Source: Candidatus Poribacteria bacterium (lineage in GTDB: Bacteria > Poribacteria > WGA-4E > JAJDTR01). From it: 64,000 bases of DNA. Position 1 is the stretch's first letter. Each line of letters starts with the position of its first letter. The position numbers and the translations under genes were made by a program. Below are positions 1 through 64,000 of the stretch, one piece after another. The notes beneath the pieces were generated by a model. The model did no database searches, was not told the DNA's origin, and saw only the letters and a program-made list of their open reading frames with translations. The DNA lies in the NCBI GenBank assembly GCA_965222225.1, contig CBDCTK010000002.1, positions 1,760,001 through 1,824,000 on the forward strand. The letters run 5' to 3'.

Positions 1-234
1 AAAATTAATAAAGGTGGCGGCATAGGCGCCTCGCCCACTGTCACCGGTGACTTGCGTGAGCATTAGCTTCTTTGTTGCATTCGAAACGGTAACTTCTAGT
101 CCATCAAGTGGCAAATCATTTGCATCTGTCACTTGGCCGCTAACTATAAAAATACTAGCTGTGTTGCCAATCATCGGGATACTCAACCCAAGTATAACAA
201 GTCCTACGTAAAACCAGCGAATCCCGTGTCTCAT
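1..234 (-). CDS. Secreted protein, N-terminal part (carboxypeptidase-regulatory-like beta domain); truncated by window edge
   Basis: Manual translation MRHGIRWFYVGLVILGLSIPMIGNTASIFIVSGQVTDANDLPLDGLEVTVSN...; signal peptide, then a VSGQVTD..G.EVTV motif; GAAAGGAAGG RBS upstream. Confidence 0.7.
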   Translation of the reverse strand, partial: MRHGIRWFYVGLVILGLSIPMIGNTASIFIVSGQVTDANDLPLDGLEVTVSNATKKLMLTQVTGDSGRGAYAATFINF

Positions 235-511
235 TTTGCCTTCCTTTCTCATTGAGTGTTTAATTGGGTTCGTATTTTTCCGCCAATTTCCTGACCGATG
301 AAACCTAACCCCGTATCAAGTGACGAACCTCTATCATCTCGATTGGCAATGAGGTGTTTCAATAGCCTTGATTATAACACTTATTCGCCCGGCAATGCCA
401 GCAATCCATGAGGAGTCGCCAGCAGTTTACTATTTGTGCTGTTCCCAATATCAACGAAGGATTGTTAGGATGGTTTCCCTCGAAAGCACGACGATTTAGA
501 GCCCTGAAAGT

Positions 512-784
512 CTAGCGACCTCCAATCCACTGTCTGAATGCTCTCCAAGCCAACTTGCGTTTGAGCACTGAAGCGTTGATTTGATGGACAAACAGTTGCT
601 TGCCATCCATTTCCAATACCGGAATGATGTTCTTGTACTTTGTGAACAAGCCCATACTTGTCGTAATATTCGTCTCTTCCACCTCAATTGAGGACTCCAT
701 TGCTATTTTTTCCAAAGCGGCTTTAGCTTTGTCACACAGCGGGCAGTCGGGTTTTGTGAATAATCGCAGTTTGGTTGGAAGCAT
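512..784 (-). CDS. Glutaredoxin-like protein (DUF836 type)
   Basis: LFTKPDCPLCD CxxC motif, IPVLEMDG, about 90 aa. Confidence 0.85.
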   Translation of the reverse strand: MLPTKLRLFTKPDCPLCDKAKAALEKIAMESSIEVEETNITTSMGLFTKYKNIIPVLEMDGKQLFVHQINASVLKRKLAWRAFRQWIGGR

Positions 785-915
785 TTTTCAGGATACAGCC
801 TTGGCGGGGTATTGCCTGCCAATGTGCCCTAGATTGCAAAACCGCGAACAGATTGACAATGTGCGAACAGTCGCATAGAAGGCGTAACAACAAAAGTAAT
901 GGTGAATACGTCAAG

Positions 916-1854
916 CTAAAAGTTCGAAATCAGCGAAAATCGGTGCGTTGGGCCTAGTCTGCCAAACGAAACGAAGGCGTAGTCAATATGGAAACTTTCA
1001 ATCCTAAACCCAACGCCACCTGTTATTCCAGAAGCAGTTCCCAAATCGTTTCCGCCAACTCGGTATTTATAGCCGGCACGCAGGTGGAGTAACTCTGAGA
1101 CAGCAACCGCAACTCCCAACCCGGTCGTTATATTGTTGTCTGAAGGACGATTTACATCAGCAACGATTGTAAAGTTATCTTCCGGTAATTTGTATGCCCC
1201 TCCAACCTTTATATTGAAAGGAAGGCTAAAGGAGTCTTCGATATACTTGGCTTGAGTCCCTAGATGTTGTAGGTTGAATCCGAAGGAAAGAGGATGATTC
1301 GAAAGTGTGTATAACCCTCCCACATCAAACGCTAACGCTTGGGCGCTCTCTGTGTCAATCTCTTCACGTACCCATTTTACATTTGCTCCAAAAGCCATGC
1401 TTGAGCCAATGCGGCGAGCATACGAGAGAACTAGCGCCAGGTCATAAGGTCGAAACACTTGCGTTTCTTTGCCATTCACATCACGCCCCTGTATTTCACC
1501 GAAGGACATATAAATTACGCTACCGCCAATGACTCCTGCTCCGCCAATCGGCTGTACGAATCCAAGGAATTCGTGATTAATACCTTCAAACCATTCGTTA
1601 TGCATTAACCCGAACTGCGGACGGTGTATTTTGGAAAGTCCGGCCGGGTTCCAATAGGAGGCGTAAAGGTCATTTGCTTCCGCGACCTGCGATTCGCCCA
1701 TACCAATCGCTTTGGCTCCAACGCCGATTTTCAAGAAGGCCATCGCACGTGTTCCAGTGTTTTGGTGAATCTCCGTAGCATTGACCATCATCGGTGAATA
1801 GACGAGGAAACCAAGTACAATTAGTAACCCTAACCACGGATTCTTCTTTAACAA
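916..1854 (-). CDS. PorV/PorQ (UPF0164) family outer-membrane beta-barrel
   Basis: Signal peptide; FLKIGVGAKAIGMGE...YWNPAGL; C-terminal IDYAF...THRFSL..F. Confidence 0.85.
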   Translation of the reverse strand: MLKKNPWLGLLIVLGFLVYSPMMVNATEIHQNTGTRAMAFLKIGVGAKAIGMGESQVAEANDLYASYWNPAGLSKIHRPQFGLMHNEWFEGINHEFLGFVQPIGGAGVIGGSVIYMSFGEIQGRDVNGKETQVFRPYDLALVLSYARRIGSSMAFGANVKWVREEIDTESAQALAFDVGGLYTLSNHPLSFGFNLQHLGTQAKYIEDSFSLPFNIKVGGAYKLPEDNFTIVADVNRPSDNNITTGLGVAVAVSELLHLRAGYKYRVGGNDLGTASGITGGVGFRIESFHIDYAFVSFGRLGPTHRFSLISNF

Positions 1855-2129
1855 GACAATTCGCTCCTCTATGCTTGATTCCTCGGCACTAGATCGCCAT
1901 TATAGCGTTTCAATGCAGTGTTGTCAATGTAATCTCAATAGCGGGGCAGGGGAAACGCATCTAAAATCCATTGCTGGTGTTACGAGTCTTGGTTCCCGAA
2001 TCCCGTTTCGGTGCTATAGCAGTTCTATTACAGTTACCAAATCGATCGGCAATCATCGAAACCGCTATTTTCTCTCTTTGCACCAGTCATTAAGAGCACC
2101 AAAGGCGCTCAAGGAAGCGAATAGCGACC

Positions 2130-2230
2130 GCGATAGAGATCTTCTAGTGAGTGCGATAGAGATCCCACAGGTGTATAGCAACGCGAATTCTCACACCGTC
2201 CAAAGCCCCAGCGGGGCGACACCGTGTAGA
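2130..2230. repeat. 12-bp direct repeat (gcgatagagatc x2) followed by a REP-like GC hairpin (gccccagcggggc)
   Basis: Copies at 2130-2141 and 2153-2164; hairpin near 2204-2217. Confidence 0.45.
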
Positions 2231-2666
2231 TTGGGGTTGAACCGAAATCCATGAAAAATCGCGCAGACGGGCTTTTGAGGGTTGATTTCGTCTGAATGTG
2301 CCAAACCTTGAGTGAACCCCAACACTTCATCCCGCACAATCTCTGATTATCAAATTGAATCGGCAATTATTAAAACCACGATTCTCCTTCAATCCCCACT
2401 CATTGAAACTCCAGCCTAGAGGGAAGGGAGAGGCACCTTTACACCCCAAAATCAGGTGCGTTTCCCCTGAATAGCGGGCGGTAAAGATTTTCAAAACACG
2501 TGTACGTTCCCAACCGAGTTCCTTTGTCCCTTTCGCAGATATAACACACTCATATTGCGATTTTGTGAATTTAGACATCAGTGCAATGCACGGTTGTGCA
2601 CCGAAACATATACAAGCGTTCAAAGGGAACTTGCGCCGTTGACAATCAATTGGATTTATTATTTAC

Positions 2667-2824
2667 TAACGCAAGTTGCTACCTATAACAGAGAAACCGA
2701 GTTTTTGGTTCACGATCGCAAAACTAATAGGTAAATTGGTCTGATTTTCATCAATATCGTGTTTCCACGTTGGAAAAAACTCGGTTTCTGTGCCCCTGTC
2801 GGACAAAGGTAGTAACTTGGGTTA
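2667..2824. mobile_element. MITE-like element with terminal inverted repeats and a flanking direct repeat
   Basis: taacgcaagttgctacct / aggtagtaacttgggtta (16/18 inverted match); internal IR agaaaccgagtttt/aaaactcggtttct; ttatttact at 2659-2667 and 2822-2830. Confidence 0.75.
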
Positions 2825-3952
2825 TTTACTTAAGAAGATATATGTAGAGGTGGTAGCAATCGAGATGACACTTAGAACAAACGACCAGTCAATATGAAAC
2901 CGTTTTCCAACCTCCAGCGAATCACCAGGGTATAGTAAAGTCTTGAAACCTGCTGAATCTTCATCATCTTCCCAGTCCAATATAATCTCTTCAATCGTCC
3001 CGTCTTTTCGCCAAACTTTCACCTCTCCGCGCTTGGCGAATTCTTCGAAGCCTCCAGCTCTTGAGATCGCCTCTCGAGGGGAGATTGGTTTGCCGATGCG
3101 ATAGGGACCCGGATTGCGTACATAACCAAGCACATGAACCGGATTAATTTTGTAAGCGCTAGGTATATACATCGTGTCGCCATCCCTTAGATAATACCCC
3201 TCCTCTTCTACTTGTGGGTTTTTCCAAAATTCCTCACCTAGGTTTAGCTCAATTATCTCGCCACTCTTTCGGACAATGACCACCGAGGTGAGATCGGCGA
3301 CATCATCCGGTCCGCTCACCGGTCCGCCCGCTTGTACCAATGCGCGATCAATTCGAATCTTTTCACGAACAAGGAGTCGTCCAGGTTTCAAAACCTGACC
3401 GTTTACTTGGACACTGGCGAGCGCTGAAACAAATATTATGTCGCCATCTTCAATTAAAATCTCGCGATATTCCTGGTCTGGCGACAGGTCGTAAACCTCA
3501 ATACACTTATCCGCACGAATAACCTTCACGTTTTCCCGATCTGCTCCTCCACTCATCCCACCCGCTTTTGCCAATGCATCATACAGTCCGATTTTGTCGT
3601 GAAGTGGTAGTGCAAAGCGGTTTGTCACGGTTACTTCTCCCCATACCAGAAACCCTCTTCCGTGAAGAGGGTCTATTATAACAATAGGATTTTGAGTCCG
3701 CCCATAATTCGTAATTCGATCGCGAATCAAATCCGCAGCATCCACAAGACTTTTTCCCGCAAGATGCAGCTCTCCCCCGAAATATATAATATGTCCATCA
3801 CGTCTAACTTGTAGGTTACGACCGTATGCAGGGTGGTCCAAGACAACAATGGAGAGCGTATCTCCGGGTTCGATTCTATAAGTTTCGCCGAGTGAGATAG
3901 ACACGGGCAAAGCCAGAATGGTTAGAATCCAGATTAAGCGCGAAGGTGTCAT
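2822..3952 (-). CDS. Polysaccharide export (Wza-like) protein with SLBB repeats
   Basis: YRIEPGDTLSIVV poly_export domain, three V.G.V..PG/AL..AGG SLBB repeats, C-terminal helix; start chosen at ATG 3952 after AAGGAG. Confidence 0.85.
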   Translation of the reverse strand: MTPSRLIWILTILALPVSISLGETYRIEPGDTLSIVVLDHPAYGRNLQVRRDGHIIYFGGELHLAGKSLVDAADLIRDRITNYGRTQNPIVIIDPLHGRGFLVWGEVTVTNRFALPLHDKIGLYDALAKAGGMSGGADRENVKVIRADKCIEVYDLSPDQEYREILIEDGDIIFVSALASVQVNGQVLKPGRLLVREKIRIDRALVQAGGPVSGPDDVADLTSVVIVRKSGEIIELNLGEEFWKNPQVEEEGYYLRDGDTMYIPSAYKINPVHVLGYVRNPGPYRIGKPISPREAISRAGGFEEFAKRGEVKVWRKDGTIEEIILDWEDDEDSAGFKTLLYPGDSLEVGKRFHIDWSFVLSVISIATTSTYIFLSK

Positions 3953-3977
3953 TAGTGTGTAAAATCTCCTTATAAAT

Positions 3978-4358
3978 TCAGGTCGTATCGTTTTCTGCAT
4001 CCGAATCTTCCGATTGGTCAGCCGGTAGAGAAGCAAGATATAGTTCGATAAGATCTCTCGCCCTTCCGAAATCTTCCGGATGGACAAGAATATCACCCCA
4101 GTCGGGCGAAAAATCACCTTGCACGCTCCCTACCGATGGCATCTCGTGTGACCGCAAAGCCGTTTCAATTCCACCATTCTCCAAGACGCCTTTCAAGATA
4201 TTTCCCAAGATTTCACTTGAAACAGATTGGACAATCTTCCAGTCAACGTACTCAACACCCGCGTCCAGTGACAATTCCGCGACGAGATCTGTTCCGCAGT
4301 CAGTACAATTCAGAATCCCTTCATTAAATTCGGACCTGCATTGTGGGCAAAACGGCAT
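3978..4358 (-). CDS. Zinc-ribbon plus DUF2007 protein
   Basis: MPFCPQCRSEF...CTDCG; ILKGVLENGGI...ILVHPED. Confidence 0.8.
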   Translation of the reverse strand: MPFCPQCRSEFNEGILNCTDCGTDLVAELSLDAGVEYVDWKIVQSVSSEILGNILKGVLENGGIETALRSHEMPSVGSVQGDFSPDWGDILVHPEDFGRARDLIELYLASLPADQSEDSDAENDTT

Positions 4359-4555
4359 AAGGCACCTTACTTTAACTGTGACAAGCCAATTGAAAATACT
4401 GGATTGGGAATAGGGATTCGGATACACAGTGTAGCTGCGTACGTGTTTTACTCTTTATCCGAATTATATCCGAGATTATCGCGTTTGAAAAGAGTGAATT
4501 CAAAACGAGAATCGAACTCAGGCATCAAGTGGGGCACAACCGATTCTTACGGTAA

Positions 4556-5572
4556 TTAGTTTGGAATCTTCCCTGACATCTTCATTTCGTGTTTGTGATG
4601 ACGCCGTTTCTTAATTAGTCCATAGATACCCAGAGGAATGCAGTAGAGTAGGATGATGAGATGTAGACTAAATCCAGCGACGATAGCCAGTTCTTTTTGT
4701 GTTCCGAAGCGCATTAACACCCACGCGAAGGGGAATTCCACTGTTCCAAAATTGCCAATACTCTGCACAGGCAACAGGTTAAAGATGCTAGTGAATGCCA
4801 AAGCAAAGGTTAAACGAACCACGGAAATATCAATCCCCATCTCACGTGCAAGGTAGCACTGGAATCCGAAACGAATTCCCAAACCGAGGAGAGAATATCC
4901 CCAAATCTTGGAGAAACGCCAGTTAAAACGGATATTCGTCAATTCATGAATGACCCTAAGGCATTTGTTCACTAACCATGTAATAGGTCGCTTTTCGAAA
5001 TATAGCAAAGGTTTAGCACAGAGGGAAGCGATAGCGATGCATGCGTTGGGTGCGGTGCACGCCGTAGAAAGCAAAATTGCCAATGCGCAGAACATCATGA
5101 GGGGTGCTATAAAGAGAATCGTGTAAGATAGTTCTTCACTAAAGCTAGAGCGGAGCAACCAACCTGTGCCAACCATAAAAGCCAGTAGTAACATCAGATC
5201 GATGATGCTCGCCAACATCAACGATGCGACACTTTTTGTTTCATCTACCCCTTCCCTCCGCTTCATTAAGTAGATATATGAAAGGTCTCCACTGCGCATC
5301 GGCAGTAGGTTACCCCAAAATGTATGCAACGCGAGGATTGGGGCGAGCTGCTTAACCGGAACATCCAACTCAAGCAACTCACGAAAACGAAGGGCTTTCG
5401 ACCAAACCAATAACGAATACAGGATAAACCCGACAATGAGCGCCAAAACCGGCGCTCGTCCAAGCGTGTTCGGAATCTGTTGAATCGAGATTTCTTTTAA
5501 GAGGAAGTAGCAAACAATGAGCGCAATTGATGTTGGGAAAAGTGCTTTAGTGAGGTACGTTCTTATTGTCAT
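4556..5572 (-). CDS. Lysylphosphatidylglycerol synthase TM (flippase-like) membrane protein
   Basis: Multi-TM; KALRF, NLLPMRSGD, LPVQSIGNFGTVE motifs; start uncertain (5572 or 5617). Confidence 0.8.
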   Translation of the reverse strand: MTIRTYLTKALFPTSIALIVCYFLLKEISIQQIPNTLGRAPVLALIVGFILYSLLVWSKALRFRELLELDVPVKQLAPILALHTFWGNLLPMRSGDLSYIYLMKRREGVDETKSVASLMLASIIDLMLLLAFMVGTGWLLRSSFSEELSYTILFIAPLMMFCALAILLSTACTAPNACIAIASLCAKPLLYFEKRPITWLVNKCLRVIHELTNIRFNWRFSKIWGYSLLGLGIRFGFQCYLAREMGIDISVVRLTFALAFTSIFNLLPVQSIGNFGTVEFPFAWVLMRFGTQKELAIVAGFSLHLIILLYCIPLGIYGLIKKRRHHKHEMKMSGKIPN

Positions 5573-5858
5573 ACCAATGAGTGTTTGTCGGTACAAACCG
5601 TTAGCAATCCCATGCATTTAGATAGAATGCCCCACCCTTCGACGAGCGTTACTACTGTTCGACACAGTCTACACTCCTTGTATCGAATTTAGAGATAGTC
5701 ACTATCCTCACCCGGCTATTAATGTGAAGAAGTTTTCCCTCTAATCGCTAGGATTATCCAGCCCTTTCCAAAACATTGTCTTCGCACAGGGGTATTCATG
5801 AACCGTCTACTGATTTGATTATATCACACCCCCAAACAAATGCAATGGAATTTAAGGA

Positions 5859-5887
5859 TTGACGCACGTTACAAGCGGTGCTATCCT
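5859..5887 (+). promoter_or_regulatory. Putative sigma70 promoter of mutS
   Basis: TTGACG-17 nt-TATCCT with TG extension. Confidence 0.5.
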
Positions 5888-5951
5888 ATTTGGCAGCGAA
5901 CTTACCATCAATTCCCGAATCGTTAATTCTTGTAGATGTCGCAATCGAAAA

Positions 5952-8621
5952 ATGGCAAGACACCAACAAATCTCCCCGTTAATGGAGCAATACAAACGCT
6001 TGAAAGATCAGCACGCCGACGCAATTCTGCTGTGCCGCGTTGGCGATTTCTATGAGGCGTTTTACGATGACGCGGAATTGATTTCGCGCGTGCTGGAAAT
6101 CACACTTACTTCCAGAGATAAAGATAGCCAGGATGGACCGATACCCATGGCGGGCGTACCGCACCACGCTCTCGACTCGTATCTTTACAAACTGGTGATG
6201 GCAGGCCATAAAGTGGCGATTTCCGAGCAGATGGAAGATCCGAAAGCGGCAAAAGGCATAGTCAAGCGAGACGTTGTCCGAATCGTGACTCCCGGAACAC
6301 TTACCGATCCAAAGGCGTTGGAACAGAAGGCTAACAATTACTTGGTCGCAATCTATCAACTCAGAGACGTTTACGGTCTCGCCGCCGCCGATCTCTCCAC
6401 CGGGGAATTTACAGTGACCGAGTTGATGGACGCACCAAAACTCTGGGCGGAGCTACATCGGTTCGCCCCCAAGGAGTGCCTTTTCTCTGAATCATTCGAC
6501 GATGGAGAAATGTTTGAGCGCCTTCGCACAAACTTCAAGGCTGTCGTCAATTTTCTGCCCGACTGGCGTTTTGCGTTCGATAGTGCGCGAGTTGAACTTC
6601 TCCAACATTTCAAGACACTCTCGCTTGATGGTTACGGTTGCGAACATCTTCACGCCGCAATTTGTGCCGCGGGCGCCTTAATATATTACCTGCATGAAAC
6701 ACAGAAGCAGGAGGTTGAACATATTCTCTCGCTTCACACCTACACAATCTCCAACTTCATGGTACTGGATGCCGACACTCAGCGAAATCTGGAATTGACA
6801 TCGTCCCTTCGTGATGCTTCTTCCAGAGGCACGCTCTTGGAAGTTTTGGACGAAACCGTTACGCCAATGGGCGGACGCAAGCTACGTCAGTGTATCTTGC
6901 AACCTCTATTGAAACCGGCGGAAGTCAATGCTCGGTTAGATGCAGTGGGTGAGTTGAAAGATCGCATAGGTTTGCAAGAAGAATTGCGCGAAGCGTTAAA
7001 TGGAATGTACGATATTGAGCGTTTAATCTCCCGGGTTAGCTTGGGATCCGCAAACGCACGCGATCTTCTCGCCTTGAAAAACTCACTGCAACTGATTCCC
7101 ACAGTCAAAGAACAACTACAAGCTTGCGAAACCGCATTGCTCAAATCCATGAATGAGGAGCTGGATCCATTGACGGAGCTGAGCGACCTAATTGAGGCTG
7201 CGATACATCCGGAGCCACCCGCAACCGTGCGTGAAGGCAGATTAATCCGTGACGGACACAGCGAGCAGTTAGATGAATTGCGAAGCATAACCGGTGAAGG
7301 TAAAGATTGGATAGCATCGCTGCAGCAGAAGGAACGTGAGAAGACCGGAATCACCTCTCTCAAGATCGGTTTTAACCAAGTCTTCGGATATTACATAGAA
7401 GTCACGAATAGAAATCTAAATCTTATTCCCGAGGACTATATCCGCAAACAAACATTGGTAAATGCAGAACGATTCATTACGCCGGAACTCAAGGAGCGCG
7501 AATCACGAATCCTGAACGCTGAAGATCAGATTCAAACGCTTGAATACGATCTTTTCTGTGAAATTCGCGGTCAAGTCGCTCGTAAAACCGAAAGTATTCA
7601 GCGAGTTGCTTCGGTCATTGCAATGATTGATGTCATTGCCGACTTAGCGTACACAGCCTCTAAATACGACTATTCAAAGCCGATTGTTGACGAGAGTGAT
7701 GAAATCATTATCCGAAACGGTCGTCACCCCGTAGTCGAGCGACTGTTTACTCAAGAGGGGTTTGTCCCGAACGACACGGAACTAAATTGTCGCGATCATC
7801 AGATGCACATTATCACAGGACCAAACATGAGCGGAAAAAGCACCTATCTACGGCAAACCGCACTTATCACGTTGTTGGCGCAGATGGGCAGTTTCGTGCC
7901 AGCATCAGCGGCGAAAATTGGTATAGTGGACCGAATATTTACCCGCGTTGGAGCATCCGATAACCTTGTCATGGGGCAGAGCACTTTTCTTGTGGAAATG
8001 AACGAGACCGCCAATATACTAAACAACGCCACCCGCAAGAGTCTTATCGTCCTTGACGAAATTGGCCGTGGTACGAGTACCTTCGACGGATTAAGCATTG
8101 CATGGGCAGTCTCAGAATACATCCTTGACGAGAAGCGGATTGGCGCAAAAACCCAGTTTGCCACCCATTATCATGAACTGATTGAGTTAGCCGGAAAGTA
8201 TAAGCCGGTCAAGAATTTCAACGTCGCCGTTCATGAGGATGGGCACGCTGTGACCTTTCTGCGAAAAGTTGTCAAGGGCGGAACCGATCAGAGTTACGGA
8301 ATTCAAGTTGCCCGACTGGCAGGTTTGCCGTGTGCAGTCATTGAACGGGCTCAGCAAATTTTGGAAGTCCTTGAACAGCACAACCTCAGTGTAGAATCTG
8401 AAGCTCCAAATCACCTACCTAGAACCAGCTCCAAAATGCCTCGTCCACGCAACCGCCTTTCAAGATCCGATTTTCAGGGAGATGAACTTCAGCTTGCCCT
8501 GTTTACTCCCAAAACCCACCCCATTATTGAGGAATTGCGGCAACTCGACCTCAACCAACTATCGCCACTTGACGCATTAAATCAGATTTACCAATTGAAA
8601 GCGAAAGCCGAGAACTCCTAA
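5952..8621 (+). CDS. mutS: DNA mismatch repair protein MutS
   Basis: SPLMEQY, RVGDFYEAF, ITGPNMSGKST Walker A, STFLVEM, DEIGRGTST, SYGIQVARLAG. Confidence 0.98.
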   Translation: MARHQQISPLMEQYKRLKDQHADAILLCRVGDFYEAFYDDAELISRVLEITLTSRDKDSQDGPIPMAGVPHHALDSYLYKLVMAGHKVAISEQMEDPKAAKGIVKRDVVRIVTPGTLTDPKALEQKANNYLVAIYQLRDVYGLAAADLSTGEFTVTELMDAPKLWAELHRFAPKECLFSESFDDGEMFERLRTNFKAVVNFLPDWRFAFDSARVELLQHFKTLSLDGYGCEHLHAAICAAGALIYYLHETQKQEVEHILSLHTYTISNFMVLDADTQRNLELTSSLRDASSRGTLLEVLDETVTPMGGRKLRQCILQPLLKPAEVNARLDAVGELKDRIGLQEELREALNGMYDIERLISRVSLGSANARDLLALKNSLQLIPTVKEQLQACETALLKSMNEELDPLTELSDLIEAAIHPEPPATVREGRLIRDGHSEQLDELRSITGEGKDWIASLQQKEREKTGITSLKIGFNQVFGYYIEVTNRNLNLIPEDYIRKQTLVNAERFITPELKERESRILNAEDQIQTLEYDLFCEIRGQVARKTESIQRVASVIAMIDVIADLAYTASKYDYSKPIVDESDEIIIRNGRHPVVERLFTQEGFVPNDTELNCRDHQMHIITGPNMSGKSTYLRQTALITLLAQMGSFVPASAAKIGIVDRIFTRVGASDNLVMGQSTFLVEMNETANILNNATRKSLIVLDEIGRGTSTFDGLSIAWAVSEYILDEKRIGAKTQFATHYHELIELAGKYKPVKNFNVAVHEDGHAVTFLRKVVKGGTDQSYGIQVARLAGLPCAVIERAQQILEVLEQHNLSVESEAPNHLPRTSSKMPRPRNRLSRSDFQGDELQLALFTPKTHPIIEELRQLDLNQLSPLDALNQIYQLKAKAENS

Positions 8622-8833
8622 GGGCTGCCCCCAAATAAAGTAGCGGGGAAGCTAGGCAGGGGTCGCCAAAACTACGGCGGTAGAGCATTGCTATCGCAGG
8701 ATTACCGTCTCGAATTGCAACTGAATAATGTACTAGGTCCCACAGACGAACCACGCGATGTATGGTTCACGTGTTTTACCTGCAATGTAGCGAGGTATCA
8801 GATTACTAGTCGTTATCACGAGGTCATAAAGCT

Positions 8834-9717
8834 ATGAATGAACAAGCTGAATTTGTGACGATGAGTGACCGAGAGAAATACGTATTCGATAAGGATTCCT
8901 TATTGTTCGATAGCTCCTAACGCCGGAAGAAATCCGCGCCTTCAACGAGGCGCTCCACGTAAATCCGGACAAACGCAGTGAATTTGGACCTCCGGGGCCA
9001 CAGAGAAAGCCGTTCTCAGGTCAGTTTGGCTCATATTCGTTTCGGATCAATATGATAGCTTGGGAACAACCGTGGTGCCAGCCGTTCCGCGATTTAATCG
9101 CGCATCGTAAACTTGTCCCGTATCTCAATACAATGATGGGCAGGGGGCGGAAGATAGATCGCTGCGTCGAAGTATTCACCATGAAGGAAGGGTGCGAAGG
9201 GCTCACCTTGCACGGTCATGGTAACCAAGATTTTAACGGGTCGCGTCATTATGTTTGCCAAAATGGGCGAATGCGTTGCGGGCTAATCGTGTGTCAATTC
9301 TATCTCACCGATGTCAATGGCGGCGGCAGTGGACTTTGCCACGTGCTCGGAAGCCATAAAGCCAACTTTCCATTTCCGATGGACAGAGGTCCACGAAATT
9401 TCAGAGAGTGGGAAACCTATAAAGACGTTGTCTGCCAACCGATTCTCAAGGCGGGAGATCTTATCATCTTCAATGGAGCGACAACGCACGGCGGACTTCC
9501 GAGGAAGGGCAAAACCGAGCGTCGCTGTATTCTCCACCGCTACACGCCAAAATATCTCTACTACGACAATGGCTACTACGAAACCAGCTTGCCTGAGTGG
9601 GTTTCAGAATTGACCGAAGCGCAGCAGGCTGTGTTGGAATCGCCCTACATCTTTAATCGCCCGTTAATTGAGGAGGATGGTATAACGGTCGTGCGACCAC
9701 AGCGTGAAGGCGAGTAA
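8834..9717 (+). pseudogene. Phytanoyl-CoA dioxygenase (PhyH) family, disrupted
   Basis: MNEQAEFVTMSDREKYVFD, then a frameshift near 8890 into GFLIVR*LLTPEEI (TAG at 8911), continuing into the 9052 ORF; GSHKANF, AGDLIIF...THG motifs. Confidence 0.8.
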
Positions 9718-9823
9718 AAAAGAACGATTCGGAAAACCGGCATGGGGAGTACCGAAGCTGCGTAACTCACAATGACGGTGTGTCGAAATGTGATCCGCCA
9801 AACCTTGGGAAACCTAGATCTAG

Positions 9824-11158
9824 ATGTCGAAAAAGTCAATTCTTGACCAAATGCCCATTGACCTAGGCGACAAGCTTGCGCTTCAATTTGCAACTCACAA
9901 AGATACCGACGAATTGGTTGATTTTAATGCGCGCCTTCATGAAGAATCAGCCGCCGGTTTAGCCGTACGCGATCTGATGTCCGGAAATCACCCGACGACT
10001 CAAGTAGGCGATTTTACCGTCGTTGAAGATACCAATGCACGAAAAATTGTTTCATCAATGTGCCTGATTTCGCAAACGTGGACCTACGGCGGAATCCCCT
10101 TCAAGCTAGGACGTCTGGAATTTGTCGTCACGGAACCTGACTACCGCAGACGGGGCTTGGTGCGAAAACAGTTTGACGTGATTCACGCCGTCAGTGCCCA
10201 AAGAGGTGAACTGATGCAAGGAATCACTGGCATCCCGTGGTACTACCGCCTGTTTGGCTACGAAATGGCGCTAGACTTGGAGGCGAATAGAATTCTGGAT
10301 GGCGTGCATATCCCTACTCGAAAAAAAGGGCAACCCGAAACCTGTCGCCTTCGCGCCCGAAGCACAGATGATATTGCTTTTATTCAGGAGTTGTACCAAT
10401 ATGCAGCCGATCGACAAGTCTTTGCATGCCCCCGTTCAGAGTCAATGTGGGCATATGAATTCAACGGGCGGTCAGAAGGAAGCGGAGCACAATTCGAGTG
10501 GACAATCATAGAAGATTTAGCAGGGACCCGTTTGGGCTATGTCGGATGTTTACCTAACTGGGTTTTCTTCGATAATTTTTGGGTGACACAGCTTGAACTT
10601 AAACCGGGCATTGGCTATCTGTACCTCATGCCGTCTCTGCTACGGGCGTTATGGGCAAAAGCCAAGAAGACGCCAGTCGTTAAAAACGGCAGGAACAAGA
10701 CAGCAAGAGGAATCATCTTCACCCTCGGACGAGACCACCAAGCATACACGGCTATGCCGAAAAGTGTCCTACGCAATGAGGACCCGTACGCTTGGTATAT
10801 CCGAATCCCTGATGTAATTGCATTTTTGCGACATGTCCAATCCGCCCTTGAAAAACACCTCGTCGGCACCGTGGCTGAAGCCTATACCGGAGAATTGAAA
10901 CTCAATTTCTATCGAAGCGGATTGCGCATGAAATTCGAGGTTGGGCGTATTTCGGACATTTCCGGATGGTGCGCCGACTCGGTCGAAGATGGCGACGCTC
11001 AGTTTACAAGCAACACCTTTTGGCAGTTAGTTTGTGGTCGCTGTCGGACCAACGAGTTGACTTTACGGTTCGCCGACTGCTCGGCAACCGATAGTGCAGC
11101 AGTTCTACTCGACTGCCTATTTCCACCGTTCACCGGTGAAGTCTGGGCACTCGAATAA
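9824..11158 (+). CDS. GNAT family acetyltransferase (Eis-like, C-terminal SCP2-like region)
   Basis: VVTEPDYRRRGLVRKQ acetyl-CoA motif; GIPWYYRLFGYE. Confidence 0.85.
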   Translation: MSKKSILDQMPIDLGDKLALQFATHKDTDELVDFNARLHEESAAGLAVRDLMSGNHPTTQVGDFTVVEDTNARKIVSSMCLISQTWTYGGIPFKLGRLEFVVTEPDYRRRGLVRKQFDVIHAVSAQRGELMQGITGIPWYYRLFGYEMALDLEANRILDGVHIPTRKKGQPETCRLRARSTDDIAFIQELYQYAADRQVFACPRSESMWAYEFNGRSEGSGAQFEWTIIEDLAGTRLGYVGCLPNWVFFDNFWVTQLELKPGIGYLYLMPSLLRALWAKAKKTPVVKNGRNKTARGIIFTLGRDHQAYTAMPKSVLRNEDPYAWYIRIPDVIAFLRHVQSALEKHLVGTVAEAYTGELKLNFYRSGLRMKFEVGRISDISGWCADSVEDGDAQFTSNTFWQLVCGRCRTNELTLRFADCSATDSAAVLLDCLFPPFTGEVWALE

Positions 11159-11214
11159 GTTACCGCGCTGTCATTTCTCAGGACTTCTTCAAATAAACTA
11201 CGTGGTAACAATTC

Positions 11215-11280
11215 TATGACTTACACAGCAACGGGAGGTCGCGATTCGGAGATCACGCCTACCGGTAGGCGTGATGCGGG
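11215..11280. repeat. REP/MITE remnant (gacttacacagcaac family) with a perfect 24-bp palindrome
   Basis: gacttacacagcaacgggaggtcg matches 30092ff; atcacgcctaccggtaggcgtgat at 11252-11275. Confidence 0.65.
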
Positions 11281-11438
11281 GGAAGGGGTGATTCCGAGAT
11301 TGTTCGTACCGTTCAAGAGAAGACCAAGAATCTATCTATAGGGTGACATTCTCGACGCAATATGAGATGCATGCTGCATATCTCGGCAAAAATCAAAGCA
11401 TCCAGATATAACGGCCTCGCGATTACGAAAACGAGTTC

Positions 11439-11467
11439 TTGACTTTCAGGGGGTAATCTGATACAAT
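11439..11467 (+). promoter_or_regulatory. Putative sigma70 promoter of the kinase-PorX operon
   Basis: TTGACT-17 nt-TACAAT with TG extension. Confidence 0.6.
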
Positions 11468-11506
11468 ATCGTTAGAATTTCCCAGATCCGGGTGTGAGGA
11501 AAGCCC

Positions 11507-13093
11507 ATGTTTTTCCGGCGCAACAAGATTAACCCAGCCAGTTATACCGCTTCCAACTTTCTGCTCACCTACTTCATAGTTGGACTCCTCATTCTGACGC
11601 TTGCTTTTATTTACTACACCAAACAGATTTTCCAATTAAACCGCGATCTCAATGCGCAAGTCTCTCCACTGGCAGATTTGGCGTCTGAACTTCCGGGTAT
11701 TAATGATATGAGGTTAGCCGGCAAATTGAAGACAATCGTTAGAGACTTCCTATCAGCGAGTCGTCTCTCTTTCATTCTTACCGATGCCGAGACCGAGGAG
11801 GTAGTGATTGCACTTGGGATTGACGAATCAATTGACCGTAAAATTGGCACCGATGGTGCGTCAGCACTGTCCTCTTCCGAAAAACTGAAGGTGAGAACCG
11901 TCCTTGAGCGGATGAAGAAAAACACCGCTGAACCAAAAGAGATAATGTATAGCCTTGAAGACCGGACGCTATACGCATATCTCTACTATGGCGAGGGTGA
12001 TGGGGTGGCGGTAACCCACATCCCGTTTGTGCTTACAGATGTGAATGATAAACCGCAAAAATGGCAGATATGGGGAGAATGGATGACGGCTGAAAATGCC
12101 CCGCAGAAGCAATACGCGAATGCAGAGAGGCTCGTCCAATACTCAAAAGCACGCAACTTCTATGTGCCGCTCCAGACGCATCCAGATCTGCGAAAAGGGT
12201 ATTTTTATTACGGAAAGACGCCCTATTACGGTCTTATTATAATGCCGGTAGTTCTGGCACTCGTTTTTCTCACGTTCTTGGCTGTGGGACTTCTCAGTTA
12301 TCAACGAATTCAATCCTTTGAACGGGCAGCAATCTGGGGCGGACTCGCGAAAGAGACTGCCCATCAGCTTGGAACACCAATCTCCTCTTTAATGGCATGG
12401 ATTGAATTACTCAGGGAACGGGGTCGAGAAACTGCGGACGGGAGAATGAATGAAGTCTATTTAGACATACAAAACGATCTCGTCCGACTAAGAAAAATTG
12501 CAGACAGACTCGGAACTATCGGTACTTATCCATCAAAATCGAAGGTTGATATCAACTCAATCATTGATGTTGTCGTTACATATTTTAGAAAGCGCTTACC
12601 TCATCGAACCAAACAGATTGAATTACGCGTAACGACGCAGGAACTCCCTTATATTCGAGCGAATGCGGATCTGTTGCAGTGGGTATTTGAAAACCTGATT
12701 CGGAATTCGCTGGATGCCATGGAGCAGGACATCGGGCTGATTGAAATTGCGCCGAAGTTTGATGAGGAGAAGCAGCAGATTGTCATCCATTACAGAGACA
12801 ATGGGAGCGGAATTGAACGGAAAAATCGCCGCAAAATCTTTCAACCCGGAATGACGACAAAGAAACACGGCTGGGGGCTTGGCTTGACGCTTGCCCAACG
12901 AATCATCAAAGAGTATCATCATGGACAGATTCGGTTGATCGAGAGCAATTCGGATGGTACGGTCTTCGAGTTGGTATTGCCTGTCGAATCCAGTGGGGCG
13001 CAGCGAGCCAGCGATGAACATGAGGCGAACCGCCTGGGACAGTTCACGAGATGGAAATTGAAAAGCATGAAGATGAATGAGGAGGATGTTTGA
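11507..13093 (+). CDS. Membrane sensor histidine kinase
   Basis: Two TMs; H-box AKETAHQLGTPISSL; WVFENLIRNSLDA, DNGSG, GWGLGL HATPase boxes. Confidence 0.95.
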   Translation: MFFRRNKINPASYTASNFLLTYFIVGLLILTLAFIYYTKQIFQLNRDLNAQVSPLADLASELPGINDMRLAGKLKTIVRDFLSASRLSFILTDAETEEVVIALGIDESIDRKIGTDGASALSSSEKLKVRTVLERMKKNTAEPKEIMYSLEDRTLYAYLYYGEGDGVAVTHIPFVLTDVNDKPQKWQIWGEWMTAENAPQKQYANAERLVQYSKARNFYVPLQTHPDLRKGYFYYGKTPYYGLIIMPVVLALVFLTFLAVGLLSYQRIQSFERAAIWGGLAKETAHQLGTPISSLMAWIELLRERGRETADGRMNEVYLDIQNDLVRLRKIADRLGTIGTYPSKSKVDINSIIDVVVTYFRKRLPHRTKQIELRVTTQELPYIRANADLLQWVFENLIRNSLDAMEQDIGLIEIAPKFDEEKQQIVIHYRDNGSGIERKNRRKIFQPGMTTKKHGWGLGLTLAQRIIKEYHHGQIRLIESNSDGTVFELVLPVESSGAQRASDEHEANRLGQFTRWKLKSMKMNEEDV

Positions 13094-14652
13094 TGGCACA
13101 TGCCGCGCGCAAAATCCTCTGGATCGATGATGAAATTGAGGCATTGAGACCTCATATTCTCTATCTAAATGAAAAATCGTATGATGTCACTCCCGTTTCC
13201 AATGGCGATGACGCAATTTCCATGATTAAGACTTTTCGGTATGATGTTATTCTGCTAGATCAGATGATGCCGGGACAAGATGGAATGTCCGTCCTTGCTC
13301 GGGTTCGCGAGCTTGACTCAACGATACCACTTATTATGGTGACGCAATGCAGGGAGGACGAGCTAATCAATGAAGCGCTAGGAAAACGGATTAGCGACTT
13401 TCTTGTCAAACCCATTGGGGGAGCCCAAATTGCTTCTACACTCAAGCGTGTCTTAGATCAGACCAAGATTATCGAAGAACAGGTCCCACATAAATATACG
13501 GAAGACTTCAATCAGATTCGTCTTATCAAAGATTCAGCCCCCGATTGGCGCAATTGGGCAGAAATCTATTTGAAATTGGTCGAATGGGATCTCGAATTCG
13601 ATTTACTAGGCGAAACCGGTCTTGAAGAAACACACCTAGAACAGAAAAAAGAGTGTAATGCCCTATTTTCCGATTATGTTGCGGAGAATTACACACGCTG
13701 GATAAGGGGAGAAGATGCCCCGGTTCTGTCAGTTGATGTTCTCGATCGGTTTGTTATTCCCCACCTTCGCAAGAATAAACAGGTGTACTTTATTGTTGTT
13801 GACTGTTTGCGGCTCGATCATTGGCTAGCGATTGAACCTTTGCTACAGCCGTATTACTATACCGATCAAAGTTGTTATTACTCAATTTTGCCTAGCGCGA
13901 CACTTTATTCGCGCAATGCCCTTTTCAGTGGGCTCTTTCCACTAGAGCTCTCTGAAAAGTTTCCTCAATACTGGCTGGAAAACTCGGAGGCCCAAACAAG
14001 TACCAATCGGTTTGAGAAACAACTTCTGCAATCGAAACTGCGGAATGCAGGGTTGCGACTCAAGCCCGGGTTGCGGTATTTTAAGATTTTTGACGCCAAA
14101 GGAGGCAACGAATACATCCGACAGGTTTCATCTTTTGAGCGAATTAGTCTATCCGCGCTGATTGTTAATTTCATTGATATCTTGACTCATCAGCGCTCTC
14201 AGTTAGATGTACTTCAACAGATTGCTCCAGATGAATCCGCTTTTCGTTCTTTGGCGAAATCGTGGTTTGCACACTCAGCTCTATTCGAGATTTTGAAGAT
14301 TATTTCCCCTCGAGATGCTGTTGTTGTGCTAACCACGGACCACGGTTCCGTACTCGGCAATCGGCCGACAAAAGCGTTTGGTAATCGACAGACTTCGACA
14401 AGCCTTCGCTTCAAAGTCGGCACGGACTTGGCATGTGACGAAGGTCAAGCCGTCTATATCAAGCAGCCGAATTCGTATAAATTGCCTGCAGAAAGTTCAA
14501 ATAAGAACTATATCATTGCAAAAGATGATTACTATTTTGTTTATCCAAATCAGTTCCACGAATACACCCGACAGTTTCGAGGAGGATTTCAGCATGGAGG
14601 TATCTCAATGGGAGAGTTGATTGTGCCGGTTGTTACAATGACATCGCGTTGA
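13090..14652 (+). CDS. PorX-like response regulator (REC plus PglZ/alkaline-phosphatase domain)
   Basis: ILWIDDE...LLDQMMP REC; VDCLRLDHW, LPSATLYSRNA, DILTH, TTDHG, FQHGG. Confidence 0.92.
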   Translation: MMAHAARKILWIDDEIEALRPHILYLNEKSYDVTPVSNGDDAISMIKTFRYDVILLDQMMPGQDGMSVLARVRELDSTIPLIMVTQCREDELINEALGKRISDFLVKPIGGAQIASTLKRVLDQTKIIEEQVPHKYTEDFNQIRLIKDSAPDWRNWAEIYLKLVEWDLEFDLLGETGLEETHLEQKKECNALFSDYVAENYTRWIRGEDAPVLSVDVLDRFVIPHLRKNKQVYFIVVDCLRLDHWLAIEPLLQPYYYTDQSCYYSILPSATLYSRNALFSGLFPLELSEKFPQYWLENSEAQTSTNRFEKQLLQSKLRNAGLRLKPGLRYFKIFDAKGGNEYIRQVSSFERISLSALIVNFIDILTHQRSQLDVLQQIAPDESAFRSLAKSWFAHSALFEILKIISPRDAVVVLTTDHGSVLGNRPTKAFGNRQTSTSLRFKVGTDLACDEGQAVYIKQPNSYKLPAESSNKNYIIAKDDYYFVYPNQFHEYTRQFRGGFQHGGISMGELIVPVVTMTSR

Positions 14653-15199
14653 GCGGAAAATCACTGGACCAGTCTCCGGTGAAATCGTACATTCAAACCG
14701 TTCATATTGGGAGATTGTACGGTCAGAATACTCTCCAGAAGATTCATACCAACTGAATCCTCAAGTGGAACGTAATACATGCTACGACTCAGGCATCGTG
14801 GTTTTCGTCCTTGAACGACTCACTGTATCAAGCATTTTGAGTGGCAGTACACGTCACCATCACTACAACGGATGGAACATTTGGCTTCGTCTATGAGTTC
14901 AAGACAGATGTTGTCTTGATGAGCACTAGGCAAGATTCTAGACGGATTCAAAACGGATTCAAAAAATGCTTGTAAATCATCTGTGTTGATTAGACAGAGT
15001 TGGAAATGGGAATCGACGGTTTTCGCGCACTGCTGTACCGAAACCGAACTTTTTCACGTCAAAGAGCCATTTTACGATTGAAGGACATTTGTTGAGACGC
15101 ATTCAATCGAGTGGTTGTATTCGTTGCCTCCATAGACACGCCTGTTGCGGATTGTGTAGCAACGGGTTCTCTGCCCGTACTAGCATTTAGGAGGCGACT

Positions 15200-16753
15200 A
15201 TGCCAAAGGAAATTCTCATCTCTGATGATGAGTATGAGACAAGATGTGCTATCATTGAAGATGGCGATTTAAGCGAAATCTATGTTGAACGTAAAGATGA
15301 TGAAGACACTTTAGGAAATATTTATAAGGGGCGTGTCGAGAATGTACTTCCCGGCATGCAGAGCGCTTTCGTCGAAATTGGACTGGAGAAACATGCCTTC
15401 CTCCACATTTCGGACATTAACTACGATTTCGACGATATAGAAGAGGAGACGGATAAGGACCTAACAAAACTTGATTTAGGCTCGGAAAAGCCTACCTCTC
15501 GAAAAGGCTCAAAAGGATTTCCGTATTCGATTAGCGAGTTGGTTCACAAGAACCAAGAAATACTGGTGCAGGTCGTCAAGGAATCGTTGGGCACCAAAGG
15601 ACCGCGCGTAACAAGTTGCATTTCGTTGCCCGGACGTTACGTTGTGTATCTCCCCACTTCATCGAATATCGGCGTGTCGCGCCGAATAGAATCCGCGAAG
15701 GAGCGGCAACGGCTTCGAGACATTTCCCAAAAACTGCGATCGGGGGTTGAAGGCGGCTTTATTGTCCGCACCGCGGCTGAGGGAAAGAGTGAGGAAGCGT
15801 TCTCCACCGAAATTAAATACCTCGTAGACTTGTGGAAGGAAATCCGCGAACGTGGCGAGAAAATGCCGGTTCGAAGTCTCGTGCGGGAAGACCTTGGCTT
15901 CATCGGGCGGATTATTCGGGATTACTTCACAAACGATGTAACCAAGCTAGTATTCGACTCGAAGGAACGATATAAGGAAACATTCGAATACTTGTCATCG
16001 GGGCTGCCAGAACTCAGTTCGCGCGTTAAACTGCATGAAAAATCATCTCTCCTCTTTGAAGCCTATGGAATTGAAAAGGAACTCAAGAAAGCATTAAGCG
16101 AGAAGATATGGCTAAAATGCGGCGGACATATCGTCATTCAGCAGACTGAAGCGATGGTGTCTATTGATGTTAATACCGGACGTTTCGTCGGAAAGGCGGA
16201 TCCGGATAATACCATTCTTAGCGCCAATCTTGAGGCAGTCGAAGAAATCGTTCGGCAAATGCGCCTTAGAGATCTTGGCGGAATCATTGTCGTCGATTTT
16301 ATCGACATGGATAAGCACGAGCACCGAAAAATGCTTTTCAAGGCACTGCAGGAGGCACTGAAGAAGGATCGCTCCCGAACCAACATTCTGCACGTGTCGG
16401 AAATTGGCCTCGTGGAGATGACGAGACAACGTACACGTCCGAGTCTCTCGTCGCTCCTCACCGAATCCTGCCCCTATTGCGACGGGCACGGCAGGATTTT
16501 ATCCGTTGATACAATTACCATCTCGGTGCTGCGGTCAATAAAAAAAGCACACCTGAAGTCGCGGAAAAAGAGGCTTCGAGTCATCGCGAATGAACTTATC
16601 GTCACCCGCCTTCTTGATGAGGATTCCAACAAACTTAGCCAATTGGAAAAATCAATGAATCTCAAAATCACGATTGATGAGGATGCGGACCTGCATCTTG
16701 AGGATTATCAGATCTTAGCTGAAGACACCAATCGCGAAATCTATTTGGATTAG
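15200..16753 (+). CDS. rng: Rne/Rng family ribonuclease (RNase G-length)
   Basis: GNIYKGRVENVLPGMQSAFV S1 domain, IDVNTG, RLRDLGGIIVVDFIDM, CPYCDG. Confidence 0.93.
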   Translation: MPKEILISDDEYETRCAIIEDGDLSEIYVERKDDEDTLGNIYKGRVENVLPGMQSAFVEIGLEKHAFLHISDINYDFDDIEEETDKDLTKLDLGSEKPTSRKGSKGFPYSISELVHKNQEILVQVVKESLGTKGPRVTSCISLPGRYVVYLPTSSNIGVSRRIESAKERQRLRDISQKLRSGVEGGFIVRTAAEGKSEEAFSTEIKYLVDLWKEIRERGEKMPVRSLVREDLGFIGRIIRDYFTNDVTKLVFDSKERYKETFEYLSSGLPELSSRVKLHEKSSLLFEAYGIEKELKKALSEKIWLKCGGHIVIQQTEAMVSIDVNTGRFVGKADPDNTILSANLEAVEEIVRQMRLRDLGGIIVVDFIDMDKHEHRKMLFKALQEALKKDRSRTNILHVSEIGLVEMTRQRTRPSLSSLLTESCPYCDGHGRILSVDTITISVLRSIKKAHLKSRKKRLRVIANELIVTRLLDEDSNKLSQLEKSMNLKITIDEDADLHLEDYQILAEDTNREIYLD

Positions 16754-16893
16754 CAAGTCGACAGGCACCTATCACACTGCACAGTTGTAAGGTGGGTATT
16801 CCCCATCGTTGCGAATTCTGTTGGTACGCATTGGTCTGCCAACTATACGTCCAGAATTATATTCGTCGGCCCTGATTCGCTCTCAAAATAAAG

Positions 16894-16922
16894 TTGATTC
16901 AACTCGTCAGCTATGATATAAT
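16894..16922 (+). promoter_or_regulatory. sigma70 promoter of rplU-rpmA
   Basis: TTGATT-17 nt-TATAAT with TG extension. Confidence 0.7.
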
Positions 16923-17017
16923 TCGTGTTTCGGTGGGCACCCCAGAAGCAATCATCCGTTCATTGTCCATCATACGTGAACAAGGCAATCAAACTGACTA
17001 TCACATAGGAGAAAAAG

Positions 17018-17371
17018 ATGTACGCTGTATTTGCTGCAGGCGGAAAGCAACACCGCGTTGAAGTTGGTTCATTGATCGATGTTGAAAAAATCGAAGCGCC
17101 TGTGGGAGAAGAAGTTACCTTTCCGGAAGTCCTGGCAATCGGAGGCGACGATGGCGAGATCCAAGTAGGGCAACCTCATATTGCGAACGGCACGGTCGTT
17201 GGCGAAATCGTCGAACAGGGCAAAGAGAAGAAGATTATAGTTTTCAAATCCAAACGACGCAAGGGCTCTAAGCGCAAACTCGGACATCGCCAGAGATTTA
17301 CGCGGCTGAAAATAACCGTCATCCAAGGCGCAGGCAGCCCATCAGAAACGGAGGAAGAAGATGGCTCATAA
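17018..17371 (+). CDS. rplU: 50S ribosomal protein L21
   Basis: [14 protein letters not shown]...KRRKG..RK.GHRQ. Confidence 0.97.
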
Positions 17372-17627
17372 AAAGGGCGGCGGCAGTACCGGCAATGGAC
17401 GTGACAGTATCGGAAAACGGCTCGGTGTCAAACGTTTCTCCGGACACTACGTGACGGCGGGCAGTATCCTCGTTCGACAGCGCGGCACCCACATCCACGC
17501 CGGAAAAAACGTCGGTGTCGGCAGCGATTACACGCTCTTTTCAACCATCGACGGTTATGTGTGGTTTGAGCGGAAAGACAAAATGCGCAGGAAAGTGAGC
17601 GTTTACGCAGAGCGTCCAAATTTCTAA
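17361..17627 (+). CDS. rpmA: 50S ribosomal protein L27
   Basis: [22 protein letters not shown]. Confidence 0.98.
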
Positions 17628-17657
17628 CCTGAGATTCAGCCCGAATTTCGATCAGTC

Positions 17658-17687
17658 AAAGCCTCGTCCTTGTACGGGGCTTTTTTT
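17658..17687 (+). terminator. Rho-independent terminator after rpmA
   Basis: aaagcctcgt-cctt(gt)-acggggc followed by T7. Confidence 0.8.
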
Positions 17688-17857
17688 GTACTTCTGTCAC
17701 GGTCAGGTAGATGGCGCACGGGAATGACTGTTTTCTACTCGGCTTGGATTGGCAAATCCAAGCCTTGACCCATGAGTTGTCAATCGGCGACGGAAGTCAG
17801 GTGCACAAACCTCTCGTCGACTCATGCACTTATTAACTTCCCAGTTAAATCTCAAAA

Positions 17858-18358
17858 ATGGATACATCAACAATTGCAATTATTGTTAGTTCCATATCGG
17901 CATGTATAACTTTTTTAACACTGGGATGGAATATCTACCGTGACATTGCTTTGAATCCAAGGGTATCTGTGAGGTTTAATGTGGTTTTCTTACCGGACTA
18001 TACCGGAGGGCTCAAGTACCTTTCAATTTCAGGATTGAATCGTGGCTTGGTTCCTACGAAAGTAAATGGAATTAACGTCAAAGAACAATCACTGTCGAGA
18101 TGGATATTGAAAAAAACGAAATATGCTGCCGTTAATCCTGACTTTGAAAACCCTCTCAGTCATAAAATTCCACAGAAGCTTGAGGGTGGCGACGAAGTGC
18201 AACTTTATTTGCCCTGTGATGAAAACTGCTTTCTCAAAGAGTCGTGGAGTCATGTTGGTCTTCAAACCTCTTTCGGTAAGACCTATTGGGCAAAGCCGCG
18301 TGACGTAAATAGAGCTCGAAAATACTGGCTCGAAGATTTCGGTCATAGTGAAGCTTAA
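17858..18358 (+). CDS. Hypothetical protein with an N-terminal TM anchor
   Basis: 166-aa ORF, AT-richer than the backbone, hydrophobic N-terminus. Confidence 0.65.
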   Translation: MDTSTIAIIVSSISACITFLTLGWNIYRDIALNPRVSVRFNVVFLPDYTGGLKYLSISGLNRGLVPTKVNGINVKEQSLSRWILKKTKYAAVNPDFENPLSHKIPQKLEGGDEVQLYLPCDENCFLKESWSHVGLQTSFGKTYWAKPRDVNRARKYWLEDFGHSEA

Positions 18359-18471
18359 CATGAACACACCTGCTCCTAGCGAGGCAATTCATTGCGCGTT
18401 CTGGTGGAATTTCCATACTGAGGAGGTTTTGAGGATTCCACTGCTCAAGTCCAAATAGAAAGGACAACCTC

Positions 18472-19506
18472 ATGAAACATAAGAAAGAATCATCCCTGAG
18501 TTTCGGATTTTTCGTACTTTTTCTGTGCGGTGCAATGGCTTTGGCAAATGCCCAGACTCCACAGCAGATTGCCCAAAAAGTCTTCGCCTCTACAGTGCTC
18601 TTGGTTATGGAAGATACCAATGGTCAGCCACTCGGATTGGGGAGTGGATTCTTTGTGAAACCTAATCAAGTTGCGACCAACTTGCATGTCGTAGAAGGCG
18701 CCGCAAGGGGTTACGCAAAATTGGTTGGTCAGAAAACGAAACGCGACATTGAGGGCATTACCGCGATTGACGCGAAACGTGATTTAGTCATACTTAAAGT
18801 ATCTGCGTTGAGCGCGCCAGCAGTTTCTCTCGGCGATAGCGATACAGTTCTTGTGGGCGAGACTGTTTACGCCGTGGGCAACCCGCACGGTTTGGAAGGC
18901 ACGTTTTCACAAGGCATTATTAGTAGCGTCCGAACGGTTGGAGCGGACAAGGTACTCCAAATCACCGCACCGATTTCTCCGGGGAGCAGTGGAGGTCCCG
19001 TTCTAAACGGGCAAGGCAAAGCCATCGGCGTTTCCGTGGCAACCTACCACGGCGGACAGAATCTCAATTTTGCAATCCCTTCAAACTATCTCGTCGCGCT
19101 GGCCGTACAAGTAGGCAATCCAAAGCCGTTTTCAAGAGCGAAGCCAATCAAATCTCAACGTTCCATGCTCGCCGGACTCGGTGGCAAAAGCGTGCAAGGG
19201 GTAATGGGTGACAGGCTGACTTGGACATATGACGTCATACAATCCGGTAAGTATAGCTTTTCTCTGAGAAACCGACTGCGCGAAAGTGTGAGGAACGTTT
19301 ATTGTTTTGTAATTTTCTATGACGCGCAAGGTGACCCGATTGATGTAGATGTTGTGCAACTTCGTGGACCGATACCTGCGGGTTTGGCAAAGCGGGTGGA
19401 CAGTGAGGTCCACAGCAGCGTCCAAGAACTAACCACACGGCTCGGCTCCAAGGTTCCTCACACAAAAGTGGAAATCAGAGTCCTTGATTTCGAGATAGTA
19501 GAGTGA
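18472..19506 (+). CDS. Secreted trypsin-like (S1C) serine protease with C-terminal FxLYD-like domain
   Basis: Signal peptide; GSGFFV, ATNLHV, DLVILKV, ISPGSSGGP catalytic triad. Confidence 0.88.
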   Translation: MKHKKESSLSFGFFVLFLCGAMALANAQTPQQIAQKVFASTVLLVMEDTNGQPLGLGSGFFVKPNQVATNLHVVEGAARGYAKLVGQKTKRDIEGITAIDAKRDLVILKVSALSAPAVSLGDSDTVLVGETVYAVGNPHGLEGTFSQGIISSVRTVGADKVLQITAPISPGSSGGPVLNGQGKAIGVSVATYHGGQNLNFAIPSNYLVALAVQVGNPKPFSRAKPIKSQRSMLAGLGGKSVQGVMGDRLTWTYDVIQSGKYSFSLRNRLRESVRNVYCFVIFYDAQGDPIDVDVVQLRGPIPAGLAKRVDSEVHSSVQELTTRLGSKVPHTKVEIRVLDFEIVE

Positions 19507-19544
19507 TGCCGATGCCACTAAAGTGTCGGAAGAGGATGGAAGTC

Positions 19545-19940
19545 ATGAGCGTAGTCACAGAGGATATTCAGGAACACTGGCGTATTGTGAAGACGCTTTT
19601 TTCAATTCATAATCAAAGCGAATACAATCTGGCAATCGAGTGGTTGAACGCACTCATGGATGAAATTGGCACCACTGAGCGACATCCTCTGTATGAATTA
19701 CTTGATACGCTGGGTGCGGTCATATATGCTTTTGAAGAAAAGCACTATCCAATGCCGGAATGCAGCAGTGTTGAGAAGGTCACTTTTTTCGGGAAAACAT
19801 CAGCTTGAACTGACAATCTCTCGAAGTAAGCGTACCAGAAACTGTTGTGAAGATTTTCGGTGAGAAGCGAGAGTCTACCGCCAAGCACCCTCACGTCCAA
19901 GTGATAAGGTTGCATGTTTCACTAGCGGTCCTTGTATGAT
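19545..19940 (+). pseudogene. HigA-like HTH antitoxin, frameshifted/degenerate
   Basis: SIHNQSEYNLA..LNALMDEIG...LLDTLG..IYAFEEKHYPMP; C-terminal HTH broken near 19790; end approximate. Confidence 0.65.
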
Positions 19941-20012
19941 TCCAGTGTCTGTCGGTACAGGTAATAACGCTCTTGCACCACCGATGTAACCAAATTATTG
20001 GACTGAAAAACA

Positions 20013-20687
20013 GTGATTAACGAGTTGTCGGCGAAGATTGCTGAACCAGACATATTAACTGTACTCTGCGCGTTAGGCGTTTTCGGTCTGATTCGATTAA
20101 TTTACGATTTGTGTCGGTTAATGCAGCGAATAAATTTTGGAGAACAATATCTCTCAAAGTATGACCAACTCCTGAACGGCGGTCAATTCAATGGAGAAAT
20201 CCATCAATGGTTGCTGCAGAATCTGGCCAAAATGGAAGACCAAATGGGAAAATATGGGCGTATTGATCGCTATAGGCCCGCCTATCTCAATAGTGAAATC
20301 TTAAACCATGCATTCTTGTCCTTTACCTTAAACAATATTGAATCTCCAATCGCCGATTTTCAAGGTACACATGACCTATTGAAACAGTACATCGGCGGTC
20401 TTGATAATCAAATACGTGAAACATGGACTGGGGTTTTAAATCCCTTAAAGTGGTTGGCACGAGCTGTACGTTTTGTCCTAATCGACGGACCGCTTTGGAT
20501 ACTCAAATCAGTTGGAATAATCGGTGATAATACTTCAAATGTGGTGAGTCGTCATTCAATAACCAGAAAAATCGTTGGGACGATCGCCATTTTCGGCACA
20601 TTGGTTTCCATCATTTCTGGGTGGGATGAGTTGGTGAAATTTCTGAGTCCCGTTCTCCGATGGTTACACTTTATTGGGGTAAATTAA
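20013..20687 (+). CDS. Hypothetical membrane protein
   Basis: 224 aa, N- and C-terminal hydrophobic segments, AT-rich. Confidence 0.65.
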   Translation: MINELSAKIAEPDILTVLCALGVFGLIRLIYDLCRLMQRINFGEQYLSKYDQLLNGGQFNGEIHQWLLQNLAKMEDQMGKYGRIDRYRPAYLNSEILNHAFLSFTLNNIESPIADFQGTHDLLKQYIGGLDNQIRETWTGVLNPLKWLARAVRFVLIDGPLWILKSVGIIGDNTSNVVSRHSITRKIVGTIAIFGTLVSIISGWDELVKFLSPVLRWLHFIGVN

Positions 20688-20833
20688 ACTTGCTCTACAC
20701 GTTTCCTATGGTTGTTCCTTTTAGCATTTTTGCTGTCACCTAAACATATGGCAGAAAGTGAGAATTTTCAATGTTGGATTCGCATGATGGAGTTTCGTGT
20801 CCCTCATTCAATTGATTGTAAAAGACGGCTGAT

Positions 20834-21049
20834 ATGCAATACCTCGTTATCATAGAAAAAGGAGCCAGCAGTTACGGCGCCTATGTGCCAGATTTACCCG
20901 GCTGCGTTGCAGTCGGCGAAACGAAGGCTGAGGTCCGCAAATTGATAACAGAGGCAATCCGATTTCATATCGAAGGATTGCGAGAAGATGGTGATGTCGT
21001 TCCACCTCCATCGTCAACAGCAGCATTTATTGATATCGCGACGGGCTAA
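20834..21049 (+). CDS. hicB: HicB family antitoxin (short form, no hicA upstream)
   Basis: MQYLVIIEKG..SYGAYVPDLPGCVAVGET..E....I.EAI.FHIEGL. Confidence 0.9.
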   Translation: MQYLVIIEKGASSYGAYVPDLPGCVAVGETKAEVRKLITEAIRFHIEGLREDGDVVPPPSSTAAFIDIATG

Positions 21050-21081
21050 CAATCTCCATTTCCTACTGGAGTTTTGCAACA

Positions 21082-21325
21082 ATGAACATAGACACAGCCA
21101 GAATCCATGCAAAGGGCGGTAAGGGAGGAAATGGCTGCATCAGCTTCCGTCGGGAGAAGTTTGTGCCTCGCGACGGTCCCAATGGAGGCGGGGGCGGAGG
21201 GCGCGTCATTCTTGAAGCGGCGGAAGGAATGGGCACGTTAATCGGCCTGAAGCACAACCCGCTCCAAGTCGCCGACGACGGCAAGCACGGCATGGCCAAA
21301 GAGATGCACGGAGCGGATGAAGCCA
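21082..21325 (+). pseudogene. obgE: 5' fragment of obgE (diverged second copy)
   Basis: MNIDTARIHAKGGKGGNGCISFRREKFVP...KEMHGAD matches the first ~82 aa of the 27337 gene, then homology stops abruptly. Confidence 0.9.
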
Positions 21326-21650
21326 ACGAGTTTTGCAAACCGCATCGTAAGTTCGACCAGACATGCGTTTTGATAATAATCCTTGAAAGTGCGATACAGA
21401 CTTTGATGAAAGTTGATAGGTATCGTCATCACCTCACGGGTATCTAGGCCTCGCCGGCGTCCGTGTGTTTTCGCTGGAAAGCCGGAATCACTGTGCCTTA
21501 CTCTTCTCCATCGCAAGAAAAAAGTCGTCAATTTTATGGATTAGTGGTATAATGCGTACAGGGAACTTCTTTTGCGAAGCTGTTGCGTACTCCATTTAAC
21601 CAAAGGGGGTATCTTTCTACTGTATCAGCTCACGCAATATAGCAGAGCGG

Positions 21651-22409
21651 TTGCCGTGCCCAAGGATATCTACCGTGAAGACATTAAAATTTTCGTGTTT
21701 TGGACTAAGTGTATTAATCGCTATAACTCTCACCGGCTGCGACCCAGAAAGCCTGGTACCGCTATTACAATCGCCGAAGGATAGAAGTATCCATGTGGCG
21801 GGGAGCGGTTCAATAGCAGGTGAACCGGATATAGCAACTCTGAAGTTAGGTGTATCAGTTGAGAAAGAATCGGTTGCAGAAGCACGGGAGGCAGCCGCAA
21901 TCGCGATGACAGCGGTGCTAGACTCTTTGAAAGCTAACGGCATTGCTGAAGAGGACATTCAAACGGAAAGATTCAGTATCTACCCGCAGTACGACTACAC
22001 GGATAACGGACGCGTTCTTCGTGGTTACCGCGTGAACAACAGCATCAGCGCAAGGGTGCGAGAACTCCAAAGTCTCAGCGATATAATTGACGATGCCGCT
22101 GGAGCCGGGGGAGATATTGTCGTTGTAAACTCAATCCAATTCATGATTGAGGACCCCACAACATTGCAGATGCAGGCACGTGCGTTAGCAGCAATAGATG
22201 CTGAAGCGAAGGCGCAAACCTTAGCGGACGCACACGGTGTTAAGCTTGGAAAACCTGTGACTATCACAGAGGTCACCTCCGAAGGAATCTCTCCGATCGT
22301 CTATGCTGAGAGCGCAGTTGCTGATGATAGCCTCCGTACATCAACCCCTATTGAAGCTGGTGAACTCACTGTCACCGTGAGTATCACGGTAATCTATGAG
22401 TTTGAGTGA
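21651..22409 (+). CDS. SIMPL/DUF541 domain lipoprotein
   Basis: LTGC lipobox; IHVAGSGSI..EPDIA.L.LGV, SIYPQYDY, GYRVNN, PIEAGEL.V.V. Confidence 0.9.
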   Translation: MPCPRISTVKTLKFSCFGLSVLIAITLTGCDPESLVPLLQSPKDRSIHVAGSGSIAGEPDIATLKLGVSVEKESVAEAREAAAIAMTAVLDSLKANGIAEEDIQTERFSIYPQYDYTDNGRVLRGYRVNNSISARVRELQSLSDIIDDAAGAGGDIVVVNSIQFMIEDPTTLQMQARALAAIDAEAKAQTLADAHGVKLGKPVTITEVTSEGISPIVYAESAVADDSLRTSTPIEAGELTVTVSITVIYEFE

Positions 22410-22569
22410 GGTTAGTTCGAGCTAAGCAAATAGATTGAATTGAACGGTAGCGGTTGACTGTACAAATTACAAGAGGCTATTAACTAATACATTTTCCGAA
22501 AAAGAACGTTACATCTTTGTTCCGGCAATTCCCCGGTGCCCGTCGACATTCCGTGCCGGTTAGCGATAC

Positions 22570-23250
22570 TTATTCATAAGAGATCGTAAAACTATTGATA
22601 CTCGTTTGTGGGTTTCCGCCGAGTTTTGAGATGTCAAACACGTCTTCATTGGCACGAAAGCGCGCAAACAAGGCGATTGTCAAGTTTACCCTTTCAACAC
22701 ATTTATAGTAAAATCTGAAAATATGTGGGCATTCGGTCGGTGAACGTGTGCACTTCCTTCGCTGGCGAGGTTTGCAACCCCCCATTCCGCCAATGTATAG
22801 ATAATTATGAGTTTTACTATAGAAACAATCATCGACTTTCGCTTAAAACGCCCGAATCCATGGCGCATCCGGCTATTGTTGCGCTCATTGCGAGGCATCT
22901 CGGCTCTCGTCCGCACCCATTTTGATGCCGGTAATAAGGCTTCACACACCGGTTCCCATTTGTCGGCATAGTATATCTCCACATTCAGCGCGAAACGCCG
23001 CACGGAGAGTTTTTCAAGCGTTGCTGTGTCCCTGCTGCCACATTCCCACGCTAGCAAGTGTCCGGTTTTCCTATCAACTGCCTTTCCTACCCAACGTTTG
23101 TTTTTCTTGTTCCCGATGGAGTGCCACATCTCATCAAGATTCAAGATAACGAAGGCTCTGGGCGAATGCGTGGGTTTGGGTGCGTGCTTTTCCGCAAATG
23201 TGCGAATCCATTTCAGCACGGCAGTCGGAGAAACCTGGAAAAGTTTCGAG
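22570..23250 (-). mobile_element. IS1-family transposase (InsB) remnant, interrupted by a MITE
   Basis: LKWIR..., LDEMWH.IGNKKNK.W..KAVDR.TG..LAWECGSRD, ERNNSR.RH.FGRFKRKS; after MITE removal the frame continues VSKCVERVNLTIALFARF. Confidence 0.85.
22704..22821. mobile_element. MITE with TA target duplication inside the IS1 remnant
   Basis: tatagtaaaa ... ttttactata ends; deleting the element plus one TA restores the InsB frame. Confidence 0.8.
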
Positions 23251-23254
23251 TAGG

Positions 23255-23520
23255 GTCTGCAAATCTTGAGAGTGTTGAAAATAAGCTACACCGCCCTCGC
23301 CCAACAATTAGAGAGCTATCTGAGTTAGAACTCTTTCTAATTGAAGGTGCCCACTGGAAATATGAAAGAGAGTGGTGGTACCTGAAATTCCTGAATGATG
23401 CAAGTGAGTGGAGTTCTCGAATGTTGGCAGAGACGATTTTGTCCATGTTTACCTTGGTATGCCATATTAAGAAAGTCACGCATCGTCGTTGGAGTTGCCT
23501 CAAAACACGAGTCGGCTTTA
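23255..23520 (+). pseudogene. C-terminal fragment of a DUF2971-like gene
   Basis: RPTIR...LFLIEGAHWKYEREWWYL resembles FFMKGRPWEYEREWRYL of the 24014 gene; boundaries approximate. Confidence 0.55.
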
Positions 23521-23710
23521 AAATGGCTGGTTCTTTAGGGCTAAGTGTGGGAATGAAACTTGCTGCAGGAAGGCGTGTTTGCCCCACGAGTTCAAATTGA
23601 TTGCTATAATCCCCAATAGGGTTCTGGAGACTCCGATGTATACGCTCTTGACATAACCGCTCGACATTCCCAACTACCGGGTGGTTTCTGTCGAGATTGG
23701 GACAGATATA

Positions 23711-23847
23711 CAGGATTTACGCAGAACGCGCAAAATGATGATTTCGGCAATAATTTGATGTTGCGGCAAGGCTTTTGTAGGGAATAACGATCGTTATTCC
23801 CTACTGCCGCACTAGGCGGATTTGAGTGCTCGACTGCGTAAGTCCTA
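23711..23847. mobile_element. MITE (aggacttacgca family) carrying a GTAG-REP palindrome
   Basis: aggatttacgcag / ctgcgtaagtcct inverted ends; perfect 28-bp palindrome gtagggaataacgatcgttattccctac at 23777-23804. Confidence 0.8.
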
Positions 23848-24013
23848 AGTTAATTTCCTTTTCCACACTTAACTCTGAAGAGCCAAATGGCTTTGTTTTT
23901 TCTCTTGGTGCAGCGGATTGGCTACCGCTTCTCAATGATGGCTTGGCCCTTTATCAATCGCTCAATTCAGTCTCTAAACTAGCACCAAAGGTTATCTAGA
24001 CAAATTAGCTCTT

Positions 24014-24862
24014 ATGATTCTCTATAAATACGTTCCCACGGAACGAATTAATATCCTAGAAAAACTCCGGATTCGGTTCACGCATCCCAACGCGATGAAC
24101 GATCCGTTTGAAGCACGGCCGGACTTCTACATGACAGAGGCAGGGCGAGCAAAAGAACTAGCAGACGTGATTAGGCAGTCGCCTATCTCTATATGGAGTG
24201 CCGGACGGACCGCGACGCAGGCCGAGATGGAACGGGAGGCCTATGCGGACAGCGTCGAGCGGGATCCCGATTGCGCCGAACCAATATACAAGCATGCTGG
24301 AATCCAAATCCCTCTTGATGAGATAGCGAAAAAAGTGTACGACGAAGTGTACAACCGTGTTGGAATCCTATCCCTTTCTGAAACACCGGATAATCTACTT
24401 ATGTGGGCACACTATGCAGAAGGACACCGGGGCTTTGTCCTTATGTTTGATGGCTGCCACGATTTCTTCAAGGGTGACAGGTCAGTCTTTGGATTTGAAA
24501 AACCTGAACGTGTCGAATACAGTTCAGAGCGTCCTTGAATGCAAATAAATGATCCGAACATGTCAGCAATCTTTTTCATGAAGGGCCGTCCTTGGGAGTA
24601 CGAGAGAGAGTGGCGGTATTTGAAAGAAATCGAAGACGCAGATGTGCTGTGCCAGCAAAGCAACGTGCTGCCTATGGCGCTCTTTCGAGTACCTCCCAAG
24701 TGCATAATAGGTGTAATCCTTGGCTGCTACAGATCTCAAGAATTAGAAGACAAATTTATTGCCTTGCGACGCGAGTGCCCGGAGTTACGACACTTGCGAA
24801 TCCAACGAATGCGTGCGTCTACGAGGCATTATCGACTAGAGAAAGAAGAGATAGAGATGTGA
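24014..24862 (+). pseudogene. DUF2971 domain protein with an in-frame TGA (24536-24538)
   Basis: LYKY, NDPFE, SLSE.PDNLLMWAHYA..HRGF, WEYEREWR, VILG; the two ORFs are contiguous in one frame. Confidence 0.8.
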
Positions 24863-24972
24863 CGCTTTGGTTCAGCAGGTATCACGTCACGCTTAGATTC
24901 AGATGTGCACAATGTACTGATGCCAGCCATTGGTGTACCATACTATCTGTATTATATCATTAGGAGCCCCTT

Positions 24973-26732
24973 ATCGAACACAAGGTAAATCCACTTCTGA
25001 GTTTCGTGTCTTTGGTGTTTTTATTGTTCTGCAGAGCCCTTCTTGCGAACGATCTAACTCCCCAAGAGATTGCCAAGAGAGCGTTAGATGCTACGGTGCT
25101 TCTCGTCATGAAGGATAGTAACGGTCAAGTGCTTGGCACAGGGAGCGGGTTCTTTGTGAAACCCAATCAGATTGCGACGAACTATCATGTCATTAAGGAA
25201 GCAACAGCAGGCACGGCGAAACGAGTTGGTCAGGAAATTGTGTATGCCATTGAAGGCATCAGCGCGATGGATGAAGAACACGATCTGGCAATTTTACGAG
25301 TATCGGCTCCAGGTGTCGAGCCGCTTCCGCTCGGAAACAGCGAAGCGGTTGTGATTGGGGATGCAGTCTATGTCGCGGGTAATCCCGAAGGCATTTTTGA
25401 AGGCACATTCTCGGATGGCATTATCAGTGCAATTCGAGGGGGCCGCGAAACAAACAACTCCAGATGACAGCCCCAATCTCTCCCGGTAGCAGTGGCGGTC
25501 CCGTGCTGAATATCCGTGGTGAAGCGATGGGTGTTTCGGTGACAATCTTCAACGGCGGGCAGAATCTCAACTTTGCGGTCCCTTCAAAGGACCTCTTGAC
25601 TCTCGTTACAAGGCTAACGTCCGCAAAACCGTTGTCACAAGTAAAACCATCAATATCCGCTGAAACCTACTTTAAGCGAGCCAATATCAAGTATGAATTA
25701 GGTTTGTATCATGCAGCCATTGCCGACTATGACGCCGTGATACGACTCAGACCAGATAATTCTTATGCTTATTTTAATCGTGGCAAGGCTAAAGCAAAAC
25801 TAGGGCAATACACAGCGGCCATTCTAGACTATGACATGGGAATCAAACTCAAACCAGACGAATCTCTCGCTTATGTAAGACGAGGTTGGGCAAAAGCAAA
25901 ACTGGATCGATACGCCGCGGCCATTCTAGACTATGATGTTGCTATCCGGAACAAACCGGATGATGCCCTTACTTATCTATTACGAGGCGGGGCGAAGAGG
26001 AGGCAAGGACAGTACGTCGCCGCAATCCAAGACTACGACATCGCTGTCCGCCTCAAACCCGACGACGCCGATACGTATAAGAGGCGGGGTGATGCTAAAT
26101 ACGACCTCGGCCTATATCGTCCTGCCCTCCAAGACTACGACACGGCGATACGCTTGAATCCGGATGATGCCGTTGCCTACGTCAGACGGGGAGAGGCGAA
26201 GGAGAATCTGGAGCAACATTTTCCTGCCATCCAAGACTTTGACACAGCGATACGCCTGAATCCAGATTATGCATATGCCTACGTCCGGCGAGGCAGCGCG
26301 AAAGAAAAGTTAGAGCAATACCCCGACGCCATTAAAGATTACAACACAGCGATACGCTTGAATCCAAGTAATGCATATGCCTATGTCAGGCGGGGCTGGA
26401 CACGAGTAGAATTAAAGCAAAACGCCGCCGCCATTAAAGATTATGATATAGCGATACGACTTAAACCAGATTACGCGTGGGCCTACATCAATCGAGGCGT
26501 GGCGAAGGAGAATCTAGGGCGACATCTTGCCGCCATCACTGACTATGACACAGCGATACGACTTAGACCAGATTATGCCTTCGCCTATTACAACCGGGGT
26601 TTGGCGCAATACAGCCTGAATCGAACTAGGGCGGCGAAAAAGGATTTCCAAACTGCACTAAAACTCGCAGGGCGCGGCGGGGATAGGAGCCTCAAAGCGC
26701 TCGTTGAGGAAACAATGCGAGATCTCCGCTAG
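24973..26732 (+). pseudogene. Trypsin-like protease plus ~10 TPR repeats, frameshifted
   Basis: Paralogue of the 18472 gene; AGGAG then ATC in place of ATG at 24973; frameshift near 25450 before QMTAPISPGSSGG; 34-aa AY..RG.AK..LG.Y.AAI.DYD.AI.L.PD repeats. Confidence 0.82.
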
Positions 26733-26903
26733 CCATGGGATTCCCAGCAATCGTAAACGAAGTAGAATTTAACATCCTTACCTCAAGATAGTTGATTACT
26801 CTCATCTTATTTTGGCGCGGCGAGGACATAAACTCGCGGTCTAATGCAACCGAAACATTACGTCAATGATACGAGAATTCAAGATGTCAAGCAAGTTCAG
26901 GCG

Positions 26904-27305
26904 ATGAAGGTTAGGGACCTCATGCGATTCAGTGAGGAAGTTGGCTGGTACCTGATACGGACACGGAGTAGCCACAGGAGGTTTCGACATCAGATCGAAT
27001 CAGGGGCCGTTACCGTCGCCGGAGAATTGGGATTGGAAGTACCACCTGGTACGCTCAACAGTGTTCTCAAACAGGCCGTCTCAAAGACTAACTTGGAGGA
27101 ACTTATGCAATCCCCTGTTATTATCAAAAAAGGCGCGCATGTGCCAGACTTGCCCAGCTGTGTCGCAGTAGGCGAAACGAAGGCTGAAGCCCACAGATTG
27201 ATTGCAGAAGCGATCCAATTTCATATCGAAGGTTTGCGAGAAGATGTTGCTGTCGTTCCACCTCCATCGTCAACCGTCGCATTTATTGATGTCGCTACGA
27301 GCTAA
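26904..27305 (+). pseudogene. Degenerate hicA-hicB pair fused in frame
   Basis: HicA MKVRDL...GWYL.RT.SSHR.F.H....G.VTV...PPGTLNSVLKQA; apparent 1-nt loss before its TAA; HicB (ATG 27105, own GGAGG RBS) lacks ASSYG relative to the 20834 copy. Confidence 0.8.
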
Positions 27306-27336
27306 CATTCGCTAATCCTTCGGGAGTTTCGTACCA

Positions 27337-28629
27337 ATGAATATAGACACAGCCAGAATCAATGCGAAGGGCGGCACGGGCGGCAACGGCTGCATCAGTT
27401 TCCGTCGGGAGAAATTTGTGCCTCGTGGCGGGCCCAACGGCGGCGATGGGGGACACGGCGGGAGTGTCATTCTTGAAGCAGCGGAAGGGATGAGCACGTT
27501 AATCGACCTGAGACACAACCCGCTCCAGGTCGCCGACGATGGCAAGCACGGCACAGGAAAAGAGATGCACGGCGCAGACGCCTCCGACCGAATCGTCAGA
27601 GTCCCCTGCGGCACACTTGTGCGAGATTCCGAATGCGGAGAAATCCTCGCCGACTTGACAGTCCCCAAGCAGCGCGTCGTCATAGCTCGCGGAGGCATCG
27701 GTGGAAAAGGGAATACCCATTTCAAGAGCAGTACCTTCCAAACACCGCGCGTGGCGGAAAAGGGAGAACCTGGCGAAGAACGCACCATCAGACTGGAAGT
27801 CAAGCTAATTGCAGATATCGGTTTAGTCGGATATCCTAATGCCGGAAAGTCAACTCTGTTAGGACGGATTTCATCCGCGAAACCGAAAATCGCCCCATAC
27901 CCATTCACAACCCTCGCGCCCAATCTCGGCGTAGTTAGAATCGGCGCGGAACACAACTTTGTGATGGCGGATATCCCCGGGTTAATCGAAGGTGCACATG
28001 AAGGGGCAGGTCTAGGTCACGATTTTTTGCGGCACATTGAGCGGACAAAGATGCTCATCCACGTCATCGACGCTGCGGCGATTGATGGGCGTGACCCAAT
28101 TGAGGACTATGAAAAACTCAACGCGGAACTTGAGGGCCACGACCCACATTTGATTCAACTCCCTCAATTGATTGCACTGAACAAAATCGATGCGCCCGAA
28201 GCCCAAGCCAATTTGCCGCGAATCACGAACTACTTTGAAAAGCGCGCGCTTTTTCCGATTTCTGCCCTAACCGGAGTGGGAATTGGGGGGTTAATTCGAG
28301 CGGCATATCACCGTTTACAAGGGCTGAATGAACAGAGAGAAGAACATGGGCCCCCATTTGAACAATTGGAACTCTCAATTGCCAAACCACGGGGGCGATT
28401 TGAATTGACGAAGGACGGCGATCGTTTTATCGTAGTTGGCGACGAACCCCGTCGTGCGGTTTTGATGACGGATATGGAAAACGATCAAGCGCTTGTTCTG
28501 CTCCATCGAAAACTGAAAAAGATGGGAATTATGAATGCGCTGAATAAGGCGGGAATTAAGGAAGGAGATACAGTCCAGATCGATGAATTCGAGTTCGCGT
28601 ACAGCAACAGCGGTGTCAACGCCGGATAG
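27337..28629 (+). CDS. obgE: GTPase ObgE/CgtA
   Basis: Gly-rich Obg fold, GYPNAGKST, YPFTT, DIPGLIEGA, NKID, C-terminal DUF1967. Confidence 0.97.
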   Translation: MNIDTARINAKGGTGGNGCISFRREKFVPRGGPNGGDGGHGGSVILEAAEGMSTLIDLRHNPLQVADDGKHGTGKEMHGADASDRIVRVPCGTLVRDSECGEILADLTVPKQRVVIARGGIGGKGNTHFKSSTFQTPRVAEKGEPGEERTIRLEVKLIADIGLVGYPNAGKSTLLGRISSAKPKIAPYPFTTLAPNLGVVRIGAEHNFVMADIPGLIEGAHEGAGLGHDFLRHIERTKMLIHVIDAAAIDGRDPIEDYEKLNAELEGHDPHLIQLPQLIALNKIDAPEAQANLPRITNYFEKRALFPISALTGVGIGGLIRAAYHRLQGLNEQREEHGPPFEQLELSIAKPRGRFELTKDGDRFIVVGDEPRRAVLMTDMENDQALVLLHRKLKKMGIMNALNKAGIKEGDTVQIDEFEFAYSNSGVNAG

Positions 28630-29752
28630 TCGCCGCGAGTGGTTATCCGGTGTGAAGCGCATCGTCGTAAAAGTCGGAAGCAGCACACTCTCGCAAGGAT
28701 TCAGGCTGAATGATGGTGCCCTAGATAGGCTGGTCGCCGATTTAGCCCGGGTCAAGGGGAGAGGTAAAGAGGTCATCCTTGTGACATCAGGCGCAATTGC
28801 TGCCGGGGTAGGCACACTCGGGCTTTCAAGTCGTCCGCAGACGATTCCCGGATTGCAGGCAGCGGCAGCCGTGGGCCAGAGCCGGTTGATGCACGCCTAT
28901 GAGGACCGATTCCAGGAGTACGGCGAGATTGCGGCGATGATGCTCCTGACGCAGGAGGACTTCAATAATCGCAAGCGCTACATTCACATCAGCAATACCC
29001 TCAACACACTGCTGCAACTTGGCACAGTGCCCATCATCAATGAGAATGACACGGTGGCAGTAGAGGAGATTAAGGTTGGCGACAATGACACGCTATCAGC
29101 CCAAGTCACTAACCTGTCAGATGCCGATCTACTGGTTGTTCTGTCCGACCAAGCCGGTTTCTTCAGTGCCGATCCGCGTAAACATTCACATTCAGAGTTA
29201 ATCGACGTTGTTCCCGTCATCACCGAGGGCATAAAGAAAGCTGCCGGCAGGGCAGGTACCCAAGACGGCACAGGCGGGATGGTCACGAAGTTGCGGGCAG
29301 CAGAAATCGTCACGGGATCAGGTGAGATGATGGTGCTGGCGGACGGAAAAGAACCCGACGTTGTCAATCGCATACTTAGCGGTGAGAACATTGGCACGCT
29401 CTTTCTGCCGCAGTCACCTAAATCCTCACGAAAACGCTGGATTGCCTATTCACGTCCTCCCAAGGGGCGATTGCTTGTCGACAATGGGGCGCGACGTGCC
29501 CTCGTGGATCGCGGAAAAAGCCTCCTCGCATCGGGCGTGCGGGGTGTGGAAGGAGAGTTTGAATACGGCGACACGGTTTCATGTCTTGATGAGAATCGGG
29601 ATGAATTTGGTCGCGGGTTGGTGAATTATAACACCGAGGATATAACCAAGATTATCGGGAAACAGACCGGCGAGATTGAAAAAATCCTTGGAGCGCGCTA
29701 CTACGAAGAGGTAATCCACCGAGACAATCTGGTGCTGATGGAGCAGGCGTGA
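28613..29752 (+). CDS. proB: Glutamate 5-kinase
   Basis: RIVVKVGSS, VTSGAIAAG, PIINENDTV, GDNDTL, GTGGM.TK, PUA domain; GTG start inferred. Confidence 0.96.
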   Translation: MSTPDSRREWLSGVKRIVVKVGSSTLSQGFRLNDGALDRLVADLARVKGRGKEVILVTSGAIAAGVGTLGLSSRPQTIPGLQAAAAVGQSRLMHAYEDRFQEYGEIAAMMLLTQEDFNNRKRYIHISNTLNTLLQLGTVPIINENDTVAVEEIKVGDNDTLSAQVTNLSDADLLVVLSDQAGFFSADPRKHSHSELIDVVPVITEGIKKAAGRAGTQDGTGGMVTKLRAAEIVTGSGEMMVLADGKEPDVVNRILSGENIGTLFLPQSPKSSRKRWIAYSRPPKGRLLVDNGARRALVDRGKSLLASGVRGVEGEFEYGDTVSCLDENRDEFGRGLVNYNTEDITKIIGKQTGEIEKILGARYYEEVIHRDNLVLMEQA

Positions 29753-29790
29753 AACACGGTGTCTAGTTATGTCGAAAGAGGAACAGAATT

Positions 29791-30072
29791 GTGGAATCAT
29801 TGACAATACAGACCACGAATACTGAAGCCGCGATACGTCTCATTCGTTCCGGTCTCCTCAAAGAGGCTGCTTTTTTGCGTTTAGGGATCGAGAAGACGAC
29901 AGGGCGAATTGCACATTTTGAGGAACAATATGGCGGTTCGATTCAAGAGTTAGCCAGTTCCATTACGCTAATTGACGACATTGATGTGTTAGAATGGGAA
30001 GGTGAAACTGAGGTCCTGCGCCGCTTAGACAAGAAATTGAAGCAGATCGATGAATTGAAAGTATGCAAATGA
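29791..30072 (+). CDS. Small antitoxin-like protein (TumA-like); overlapping downstream ORF is cut by a MITE
   Basis: RIAHFEEQYG.S...DD.D..EWEGE pattern; ATG at 30063 (MQMTDYF) overlaps the stop. Confidence 0.5.
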   Translation: MESLTIQTTNTEAAIRLIRSGLLKEAAFLRLGIEKTTGRIAHFEEQYGGSIQELASSITLIDDIDVLEWEGETEVLRRLDKKLKQIDELKVCK

Positions 30073-30088
30073 CGGACTATTTTACATA

Positions 30089-30202
30089 TAGGACTTACAC
30101 AGCAACAGGAGGTCGTTACGATAGGCAGGGCATCTTGCCCTGCCATGCATAGGCGGCCACGACCGGGAGATCGCTCCTACAAGCCGAACTGCGAAAGTTT
30201 TA
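30089..30202. mobile_element. MITE/REP element (taggacttacaca family), degenerate
   Basis: taggacttacacagcaac left end, ggcagggcatcttgccctgcc hairpin, gatcgctcctac REP end, ctgcgaaagtttta as degenerate right end. Confidence 0.65.
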
Positions 30203-30275
30203 ACATTAATTGCACGCGCTCCCGCAACGAGTGGAGAAATCGGCCGTTGGTAAAACCCAAAAAGGAGATAACTAG

Positions 30276-31538
30276 GTGAGTCAAACAATTCATGAAATGG
30301 TAGAATCCAAAGCACGCACCGCGAAAGCCGCGATGCGAAAACTATCCAAAACTTCCTCTGATGTCCGCAACCGGGCGCTTCTCGCGATGGCGGAGGGCAT
30401 TATTCGGTTCAAGGATAAAATTCGAGATGCCAACGAGATTGATTTGAGAGCTGGCCGAGACACCGGGCTTGCCGCTCCTTTGATGAGTCGGCTCGCGTTG
30501 GACGATAAAAAGATTGAAAGAATGGCGGATAATCTCAAGCAGGTTGCCGCATTTCCTGATCCCATCGGCGAGGTAGTTCACATGGGAGAACGCCCGAATG
30601 GGCTGAAGATTGGAACGGTTCGGGTCCCGATTGGTGTTATCGGGGTGATTTACGAATCGCGCCCGGATGTCACCGTTGAAGTCTCCGCTTTGTGCGTCAA
30701 GTCGGGCAATGGCGTTATCCTGCGCGGCGGATCGGAAGCCATCCATTCAAACACAGCTCTTGCAAACATATTGACTGAGACAGCGGAAAAAGAAGGGGTG
30801 GCCGGCGCGATACAGTTTGTTGACATCACGAATCGGCAGGCGGTACGGGAGATGATCTCAATGTCCAATCACATCGATCTCATCGTACCGCGCGGTAGCC
30901 AGGAGTTCATCCGCCACATCATGAAAACCTCCGACATCGCTGTCGTTGGTCATGCGGACGGAATCTGCCATGTGTACGTTGATGAGGCTGCCGACCTCAA
31001 CATGGCTGAAGATATCTGTATCAACGCCAAGGTGGGATATAAAGTTGCCGCGTGTAACGCAATGGAAACACTGCTAGTTCACGCGTCTGTCGCACCGCAA
31101 TTCCTGCCGTCAATGTGCGAGAAATTCGCAGCTGAAGGCGTGGAGTTGCGGGGGTGCGAAGAAACGCGGAAGTTATATCCCACCGCCAAACCCGCAACCG
31201 AGGAGGATTGGCGAACAGAGTATCTGGATGAAATATTGTCGATTCGGATTGTTCCTGACTTCGATGGCGCGATTGATCACATTGAGACTTACGGTTCACA
31301 CCATTCCGATGCAATCGTCACCGAGAGTTACGCAAACTCGCAACGGTTTCTAAAAGAGGTCGATTCGGCGGCTGTGTATGTCAACGCAAGCACCTGTTTT
31401 ACCGATGGCTATGAATTTGGACTTGGCGCGGAAGTTGGCATCAGCACCCAGAAACTCCATTGTCGAGGACCCATGGGACTTCAAGGCTTGACGAGTTACA
31501 AATACATCGTCTATGGAAACGGGCAGGTGCGTACGTAA
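30276..31538 (+). CDS. proA: Gamma-glutamyl phosphate reductase
   Basis: VPIGVIGVIYESRP, KSGN..ILRGGSEA, ACNAMETLLV, NAST.FTDG.EFGLGAEVGISTQKLH.RGPMGL. Confidence 0.97.
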   Translation: MSQTIHEMVESKARTAKAAMRKLSKTSSDVRNRALLAMAEGIIRFKDKIRDANEIDLRAGRDTGLAAPLMSRLALDDKKIERMADNLKQVAAFPDPIGEVVHMGERPNGLKIGTVRVPIGVIGVIYESRPDVTVEVSALCVKSGNGVILRGGSEAIHSNTALANILTETAEKEGVAGAIQFVDITNRQAVREMISMSNHIDLIVPRGSQEFIRHIMKTSDIAVVGHADGICHVYVDEAADLNMAEDICINAKVGYKVAACNAMETLLVHASVAPQFLPSMCEKFAAEGVELRGCEETRKLYPTAKPATEEDWRTEYLDEILSIRIVPDFDGAIDHIETYGSHHSDAIVTESYANSQRFLKEVDSAAVYVNASTCFTDGYEFGLGAEVGISTQKLHCRGPMGLQGLTSYKYIVYGNGQVRT

Positions 31539-31718
31539 GGTTTCTTCAGAAGAACCGAGTGCGATCCACGACTGCGTCCTATGATGCCCGTGCTTGCTCC
31601 GTCACCGTGTGGACGTTAGGAGTCAACAATCCTTGACCCCATAGTGTTGATTGCCGACGCCAAGACAAATTCCGCATTCCACGTGCTGATGACACCGGAA
31701 CAACCGTCCTGCCAACAA

Positions 31719-32627
31719 CTAATCGGTTGTCCCACCAGACATCTGCTCCAGCGCTAGCGTCAGCGCGTGTGTTCCAAGGCGGCCATGCCCTTGGGCTTGC
31801 ACGGCAAGGTAAAGTTGATGAACGAGGGCAAGCCCCGGAAGACTCAGACCCATTTTTTTTGACTCATCAAGGGCGATACCCATGTCCTTGATGAAATGCT
31901 CGACGAAGAAGCCCGGATCGAAATTGCGCTTGAGGATTCGCGGCGCCAAGTTATCGAGCGTCCAACAGGCGGCGGCGCCGCCGCCAATTGACGATAGCAT
32001 CGTCTCTAAATCCAAGCCTGCCTTATGACCGTAAAGAAGTGACTCGCAAACCCCAATCATAGTCCCTGCAATCGCGATCTGGTTACACATTTTCGTGTGC
32101 TGGCCAGCCCCTGCCCCTCCTTGATGCACGATGTTTTTCCCCATCGCTTCAAATAGAGGCATAACCGATTTGACGGCGTCTTCGTCGCCACCAACCATGA
32201 TTGATAGACGTGCTTCTCTCGCACCAACATCACCGCCCGAAACGGGAGCATCAACAGACGCTATCCCCCGCGTCCTGGCTTGGTCGTATATTTCCTTCGC
32301 CAACGAAGGTTCGGTCGTCGTCATATCGACGATAATTCTGCCCGACTTCGCCCCCTTGAGGATACCATTTTCACCCAAATAAACATCGCGAACATCCGGT
32401 GGAAAGCCGACAATTGTGAAGATGACATCGGACGCGGCGGCGACCTCACGTGAGGAATCCGCCCATGTGGCACCGGCGTCAAGCAACGGTTGCGCTCTTT
32501 CCTTCGTACGGTTGTGCACGGTTGCCGAATAACCGCAATCCATAAGGTGCTGACACATCCAACGCCCCATAACGCCGGTGCCAATCCATCCAATTTTCGT
32601 TTCGCCGGGTGCTACAGTGATACTCAT
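31719..32627 (-). CDS. NAD-dependent beta-hydroxyacid dehydrogenase (3-hydroxyisobutyrate/tartronate-semialdehyde reductase family)
   Basis: [37 protein letters not shown]. Confidence 0.92.
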
Positions 32628-32796
32628 AATTTGTCTCCTTTGAGGTTCATGTTTTCAAGATTTGGGATACGATGTGAAGTCAGTCTGACTTATGGGCAAA
32701 AAAGCGGCGAAGCGTGATTTTCACCACTCACATGCTATAAATTATATCCCAATTCCATCCCACCACGAAATACTCACGTCAGACTAGCTTTCATGT

Positions 32797-32862
32797 TAGG
32801 TCTTACACACTTAAACTCTAGTAGGGAGCGCAGATCCGCATTCTCTACAGTGCGCAAATGTA
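32797..32862. repeat. Degenerate taggtcttacaca / GTAG-REP element
   Basis: taggtcttacaca...gtagggagcg...ctctac. Confidence 0.5.
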
Positions 32863-32882
32863 AATTTGAACGCGACATTAAA

Positions 32883-33881
32883 TCAAAGCCAACCATTATC
32901 CAAATACCAACGGGCGGTCTCTTCGATTCCCTTTTCGAGCGGATGTTTGGCACAATAGCCAATTTCCTTCTCTGCCTTGGTGCTGTCGCAAATCCAATAC
33001 TGTTGTTTCAAATCAATCATCTTCTGGCGATTCAAAGTAGCAGGTTCGCCTGTGAATTTGGCGATAGCTTCCGTAAAGATGGCTACAACGTCCAACAGAA
33101 AAAATGTCACCCTTAGCGGAAGCGGCCGTTTTTTCAATTCTCCAGAGATAGCCTGCGCTACATCCCACCACGAATGAACGACGCCATCGGTCAGAAAGTA
33201 GGTTTCGCCCACGGCGCGATCGGAAACTGCAGCCGTGTGAATCCCGCCAACCAAATCCTTTACATACACAAGACTTAGTTGCCGCTGCGAATTGCCGATA
33301 ATCGGCAGTATTCCCTTCCTGACACACTGAAAAAACAAATAAATGTCTTTGTCGCGAGGGCCGTAAACCGCAGGTGGGCGGATGATTGTAATAGGCAACC
33401 GATCTGCATACTCACGTGTAATCGTCTCCCCTTTGAGTTTACTTCTTCCATAATCTGTCAGTGGTTGCGGCTGCGTGTCCTCAGATATTTGCCTGTCATC
33501 CGGGCTTGGACCGCTTGCTGCCAAGCTGCTGCAATAAAGGAATCGAGTTATGCCACGATTTTCCGCGAGACACGCCTCAATCAAGCGCTTCGTCGCTCCT
33601 GCATTTGCCCAATTGTATTCATCAGCATTGAACGCTTTGGTCAAACCGGCGAGGTGAAAGACGAGGTCAACGTCCTTCAGGGATGGTATTGGCGAATCAG
33701 GATTGCTAAGGTCGGCGGTCACCAGTTGAATACGCGGTAACTTTTCATCAAGTAGCGGCTGAAGCCACCGCAGATTGCTCGTTTCCCGAACCGTGCACGT
33801 TACCTGATAACCACAATTCACTAGCAGTTCCACCAAATGGCTGCCAATGAAGCCGGTGCCGCCCGTCACAAAAGCTCGCAT
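32883..33881 (-). CDS. NAD-dependent epimerase/dehydratase (extended SDR)
   Basis: VTGGTGFIG, FHLAG, YGRSK, RPPAVYGP. Confidence 0.92.
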   Translation of the reverse strand: MRAFVTGGTGFIGSHLVELLVNCGYQVTCTVRETSNLRWLQPLLDEKLPRIQLVTADLSNPDSPIPSLKDVDLVFHLAGLTKAFNADEYNWANAGATKRLIEACLAENRGITRFLYCSSLAASGPSPDDRQISEDTQPQPLTDYGRSKLKGETITREYADRLPITIIRPPAVYGPRDKDIYLFFQCVRKGILPIIGNSQRQLSLVYVKDLVGGIHTAAVSDRAVGETYFLTDGVVHSWWDVAQAISGELKKRPLPLRVTFFLLDVVAIFTEAIAKFTGEPATLNRQKMIDLKQQYWICDSTKAEKEIGYCAKHPLEKGIEETARWYLDNGWL

Positions 33882-33940
33882 AGCGGTTCAGCCTTCGAAT
33901 CCACCACAAAGTGGCACTCTAGGTGATAGATCATCGGAAC

Positions 33941-35122
33941 CTAGGAAGAAGTGTCTATTGATTTCTTCGCTTGCGTTTCCTTGTTAGATTGCCAATCCAG
34001 ATCCTTCGCAAGCTGGGACACCAGAACAATCCCTCCAACCACAACACCACAGTAGGTCGTGAAAAACCGAGTTAGTAACGAATATAATCCACCTGTATGT
34101 CCAACTAATAGGTTTTCCATAAAAATAACGGTCAAGACTTCAGCAATTCCACTTGCGCCCGGGCTAGGCGCAAACAGCGTGACAAAGTGTAAAATCGATT
34201 GTATTGCGATTACATGCCAGAAAGGCGCGTCTCCGCCCAATGCTCGAACGATGACATATCCACCCGTGAATCTGCTTGCATAAATCCCTGCTGTACACAA
34301 AAAACTGACGACACAAACTCCTTTGTGGTCGGTAATGAACATTCGAGTGAACGTTGCGTGTTCCGTGATGAGTTTGCCAAGCGTCGTAACCAGTCGATTG
34401 AGAACCTTTGTGGCGAAGTGGAACCCCCGTCGATCGGGAAATCGGATGAGTGTCAGCGGAATGAGGAAAACTTTCGGCTTCACCGCCATGAGGAGAAAAA
34501 ACGAAAGGAAAAGCGCGAACATCAACAGAGTGTACCGACTAACAAGCGTGACTCCTTTGGGAAGGAAGTCTGGCGCTTGCCAAGCTACGTAAGCGGCGGA
34601 AAGGAAAAGGAATATAAGTGTTCCGGTGAAAGAGATAATCCCCGCAGTAATACAGCCAGCTACCGGCACCCCAACACGACTGTAAATATATATGTGGCCT
34701 ACACCGCCAGTTTGAAAAGGTGTGATGCCTCCTACGCAGATAGTTGCCAAATTCGCGCGAATGCCATCAAGGAAGGTGAGTCCAGTCGTCATTTTCCGGC
34801 AAAAGATATGGATACGCGCTCCTCCGAATAGCCAATCAACCAGCATGCAGAGTGCCGCAAGAAGGATGTATTTCCCCTGTAAAGATCTAAGGTCCGCACC
34901 GATGTTTTTAGTGTCACTCCAAAAAAAGCTAGCGCATAATCCGATAACCGTACATAGACCGAAAAACAGAAATCCGCGTGTGATATTTTTTCGGCTAAGG
35001 GATCGACTCAAGAACTCTTGCATTGATGATTCAACGGGTTCCTTCCAGACAATTCGTCGCCTCCGAATGTGCTTAATCTGCGTTCCTGAATCGGTCTTGA
35101 ACAAGGGAACCAGCTTTCCCAA
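33941..35122 (-). CDS. Lysylphosphatidylglycerol synthase TM (flippase-like) protein
   Basis: Multi-TM; ITPFQTGG, APSPGASGIAE, RFFTTY. Confidence 0.85.
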   Translation of the reverse strand: MGKLVPLFKTDSGTQIKHIRRRRIVWKEPVESSMQEFLSRSLSRKNITRGFLFFGLCTVIGLCASFFWSDTKNIGADLRSLQGKYILLAALCMLVDWLFGGARIHIFCRKMTTGLTFLDGIRANLATICVGGITPFQTGGVGHIYIYSRVGVPVAGCITAGIISFTGTLIFLFLSAAYVAWQAPDFLPKGVTLVSRYTLLMFALFLSFFLLMAVKPKVFLIPLTLIRFPDRRGFHFATKVLNRLVTTLGKLITEHATFTRMFITDHKGVCVVSFLCTAGIYASRFTGGYVIVRALGGDAPFWHVIAIQSILHFVTLFAPSPGASGIAEVLTVIFMENLLVGHTGGLYSLLTRFFTTYCGVVVGGIVLVSQLAKDLDWQSNKETQAKKSIDTSS

Positions 35123-35153
35123 GAACTCGGCTTTGCCAATAATTCCTCCCTCG

Positions 35154-35993
35154 CTAAAATATTTCTAGGTCTAAACTTATATCTAGCGGTGTTGCTGAGT
35201 GCGTTAGTGCGCCAACGGAAATGAGATTTACACCCGTCATGGCGACAGCCTCGACCTTATCCAACGTGATTCCTCCCGACGCTTCCGTGATGGCTCTGCC
35301 AGCGACCTTCGCAACAGCTGTCTCCATCAAGTCGACGGGCATATTATCGAACAATAAAATATCGGCTCTGGCTCGCAGCGCTTCTTCAACCTGATCCAAG
35401 GTTTCCACCTCAATCTCAATCTTTGAGGTATGCGGTGCAATAGATCGGGCTTGCTCCACGGCTTGAGCGATGCCTCCAGCGGCAATAATGTGGTTATCCT
35501 TAATCAGAATACCGTCGTACAGTCCAAAGCGGTGGTTAGATCCACCGCCTACTCGGACAGCATACTTTTGAATTGTCCGCCAACCTGCCGTTGTTTTACG
35601 AGTGTCGATAATCTTAACAGGGTACCCAGCCGTGGCAGCAACAAACTCTGCGGTTAATGTCGCCGTACCCGAAAGGCGCTGCAGAAAGTTGAGAACAATA
35701 CGCTCAGCGGTGAGGATGGATGTCGCCGCGCCGACTACACCGGCAATCGGAGTCGTCTCTTGCACGGAGTGACCGTCGGAAACAAACGACTCGAATTGGA
35801 GAGACGGATCAATCTTGTCAAATACACGTTCGGCAATTGGTATCCCTGCAATGATACCGCTGCCGTGCACAGTGATAGTGCCTCTTGCAATCTGAGCATT
35901 CGAAATCGTAGATTCGGTTGTAATGTCGCCGGAGCCGACATCCTCTACGATCGCTAACTCAATCAAGGGATCGATTAACCGAAAGTTCAACAT
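35154..35993 (-). CDS. nadC: Nicotinate-nucleotide pyrophosphorylase (carboxylating)
   Basis: ED...GDITT, ERIVLNFLQRLSG, DTRKT, NHRFGLYD..LIKDNH, EASGG, ISVGALTHS. Confidence 0.96.
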   Translation of the reverse strand: MLNFRLIDPLIELAIVEDVGSGDITTESTISNAQIARGTITVHGSGIIAGIPIAERVFDKIDPSLQFESFVSDGHSVQETTPIAGVVGAATSILTAERIVLNFLQRLSGTATLTAEFVAATAGYPVKIIDTRKTTAGWRTIQKYAVRVGGGSNHRFGLYDGILIKDNHIIAAGGIAQAVEQARSIAPHTSKIEIEVETLDQVEEALRARADILLFDNMPVDLMETAVAKVAGRAITEASGGITLDKVEAVAMTGVNLISVGALTHSATPLDISLDLEIF

Positions 35994-36261
35994 ATGCGTT
36001 AAACTAGTCAACAATATTCAGGGACGATTGCCCGACGTGATAACGTGGAAAAAACTAACCGTGTGTTGCTTGGAGGTGACACCCGTTGTTTGGTCCTTCG
36101 ACTCACTCCACGTTGCCGACGCGCAAACTATCAATCGGTATCTCTCGGTACCCCTAGAAACCGAGAGGTTTTCCGTTCGCATTTCTAGGAGGATGCTCCC
36201 TAACAATCCGTCTCATTTTACGCTTGTGCAAATTACCGGCAACTCGTGACATCTAGGAAAA

Positions 36262-38043
36262 TCAGAGAGGCCATACGAGAGGTGTGATGAGTATTGCTGT
36301 ACCGCCGACCAGCACATCTAACGGAAGTCCGATTCGCAGATAGTCACTGAAGCGATAGCCGCCGGGGCCATAAACCATCAAGTTGGTCTGATACCCTAGC
36401 GGTGTGGCAAAACTTGCCGACGCTGCGACCATTGTCACGATAACAAACGGCATGAAATTCACGCCAAGATTATCAGCTGTCGCGATTGCAATCGGGAAAA
36501 CGAGCACAGCCGCTGCAACGTTGGTTAGAGTTTCGGTGAACAACAAAGTGATGACATATACCACAGCCAACACAAGCAGCGGCTTTTGGCCCGCCATCGC
36601 GATGAGAGATTGCGCAATCGCGCCGGCTATTCCAGAGTTTTGCATAGCGTGGCCAATTCCTATCGATGCCGCAATGACTAGCAAGACCTGCAAATTGATG
36701 CTGCGCCTTGCAGTTGCCACCGAGCAGCAACCAGTCAAGAGCATGAGCCCAGCCGCTAGGAGTGCGGCATTCAGCATGAGTTCGGGTTGGATGACCACAA
36801 CTGCAACCATGCCTATCAGAAGCCCCGATGCCATCAAGGCATGGCTATGGCGCCGCGGGTTAGAATCTTCCACTTGGCTCACTAAGAAGAAATCGCGTGA
36901 ATTTCGCTGCTGCGTCCCAAACGATGGGTGTGTTTCCAACAGTAAGGTGTCGCCTGCCCTCAATACGATGTCTCCAATTTTCCCACGGATGCGTTCGCCA
37001 TTTCGAGCGACGGCAATAACCACGGCATTGTAAGTTGAACGAAATTGCCCCTCGCGAATTGTTTGGCTAACGAGCGGACAAGTGTTCGAGACGACGGCTT
37101 CAATAAGGCATCGCTCGGACCTTGGCGTGTCAAGTTTGAAAATCTGATCTGTAGCGGGGGTTAAGCCGGGCATTTTTTGCAAACTGACAACCGATTCGAC
37201 AATCCCAACAAAGATGAGGCGGTCTTTCGCCCGAAGCCGTTCCTGCGGTGAAACAGCAACCATCACTTGACCGTCACGGTCAATTTCCATCAAGTACAGT
37301 CCTTCGAGATGCCGCAATCCCGCTTGTTCAATTGTTTGGCCGACAAGGGAACTACCATCTTCCACAAGCATCTCAACCGTATACTCTCGCGGATCGGCTG
37401 TTCGGCGAAGCACCGGGCGCCTTTCGGGCAATAACCACCGGCTAAATATCACCGTGAATATTGTTCCTATCAACGCGCAGGGTAACCCGACCTTCGTTAT
37501 GTCGAACATCCCGAGGCTCTGTTCTCCCCACTCTACCAGCAAGCCATTGACCACCAAATTGGTGCTTGTGCCAATCAGCGTGCACATACCTCCAAGAATC
37601 GCCGCGTAGCTAAGCGGTATCAGCAGTTTGGACACCGATAAGCGATTCTGTTTCGCCCATTCATCAACCGCTGGTAGGAGTGTCGCAACAACGGGAGTGT
37701 TGTTCAGAAATGCACTGGTGGTTGCGACAGGTAACACGATGCGCAGAAGTGCCGCCGAGAGCGATTTGGGACGTCCTAACAAGTGTCGAACAATCAGATT
37801 AATGACACCCGTCTCACGTAATGCGGCGCTGACGACGAAAAGCACCCCGACCGTAATCATTCCCGGGTTGGCAAACCCTGAAAAGGCTTCGGCAGGCGTG
37901 AGAATCCTTGTTGTCAACAATAGGATTAAGCCGCCAAGTAGGATTGCATCCGGACTGATGCGCGTGAAAATTAACAAATTGAGCACTAATGCAACGACAG
38001 CCAGCGTTATCCAAGCGTCCCAGCCCAATGTTTCCCAGCCCAT
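36262..38043 (-). CDS. SLC13/CitMHS-type transporter with TrkA-C domains
   Basis: SAFLNNTPVV, GGMCTLIGTSTN, two TrkA-C repeats, TPLGYQTNLMV.GPG.Y.F.D; start at MGWETLG. Confidence 0.92.
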   Translation of the reverse strand: MGWETLGWDAWITLAVVALVLNLLIFTRISPDAILLGGLILLLTTRILTPAEAFSGFANPGMITVGVLFVVSAALRETGVINLIVRHLLGRPKSLSAALLRIVLPVATTSAFLNNTPVVATLLPAVDEWAKQNRLSVSKLLIPLSYAAILGGMCTLIGTSTNLVVNGLLVEWGEQSLGMFDITKVGLPCALIGTIFTVIFSRWLLPERRPVLRRTADPREYTVEMLVEDGSSLVGQTIEQAGLRHLEGLYLMEIDRDGQVMVAVSPQERLRAKDRLIFVGIVESVVSLQKMPGLTPATDQIFKLDTPRSERCLIEAVVSNTCPLVSQTIREGQFRSTYNAVVIAVARNGERIRGKIGDIVLRAGDTLLLETHPSFGTQQRNSRDFFLVSQVEDSNPRRHSHALMASGLLIGMVAVVVIQPELMLNAALLAAGLMLLTGCCSVATARRSINLQVLLVIAASIGIGHAMQNSGIAGAIAQSLIAMAGQKPLLVLAVVYVITLLFTETLTNVAAAVLVFPIAIATADNLGVNFMPFVIVTMVAASASFATPLGYQTNLMVYGPGGYRFSDYLRIGLPLDVLVGGTAILITPLVWPL

Positions 38044-38076
38044 ACCAAAAGTCCTCGGAAGTGATGCGTAAGAGAG

Positions 38077-38105
38077 AGCATAGCACCTGAGCCGTGTATT
38101 GTCAA
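38077..38105 (-). promoter_or_regulatory. sigma70 promoter of the SLC13 gene
   Basis: TTGACA-17 nt-TATGCT on the minus strand with TG extension. Confidence 0.65.
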
Positions 38106-38642
38106 GGATTTTTGGGGCAATCAATCCTTGCGTTTCACCTCCTTTTCTGATACACTTTTGTTCTTGTGCATTCGCACGCCCATAGCTTGTTTGAACAACA
38201 GACGGCAAAATCATTCTTGGTCTTTCGAAGAGGACTTTTTTATGTTTTTTTTGGTTCCTACGATACACCTTGAAGGCAAGAGAGCAATCGGAGACTTGAT
38301 AGTCCCCAATCATCATCGATTTGGGAATCGAAGATGGTTTCGTCGTGGAGCCCAGGCCCATAGTGTATAGTCGGGTTTCACGATAGATGCTTGGCACGAC
38401 AGTCTACTTGAAAAACAGTGGCACTATTTGGATTGATAGCTTATGATATCGTCTGTTCAATCGACCTACAAAACTAATCGCACATCCATTCTTTGATTCC
38501 CGAGAGCTACTAGCTTTTTGCGTCCATTACGCAAGTTACGACTACCTTGCGTTTCACACTTATCTGAAGTGCCGAGTCCCGCAAATGCGTACAGAAGACA
38601 TTCCCCGAACCAACTCCCTTCTCTCGCTCCACATCCCCACTT

Positions 38643-40094
38643 ATGACTCCTAAGAACTCGTTTACCCGTTTCATCTTTATCTTGGTTGACGGTTCACCGT
38701 ATCACATATTTAAAGATTTGGTCAGCGATGGTACCCTTTCAAACATCAAGAAGTATGTAATAGATCGAGGCTCATTCAAAAAAGCCGTTTCCACATTTCC
38801 ATCAGCAACAGGTCCCGCCTTTATTCCTTTCTTTATGGGGCTTTTTCCAGGCACTGCAAATATGCCCGGTCTTCGCTGGTTGTCTAAGCGGCAGTTCCAG
38901 AATCCTCACCGATTCCGCAGTCCGGGGATATGCAGTTACATGGGGCTTGATAGTCTTTCCTTCACGGAAGATTTGCCGCGCAAGCCTACGCTGTTTGATT
39001 TTTTTTCACCGGTGAGTAACATCTACAATCTATTGACCCGCGGTTGTCCATCATCTCGAAACCGAACCCGTTGGATTAAACCACTGGTCTACACATACGC
39101 GCATTTTTCCCATAAATGGCGGTTTGTGAATACCATCGCCTCTCGAAAGCTATTGAAAGCAGTTAAAGCGGGCGATGAATTTGTGATGTGTCTCTTCCCC
39201 GGAGTGGATACGTTCTCCCATCTGTCGCATACGACATCCGCCCGCGTCCTTGATACCTATCGGGAAATAGACAAAACTGTCGGAGACGTTTGTCACATTT
39301 TGCAAGAATCAAATGACTTTGACAATACGCTGATTATGATTACAAGCGACCACGGAATGAGTAATACACACACGCATATTGATCTTCCACGCCATTTGGA
39401 AAATACGGGTTTGCGATGTCTCCATTATCCCCTGCTCTGGAGGCAACAAGCCGAATCCGCCAGCATGGTTTCGGGGAACGGGATGGCGCACGTCTATTTC
39501 AAGGGAGAAAACAAAGAGACCGGTGCGACGGGCAAGTTGCAGAAAGGCTGGGGTGAGCGCCTGTCAACTGAGCAACTTAACGGTATGGGCGTCATCGATC
39601 CGCTCTTAGATCTTGAAGGACTTGATTTCGTTGCGGGACAAAGCGAGAACAAAAGCATTATCGTAAAGAAGAAGACAGGTCAAGGGACAATTACCCGTCA
39701 AAACGCGGCTTTTTCGTATGAATTTCGAGGGACCGACCCGCTAGGATACGGGACATTTTATGAAAACATATCGTATCGTGAGGCGCTCAATCAAACCTAC
39801 GATACCGAATACCCGGACGGCTTAGTACAACTGTGGCAGATTTTCCAAGGCGACCGGACAGGAGATCTCGTACTAAGCGCCCAACCCGGCTATGACTTAC
39901 GCGCACGCTATGAATTTCCGGAACATCACGCAACCCATGGCGCATTGCATGCGCAACAGATATTGGTGCCGCTCGCAATCAATGTACCTCTTGAGACAGA
40001 ACACATTCGCACCGTTGACCTGTTCCCCACCGTCTTGAGTCACTTCGGGCACACAGTCGAACCAAGTCAGATTGATGGACTGCTTGTTCACTAA
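38643..40094 (+). CDS. Alkaline phosphatase superfamily (nucleotide pyrophosphatase/phosphodiesterase)
   Basis: ILVDG, STFPSATG, D.FSH, TSDHG, THGALH. Confidence 0.88.
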   Translation: MTPKNSFTRFIFILVDGSPYHIFKDLVSDGTLSNIKKYVIDRGSFKKAVSTFPSATGPAFIPFFMGLFPGTANMPGLRWLSKRQFQNPHRFRSPGICSYMGLDSLSFTEDLPRKPTLFDFFSPVSNIYNLLTRGCPSSRNRTRWIKPLVYTYAHFSHKWRFVNTIASRKLLKAVKAGDEFVMCLFPGVDTFSHLSHTTSARVLDTYREIDKTVGDVCHILQESNDFDNTLIMITSDHGMSNTHTHIDLPRHLENTGLRCLHYPLLWRQQAESASMVSGNGMAHVYFKGENKETGATGKLQKGWGERLSTEQLNGMGVIDPLLDLEGLDFVAGQSENKSIIVKKKTGQGTITRQNAAFSYEFRGTDPLGYGTFYENISYREALNQTYDTEYPDGLVQLWQIFQGDRTGDLVLSAQPGYDLRARYEFPEHHATHGALHAQQILVPLAINVPLETEHIRTVDLFPTVLSHFGHTVEPSQIDGLLVH

Positions 40095-40181
40095 TCTAGT
40101 CTCGTTTGGCAATCTATGGGGTTCATCGTAGGAACGAATTCTCTGCCAATCAGGCCTAGTATTAGAAGAGGAGACAATCTA

Positions 40182-41720
40182 TTGGAAGCTAAATTAAGGG
40201 AACTCAAAACCTATCTTGTTGAAGTTGATGATTTGCAGTCCGCAGCAGCTTTGATGTATTGGGACCAATCAACTTACATGCCATCAGGGGGTGCCGCAGC
40301 GCGCGCACGCCAAACCGCAACCTTGAGCCGCCTCGCTCATGAGAAATTCACGGCGCCGGCACTCGGCAAACTCCTCGATCAACTTCAACCGTACGAAGAA
40401 CAACTGCCGTATGACTCGGACGATGCCAGCTTAATTCGCGTGACCCGACGCGAATATGAACGCGCGATCAAAGTTCCGCCAACGTTTATGCAAAAACTGT
40501 ATAGTCACTCCTCCGAATCCTATCAAGTATGGACCGAAGCTAGACCGGCGAATGACTTTAGCATGGTGCAGCCTTACCTCGAAGAAACACTCGCGATGAG
40601 CCGTCAGTTAGCTGAATTCTTTCCGGGATACGAGCACATCGCAGATCCACTGATCGACTTTAGCGACTACGGTATGAAGGCCTCAGACGTACGGTGTATT
40701 TTTTCCGAATTACGTAATCGACTCGCGCCCATTGTTGAGGCAATTACCGCGCAATCTCCCGCGGATGACTCTTGCCTACATCAAACTTTTCCGGAAGAGC
40801 AGCAATTGAGGTTTGGAATCGAAACTATCAAATTCCTTGGCTACGACTTTGGACGCGGGCGACAGGACAAAACTCATCACCCATTTATGACAAAATTCTC
40901 TCTGGGTGATGTTCGCATTACGACTCGTTCAAAAGAGGATGATTTAAGTGATGCACTCTTTAGTACAATGCATGAAGCCGGACACGGGATGTACGAACAA
41001 GGAATCCGTATGGAATTTGACGGAACGCCACTCGCCAACGGCACGTCCTCCGGAGTCCACGAAAGCCAGTCACGCCTGTGGGAAAATGTTGTAGGGCGGA
41101 GCAAGAGATTCTGGAACTGTTTCTATCCCAAGCTCCAAGCGGAATTTACCGATCAACTCGGCTCCGTATCCTTGGAGACTTTCTATCGTGCAATTAACAA
41201 AGTAGAGAAATCGCTAATCCGCACAGATGCCGACGAAGTGACCTATGACCTACATGTACTGCTGCGGTTCGATCTAGAGTTGGATTTGCTGGAGGGGGTA
41301 ATAAAGGTGGCGGACTTGCCGGAATCGTGGCGGGAGCGTTTTCAAGCTGATTTTGGGATTGTCCCCCCGGATGACCGGGACGGCGCCCTGCAGGATGTCC
41401 ATTGGTACGCCGGAACAATCGGTGGAGCGTTTCAGGGATATACATTGGGCAATATCCTTAGCGCGCAGTTCTTCGCGAGCGCGCTAGACAACCATCCGGA
41501 GATACTCTCGGAGATTGAGACTGGTGAATTTGGCACGCTGCTCCGGTGGCTGAAAGAGAACATCTATCAACACGGGAGTAAATTCACCGCCTCCGAACTC
41601 GTTCATCGCGTTACTGGTGGTTCACTACAGATTGAACCTTATATCTCCTACCTGCGGCAGAAATACGGTGACTTGTATAAGCTGCCCTCCGAAGAATCTC
41701 TGGCGAAGGATGTTGATTGA
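40182..41720 (+). CDS. Carboxypeptidase M32 (Taq family)
   Basis: WDQSTYMP, HPF, DVRITTR, HEAGH, HESQS, IRTDADE, G.LQDVHW; TTG start after GAGGAG. Confidence 0.95.
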   Translation: MEAKLRELKTYLVEVDDLQSAAALMYWDQSTYMPSGGAAARARQTATLSRLAHEKFTAPALGKLLDQLQPYEEQLPYDSDDASLIRVTRREYERAIKVPPTFMQKLYSHSSESYQVWTEARPANDFSMVQPYLEETLAMSRQLAEFFPGYEHIADPLIDFSDYGMKASDVRCIFSELRNRLAPIVEAITAQSPADDSCLHQTFPEEQQLRFGIETIKFLGYDFGRGRQDKTHHPFMTKFSLGDVRITTRSKEDDLSDALFSTMHEAGHGMYEQGIRMEFDGTPLANGTSSGVHESQSRLWENVVGRSKRFWNCFYPKLQAEFTDQLGSVSLETFYRAINKVEKSLIRTDADEVTYDLHVLLRFDLELDLLEGVIKVADLPESWRERFQADFGIVPPDDRDGALQDVHWYAGTIGGAFQGYTLGNILSAQFFASALDNHPEILSEIETGEFGTLLRWLKENIYQHGSKFTASELVHRVTGGSLQIEPYISYLRQKYGDLYKLPSEESLAKDVD

Positions 41721-41733
41721 AAGGAGTAACGAG

Positions 41734-42264
41734 ATGGGGCAGTTTAGATGTGCGTTGTTTTTGTTGAGCTACGTGCTAACGCTTGCGGCGTGTGGGGGAG
41801 TCAAACTCATCGACGTGCAAAAGAGCGCTGCGGTGCTCAACCTATCTCCTGAGCAAAGAGAAATCGTTGAACCCAAAATTGCATTCATTACTGATATTGT
41901 CGAAGATTACAACTTTGAAAGGGATGAGCTAGAGTTAGCTTATCAGCGATATCGGAGTGAGGCAAACCTGCCGCCGTTAAGTCGATATGAAGGTGGAGGT
42001 AGGCAAACGATGCGACAGATCTATCGTGAACAAAATGAATTGAGAACGAAAATTAGGGATTTTGCCCAGCAACGTCAGCAATACATAAAGGAAATTTCGA
42101 ATCTTATTCAAGAAATTCGAGCAACTCTTACGCCCCGGCAACTCACGACGCTTGAGGAGATTGAATTTCCCAAGCTGAAACTCCCGAATATTCTTCGACG
42201 CAGTCACTATAACGACTTTTTGTTTATTCCCGGAACACGAATGGGAAGCCCGCGTGATTTCTAG
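41734..42264 (+). CDS. Hypothetical lipoprotein (helical; Spy/CpxP-like hints)
   Basis: LAAC lipobox; LNLSPEQR and LTPRQ motifs; AAGGAG RBS. Confidence 0.7.
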   Translation: MGQFRCALFLLSYVLTLAACGGVKLIDVQKSAAVLNLSPEQREIVEPKIAFITDIVEDYNFERDELELAYQRYRSEANLPPLSRYEGGGRQTMRQIYREQNELRTKIRDFAQQRQQYIKEISNLIQEIRATLTPRQLTTLEEIEFPKLKLPNILRRSHYNDFLFIPGTRMGSPRDF

Positions 42265-43236
42265 CTAGTTACTACCCAAGACACGGTCAAAGAAGAATCT
42301 CAAAAATCGCTCCGCATCCACCCCGACACACACACGAGCGTTTGGTGCATGGTCTGCGCGTTTGGCGCGGAGATTGCCAACGGTTCTGCCTCGAGTCAAA
42401 GCGCTCAGCGTTTCGACCTGTACATAGGCATCCACAATATCGAAAAGGTCTGGCCGTAGCAGATAACCGATTGCAAGCGGATCGTGCAAATACAGACCAT
42501 TGAATCCTTCATGCTCCTGATGGTACACCATACACGCCTGTGTGGAGTCTTGTAGGAACCGAATCAACCGAGTGTTCCGTTGGTTCGCTTCCGCGTTCAA
42601 ACGGCCGCGGGTCAGAACTACCTCGTGTGTTACATCAAGGGGTGTCATAGTGACCGGTATGCCGAAGTTGAATACCACCTGCGCCGCTTGCGGGTCGGCA
42701 TAAATGTTAAATTCGGCTTGTGTCGTCACATTCCCATAGATTTCGAATACGCCCCCCATTAGCACAATTTCTCGAACCCTTCGCATCACCGTTGGATTAT
42801 TGAGCATAGCCTTTGCAATATTAGTCAGAGGACCAACAGGCACCAGAATCAACTCGTCGGGATATCGGTTGACCATATCGATAATTACATCTACTCCCCG
42901 AATTGAGGACAACGGGTATTCAAGTTCCGGGTAAAGCCTTGTTCCGTCGGGGTTCAAGTATTCAGATATACCGCCCAGCCCATCTAAACCGTGAACGTGC
43001 GCTGATGTCACAAGTGGCACGGCTAACGGTTCCTTTGCCCCTTGAGAGATTAACGGCAATTCCGGAAAATCCATGCACCCTAGTGTAATCAGTAGATTCC
43101 GAGTACACTGCTCCACATGAACGTTGCCGCTCACGGTTGTAATCGCCTCAACTTTGAGTTCTGGAGATTTCAGCGCAAAGATAACTGCGAGCGCATCGTC
43201 TACACCAATGTCGGTGTCAATTACGACACGTTTCAT
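42265..43236 (-). CDS. Inosine/uridine-preferring nucleoside hydrolase
   Basis: IDTDIGVDDA, VHGLDGLG, GPLTN, AEFNIY.DP, LHDP. Confidence 0.95.
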   Translation of the reverse strand: MKRVVIDTDIGVDDALAVIFALKSPELKVEAITTVSGNVHVEQCTRNLLITLGCMDFPELPLISQGAKEPLAVPLVTSAHVHGLDGLGGISEYLNPDGTRLYPELEYPLSSIRGVDVIIDMVNRYPDELILVPVGPLTNIAKAMLNNPTVMRRVREIVLMGGVFEIYGNVTTQAEFNIYADPQAAQVVFNFGIPVTMTPLDVTHEVVLTRGRLNAEANQRNTRLIRFLQDSTQACMVYHQEHEGFNGLYLHDPLAIGYLLRPDLFDIVDAYVQVETLSALTRGRTVGNLRAKRADHAPNARVCVGVDAERFLRFFFDRVLGSN

Positions 43237-43340
43237 GGAGTTTCACCAATCTTGTAACCGGGACTCACGAAGAATTACCGCCGTTCACATGAGGTTAGGA
43301 CAACTTCCCATATTGAGAGATTTCATTTTTGCAAGCCGCG

Positions 43341-45143
43341 CTAAAAAACATGACCGATGCCGTAGGTAATCACAGGAACACGAGATGCGCCTTCAAGGGT
43401 ATCCAGGGGGTAGGCAAAATCGAACCGATATATGCGGGACCCGCTCAACCGTGGAATGCTAAATCTCAGACCTGCTCCAATGCTGCGTTTCGGTTGGCTC
43501 AAGACGAGTTCGTTGCCACTCCAGATGTAACCAAGGTCCAAAAATATCACTGATCCGATTACAACCAGAGAGTTTAGTTTCTCGAGCAGGCCACCGTTGA
43601 AGATTGTGCGGCTTTCAATGTTCAGGATTATCATCTTCTCTCCATTGAAAGCGTACGGGCTGTAACCGCGCATCCCGTTTTCTCCGTCAAGAATTACCTG
43701 GCTTTCACCCTCGCGTCCGAACTCGAACACGGTAGACAACCGAGCCGCCAGCGTTTGATAGAGAAGGTTTTTGCGGGCCAACTTAATCCTCCCGTTGAAA
43801 ACCGATTCACGAGGTTCACTACTAAGTCGCGTTGTATAGTCTGTGTGCGTATTCAAGAAGAGCGAATCTTGGTGTGCTAACGATAAGGAAAACAACCAAT
43901 TCAGAACTGTTTCCGACCGATCTGATCCGTAGAACGGCGAACCGTACCCAATGGACATGCTATATCCGTATCCGACGGTAATATCCTCTACGCGGCCCAT
44001 CTGATTGACGTATCGTGACCGAACGAAATCTATGTCTCGATGTCCAACCGAGATGCCGAGTATCTTGATGTCTCGATCTTGCGGGGCAAATCTTGATTTG
44101 GTTTCTCCCCAAGTCGTGCCAGGAGATATCTCAGGTGGGGTGAATTTTGAACGTTCGGAAAGTCCCCACGCCGAGAGCTGTAATTGTTTATGTCGATCTC
44201 CGAAGAAACGGGTAATCTGTCCCGTACTTTGCTGTCTACTACGGCCATATTCATCTGTTGGCGTCCCATGTTCATACCAGTGCTTTGAATCGATATGCTC
44301 CGAGGCCTTAAATGCGGCGCTCCAGCGGGTTTTCAGCGTGTATTGTGGTCGCTGCAAACTCACTTCCCAAGAATCGCCCACGCGTTGCTGCGTATAGAAG
44401 CCATCAAATTCCCAATGCGAACTGAAAAGGTGCGGCTCCGTGTAGCGGGTCCGAATTAGGCTTCGCGTCGGAATCTTCGCCTCGCTAATCCGCTGATATC
44501 GAAATTGTGCTTGATTGCCGGTGCCAAACATATTCGAATCAACGACTTGCACGAGAAAGTCAGAACTATCTTTGCTAAAGGCGGGTATATCCAAGGCAGG
44601 TATCACCGACCAGAGATCTACGACGATAACTCGTATCTCAACAGTAGAGGTCTCGGCGTCCCACGCCGCGTCAATTTCTGCGCTACCAAGATAAGGTTTT
44701 CGGCGCAGAATACGCTCACTCTCCAATTCATCTTCCACCGTGTAAACATCCCCGGTTTTGAAAAGAAGCTCTCGGAGAATAACATGATCTCTTGTGCGCG
44801 AGTTCCCTTCGACTGTCAACTGCCCAATCCGACCCTCATCAATGTAGATATGCAGGTAGACTCCGTCGGGGAAGCTTCTTTTGAACAGGCGTTTCTCATC
44901 AATTCGTGCGAAACTAAACCCGTTTTTTCTATAAAAGCCGACAATGCGCTTGAAGTCCTCCCGCAGCAATTCTTCATCGTAAGTCTCTCCTACTTCGGTT
45001 TGCATCCCTTGGCGGAGTTGCTTATTGGAAAATGCCTCATTACCGCGCAGGATGATTTTGCGAACAGCTTGGTGGTTTGCCATCGCCGAGCCGCAAAATA
45101 TGATGAATAATGCCAAAGTGACGAAAAAACGTGCGTTCATCAC
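43341..45143 (-). CDS. Omp85/BamA-TamA family outer-membrane protein with two POTRA domains
   Basis: ILRGNEAFS, VEGNSRTRDHVILREL, MRGY, GAGLR, RFDFAYP, terminal F. Confidence 0.85.
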   Translation of the reverse strand: MMNARFFVTLALFIIFCGSAMANHQAVRKIILRGNEAFSNKQLRQGMQTEVGETYDEELLREDFKRIVGFYRKNGFSFARIDEKRLFKRSFPDGVYLHIYIDEGRIGQLTVEGNSRTRDHVILRELLFKTGDVYTVEDELESERILRRKPYLGSAEIDAAWDAETSTVEIRVIVVDLWSVIPALDIPAFSKDSSDFLVQVVDSNMFGTGNQAQFRYQRISEAKIPTRSLIRTRYTEPHLFSSHWEFDGFYTQQRVGDSWEVSLQRPQYTLKTRWSAAFKASEHIDSKHWYEHGTPTDEYGRSRQQSTGQITRFFGDRHKQLQLSAWGLSERSKFTPPEISPGTTWGETKSRFAPQDRDIKILGISVGHRDIDFVRSRYVNQMGRVEDITVGYGYSMSIGYGSPFYGSDRSETVLNWLFSLSLAHQDSLFLNTHTDYTTRLSSEPRESVFNGRIKLARKNLLYQTLAARLSTVFEFGREGESQVILDGENGMRGYSPYAFNGEKMIILNIESRTIFNGGLLEKLNSLVVIGSVIFLDLGYIWSGNELVLSQPKRSIGAGLRFSIPRLSGSRIYRFDFAYPLDTLEGASRVPVITYGIGHVF

Positions 45144-45167
45144 TTTAATCCTAAAATTAGAGTGGGG

Positions 45168-47261
45168 CTAGTGCGCTGGAGGTGATTCACCCGGAGCAGT
45201 ACGTTCATGATTTGAGAGTATGCCTTCAATGAGCATGCAGACGAGTGCCAAAATTAGCAGTTCGCCCCAAATTTCCTTTCCCATTCGGTGAGAGTTTAGC
45301 CTAAGATTCAGCGATTCGGACGAGGCAGGAACCATCGGCTGAGCGCCGACTCGGTCTATCGCCTCTTGAATCTCAATAGTGCGCAAATCGGATTCCGTCG
45401 GTTCAACATTGACGGCGAAAAAATCTCGAACCAACCGCTCCTTGCCGTGTACATCAACCTGATAAATCCCGGGTAAATCTGCTCCATCAAATCTCAGGTC
45501 ACCACTCGCGCTAATTGAAACAGTTTCGGTCGAACCAGATGGGTCGCCCACTCGCTCCACGGAGGCCTTTGTTGCCTTCGCGTAACGGTAATTGGCAGTA
45601 AATGTGTCTCCGACAAGCAGATTTCTGTCGTGCGCGGATTGAATCGCCTTGGCATAGAGTACCGTCTGCTGCAGCAACGGGACAAAATGCGGATTGACCA
45701 TTAGGTTTGACGCATCACGCTGGCTGGCGGATACATTAAATACGATGGCTCTGCCCGAATGAATTCGCCGTTCAACCACAAAAGGCGTTCTGTTAGATAG
45801 TTCCGCAATGACACGCGCATCCTCCGCCGGATTGAAGATTAAGCCTTGATAAAACTGCGGCGCGTATTGTCCCGAAAAATCGTCCGCACCAAAAATATTG
45901 AATATCGGGTGATTGGCGTCGAACTCCGACAGTGTCAAGGGTGGATGCCAGTCCATTAAGGCGCCGAGGCTAGCTGGCATCCAATCGGAAAACTGATTGT
46001 AACTTGACACGTCAATCTTGTCGCCCACGAAATACACGACACTTTTACCCGCACGAATGAAGCTTTGAAGTTGTAGCTTAATCCGATCAGCAAGCTGAGG
46101 CACGTCCGCAAAGATGATAACGTCGTAGTCCTCTAACGCGAAATCTGCGAACTCTTGGGCGGAGCAACTTACCGGAAGAATCGTGAATTCCGTTGCAGGT
46201 GTTGCCTGCATTTCGGGATTCAGCGCTAACGTCAAGTACAGCGTCTGTTCACCGACACAAAGCACTCGAATCTGACCGTAAGCGCCAAATGCAAAGTAAC
46301 GTCGATTGTCGACCTGCAATCGATCTGGTGTGAGATTAACATAACCTGTGTGCGTTCCGGGTGATTCAAATTTATGTGTAAAAGTTGCGACGATTGCCTC
46401 ACGTGCAGGCACATTGGAAGTCAGCGATCTGCGCTTTTTGCCATCAATAAAAAGCGTTAACGTGATTTCTCCCTGAGACGAAGCGGAATGATTGTTGACG
46501 CTTACGTTTAACTGAACGGGGTGATGTGCCCCAATTAGTTGATTAGAAACTTGAAGTTCTTCAATGCTCGCGTTATCCTCGTTTGCCTCGCCTACAGGAA
46601 GCAGGAAAATCTTAGCTCCCGATCGATTCGGCACACGTCCCCAGGTGCCCCAACCGTTTCTGCCAAAGTCAGAAATCAAGTAAATCTCTTTGTTCGGGGA
46701 AACCGAGGTCTCAAGGATATCATGGGCTAACTCCAGACTAGGCGGCACGAGTGTAGATCGGCTGGAAACCTCTGCCTGACGAATTCCTGCTTTTGCGGCA
46801 TCCAAGTCTCTCGTCAACTTCATGAAGATAGTATCTGGGATGTCAGACATTAAGATGGCCGCTACGCTGTCTCCGTGTCGAAGTGAGTCGGCAACTTCCA
46901 ACGCTACCTGTTTTGCCTTGTCGAATCTTTGACCTTGGATTCCTTGATATCCCATACTAAAGGAGTTATCCAGTATTACGACTGCGCTGGTTTTCGCACG
47001 AGCTCCGGCAAACGAGAATTGGTTTTTCAGCAGGGGGCGGGCGAGGGCAAGCGCAATGAGGGTAATGATCGCCACTCGCAGAAATAAGATTAAGAGATTC
47101 TTGAGCTGAATACGCCGCACGTTCTGGCGATGCGCAACCAAGAGGAACATAAGGCTGCTGAAATCAACCCTTTTCGCTTGACGGCGACTCCAGAGGTGAA
47201 TGAGAAGAGGTATCGCGGCAGCAAGTACCCCGAGAAGCAAAATCGGGTTGAGAAAGCCCAA
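45168..47261 (-). CDS. BatA domain plus VWA membrane protein
   Basis: FLNP...IPLLIHL...FSSL.FL, LALARP, LDNSFSM MIDAS, ISDF, DNRRYF, FAVN...ESDL. Confidence 0.88.
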   Translation of the reverse strand: MGFLNPILLLGVLAAAIPLLIHLWSRRQAKRVDFSSLMFLLVAHRQNVRRIQLKNLLILFLRVAIITLIALALARPLLKNQFSFAGARAKTSAVVILDNSFSMGYQGIQGQRFDKAKQVALEVADSLRHGDSVAAILMSDIPDTIFMKLTRDLDAAKAGIRQAEVSSRSTLVPPSLELAHDILETSVSPNKEIYLISDFGRNGWGTWGRVPNRSGAKIFLLPVGEANEDNASIEELQVSNQLIGAHHPVQLNVSVNNHSASSQGEITLTLFIDGKKRRSLTSNVPAREAIVATFTHKFESPGTHTGYVNLTPDRLQVDNRRYFAFGAYGQIRVLCVGEQTLYLTLALNPEMQATPATEFTILPVSCSAQEFADFALEDYDVIIFADVPQLADRIKLQLQSFIRAGKSVVYFVGDKIDVSSYNQFSDWMPASLGALMDWHPPLTLSEFDANHPIFNIFGADDFSGQYAPQFYQGLIFNPAEDARVIAELSNRTPFVVERRIHSGRAIVFNVSASQRDASNLMVNPHFVPLLQQTVLYAKAIQSAHDRNLLVGDTFTANYRYAKATKASVERVGDPSGSTETVSISASGDLRFDGADLPGIYQVDVHGKERLVRDFFAVNVEPTESDLRTIEIQEAIDRVGAQPMVPASSESLNLRLNSHRMGKEIWGELLILALVCMLIEGILSNHERTAPGESPPAH

Positions 47262-47458
47262 GGAAATAAACTCCTTCGCGGGTCAAGAAACAGAAAAGTA
47301 AGGACGTGATGTGCGATCAGTGCATAGAAAACTGTAAGATTGTATCACGGCACGCAAACAATAAAACAGTATTATAGGTGAAAACGGGACGGAGATTCAA
47401 GTTGAAATAAGGAGGTGTCGTTCCCTAAATAAGCCCAGAGAGAACGCCGGCATTGTAC

Positions 47459-47487
47459 TTGACTTTCCCTTAAGTGTGCAGTAGAAT
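47459..47487 (+). promoter_or_regulatory. sigma70 promoter of iscS-mrp
   Basis: TTGACT-17 nt-TAGAAT. Confidence 0.6.
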
Positions 47488-47512
47488 TATCATTGATTCA
47501 AGCCAAAGGTGA

Positions 47513-48715
47513 GTGAACATGAAGGGCCAGGACAACATCGTCTATATGGATTATCATGCGACGACACCTCTAGACCCACAGGTCGTAGCGGCGATGATGC
47601 CCTATCTGACAACCTGCTTTGGCAATGCATCCAGCACAGCGCATGTGTTCGGGTGGAAGGCAAAAGATGCCGTGGAAAAGGCTCGACGCCAAGTTGCTGA
47701 ACTCATCAACTGCTCACCGGAAGAGCTTATATTTACGAGCGGCGCCACAGAATCAGACAACCTGGCGATTAAAGGCGTTGCATACGCTTATAAGCACAAA
47801 GGCAACCATATCATTACTAGCACCGCGGAGCACCACGCCGTGTTGGATACGTGTGCGGCCTTGGAGAACGAAGGGTTCAAAGTTACATATCTGCCCGTTG
47901 ATGAGTACGGCATGATTCAACCGCAACAGGTTGAGGATCATATCACGAGTCAAACTATCCTGATTAGTCTCATCTATGCGAATAATGAAGTTGGCACGAT
48001 TAATCCTCTCTCGGAGATAGGAAAGATTGCAGGAGAACATGGCGTACTTTTCCATTCTGATGCGGTGCAAGCGGTTGGCAAGATTGACTCCGATGTTGAT
48101 CGACTGGGATTTGATCTTATGTCGCTCACCGCACACAAGATGTACGGTCCCAAAGGAATCGGCGCTCTCTATATTCGCGCGAGGAAGCCGGAGATTCAAT
48201 TGACCCCCATGATTCACGGCGGCGGGCAAGAGAATCACATTAGACCGGGCACACTCAACGTTCCCGGTATCGTCGGTTTTGGCGAGTCGTGCGAACTCTC
48301 AAAAACTTTGATGTTCGAGGAATCTGAACGAATCTCCGATTTGCGAGATAAGCTCTATCGCGCACTCTTTAACCGAATCGACCGCATTTATCTGAACGGG
48401 CACGCCGAAAAACGTCTCGCCGGGAATCTTAACATCAGTTTTGAATTTGTAGAAAGCGAAGCGTTGTTGGCAAGCTTGGATAACATTGCGCTGTCTGCAG
48501 GCTCGGCTTGTACATCCGGCGCCGTTCAAGCGTCTCACGTATTGCTCGCCATGCGACTGAAAGAGGAACTGGCGCATACGGCGGTTCGTTTCGGATTAGG
48601 TCGATTCACCACCGAGGAAGATGTCGATCAGGTCATTGACGCCGTGGTGAAAGCGGTTCACCGCTTGCGGCAACTGTCGCCGCTCTATGAGGGAGATTTG
48701 TCGAATACGGGCTGA
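47513..48715 (+). CDS. iscS: Cysteine desulfurase
   Basis: YMDYHATTP, FTSGATES.N, HSDAVQ, TAHKMYGPKG, SAGSACTS, LRQLSPLY. Confidence 0.95.
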   Translation: MNMKGQDNIVYMDYHATTPLDPQVVAAMMPYLTTCFGNASSTAHVFGWKAKDAVEKARRQVAELINCSPEELIFTSGATESDNLAIKGVAYAYKHKGNHIITSTAEHHAVLDTCAALENEGFKVTYLPVDEYGMIQPQQVEDHITSQTILISLIYANNEVGTINPLSEIGKIAGEHGVLFHSDAVQAVGKIDSDVDRLGFDLMSLTAHKMYGPKGIGALYIRARKPEIQLTPMIHGGGQENHIRPGTLNVPGIVGFGESCELSKTLMFEESERISDLRDKLYRALFNRIDRIYLNGHAEKRLAGNLNISFEFVESEALLASLDNIALSAGSACTSGAVQASHVLLAMRLKEELAHTAVRFGLGRFTTEEDVDQVIDAVVKAVHRLRQLSPLYEGDLSNTG

Positions 48716-48790
48716 CAGACGAAAACTCTCAAAAGACGAACTCCGAGGCATGACGATTTCGTATGACGTGTACCTTTAAAAGGACGAGAC

Positions 48791-49771
48791 ATGAACTTTT
48801 TCAAAAAAGGCAATAAAAACACAGATTCAACGAATAATGAAACGACTCAATCGACGACAAAGGGGCATCCGGAGCTTAAAGTAATCAGTGGCTCTCAGAT
48901 TTCTCGCCCGACGGCTGCTCCGCGCACGGGGCCTGCTCAGGGTATGCCGCAAGCGGACACCGGACAACACAATGTGGAACTTCCTGACATCCGTTATAAG
49001 ATTGCTGTAGCAAGCGGAAAGGGCGGCGTGGGAAAATCGACAGTCGCAACCAACTTGGCGATTGCACTTTCACGCGGCGGCGCGAAGGTCGGACTGATGG
49101 ACGCTGATGCTTACGGGCCGAGCATTCCCACAATGATGGGCATCAGCGAGAAACCCCAAACAAGCCCGGAAAGGAAATTGATCCCGTTGGTCAGACACGA
49201 CATCCAGTTGATGTCAATCGGCTTCATGGTGCCGGAAGAGCAAGCAATGATTTGGCGCGGCCCCATGTTGCACAGTGCTATCCGTCAGTTTCTTAGCGAT
49301 GTGGATTGGGGTGAGTTAGAGTATCTTATCATAGATTTGCCGCCCGGTACGGGAGACGCAGCCCTCTCCTTGACCCAAGCCATCCCACTGACCGGTGCGG
49401 TGATTGTGACGACGCCCCAAGATGTCGCCTTAGCCGATGTCAGACGCGGCGCCGCCATGTTCGATCGCTTGGGCGTGCCGATTTTGGGCGTCGTCGAGAA
49501 TATGAGTTACTTTCTCTGTCCACACTGTGGCGAGAGGACGGACATCTTCAGGTCCGACGGCGGGAAAAAGACCAGCGAAAAGCTAGGGGTTCCATTCCTT
49601 GGGCGGGTTCCGCTAGACGCGGAGGTATGCACTGCTGGCGATCTCGGCGTCCCGATTGTCGCCGCCCACCCCGATTCGCCGCAATCTCAAGCATTCTATG
49701 AAGTTGCAAACCAACTCTCGGTAGAGTTGAGTGAGCGGGGACCCGAGGATGAGTTGAAGATTATCGTGTAA
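48791..49771 (+). CDS. mrp: Mrp/NBP35 (ApbC) Fe-S carrier ATPase
   Basis: ASGKGGVGKST, WRGPM, DLPPGTGD, ENMSYF.CPHC. Confidence 0.93.
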   Translation: MNFFKKGNKNTDSTNNETTQSTTKGHPELKVISGSQISRPTAAPRTGPAQGMPQADTGQHNVELPDIRYKIAVASGKGGVGKSTVATNLAIALSRGGAKVGLMDADAYGPSIPTMMGISEKPQTSPERKLIPLVRHDIQLMSIGFMVPEEQAMIWRGPMLHSAIRQFLSDVDWGELEYLIIDLPPGTGDAALSLTQAIPLTGAVIVTTPQDVALADVRRGAAMFDRLGVPILGVVENMSYFLCPHCGERTDIFRSDGGKKTSEKLGVPFLGRVPLDAEVCTAGDLGVPIVAAHPDSPQSQAFYEVANQLSVELSERGPEDELKIIV

Positions 49772-50065
49772 TGACTTAACTCTTTCACTATTCGAGTTCT
49801 TCGTGCGGCACAACTCAAGCCGAGGTTTCTGACATTCCCAATTTGAAGAAATCTTGGCTTTTTTGTTTGACCAGTCGAGATAGTTCAATAATAGACTCCA
49901 CTGTCGATGTTCGTTCCGGATTGCACGCAAATCAACGCACGGGAATTTACCTAGCTAGGGGTCAAGTCCGGACACACGCTCGATGAATTAACCAATCCAT
50001 GCGCCTTTTTAGTCTTCTATCGGGTACGCACCTTGGCAAATAACACATACATGGAGGATGCCCCA

Positions 50066-51481
50066 ATGCCTGATGAAAATCAATTGATAAATGAGCTTGC
50101 GGATGTAGTCGGCCCGCAAAACGTGCTTACGGATTCAACCGCATTGTCGGTTTATGAATGTGATGGAGCGACACTCTTCAAAGCATTGCCTGATATGGTC
50201 GTCTTCCCGGAAAATGCCCAACAAATCTCTGCAATCGTAAAACTGGCTAACAAACACCAAACCCCATTCATTGCGCGGGGCGCTGGCACAGGACTGAGTG
50301 GCGGGATGCTTCCGGTACGCGGTGGAATGCTAATCGCCCTCAATCGGCTTGACCGAATCCTCGAAATCGACCTGCGAAACCAGCGTGCCGTGGTGGAACC
50401 CGGGGTGGTAAATTTGCTGCTAACCCATGCCGTTCAAGATGATGGCTACTACTACGCCCCGGACCCATCCAGCCAGAAAGCCTGTACTATTGGTGGAAAC
50501 ATAGCTGAAAATTCCGGGGGCCCTCACACCCTCAAATACGGCGTCACTACGGATCATATTTTGGGGCTGGAGGTGGTCCTACCAAATGGGGAAATCGTCG
50601 AATTCGGAGGCGCGGTTGAAGAAACGCCCGGTTACGATTTGCGCGGCGTCATGATTGGCTCCGAGGGTACCTTCGGAATTGTGACGAAAGCAACTGTACG
50701 TCTCCTCCGAAGTCCGCAGACCTATCAAACGACCCTCAGCATTTTTGAGACGATGGACGATGCCTCGAAAGCAGTGTCGAGCATTATCGCTGCGGGAATT
50801 ATCCCTGCCGCGCTGGAGATGATGGATCAACTCGTCATCAAGGCTTTAGAAGATGGGTTCCATTACGGTTTTCCACTTGACGCCGAGGCAGTCCTGATTG
50901 TTGAGCTGGATGGCATTGAAGCCGGAATGCGGGATCAGACACAACGCATCATCGCCATTCTAAATGAGCACAATGCTCGCGAAGTGCGTTACGCCAAAGA
51001 TGACGCGGATCGACAAAACCTCTGGAAGGCGCGGAAGAGTGCTTTTGGCGCTTTCGGACGGTTAGCGCCAAGTTATATTACCCAGGACGGCGTAGTTCCC
51101 CGCACGCAACTGCCCAAAGTTCTCCGACAAGTCGCGGCAATCTCACGGAAATACGACGTACCAATCGCCAATGTGTTCCATGCAGGTGACGGAAACATCC
51201 ACCCAATTGTGCTATTTGACGAACGGGATCCGGACCAGTGCGAGCGTGTTGAAATGGTCAACGAGGAGATACTTACTGCTTGTGCTGAAGCTGGCGGCAC
51301 TATTACCGGCGAGCACGGAATCGGTATTGAGAAGATGGATTACATGCCGCTCATTTTCAGTCCCGAAGATCTCAAAGTTATGGCGTCTGTCAGGGATGTC
51401 TTCAACCCGACGGGACTATGCAACCCGGGCAAGATTTTTCCGACACCCGAATCTTATATCAAGCTGGGGTTTGCTACTTGA
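50066..51481 (+). CDS. glcD: Glycolate oxidase subunit GlcD (FAD-linked)
   Basis: RGAGTGLSGG, YAPDPSSQ.ACTIGGN, LKYGVT, GSEGT, FHAGDGN.HP, GEHG.G.EK. Confidence 0.9.
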   Translation: MPDENQLINELADVVGPQNVLTDSTALSVYECDGATLFKALPDMVVFPENAQQISAIVKLANKHQTPFIARGAGTGLSGGMLPVRGGMLIALNRLDRILEIDLRNQRAVVEPGVVNLLLTHAVQDDGYYYAPDPSSQKACTIGGNIAENSGGPHTLKYGVTTDHILGLEVVLPNGEIVEFGGAVEETPGYDLRGVMIGSEGTFGIVTKATVRLLRSPQTYQTTLSIFETMDDASKAVSSIIAAGIIPAALEMMDQLVIKALEDGFHYGFPLDAEAVLIVELDGIEAGMRDQTQRIIAILNEHNAREVRYAKDDADRQNLWKARKSAFGAFGRLAPSYITQDGVVPRTQLPKVLRQVAAISRKYDVPIANVFHAGDGNIHPIVLFDERDPDQCERVEMVNEEILTACAEAGGTITGEHGIGIEKMDYMPLIFSPEDLKVMASVRDVFNPTGLCNPGKIFPTPESYIKLGFAT

Positions 51482-51616
51482 TGAATGTCAAGTTCGATCC
51501 GGAGATTACGGTGGCTGTAGGCTTCAAAAACATTGACGACGAACAGATGTCTAATCTGTCGATAACTCAGACTCGGAAGTACCTATTCGAAGTCAAAGGA
51601 CCTCTCACCAATCACA

Positions 51617-52945
51617 ATGCCTAATTCAGACGTATTGCAGAAAGAGTTAACCCGAATTGTCGGTGAAAACGGGTTGTTGCCCAACGATAAGCACAAAGAC
51701 TACCGCGTGGACGGCTTCATGCCCAAAGCGGTCGCTTTACCTGAATCGGTTGAACAGATTCAAAAACTTCTAGCGTTCGCCACCGATCGAGGGCTTTCCG
51801 TCATTCCCGCCGGAAGTGGAACAAAACTCGGAATTGGGAATCTACCCCAGAAGGTCGATCTCGTGCTCTCAACGCGAAGACTTAACAGTATGATTGAGTA
51901 TGAACCCGCCGACCTGACTGTTACCGTGCAAGCCGGTATGCGGTTGGCGAATCTTCAGGTGCAACTCAGCGAAAACGGGCAATTTCTTCCGCTAGATCCA
52001 GCATACGCTTCGCTAGCTACAGTCGGTGGAATTGCGGCGACAAACGCAAGCGGCCCACTGCGCCTGCGACACGGTACACCTAGAAACCAAGTACTGGGGA
52101 TGCGAGTAGTTCAGTCAGGTGGTGCCGTTGTGAAGAGCGGCGGAAAAGTGGTTAAGAACGTCTCGGGTTACGATCTTAACAAGCTATACATCGGTTCGTT
52201 TGGCACGCTCGGGATTAATACGGAGTTGACATTTAAGTTGTCCCCATTGGCAGAGAACGGAATCACAATGCTTCTTAGATTCAAACGGTTTGAAGACGCA
52301 ACCAAGACAGCTTCCGACATCACTAGTTCTCAACTCTTACCAAGCTATCTCAATCTGTTCATCAACGGCGTGCCGGACACAAGAGTTCTAGAACCCAGTC
52401 TTGTCGTAGGTCTTGATGCCCACCCCAAAGCCATTGCTTGGCAAAGAAATCAGGTACAATGGATTGCGAAACAAAGCGGGGTTATAGGTGTGGAAATCAT
52501 TCAAGAGCGGCAAGCAGCGAAATTGGCAGAAGCGATGCGGACATTCACCCAGACTAATCCATCTCAGCAAATCATTGTTTGCAAGGTCAACCTGCGAATG
52601 AGCGACATTGAAGAATATATCGGTGTTGCGTTGGAGATCGCCAGCGCTCTGGCGTGTTCTGTCCGAGTAATGGGACTAATGGGCACGGGGCAGGTTTATT
52701 TCGTTTTCTCTGAATTTGCCGGTATGGTCGAACCCACGATGATTGCTTCCACATTAGCAGAATTACGAAAACACGCAAGCAGTGTCGGTGGCAACTTGAT
52801 CCTTGAAACGGCGCCGGTGGAAGTTAAACGCGATATTGATGTTTGGGGTACGGTCGGCAGCGGTTCCGAGATCATGAAAAAGATTAAGGCACAATTCGAT
52901 CCGAGCAAGCTGTTGAATCCTGGTCGATTTACCGACGGGATTTAG
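51617..52945 (+). CDS. glcE: Glycolate oxidase FAD subunit GlcE-like
   Basis: YEPADLT.TV.AG, ATVGG..A.N.SGP.R, GGKVVKNVSGYDL.KL. Confidence 0.85.
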   Translation: MPNSDVLQKELTRIVGENGLLPNDKHKDYRVDGFMPKAVALPESVEQIQKLLAFATDRGLSVIPAGSGTKLGIGNLPQKVDLVLSTRRLNSMIEYEPADLTVTVQAGMRLANLQVQLSENGQFLPLDPAYASLATVGGIAATNASGPLRLRHGTPRNQVLGMRVVQSGGAVVKSGGKVVKNVSGYDLNKLYIGSFGTLGINTELTFKLSPLAENGITMLLRFKRFEDATKTASDITSSQLLPSYLNLFINGVPDTRVLEPSLVVGLDAHPKAIAWQRNQVQWIAKQSGVIGVEIIQERQAAKLAEAMRTFTQTNPSQQIIVCKVNLRMSDIEEYIGVALEIASALACSVRVMGLMGTGQVYFVFSEFAGMVEPTMIASTLAELRKHASSVGGNLILETAPVEVKRDIDVWGTVGSGSEIMKKIKAQFDPSKLLNPGRFTDGI

Positions 52946-52995
52946 TATTCCCCCAGCACACGCGCCAGAATCCAACCCAAGTTGCGTTTCACATC

Positions 52996-53571
52996 ATGTA
53001 CATCACGCAAGAAGTCTTGAATAAGATTGAGCGCAAATACGGTGTGCCCGATATTCTTCACACCCGATATACGATGAATCGTGCCGAATTTGACTTGTTG
53101 GAGTGGAGCATGCGCAATGGACGGAGGCACGACGTGACATTGTTCATCTCCAACGAGGAAAAAGACAAGATAGTCGTTATCCGAAAACCGAGCTACCCTA
53201 AAGGCGTTTACCGTCCCCCTAGCGGTGGAATTGAACCGGGAGAGGATTTTGAAATCGGGGCGCGGCGAGAAGCCTATGAAGAAACAGGCTTAGAAATCAA
53301 ACTCCAGAAATACGCTCTCAGATCACATGTCGATCTTGCCTTTGAAGACGAGATTGTAGCTTGAACCTCTCACGTGCTCGCCGCTCGCGTAATTGGAGGG
53401 CGTTTAGAGCCTGTTGACAAAAAGGAAATCGCCGGTGTCCGTTGGGCAACAATCAACGAATTAAGGACAGATTTGTTGGTGAGACTGCAGCAGTCTGATT
53501 CCTCCGGTTTGCAATACCGTGCTGAATTACAAGATGCTACTCTCAAACAATACGGAGGAAAGGTGATATGA
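52996..53571 (+). pseudogene. NUDIX hydrolase with an in-frame TGA (53362-53364)
   Basis: GGIEPGEDF..GARREAYEETGL Nudix box; the frame continues IVA*TSHVLAAR to 53571. Confidence 0.8.
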
Positions 53572-53572
53572 A

Positions 53573-55132
53573 ATGGATAGACAACGACGAATCCTGTGGA
53601 TTGACGATGAAATCACCGAATTACAGCCGCATATTTTGTTCCTCGAACATAACGGATATGACATCACTACAGCGATAAGTGATTCCGAAGGGTTGTCTAT
53701 ACTAGAATCAGAGATTTATGACGCTGTTCTGCTAGATCACAAGATGCCGGAGATGGACGGAATTCGCGTCCTGTCGAAGATTAAGAAGAGCCACCCTCAC
53801 CTACCAGTGGTAATTGTTACCGGCAGCGATCAAAAGCACGTCATGAGCACAGCAATCATTCACCACGTAGATGATTTTTTAATTAAACCGGTGAGTCCGA
53901 AACAGATTGCCTCCGTTCTCACATTTATCTTCGATCATGGCGCAATTAAGCAGGACTACACCGCACAAGAGTACGTGGTTGATTTCAATAAGCGTAGATC
54001 ATTCAAACAGCAAGTTGTTGATTGGAGAACATGGATTGATTTCTATGTTCAGATGGCGGAATGGGACCTGCGGTTGGACGACCTTGCCACAGCGGACGAC
54101 CTGCGTGAAACACATCGGCTAGAAAAGCAGGAATGCCAAAGTCATTTTGCACGCTATATTGAAGAACACTATTGCGACTGGCTGGTGGGCAAGGATTCGC
54201 CAGTTTTGTCAGTTGATGTCATCTACAAGTACGTTCTGCCGGAAGTTCAAGTTGGCAAACAGGTGCTCTTCATCGTGCTTGATTGTATGAGGTTGGATCA
54301 TTGGTTCACAATCAAACCAATCCTCCAACCATACTTCGACATGACAACCCACTACTACTATTCCATCCTGCCCACGGCAACGTCCTACGCGCGAAATGCA
54401 ATCTTTAGCGGGCTCTTTCCCCTTGAGCTTGCCCAGCGTTATCCGAATCTATGGACAGAAATTGACGAGGAAAACACAAGCATAAATCGCCATGAAAAAA
54501 ATCTGATGCGCATGCAGCTTGAACGCCATGGCATTGTGCTGAAACCTGCTCCACAGTATTTCAAGATTTTCGATGTGCGAGGTGAGACGGAATATCTACA
54601 ATGGATTAACAGTGTTCCACGCATCAGCTTAGCAGCTCTCGTCGTTGATTTTATTGATATTTTGACCCACAAACGGTCCGAAACGAGTTTGCTCAAGCAA
54701 CTCATTCCGGACGAAGCCGCTTTCCGTACCGTGGTGCACGGCTGGTTCCGGCATTCCGGACTATTCAAAATCTTGAGACTACTCGCCGAACGGGGCATCA
54801 CTGTAATTTTGACATCAGATCACGGTTCTATTCTGTCCGAGCGTCCGGCACGCGTATCCAGCAGTCAAGCTGCGACCAGCGGCCTTCGATTCAAACTCGG
54901 TGCAGAAATCCATGTTGATGAGGAGGTCGGTTTGCGAATTACCGATCCAAAGCGTTACAGGTTGCCCGACGAATCAACTCAAAAGAACTATGTCCTCGCC
55001 AAAGAAGATTACTATTTTGTCTACGCAACCCAGTTCAATGACTACAAAGACCAATTTGTCGGCGGTTTCCAACATGGGGGTATTTCGCTGGAAGAGATGA
55101 TCTTGCCCTGTGTTGTGCTTGATCCTCGGTGA
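53573..55132 (+). CDS. Second PorX-like response regulator (REC plus PglZ)
   Basis: ILWIDDE...LLDHKMP; LDCMRLDHW, LPTATSYARNA, DILTH, TSDHG, FQHGGISLEEM. Confidence 0.92.
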   Translation: MDRQRRILWIDDEITELQPHILFLEHNGYDITTAISDSEGLSILESEIYDAVLLDHKMPEMDGIRVLSKIKKSHPHLPVVIVTGSDQKHVMSTAIIHHVDDFLIKPVSPKQIASVLTFIFDHGAIKQDYTAQEYVVDFNKRRSFKQQVVDWRTWIDFYVQMAEWDLRLDDLATADDLRETHRLEKQECQSHFARYIEEHYCDWLVGKDSPVLSVDVIYKYVLPEVQVGKQVLFIVLDCMRLDHWFTIKPILQPYFDMTTHYYYSILPTATSYARNAIFSGLFPLELAQRYPNLWTEIDEENTSINRHEKNLMRMQLERHGIVLKPAPQYFKIFDVRGETEYLQWINSVPRISLAALVVDFIDILTHKRSETSLLKQLIPDEAAFRTVVHGWFRHSGLFKILRLLAERGITVILTSDHGSILSERPARVSSSQAATSGLRFKLGAEIHVDEEVGLRITDPKRYRLPDESTQKNYVLAKEDYYFVYATQFNDYKDQFVGGFQHGGISLEEMILPCVVLDPR

Positions 55133-55347
55133 ATGGGAAATCCATTGTTATTGCTGACGCTCATCGTCTCATTAAGATTGTCTTTTGCGGATTGTAGATA
55201 CCTTTATCGCGCAAAGGTGTCTTCAATCCGCTTTTTTCATGCAGAGTTAAGAGTATATTCTGCTTAGATATCAAATAGGGGAGCGTAACTGTGAACACAG
55301 CGTCGTGTGTCAATGCCAAGCCAAGTTCTCACTGGAGAGATTCAAGG

Positions 55348-57198
55348 ATGATTAGGAAAATCGTACCTCGCATCTATCGGTTGTTAGTTTTATTCTGCGT
55401 GTTCTACACTGGAACTTTGGGGTCGTATGGGCAGTTAACAGGGCTTGAGGCGCTCAAGGCGCCAAGTCAACCGAAAGACACTGTTCACACGGAAGGCGTG
55501 TTATCGGTGGATAAAGTGCAGCCCGGCAGCACTTTTCAAATTGCCATCGTGATGACATTTGATGAAGGATGGCACGCAAATGCGAATCCCGCCGGAGAGG
55601 GGCTTATCCCCACAAAAGTCGTCCTGCCGGAACACACCAATTTAAAATTCGGTGAAGTGATATACCCTAAAGGCGATGTACTTGAGATTGCTTCAATCGG
55701 AAAGGCACCCGTCTATCACGATCGAGCTGTAATTGGAATACAGGCGACTCTGGGACAGACCACACAAATCCAAAAGGTAGAGCTACCATTCAAGTTGACC
55801 TACCAAGCGTGCAGCGACGAGCAGTGTCTGTTACCGAAAACCGTCAGCGTGAATATCCCCATGGAAATTGTCGGCACCGATCTGCCAGTGCAATCAATCA
55901 ATGAGGAAATTTTTTCAAGTCTACAGTTCGACATGTCGCAGGATACAGCGTCCGTAACCAGCGGAACCGGGGAGTTCCGCAAAGCATTATCAAGAGGATA
56001 TTTTTGGGCATTTCTATTTGTTTTCATCGGGGGAGTTTTAACAAGCCTGACTCCATGTGTTTATCCGTTAATTCCAATTACAGTAAGCATATTCGGTGCG
56101 AGTCGGGACGTAAGCCGCTCAAAGTCGTTTTTTCTTTCAGTTACGTACGTTCTGGGTATTGCCGTAATGTACTCAATTCTTGGAGTCGCCGTCGCATCAA
56201 CAGGCGCAGTGTTTGGTCAGATAATGGCGAATCCAATCGTTGTCGGGTTTGTAAGCATCATCCTCATCGCACTCGGACTTTCGCTCGTAGGTGTTTTTGA
56301 ACTTCGGCTACCTTACGCCCTACAGAACAAATTGAACACGGTTGGCGGTGCAGGATTCGGCGGAGCCTTTGCTATGGGTACCGTTGCTGGAATCATCGCT
56401 GCGCCGTGTACCGGTCCTGCGCTTGGAGCGGTACTCTCCTTTGTTGCCACAACCGGCAATGCCTTTCTGGGATTCTGGCTAATGCTGACTTACGCCATCG
56501 GCATGGGGCTGCTCTTTATCCTGATTGGAACATTTTCAGGTTTGATCTCGTCACTACCAACTTCTGGTGGCTGGATGTACGTACTAGAGAACATCTTTGG
56601 CATAGTTATCATTGCAATGGCGCTGTACTTCCTAAAAGAGGTTGTGGAACCGCTACGTGCGATTCTTGATAATTCCGCTCCGATTTTCATCATTGGAGGC
56701 GTCCTATTGCTCCTTGGTGTGATTCTAGGGAAATTCACCCGGCGATTTAGGGACCTACCTCGAACAGCGCAACTGCGCAAATCGGTAGGCGTTCTTTCCG
56801 CCGTTCTTGGACTGTATGTAATCGTTGGCGCATTTACTGTAGTAGAAGATACATTTGATTGGACTCATGATGAGACTCAAGGGTTGGAAGAAGCGCGCGA
56901 ATCCAAGAAACCTACTGTCATTGATTTCTACGCGACGTGGTGTGGGGCTTGCGTTGAACTCGACAAATTCACCTTTTCCGACCCGGAGGTTAGATCTAGA
57001 TTAGAAGATTTTGTCAAGATTAAGCTCGATTTCAGCCGAAGTTCGGAGCAAGTTGAAGAACTTAAGAAGAAATATGGCATCGTTGGTTTGCCAGTTGTAC
57101 TTTTCCTGGATTCGGAGGGAAAACCGTTGAAGCGACTTGAGAAATTCGTTGGTCCGAAAGAGTTTCTTAAAATCCTAGATGAAATTGAACAAAGCTAA
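55348..57198 (+). CDS. dsbD: Protein-disulfide reductase DsbD
   Basis: GWHAN, YQACSDEQCL, SLTPCVYPLIP, APCTGP, DFYATWCGAC thioredoxin. Confidence 0.93.
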   Translation: MIRKIVPRIYRLLVLFCVFYTGTLGSYGQLTGLEALKAPSQPKDTVHTEGVLSVDKVQPGSTFQIAIVMTFDEGWHANANPAGEGLIPTKVVLPEHTNLKFGEVIYPKGDVLEIASIGKAPVYHDRAVIGIQATLGQTTQIQKVELPFKLTYQACSDEQCLLPKTVSVNIPMEIVGTDLPVQSINEEIFSSLQFDMSQDTASVTSGTGEFRKALSRGYFWAFLFVFIGGVLTSLTPCVYPLIPITVSIFGASRDVSRSKSFFLSVTYVLGIAVMYSILGVAVASTGAVFGQIMANPIVVGFVSIILIALGLSLVGVFELRLPYALQNKLNTVGGAGFGGAFAMGTVAGIIAAPCTGPALGAVLSFVATTGNAFLGFWLMLTYAIGMGLLFILIGTFSGLISSLPTSGGWMYVLENIFGIVIIAMALYFLKEVVEPLRAILDNSAPIFIIGGVLLLLGVILGKFTRRFRDLPRTAQLRKSVGVLSAVLGLYVIVGAFTVVEDTFDWTHDETQGLEEARESKKPTVIDFYATWCGACVELDKFTFSDPEVRSRLEDFVKIKLDFSRSSEQVEELKKKYGIVGLPVVLFLDSEGKPLKRLEKFVGPKEFLKILDEIEQS

Positions 57199-57254
57199 CC
57201 AACATTTTACCTCATTCAGCGTCCATCTCAAACCAATCAAGAGTATATGACTCT

Positions 57255-58337
57255 ATGTCCGACAAAGCCCATGCTCCATCTCGAAATTGGCTGTCCTATC
57301 TTGAGGGTGCCATAATCATAGTGTTTATCGCACTGATTGTTGCGTTCACTCACAAAGGGGAAACACAATCTAACGCACCGCCCATATCGCAGGCACAAGA
57401 ATTTATCTCACAAGGGGACCAAGATTTCGCAAAAAAAGATCTTGGAAGGGCGGCACTCGCCTATTGGGAAGCCATTCGAATTTTTGAGTCGGCAAAACGA
57501 GACGACACAGAGTCAACCCATGGACTGGACAACGAACTGTTTCATGCAAACTTACGAGTAGCGGAGATTTATCTGCATAGCAGCTGGATCGAGGATGCGC
57601 GAAATCGCTTGGAACATGCAGCAAGAATTCAACCGAATCGCGTTGAAGTGCATCTGCTGCGTGGCAAACTTGAGCGTGATGACGGAGAACGGTTGTCGAC
57701 TGCGAACGAGTTTCTGGCTGCGGTCGAGATGGATCCGACCCATGCAGAAGCACGCTATCTTCTAGGTCTCCTATATCAACGCAACAAGCAATATGAGGAC
57801 GCCATTGCACATTACACGACCGCCATTGAGAACGATGCCGAGTTGGTCGAGTTACCGTTTGAATCTCAGCCAATCGGACTGCAAGCCCGTCTTCAGTTGG
57901 CGCGAACTTATCGGCGGATGCTCCAAGACTATCGGTTTATCGATCGTGAGTTATCAGCACAGGAAGCCGCCAAGATTGGTCAAATGGAGGAGGCCGCCGT
58001 AGCTGTTTTGGAGCAGGCAGTTGATAGAAATCCGAATTTTGGCGAGGCAAAAAATGAACTCATTGACCTACTTGTATCGCGCGCTTTAATCATTGAACGA
58101 CAAGGTGATACCCGTCCTTACGACGAAGCGCTCAAGGTATATGAACGTATAGTCGAACTAGACCCAACCAAAGCGGATATATGGAAGAAAATGGGGGAAA
58201 TTTACGCCCATTTCATGCATGACAAGGACGCCGCACTTAAAGCCTTCAAAGCAGCCTACCAACTAGATCCAGACTTAGTAATTCTCGCCGAGATTGAGAA
58301 CCTTGAAGCTGATTTGGCAAACGAAGCAATTCAGTAG
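57255..58337 (+). CDS. Membrane-anchored tetratricopeptide repeat protein
   Basis: N-terminal TM; AEARYLLGLLY...A..HY, YERIVELDP. Confidence 0.8.
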   Translation: MSDKAHAPSRNWLSYLEGAIIIVFIALIVAFTHKGETQSNAPPISQAQEFISQGDQDFAKKDLGRAALAYWEAIRIFESAKRDDTESTHGLDNELFHANLRVAEIYLHSSWIEDARNRLEHAARIQPNRVEVHLLRGKLERDDGERLSTANEFLAAVEMDPTHAEARYLLGLLYQRNKQYEDAIAHYTTAIENDAELVELPFESQPIGLQARLQLARTYRRMLQDYRFIDRELSAQEAAKIGQMEEAAVAVLEQAVDRNPNFGEAKNELIDLLVSRALIIERQGDTRPYDEALKVYERIVELDPTKADIWKKMGEIYAHFMHDKDAALKAFKAAYQLDPDLVILAEIENLEADLANEAIQ

Positions 58338-58362
58338 GGCAACCAAACTCATCGCACATCGT

Positions 58363-58400
58363 AAGCCGTCTGGGAGTTTACACTTTCAGATGGCTTTTTT
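58363..58400 (+). terminator. Rho-independent terminator
   Basis: aagccgtctg...cagatggctt followed by a T-tract. Confidence 0.7.
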
Positions 58401-58695
58401 CTTTTCTCTTCGGCCAAAAGATACTAATCCGCCTACCTGTTTTTAATTTCAAGCTTATTACAGAGTCATGCACACGGTTGCGTCACAAAGGAAGATTGTC
58501 TTTGGTGCTGTCAATAGGCGCACATTCAACCAAAGTCGAGAGTGGTAACCAGCTCCAGTCCATTCATTGCTCGCGAATTAGGTTGTATTTCAAATAATGG
58601 ACACCGTTGTTCAGAAGTTGAACATGGACACATTTTATTGATAGATACAGACGGGAAAAACCCGCCTAAAGGTGCACCTTCCAGCTTTGACCCCT

Positions 58696-58711
58696 TTGGC
58701 ACATAATTTGC
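58696..58711 (+). promoter_or_regulatory. sigma54 (-24/-12) promoter
   Basis: TTGGCACATAATTTGC, GG-N10-GC spacing, about 65 nt upstream of the ATG. Confidence 0.7.
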
Positions 58712-58776
58712 GCTACGATGAGTATACGATTCCAAAACTTCAACCATCCAAGCAAGTTATGTAAGGAGAACGACCG

Positions 58777-61089
58777 ATGACAACCACAGGAATACAACTA
58801 TTAATAGGATTCGGACTTCTTCTCATTTGGACCTCGCTCGCCCATGTTCGGGCAGACGAAGGAAAGGACAATCCAATTCTATTTGAGGAAATCACCGTCA
58901 TCACCCGCGTTGAGAAAGATACTTTTCGAACCCCATATGCTATTTCAGTCATTGACCGGTCACAGATTGAGCGCATAAACGCCGACATTACCCCGCGCAT
59001 CCTTAGAGACACGGTGGGCGTTTGGGCACAACAAACCACAACTGGGCAGGGATCGCCGCTGCTTCGCGGTCTCACCGGCTATCAAGCCTTTCTTTCAATA
59101 GATGGTGTCCGACTCAATAACTCGACTTTCCGCTCCGGTCCTAATCAATATTTGGCGACAATTAGCGCCGATACGCTCGATCGAATTGAGGTACTGCGTG
59201 GCCCCGGTTCCATGCTGTACGGCAGCGGCGCCATGGGTGGTGTCATCAGCATGTTTACCAAAGATCCAATTCTTGACAGCGCGTCCGAACAGTGGAGCAT
59301 TCAATCCCGCGCCTATGGACGATTTGCGTCAGCCACGTCGGAGCGGCTCGGACGTCTTGAGGTGCTGGGAAGCAAAAAGCAACTCGGTTTCTCCGTTGGT
59401 GCATCTGCGCGATGGTTCGGTGACATTAACCCGGGGAGCGGATACGACCTTCACTACAAGAATCGCAAATTTGAGTTCGTTGCCGACGAACCAGAGGGCG
59501 TGCAAGTCTCCGATGCACCTCCCAAAGAAGTCCCCGATCGTTGGTTGATTGATTCCCAATCGCCTCTTGAATGGAACGCCTACGATGCCGATGCGAAATT
59601 CGCTTACAAATTGAGTGACGCCAGTACAGTCAATGTCGCCTACCAACTTTGGCGGCAACCTCAAACCCCACGCTACGATAAAATTGCGCCGCGCGAGTAT
59701 GACGAGTATTTCTTTGAGCCGCAAAACCGAGATCTGCTCTACGCCACTTACTCTTCCAACCCTACCCATACAGCGATTGACCAGCTTCGATTGACGGCCT
59801 CGATTCATCGTCAGAAGGAGGGGAGAAATGAGCTATTGCGTGATGCAACGGAGCGGCGCCAGCGATTCGATACCGTCAGTACATTGGGGCTCAGTGCACA
59901 AGCGATCAGTTCCTCCCTCCCGAGTCAGCGCGTCGTCGTGGGCGGCGAATCTTACTTCGATACCCTCTCAAGCCAGACCATCAAAACCGATATCAATACG
60001 GGTGTCGAAAAGATGGACGAGACAAAAGGACGGTTTATTGACGGCTCCCGATTCTGGGATGCCAACCTTTACCTTCAGGACGAAATCGCGTTGCACGAAT
60101 GCCTCGAACTGACGCTCGGTGGGCGATATACTCTTTACAACACACGTGCCGACCTCTCGGTGCGTTCCAATCAGTTTAGCGATTTCAACGAGTCCGGGAG
60201 CGCATTGACCGGTAGCGCGGGGGTCGTTGCAAGCATCAACGACCAATTAAACGCGGTTGGAAATTTTGCGACATCGTTTCGCGCACCATCGCTCAACGAT
60301 ACGACTGCCGTGGAAGTCTCCAATGAAGGCATCGATTCTCCTTCTCCCGACCTCAATCCAGAGACGGGATGGACCGTTGAGGGTGGGCTTAAAGCGCGTT
60401 ACCCGCAGTTTGCCGGATCGCTCACAGTTTTTCATGGTCGCATCAACGATCTGGTCACCCGCGTTCTGGCAGAAGATGCCTACGCCGAGCATTCGCGTCC
60501 AGACCTGATTCAACAACTCCAGCAGAACAATCCAGGAGTTGATGTCTTCGTTTTTGACAATGTTGATGAAGTTCAAATACAAGGCGTTGAATTGGTTGGG
60601 ACGGTGCCGGTTCAGGACAGTTTGTCCATTTACGGTAACGCCATGTTCACGCGCGGAAAGGTACTGCTCATCAATGGTAGAGCACCGGATCCCGAAAAAC
60701 CGTGGGAAGAGCGGATTCGTCGTGAGCCGCCGCTTAACGGCATACTAGGTCTTCGTTGGCACCCCCCTGACGAACAATATTGGGGCGGGTTCTTCATTCG
60801 CGGCGCAACCGAACAGAGGCGGTTGAACCGCAGCGACATTCGTGATCCGCGCATTCCGGGTACAACGCGTGATACCGGCGAGGTCGAATTCGACTCGGAT
60901 GGCAATGCCATTGGCGAAGGTTCACCGGGCTGGTTCACGCTCAACTTGCGCGGTGGAATGCAAGTATCCGAATACAGCCAACTCACTTTCGCTCTTGAAA
61001 ACCTGCTTGATAAGCGGTATCGCGAGCACGGCAGCGGTATAAACGCGCCGGGTTTTAATGTGATTGTTAGTCTCAATAATGTATTCTAA
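58777..61089 (+). CDS. TonB-dependent receptor
   Basis: EEITV TonB box, SP.LRG, IDGVRLN, RIEVLRGPGS.LYGSGAMGGVI plug, ENLLDK.Y, terminal F. Confidence 0.95.
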   Translation: MTTTGIQLLIGFGLLLIWTSLAHVRADEGKDNPILFEEITVITRVEKDTFRTPYAISVIDRSQIERINADITPRILRDTVGVWAQQTTTGQGSPLLRGLTGYQAFLSIDGVRLNNSTFRSGPNQYLATISADTLDRIEVLRGPGSMLYGSGAMGGVISMFTKDPILDSASEQWSIQSRAYGRFASATSERLGRLEVLGSKKQLGFSVGASARWFGDINPGSGYDLHYKNRKFEFVADEPEGVQVSDAPPKEVPDRWLIDSQSPLEWNAYDADAKFAYKLSDASTVNVAYQLWRQPQTPRYDKIAPREYDEYFFEPQNRDLLYATYSSNPTHTAIDQLRLTASIHRQKEGRNELLRDATERRQRFDTVSTLGLSAQAISSSLPSQRVVVGGESYFDTLSSQTIKTDINTGVEKMDETKGRFIDGSRFWDANLYLQDEIALHECLELTLGGRYTLYNTRADLSVRSNQFSDFNESGSALTGSAGVVASINDQLNAVGNFATSFRAPSLNDTTAVEVSNEGIDSPSPDLNPETGWTVEGGLKARYPQFAGSLTVFHGRINDLVTRVLAEDAYAEHSRPDLIQQLQQNNPGVDVFVFDNVDEVQIQGVELVGTVPVQDSLSIYGNAMFTRGKVLLINGRAPDPEKPWEERIRREPPLNGILGLRWHPPDEQYWGGFFIRGATEQRRLNRSDIRDPRIPGTTRDTGEVEFDSDGNAIGEGSPGWFTLNLRGGMQVSEYSQLTFALENLLDKRYREHGSGINAPGFNVIVSLNNVF

Positions 61090-61364
61090 TCATGCGACCT
61101 GCACAAAAGCGACAGAGACATAGGAAAACACCATTGATACAGCGCCCAATGAGATGCACAGAATTGTGTCGAGCAAGCGACGGGCACGTCGGACAGGATT
61201 CATATGACCACTCGGGTATCTGATCCTAGAAGCGATTTCGACTCATGCGAATTACGCCCTGATAATTAGGCTCCCATTGACGCAGACTGCGAAGATTGAC
61301 AGAAGGCGCTGCGACGCATAGGTTCCCATTGGATATAAAGCGTGGAAAAACTTACCTCCATGAG

Positions 61365-61427
61365 GTAGAATGGAGCGATGCGGTGGCTTTCCCACTTCCG
61401 AACAACATACCGCATCGCTCCGTCTAC
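61365..61427. repeat. GTAG...CTAC long hairpin (REP-like)
   Basis: gtagaatggagcgatgcggt / accgcatcgctccgtctac, stem of about 19 bp. Confidence 0.65.
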
Positions 61428-61469
61428 TGATTTGACATACTGCCCCGCTATGTCTGAGGAGAAAGAATC

Positions 61470-61868
61470 ATGAGTATTTGTAGATGTATACTATTCCTAC
61501 TCGTCTGTCTATCAAGTTTCGGTTGCGCTACGCTTTTTACCGAGCAGCAGTATACTTTGGTGGATCAGGAAGTGACGCCAGAAATTCTCTTCTCGGGAGT
61601 CGCTTATACCATTCCCGTAAAACTTGATGTTCGAAAAATTGTGATTCTGGGTTCCGGAAAAATTCAGAATATCGACATTCACGCTCGTGATGACAGTAAC
61701 CATTTGAAGCTGGTAAAGAGAGTACAAAAAGCCATTCAATTTCCATTTGAACTTCCGCTTAGGGCTGAAACGGACGCCATTAAAATCTCACATCGGTCAA
61801 CGACCGGGAAAGGCAACATTGATACGATTCAGTTCTACACCACCACAGAGAAATCTGGTGCGAATTAA
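61470..61868 (+). CDS. Hypothetical lipoprotein
   Basis: SFGC lipobox; GAGGAG RBS. Confidence 0.7.
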   Translation: MSICRCILFLLVCLSSFGCATLFTEQQYTLVDQEVTPEILFSGVAYTIPVKLDVRKIVILGSGKIQNIDIHARDDSNHLKLVKRVQKAIQFPFELPLRAETDAIKISHRSTTGKGNIDTIQFYTTTEKSGAN

Positions 61869-62461
61869 GAACAGGAATTAACTCGTTTTTTTTCTCTCAG
61901 TATCAAGTATGAAGAGGCCTCTCTCACCGACTATGACAAAGCATAGGGAATGCCAGTGACCGCATGGGGACAAATTAGGCGACGGAGTCTCCAAAAAACC
62001 TATACCAACGATTATACCTCTGTCCTTGATTGGGAATTTACCTGTTATTCTGTTAATCAACTTTCTTTGTATCCCTTTCATCGTGTTCGCAATCGAACCT
62101 ATCGGTACGATTGGGCGGCCATATCCAGAGCAGCACGCCTTCCTTTCCAATGAAGCCCTCCTGCGTGCAGTCCCAACTCACATTCAGATTGTGCATCCAC
62201 GTGCCGGCGAGGTCATCGGCGAGTTCGGCAAACGGGCAGATAGAAGCGATGTGGTGTTTAGTCCGACCACGGCGCATGTAGCAATTCTGGACTATCTTAT
62301 AGATTCAAAGACGACCATCGTAAACGTATGGGATGTCAATGCCCGCGAGCAGGTATCCGAGTGGGAGATTGCGGCACGGATAGGGGTGTCAGCATTCAGC
62401 CCGACGGAGCCGTTCTTCGCCGCCTCTTTTGACGATGAGATTCATCTGGAGAATCTACCAC

Positions 62462-62821
62462 ATGAAAACCAAAGGAAAAGCAACCCGAGACATCATCACC
62501 GAACAAGAACTAATCAACACCTTCGGTCTAACCGTCAACCAGTTTTGGCAGAAATGCCAAGACGCTGGCGCAGCCATGCACAACCGACCGGTCATCATAT
62601 CCCAATAAGAACAAGCCCTCCTCCGTGAAGCGACTCAGATAGAGGAACAGATACAAAACGCTTTCGGAACAACCATCAAAGGCTTGTGGGAACATATCAA
62701 GTCGGCCGTCATGAACTCCGGCATCACTAACCTTCAATCGGTCATACTGTCCAAAACCGACCGAGAATTGTTAAGCCAAGCCCAGAAAGACCACAACGAT
62801 AAGTGGAACTCAATGCTCTAG
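62462..62821 (+). pseudogene. Insert ORF1: two-repeat small protein with an internal TAA (62606-62608)
   Basis: MKTKGKATRDIITEQELINTFGLTVNQFWQKCQDA...VIISQ*EQALLREATQIEEQIQNAFGTTIKGLWEHIKSA...VILSKTDRELLSQA; GGAG RBS. Confidence 0.65.
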
Positions 62822-62834
62822 GAAAGGAGAGACA

Positions 62835-63086
62835 GTGAACGAACTCACCCTAGGACTTATCATCGGATTCATAACAACCGCACTGCTACTAGCAGGATTA
62901 ATCTTAATCCACCTAACCGACGCAGACAACCGCCTCGACGAATTTCAGGCGCGGAAAGAACCACCGCCCGAAGAACAAACAGCCGAGACAACCGCAAAGC
63001 CGAAGAAGGAAGACGACAACACCGCCACCGGCGCAGTCATCATCAACCAAGTCCGAACTTCACGACGTAGCATCCTCGGATTTTAA
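62835..63086 (+). CDS. Insert ORF2: small single-TM hypothetical protein
   Basis: GGAAAGGAG RBS; hydrophobic N-terminus and charged tail. Confidence 0.7.
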   Translation: MNELTLGLIIGFITTALLLAGLILIHLTDADNRLDEFQARKEPPPEEQTAETTAKPKKEDDNTATGAVIINQVRTSRRSILGF

Positions 63087-63104
63087 CCCAAAAGGAGACC
63101 CCCT

Positions 63105-63458
63105 ATGTGGTACGAAACTGAACACGGAGATTTAGTCAACCTCAACCAAGCTAAATTCATTGAGATAGTCCCGCAATGGAAAGAGATCCCCAGCAACGAC
63201 ATAGACGTGCTTATGAGTACCCCCAACGAAATAGAGTGTTGGAAGGTACGAGCAGTCAACGACGACGACAGCATAACCCTTTTCAAGGGAACTCAAATCG
63301 AATGCGTCCGAGCCAAAGCCATCATACGCGACGGCTTACGAACCGATACACACAACTTCCTTGACCAAAACGACATAACCAACACCGTCAAAGAGCACAC
63401 CGAAACATATTGCAAAGTCTGTGATACCGACCCTTGCGAAGGGCACGCAGCCGGATAA
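63105..63458 (+). CDS. Insert ORF3: hypothetical phage-like protein with C-terminal CxxC...C
   Basis: AAAGGAG RBS; MWYETEHGDLVNL, YCKVCDTDPC. Confidence 0.7.
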   Translation: MWYETEHGDLVNLNQAKFIEIVPQWKEIPSNDIDVLMSTPNEIECWKVRAVNDDDSITLFKGTQIECVRAKAIIRDGLRTDTHNFLDQNDITNTVKEHTETYCKVCDTDPCEGHAAG

Positions 63459-63480
63459 TCCCCGGAAAGGAAACCGACCA

Positions 63481-63777
63481 ATGGACGTACGCGACCTAAT
63501 CATCGACATGACCGAACACAGCATGGATAGCCAAGTCGTAGTCATACGAGACGGCAAACGCTACGAAATTTCGGGAAGTAACCTCGAATATGGTCCAGAA
63601 GGCTACGAAGCCGTCCTCACACTCAACTTCCTAAATGAGGTAGGCGAACCAAAGTCATTCACGTACTACATGCTCAAGGCAGTCCATTTCATACAGAAGA
63701 AGCACATCATTGCACGTATAGCCGAATGCTCTATGGAACTGGAAAATTGGCGAGTTTGTTGGAAAGATGTTAAGTGA
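63481..63777 (+). CDS. Insert ORF4, truncated by the right junction (last ~15 codons are out-of-frame WD40 DNA)
   Basis: GAAAGGAA RBS; MDVRDLIIDMTEHSMDSQVVV. Confidence 0.6.
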   Translation: MDVRDLIIDMTEHSMDSQVVVIRDGKRYEISGSNLEYGPEGYEAVLTLNFLNEVGEPKSFTYYMLKAVHFIQKKHIIARIAECSMELENWRVCWKDVK

Positions 63778-64000
63778 ACGACGGCCCTGGATGCGATTCA
63801 GCCGAGGTGATAGCTATATAATCCATTCGCGCTTCCCCGGGGATCACGCTTCGGTTTTTAGCCAGGATGGTCGTTTTCTCATCGTTGCGTCAAAACGTCC
63901 GGATATTGAGTTGTGGAATGTGGAAACACGCCGTTTGGAAGGCCACTTTCAAGGTCACCCCGATGACGATGACTGGGTTGGGGGTGTAGTCATCAGTCCG

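What the first reader, a model, noticed from the sequence alone, without database searches (positions are those of the whole stretch)
62446..63730. Phage-like operon slice inserted into a WD40 gene with only a CT junction and no recombinase
Seen: the left junction is ...GAG ATT CAT|CT GGAGAATC and the right is ...GCCGAATGCT|CT ATGGAAC. Removing 1285 bp gives CAT CTA TGG AAC TGG (DDEIHLWNWK), an intact WD repeat, with no apparent loss of host sequence. The insert is strongly A/C-skewed and holds four tightly packed ORFs with strong RBSs. It starts just upstream of an RBS and cuts ORF4 mid-gene, with no terminal inverted repeats and no integrase or transposase. Inference: a piece of a virus genome was captured in trans. 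Possible routes are end-joining at 2-bp microhomology, or a recombinase using a CT core (IS110/IS621 bridge recombinases are known to use CT). If such inserts recur, this would be an undescribed route for archiving phage DNA.
Basis: partly seen in the sequence, partly recalled or inferred. Interest (0 to 1): 0.85.

Follow-up and report, generated by a model that had tools for sequence, protein, structure and literature searches.

The report
Foreign DNA scrap in dead WD40 gene
A 1.28-kb piece of unrelated, oddly composed DNA carrying four small genes of unknown origin sits cleanly inside a bacterial WD40-repeat gene that is now a decaying pseudogene; it looks like a one-off accidental capture rather than a new system.

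Summary
Window 62446-63730 is a 1285-bp insertion in a WD40/beta-propeller gene. The junction repeat is TCT (3 bp), not CT, so the body is 1282 bp. Contigs from 4 independent studies bridge both junctions. The site is uninterrupted in 3 congeners, in a co-occurring diverged strain and in a database protein.

The insert is foreign by composition: A+C 63%, and 75% A/C at third codon positions against about 50% in the host. It is single-copy. 99.9% of its + strand lies in open frames.

A viral origin is not shown. No ORF matches PHROGs, Pfam, NCBIfam, PADLOC, phage records or viral, metagenome or genome contigs. ORF o4 has no credible relative among 1.84 billion representatives. Every copy found sits in this same WD40 context.

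The genome shows no IS110 recombinase domains and no Ku. The insert has no terminal inverted repeats and no Rfam match.

Both insert and host gene are decaying. The first ORF carries a nonsense mutation here and a frameshift in other strains. The WD40 gene has two Trp-to-stop changes and a frameshift.

Four other skewed islands I tested are not comparable inserts.

Best reading: a single illegitimate capture of mobile-element DNA, now a fossil. Interest is low to moderate.

The parts
62005..62444 (+). 5' part of the WD40/beta-propeller gene, corresponding to residues ~5-151 of the intact 770-aa orthologue of G009
   Evidence: tblastn of the G009 orthologue; orthologue domains WD40, FlgD_ig and a sub-threshold Por_Secre_tail
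62445..62447 (.). Left copy of TCT (junction repeat or microhomology). The empty site has one TCT.
   Evidence: ('both 3')
62448..63729 (+). 1282-bp insert body: foreign, A+C-rich, promoterless, single copy
62462..62821 (+). ORF o1o2, originally 119 codons. It is interrupted in this genome by TAA at 62606-62608, where intact alleles P0003 and P0005 have Lys. Four other runs instead lack one base at 62502, a frameshift. GGAG lies at 62448-62451.
62835..63086 (+). ORF o3, 83 aa, GTG start. It has an N-terminal hydrophobic helix (my reading of the sequence) and a charged, low-complexity tail. No family.
63105..63458 (+). ORF o4, 117 aa, ORFan. It ends with a Cys-rich stretch (C-x2-C-x5-C-x2-H).
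63481..63777 (+). ORF o5: 83 codons inside the insert, then 15 host-derived codons running out of frame into the WD40 gene. One variant has a 42-bp in-frame deletion (X1, P0017).
63730..63732 (.). Right copy of TCT
63733..64000 (+). The WD40 gene continues beyond the window, to L001:5595 = C2:1825595. Downstream it carries TGG>TAG (L001 4211-4213), TGG>TGA (L001 5006-5008) and a frameshift near L001 5190.

Best explanation
A single illegitimate recombination event placed a 1282-bp promoterless slice of a foreign operon into a WD40-repeat, secretion-tail gene of this species' ancestor. The slice probably came from a phage, plasmid or other mobile element with strong strand asymmetry. The event did not depend on any element-encoded machinery.

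The join used, or created, a 3-bp TCT at both junctions and lost no host bases. The simplest mechanics are two template switches, or annealing of a foreign single strand at the fork, both on the same 3-nt microhomology (MMBIR- or SPDIR-like). Ligation of a fragment into a filled-in 3-nt staggered break would also fit.

The insert has no function now. It and the host gene are drifting to destruction, and the filled allele spread in the population by drift or hitch-hiking.

Shown: the insertion, the empty ancestral site, foreign composition, single copy, absence of recombinase, terminal inverted repeats, IS110 and Ku, and decay of both insert and host gene.

Inferred: the donor type and the exact joining chemistry.
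For: Filled site: contigs from 4 of 4 laid runs (4 studies) bridge both junctions.

Empty site:
- A joint skipping exactly 1285 bp is seen in X1 and X7, on a diverged strain (29 mismatches in 353 nt).
- The flanks abut with a 3-base overlap in G009 and G007. In the alignment the site is uninterrupted in G009, G008 and G007, and their frames are open.
- Protein P0013 reads straight across the site.

Distribution:
- No insert DNA in any of 40 relatives.
- P0003 found in 1 of 175 other genomes of the phylum, and that hit is weak (E 4.9e-4).
- Single copy in the genome by blastn and tblastn.

Foreign codon usage: A/C at third positions 0.755 against 0.506 in three host genes. Two insert frames are among the 10 most extreme of 19,331.

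No machinery:
- No terminal inverted repeats and no Rfam match.
- No promoter-like site in 61800-64000.
- No recombinase or any family above threshold.
- PF01548, PF02371 and PF02735 each 0 matches in the own genome.

Decay:
- TAA in o1o2 here, Lys in P0003 and P0005.
- A 1-nt deletion at 62502 in 4 of 4 laid runs.
- A 42-bp deletion in o5 in X1 and P0017.
- In the host gene, two Trp-to-stop changes and a frameshift that are absent from 3 orthologues.

Every database copy of o5 (P0016, P0017) ends in the host-derived 15 residues, so no donor-context copy is known.

Microhomology-based, Ku-independent joining and SPDIR are described in bacteria (PMC6054270, passages; bioRxiv 10.1101/2023.11.22.568220, start of abstract).
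Against: - Zero loss of host bases plus a 3-bp duplication is the classic footprint of a transposase or integrase strand transfer. It is atypical of resection-heavy A-EJ as described in the passages of PMC6054270.
- The 3-bp repeat is only marginally beyond chance (P about 0.05), so it cannot discriminate between mechanisms.
- The donor is unknown, so microhomology on the donor side cannot be checked.
- SPDIR is described for short patches ('microindel mutations' in the abstract seen), not for 1.3 kb.
- The left end falls 3 nt before a ribosome-binding site. If the insert is circularised, o5 would end in a TGA overlapping the o1 ATG. That tidy arrangement has about a 25% chance by my estimate, and it hints at a defined unit rather than a random slice.
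Confidence: 0.6

Rival explanations
1. A host or co-resident transposase or integrase, acting in trans on non-cognate DNA, inserted a fragment by staggered strand transfer. Gap repair then produced a true 3-bp target-site duplication.
For: The duplication is exactly 3 bp and no host base is lost. Transposase fragments exist nearby at L001 8603-9594, read from ORF translations. That a 3-bp duplication is typical of some IS families is recalled, not tested.
Against: There are no terminal inverted repeats or conserved ends in any register of the TCT. The insert is single-copy. The 3-bp repeat is near chance level. No candidate enzyme was identified.
Confidence: 0.15
2. The insert is the remnant of a larger integrated element, such as a prophage placed by a serine or tyrosine integrase at a short core. 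Later internal deletion removed all but 1.28 kb.
For: That integrases with very short cores commonly integrate inside genes is recalled. The insert is decaying, and one 42-bp deletion variant is seen.
Against: The ORFs form one continuous, evenly spaced, co-oriented operon with no visible internal scar. No integrase fragment or phage family hit was found. No strain or database protein points to a longer version: all o5 copies end at the same host junction and 4 of 4 runs show the same 1285-bp unit.
Confidence: 0.1
3. The unit is a complete 1282-bp circular mini-element, cassette-like, that integrates by recombination at TCT or CT using a recombinase supplied in trans.
For: Read across a circular junction, o5 continues for 7 codons and stops at a TGA overlapping the o1 ATG. 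The o1 ribosome-binding site lies right at the left end (derived). A CT is present at both junctions.
Against: A 1282-bp circle would be essentially all coding, leaving no room for an origin, promoter or recombination site. Only one insertion site is known anywhere. The contigs show no back-joint, although contigs could hardly show a rare circle. There is no attC-like palindrome. The ATGA closure has roughly a 1 in 4 chance.
Confidence: 0.05
4. An IS110/IS621-type bridge recombinase inserted the DNA at a CT core.
For: CT lies within the TCT at both junctions. A CT core is conserved in the IS621 target and donor (PMC11208160, passages).
Against: PF01548 and PF02371 each have 0 matches in the own genome, while controls ring in 6 of 14 genomes. 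IS110 elements move as whole circles that carry the recombinase and long non-coding ends encoding the bridge RNA; the insert has neither. A CT dinucleotide at a junction is expected often by chance: P(ambiguity of 2 bp or more) = 0.16.
Confidence: 0.03
5. Assembly chimera, or the insert is ancestral and was deleted in the relatives.
For: None found.
Against: Contigs from 4 independent studies bridge both junctions. Orthologues in 3 congeners, and partial matches in genomes of two other families, stop and restart at the same point. Removal restores an intact WD repeat that aligns residue for residue. The composition is foreign.
Confidence: 0.01

Closest known systems
Illegitimate (microhomology-mediated) integration of foreign DNA in bacteria: double illegitimate recombination / SPDIR, and Ku-independent alternative end-joining (A-EJ)
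   Same: No homology beyond a few bases at the junctions, no element-encoded enzyme, a single event, and foreign DNA ending up inside a chromosomal gene. Ku is not found in the genome, which matches the A-EJ setting discussed for symbionts (PMC6054270, passages; SPDIR abstract).
   Different: The insert is 1.28 kb, much longer than SPDIR 'microindels'. No host base was lost, whereas A-EJ is described as resection-dependent. The donor is unknown, so microhomology cannot be verified on the donor side.
IS110/IS621 bridge-recombinase elements
   Same: No terminal inverted repeats, a scarless look, and a CT at the crossover.
   Different: No DEDD recombinase in the insert or the genome, no non-coding LE/RE and no bridge RNA. 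The insert is single-copy and is not a self-contained element.
Cryptic prophage or mobile-element remnants in pseudogenes
   Same: Small, co-oriented, tightly packed ORFan genes with host-atypical composition, decaying in place.
   Different: No hallmark phage gene, no integrase, and no att repeat beyond 3 bp. The size is only 1.28 kb with clean ends.
Capture of extrachromosomal 'filler' DNA at breaks in eukaryotes, such as organelle DNA inserts (recalled, not looked up)
   Same: An unrelated DNA fragment patched into a chromosome with 0-4 bp microhomology, after which it decays.
   Different: That process depends on Ku-type NHEJ in eukaryotes. Here the host is a bacterium in which Ku was not found.

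Membership tests
IS110/IS621 bridge-recombinase element | DEDD recombinase (PF01548 plus PF02371) encoded by the element | tested here: not met
   No family hit in the insert ORFs. 0 matches for either family in the whole own genome (94.9% complete), with controls positive in 6 of 14 genomes.
IS110/IS621 bridge-recombinase element | Long non-coding left and right ends encoding a bridge RNA | tested here: not met
   99.9% of the insert lies in open frames. Intergenic gaps are 13-22 nt. No Rfam match at E<=1. I did not check whether Rfam holds a bridge-RNA model.
IS110/IS621 bridge-recombinase element | Conserved core dinucleotide (CT in IS621) at both junctions | tested here: met
   TCT at 62445-62447 and 63730-63732. 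This is weak, because the chance of 2 bp or more of ambiguity is 0.16.
DDE-type insertion sequence / MITE | Terminal inverted repeats | tested here: not met
   No inverted repeat pairs the two ends. The closest pair (I8) has one arm 46 bp outside the insert.
DDE-type insertion sequence / MITE | Target-site duplication | tested here: inconclusive
   A 3-bp TCT direct repeat with one copy in the empty site. It cannot be told apart from microhomology, and P is about 0.05 by chance.
DDE-type insertion sequence / MITE | Multiple copies in the genome or in relatives | tested here: not met
   Only the self-hit by blastn and tblastn. None in 40 relatives.
Prophage or phage remnant | Homology to phage proteins or phage genomes | tested here: not met
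   PHROGs best E 0.08. No hit in 50,697 phage records. No relatives in IMG/VR with o4, o5 or P0003. Foldseek against BFVD gave 0 hits at E<=0.001, on a low-confidence model.
Prophage or phage remnant | Integrase and att repeats | tested here: not met
   No integrase family in the insert. The direct repeat at the ends is only 3 bp.
Group II intron / other self-splicing element | Ribozyme structure and reverse-transcriptase ORF | tested here: not met
   No Rfam match and no RT domain.
Integron gene cassette | attC imperfect palindrome at the 3' end; crossover at G|TT | tested here: inconclusive
   No palindrome near the right end, and the junction is TCT. No attC covariance model was run.
Illegitimate recombination insert (A-EJ / SPDIR / template switch) | Short microhomology at junctions, no element-encoded machinery, unique event | tested here: met
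Illegitimate recombination insert (A-EJ / SPDIR / template switch) | Donor sequence shares the microhomology at both ends | not testable with these tools
   No donor-context copy was found in any collection searched.

The most novel reading that the evidence does not exclude
The insert may be the only known trace of an unsampled mobile element or virus lineage with an extreme strand bias: 75% A/C at third codon positions and four ORFans. It may have been placed by a precise, loss-free, 3-bp-duplicating integration carried out in trans on DNA lacking any recognisable ends. That would be a promiscuous integrase-like activity in a Ku-less, IS110-less symbiont that can fix arbitrary foreign fragments into genes.
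Probability: 0.1. Interest if true: 0.6.

Novelty: new member of a known kind. Interest (0 to 1): 0.3.

Why it matters
This is a clean natural example of foreign DNA entering a bacterial chromosome with no element machinery and no homology. Filled and empty alleles are both documented, the event is seen in several independent samples, and decay is visible afterwards. Such cases calibrate how often illegitimate recombination contributes to horizontal transfer in uncultured symbionts. It is a single event with a dead cargo in a dead gene. It does not reveal a new system, and it does not support a dedicated route for archiving phage DNA.

Tried and rejected
Donor search, all negative or self only:
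- Phage records by blastn.
- IMG/VR with o4, o5 and P0003.
- JGI metagenome contigs with o4 and P0003.
- GTDB genome contigs with o4.
- The 5.8-billion protein word search with o4, the read-through o1o2 and o5. It returned only near-identical proteins from the same chromosomal context.
- The 1.84-billion HMMER search with o4. It returned only P0001 and a weak 730-aa repeat-like hit, P0015 (E 1.6e-4, 19% identity), which I disregard.
- ESM Atlas with o4 and P0003: no usable hit.
- 176 genomes of the phylum with P0003. Only G000 itself and one weak hit inside a 698-aa ORF of G041 (E 4.9e-4 per genome), taken as chance.

Families: PHROGs, Pfam, NCBIfam and PADLOC gave nothing below E 0.009 and nothing near a curated cut-off.

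Structures: AlphaFold2 on single sequences gave pLDDT 57 for P0003 (all helical) and 46 for o4. Both are too poor to interpret. Foldseek against BFVD with the P0003 model gave no hit at E<=0.001. I did not search with the o4 model.

Recurrence:
- A genome-wide A+C scan and a third-position scan gave 21 other islands.
- I tested 4 of these against 9 congeners. L014 and L015 are conserved in the genus, so they are not inserts. L017 is conserved genes plus a short dispersed repeat. L016 lies in a larger lineage-specific region.
- The remaining 17 were not tested against relatives.
- The large skewed regions C2:1544-1557 kb and 1919-1948 kb are ordinary-looking cellular genes. In the second region the genes lie on the opposite strand, so its skew is of another kind.

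CRISPR: blastn at word size 11 found no spacer-like match to the insert in the own genome, and there was none in 40 relatives. I did not look for CRISPR arrays as such.

Circle: the contigs show no back-joint, but contigs cannot show rare forms.

Similarity of the right junction to the end of o2 (repeat D9): 12 of 14 positions. This is at the level expected by chance for a 9-mer seed in 1.7 kb.

Closed or missing sources:
I therefore could not see the 10,249-bp and 32,184-bp contigs directly and inferred their context from the o5 C-termini.
- Chayot et al. 2010 is not held and is known to me only through citing passages in PMC6054270.
- Supplements of papers were not opened.

Runs: of the 7 runs that hold the stretch I laid 4 (X1, X5, X6, X7). 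X2, X3 and X4 (study P2, possibly the source) were left out.
Full report
OBSERVATION. The window is G000:C2:1760001-1824000 of a 5.70-Mb, 2-contig genome. The WD40 frame runs up to ...GAG ATT CAT. A block follows that starts CT GGAG and ends ...GAATGCT, and the host frame then resumes at CT ATG GAA C. Deleting 62446-63730 (1285 bp) puts the downstream ORF (63767 onward) in frame with the upstream one.

The one correction concerns the repeat at the ends. It is TCT (62445-62447 and 63730-63732), so the body is 1282 bp. Read laying reports three letters that fit either side of the empty-site joint. By my calculation, 3 bp or more of junction ambiguity arises by chance in about 5% of random insertions, and 2 bp or more in 16%.

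IS IT REAL? Seven of 13 listed runs, from 5 studies, hold the stretch. I laid 4 of those 7 (X1, X5, X6, X7; four studies) and left out X2-X4 of study P2, which may be the source. In all four, one contig crosses both junctions: X1 record 3, X5 record 8, X6 record 19 and X7 record 27. It is therefore not an assembly chimera.

The same call shows a joint from L001:2444 to 3730 that skips exactly 1285 bp. It appears in X1 (1 contig, depth 9.9) and in X7 (1 contig, depth 13). The X7 contig (record 26, 353 nt) carries 29 other letters. It therefore comes from a co-occurring strain about 8% diverged that has the empty site.

ANCESTRAL STATE. I searched 40 relatives with the gene plus the insert.
- In G009 the two flanks abut with a 3-base overlap (870551-871096 and 871094-872461). 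G007 shows the same pattern.
- G008, and genomes of two other families (G015, G012, G023), stop and restart at the same query positions.
- No relative matches the insert itself (query 1049-2330).

In the alignment the site is uninterrupted in G009, G008 and G007, and their frames carry no stops. The G009 gene is an intact 770-aa ORF. It has WD40/beta-propeller repeats, a FlgD_ig domain, and a Por_Secre_tail match just under its cut-off. A database protein, P0013, reads ...DDEIHLWN straight across the site and differs from G000's N-terminal part at 3 of about 121 residues by eye. The empty site is therefore ancestral, and the insertion is specific to this species-level lineage.

WHAT THE INSERT IS. 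Composition is A .346, C .283, G .206, T .164. At third codon positions A+C is 0.755, against 0.506 in three neighbouring host genes. Of 19,331 open frames of 80 codons or more in the genome, only 10 reach A/C3 >= 0.70 together with G1 >= 0.25, and two of those are insert frames. Only 11 of 113,917 windows of 1285 bp deviate as much, own overlaps included.

99.9% of the + strand lies in open frames of 60 codons or more, which 0 of 2000 shuffles reached. Each start is preceded by a GGAG-type motif, and the gaps between ORFs are 13-22 nt. This is real coding sequence of foreign origin, arranged like a mobile-element or phage operon.

Nothing ties it to a virus, however.
- PHROGs, Pfam, NCBIfam and PADLOC gave no credible family.
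- Phage records gave no hit.
- IMG/VR, metagenome and genome contigs gave no relatives.
- A full HMMER pass of o4 over 1.84 billion representatives found only its own 99% twin and one weak repeat-like hit.
- ESM Atlas gave nothing.
- Single-sequence structure models were too poor to use.

The insert is single-copy in the genome by blastn and tblastn. It was not found with P0003 in the other 175 genomes of the phylum, apart from one weak hit.

Every copy in the protein collections lies in the same chromosomal context. Both o5 relatives (P0016, P0017) end in the 15 host-derived residues, and the P0004 cluster is a fusion of the WD40 N-terminus with o1.

NO MACHINERY. The insert has no terminal inverted repeats and no Rfam family. 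The scan of 61800-64000 found no promoter-like site. The whole genome (94.9% complete) has no match to either IS110 domain, PF01548 or PF02371, while the controls were positive. It also has no match to Ku, PF02735. According to the passages I read in PMC11208160, IS110 elements move as whole circles. These carry the recombinase and long non-coding ends that encode the bridge RNA. The insert has none of this, so the CT inside TCT is the only resemblance.

DECAY. o1 and o2 are a single 119-codon ORF. Alleles P0003 and P0005 have Lys where G000 has TAA. All four laid runs instead lack one base at 62502, which frameshifts the same ORF. X1 and P0017 carry a 42-bp deletion in o5. Three independent disabling or length-changing mutations in different strains argue that the cargo is not under selection.

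The host gene is dead too. Besides the insertion, G000 has TGG>TAG and TGG>TGA at two Trp codons conserved in all three orthologues, plus a frameshift near L001:5190 before the C-terminal sorting domain.

RECURRENCE. The composition scans gave 21 other skewed islands. I tested four against the 9 congeners.
- Two are conserved in the genus.
- One is conserved genes plus a short dispersed repeat.
- One lies in a larger lineage-specific region.

The two large skewed regions hold ordinary cellular genes.

MECHANISM. What is shown is a precise, loss-free insertion of a promoterless, co-oriented operon slice with a 3-bp repeat, and no recombinase anywhere in sight. I commit to a one-off illegitimate recombination (confidence 0.6). 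The most economical form is two template switches, or annealing of a foreign single strand at the replication fork, using the same TCT. That would explain both the repeat and the absence of host loss. Ligation into a filled-in 3-nt staggered break is an alternative.

Ku-independent microhomology joining and SPDIR are described for bacteria (PMC6054270, passages; abstract starts). The present insert is longer than SPDIR microindels and cleaner than resection-based A-EJ.

The main rival (0.15) is a true 3-bp target duplication made by a transposase or integrase acting in trans. A deleted-down integrated element (0.10), a 1282-bp circular cassette (0.05) and IS110 (0.03) follow. The circular-cassette idea draws on the fact that o5 read across a circle would stop at a TGA overlapping the o1 ATG.

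VERDICT. The viral label, the IS110 route and the 'archive' idea are not supported. This is a well-documented molecular accident in a pseudogene. It is useful as a natural example of illegitimate horizontal acquisition, and its interest is low to moderate.

Noticed in passing
L001 4211-4213, 5006-5008 and ~5190 (C2:1824211-1825190, just beyond the window): The WD40 gene carries two Trp-to-stop changes (TAG, TGA) and a frameshift in addition to the insert. All three congeners have W and an open frame at these places. The gene is a multi-hit pseudogene.
   Followed up: yes
window 63559-63602 (L001 3559-3602): A 42-bp in-frame deletion inside o5 in run X1 and in protein P0017. Read laying reports 8 letters fitting both sides, which points to a microhomology-mediated deletion within the insert.
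   Followed up: partly
L017 ~2093-2160 and ~2265-2343 (C2:2615692-2615942): A short (~40-60 nt) dispersed repeat with many near-identical copies in all 10 genomes of the genus (462-1188 first-look candidates per genome). It looks like a REP- or MITE-like element.
   Followed up: no
L015 1924-4001 (C2:3691723-3693800) and C2:1357108-1359184: A ~2.1-kb segment is present twice in the genome at 100% identity. It encodes a ~705-aa ORF, and related copies occur in congeners.
   Followed up: no
C2:1544065-1556685 (+): A run of cellular-looking genes with raised A/C at third positions (0.63-0.77). It includes a 331-aa ORF at 0.77 and several small membrane proteins with DLDKRID- or MNARFSD-type tandem repeats. 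The cause of the local skew is unknown.
   Followed up: partly
C2:1919601-1948300: The + strand is A+C-rich although most genes lie on the - strand with A/C3 of 0.24-0.41. This strand skew is of a different kind from the insert's.
   Followed up: partly
L016 (C2:639000-643000): A 4-kb stretch with almost no DNA match in the 9 congeners. It is part of a lineage-specific island of small ORFs with an A/C-rich coding strand.
   Followed up: partly
L001 8603-9594 (-) (C2:1828603-1829594): Three adjacent ORF fragments that look like one broken transposase, about 5 kb downstream of the insert. This is judged from the translations only; no family search was run.
   Followed up: no
G000 contig C1 (63,255 bp): The second, small contig of the assembly. 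It has no similarity to the insert and no A/C skew. Whether it is a plasmid, a phage or an unplaced piece was not examined.
   Followed up: no
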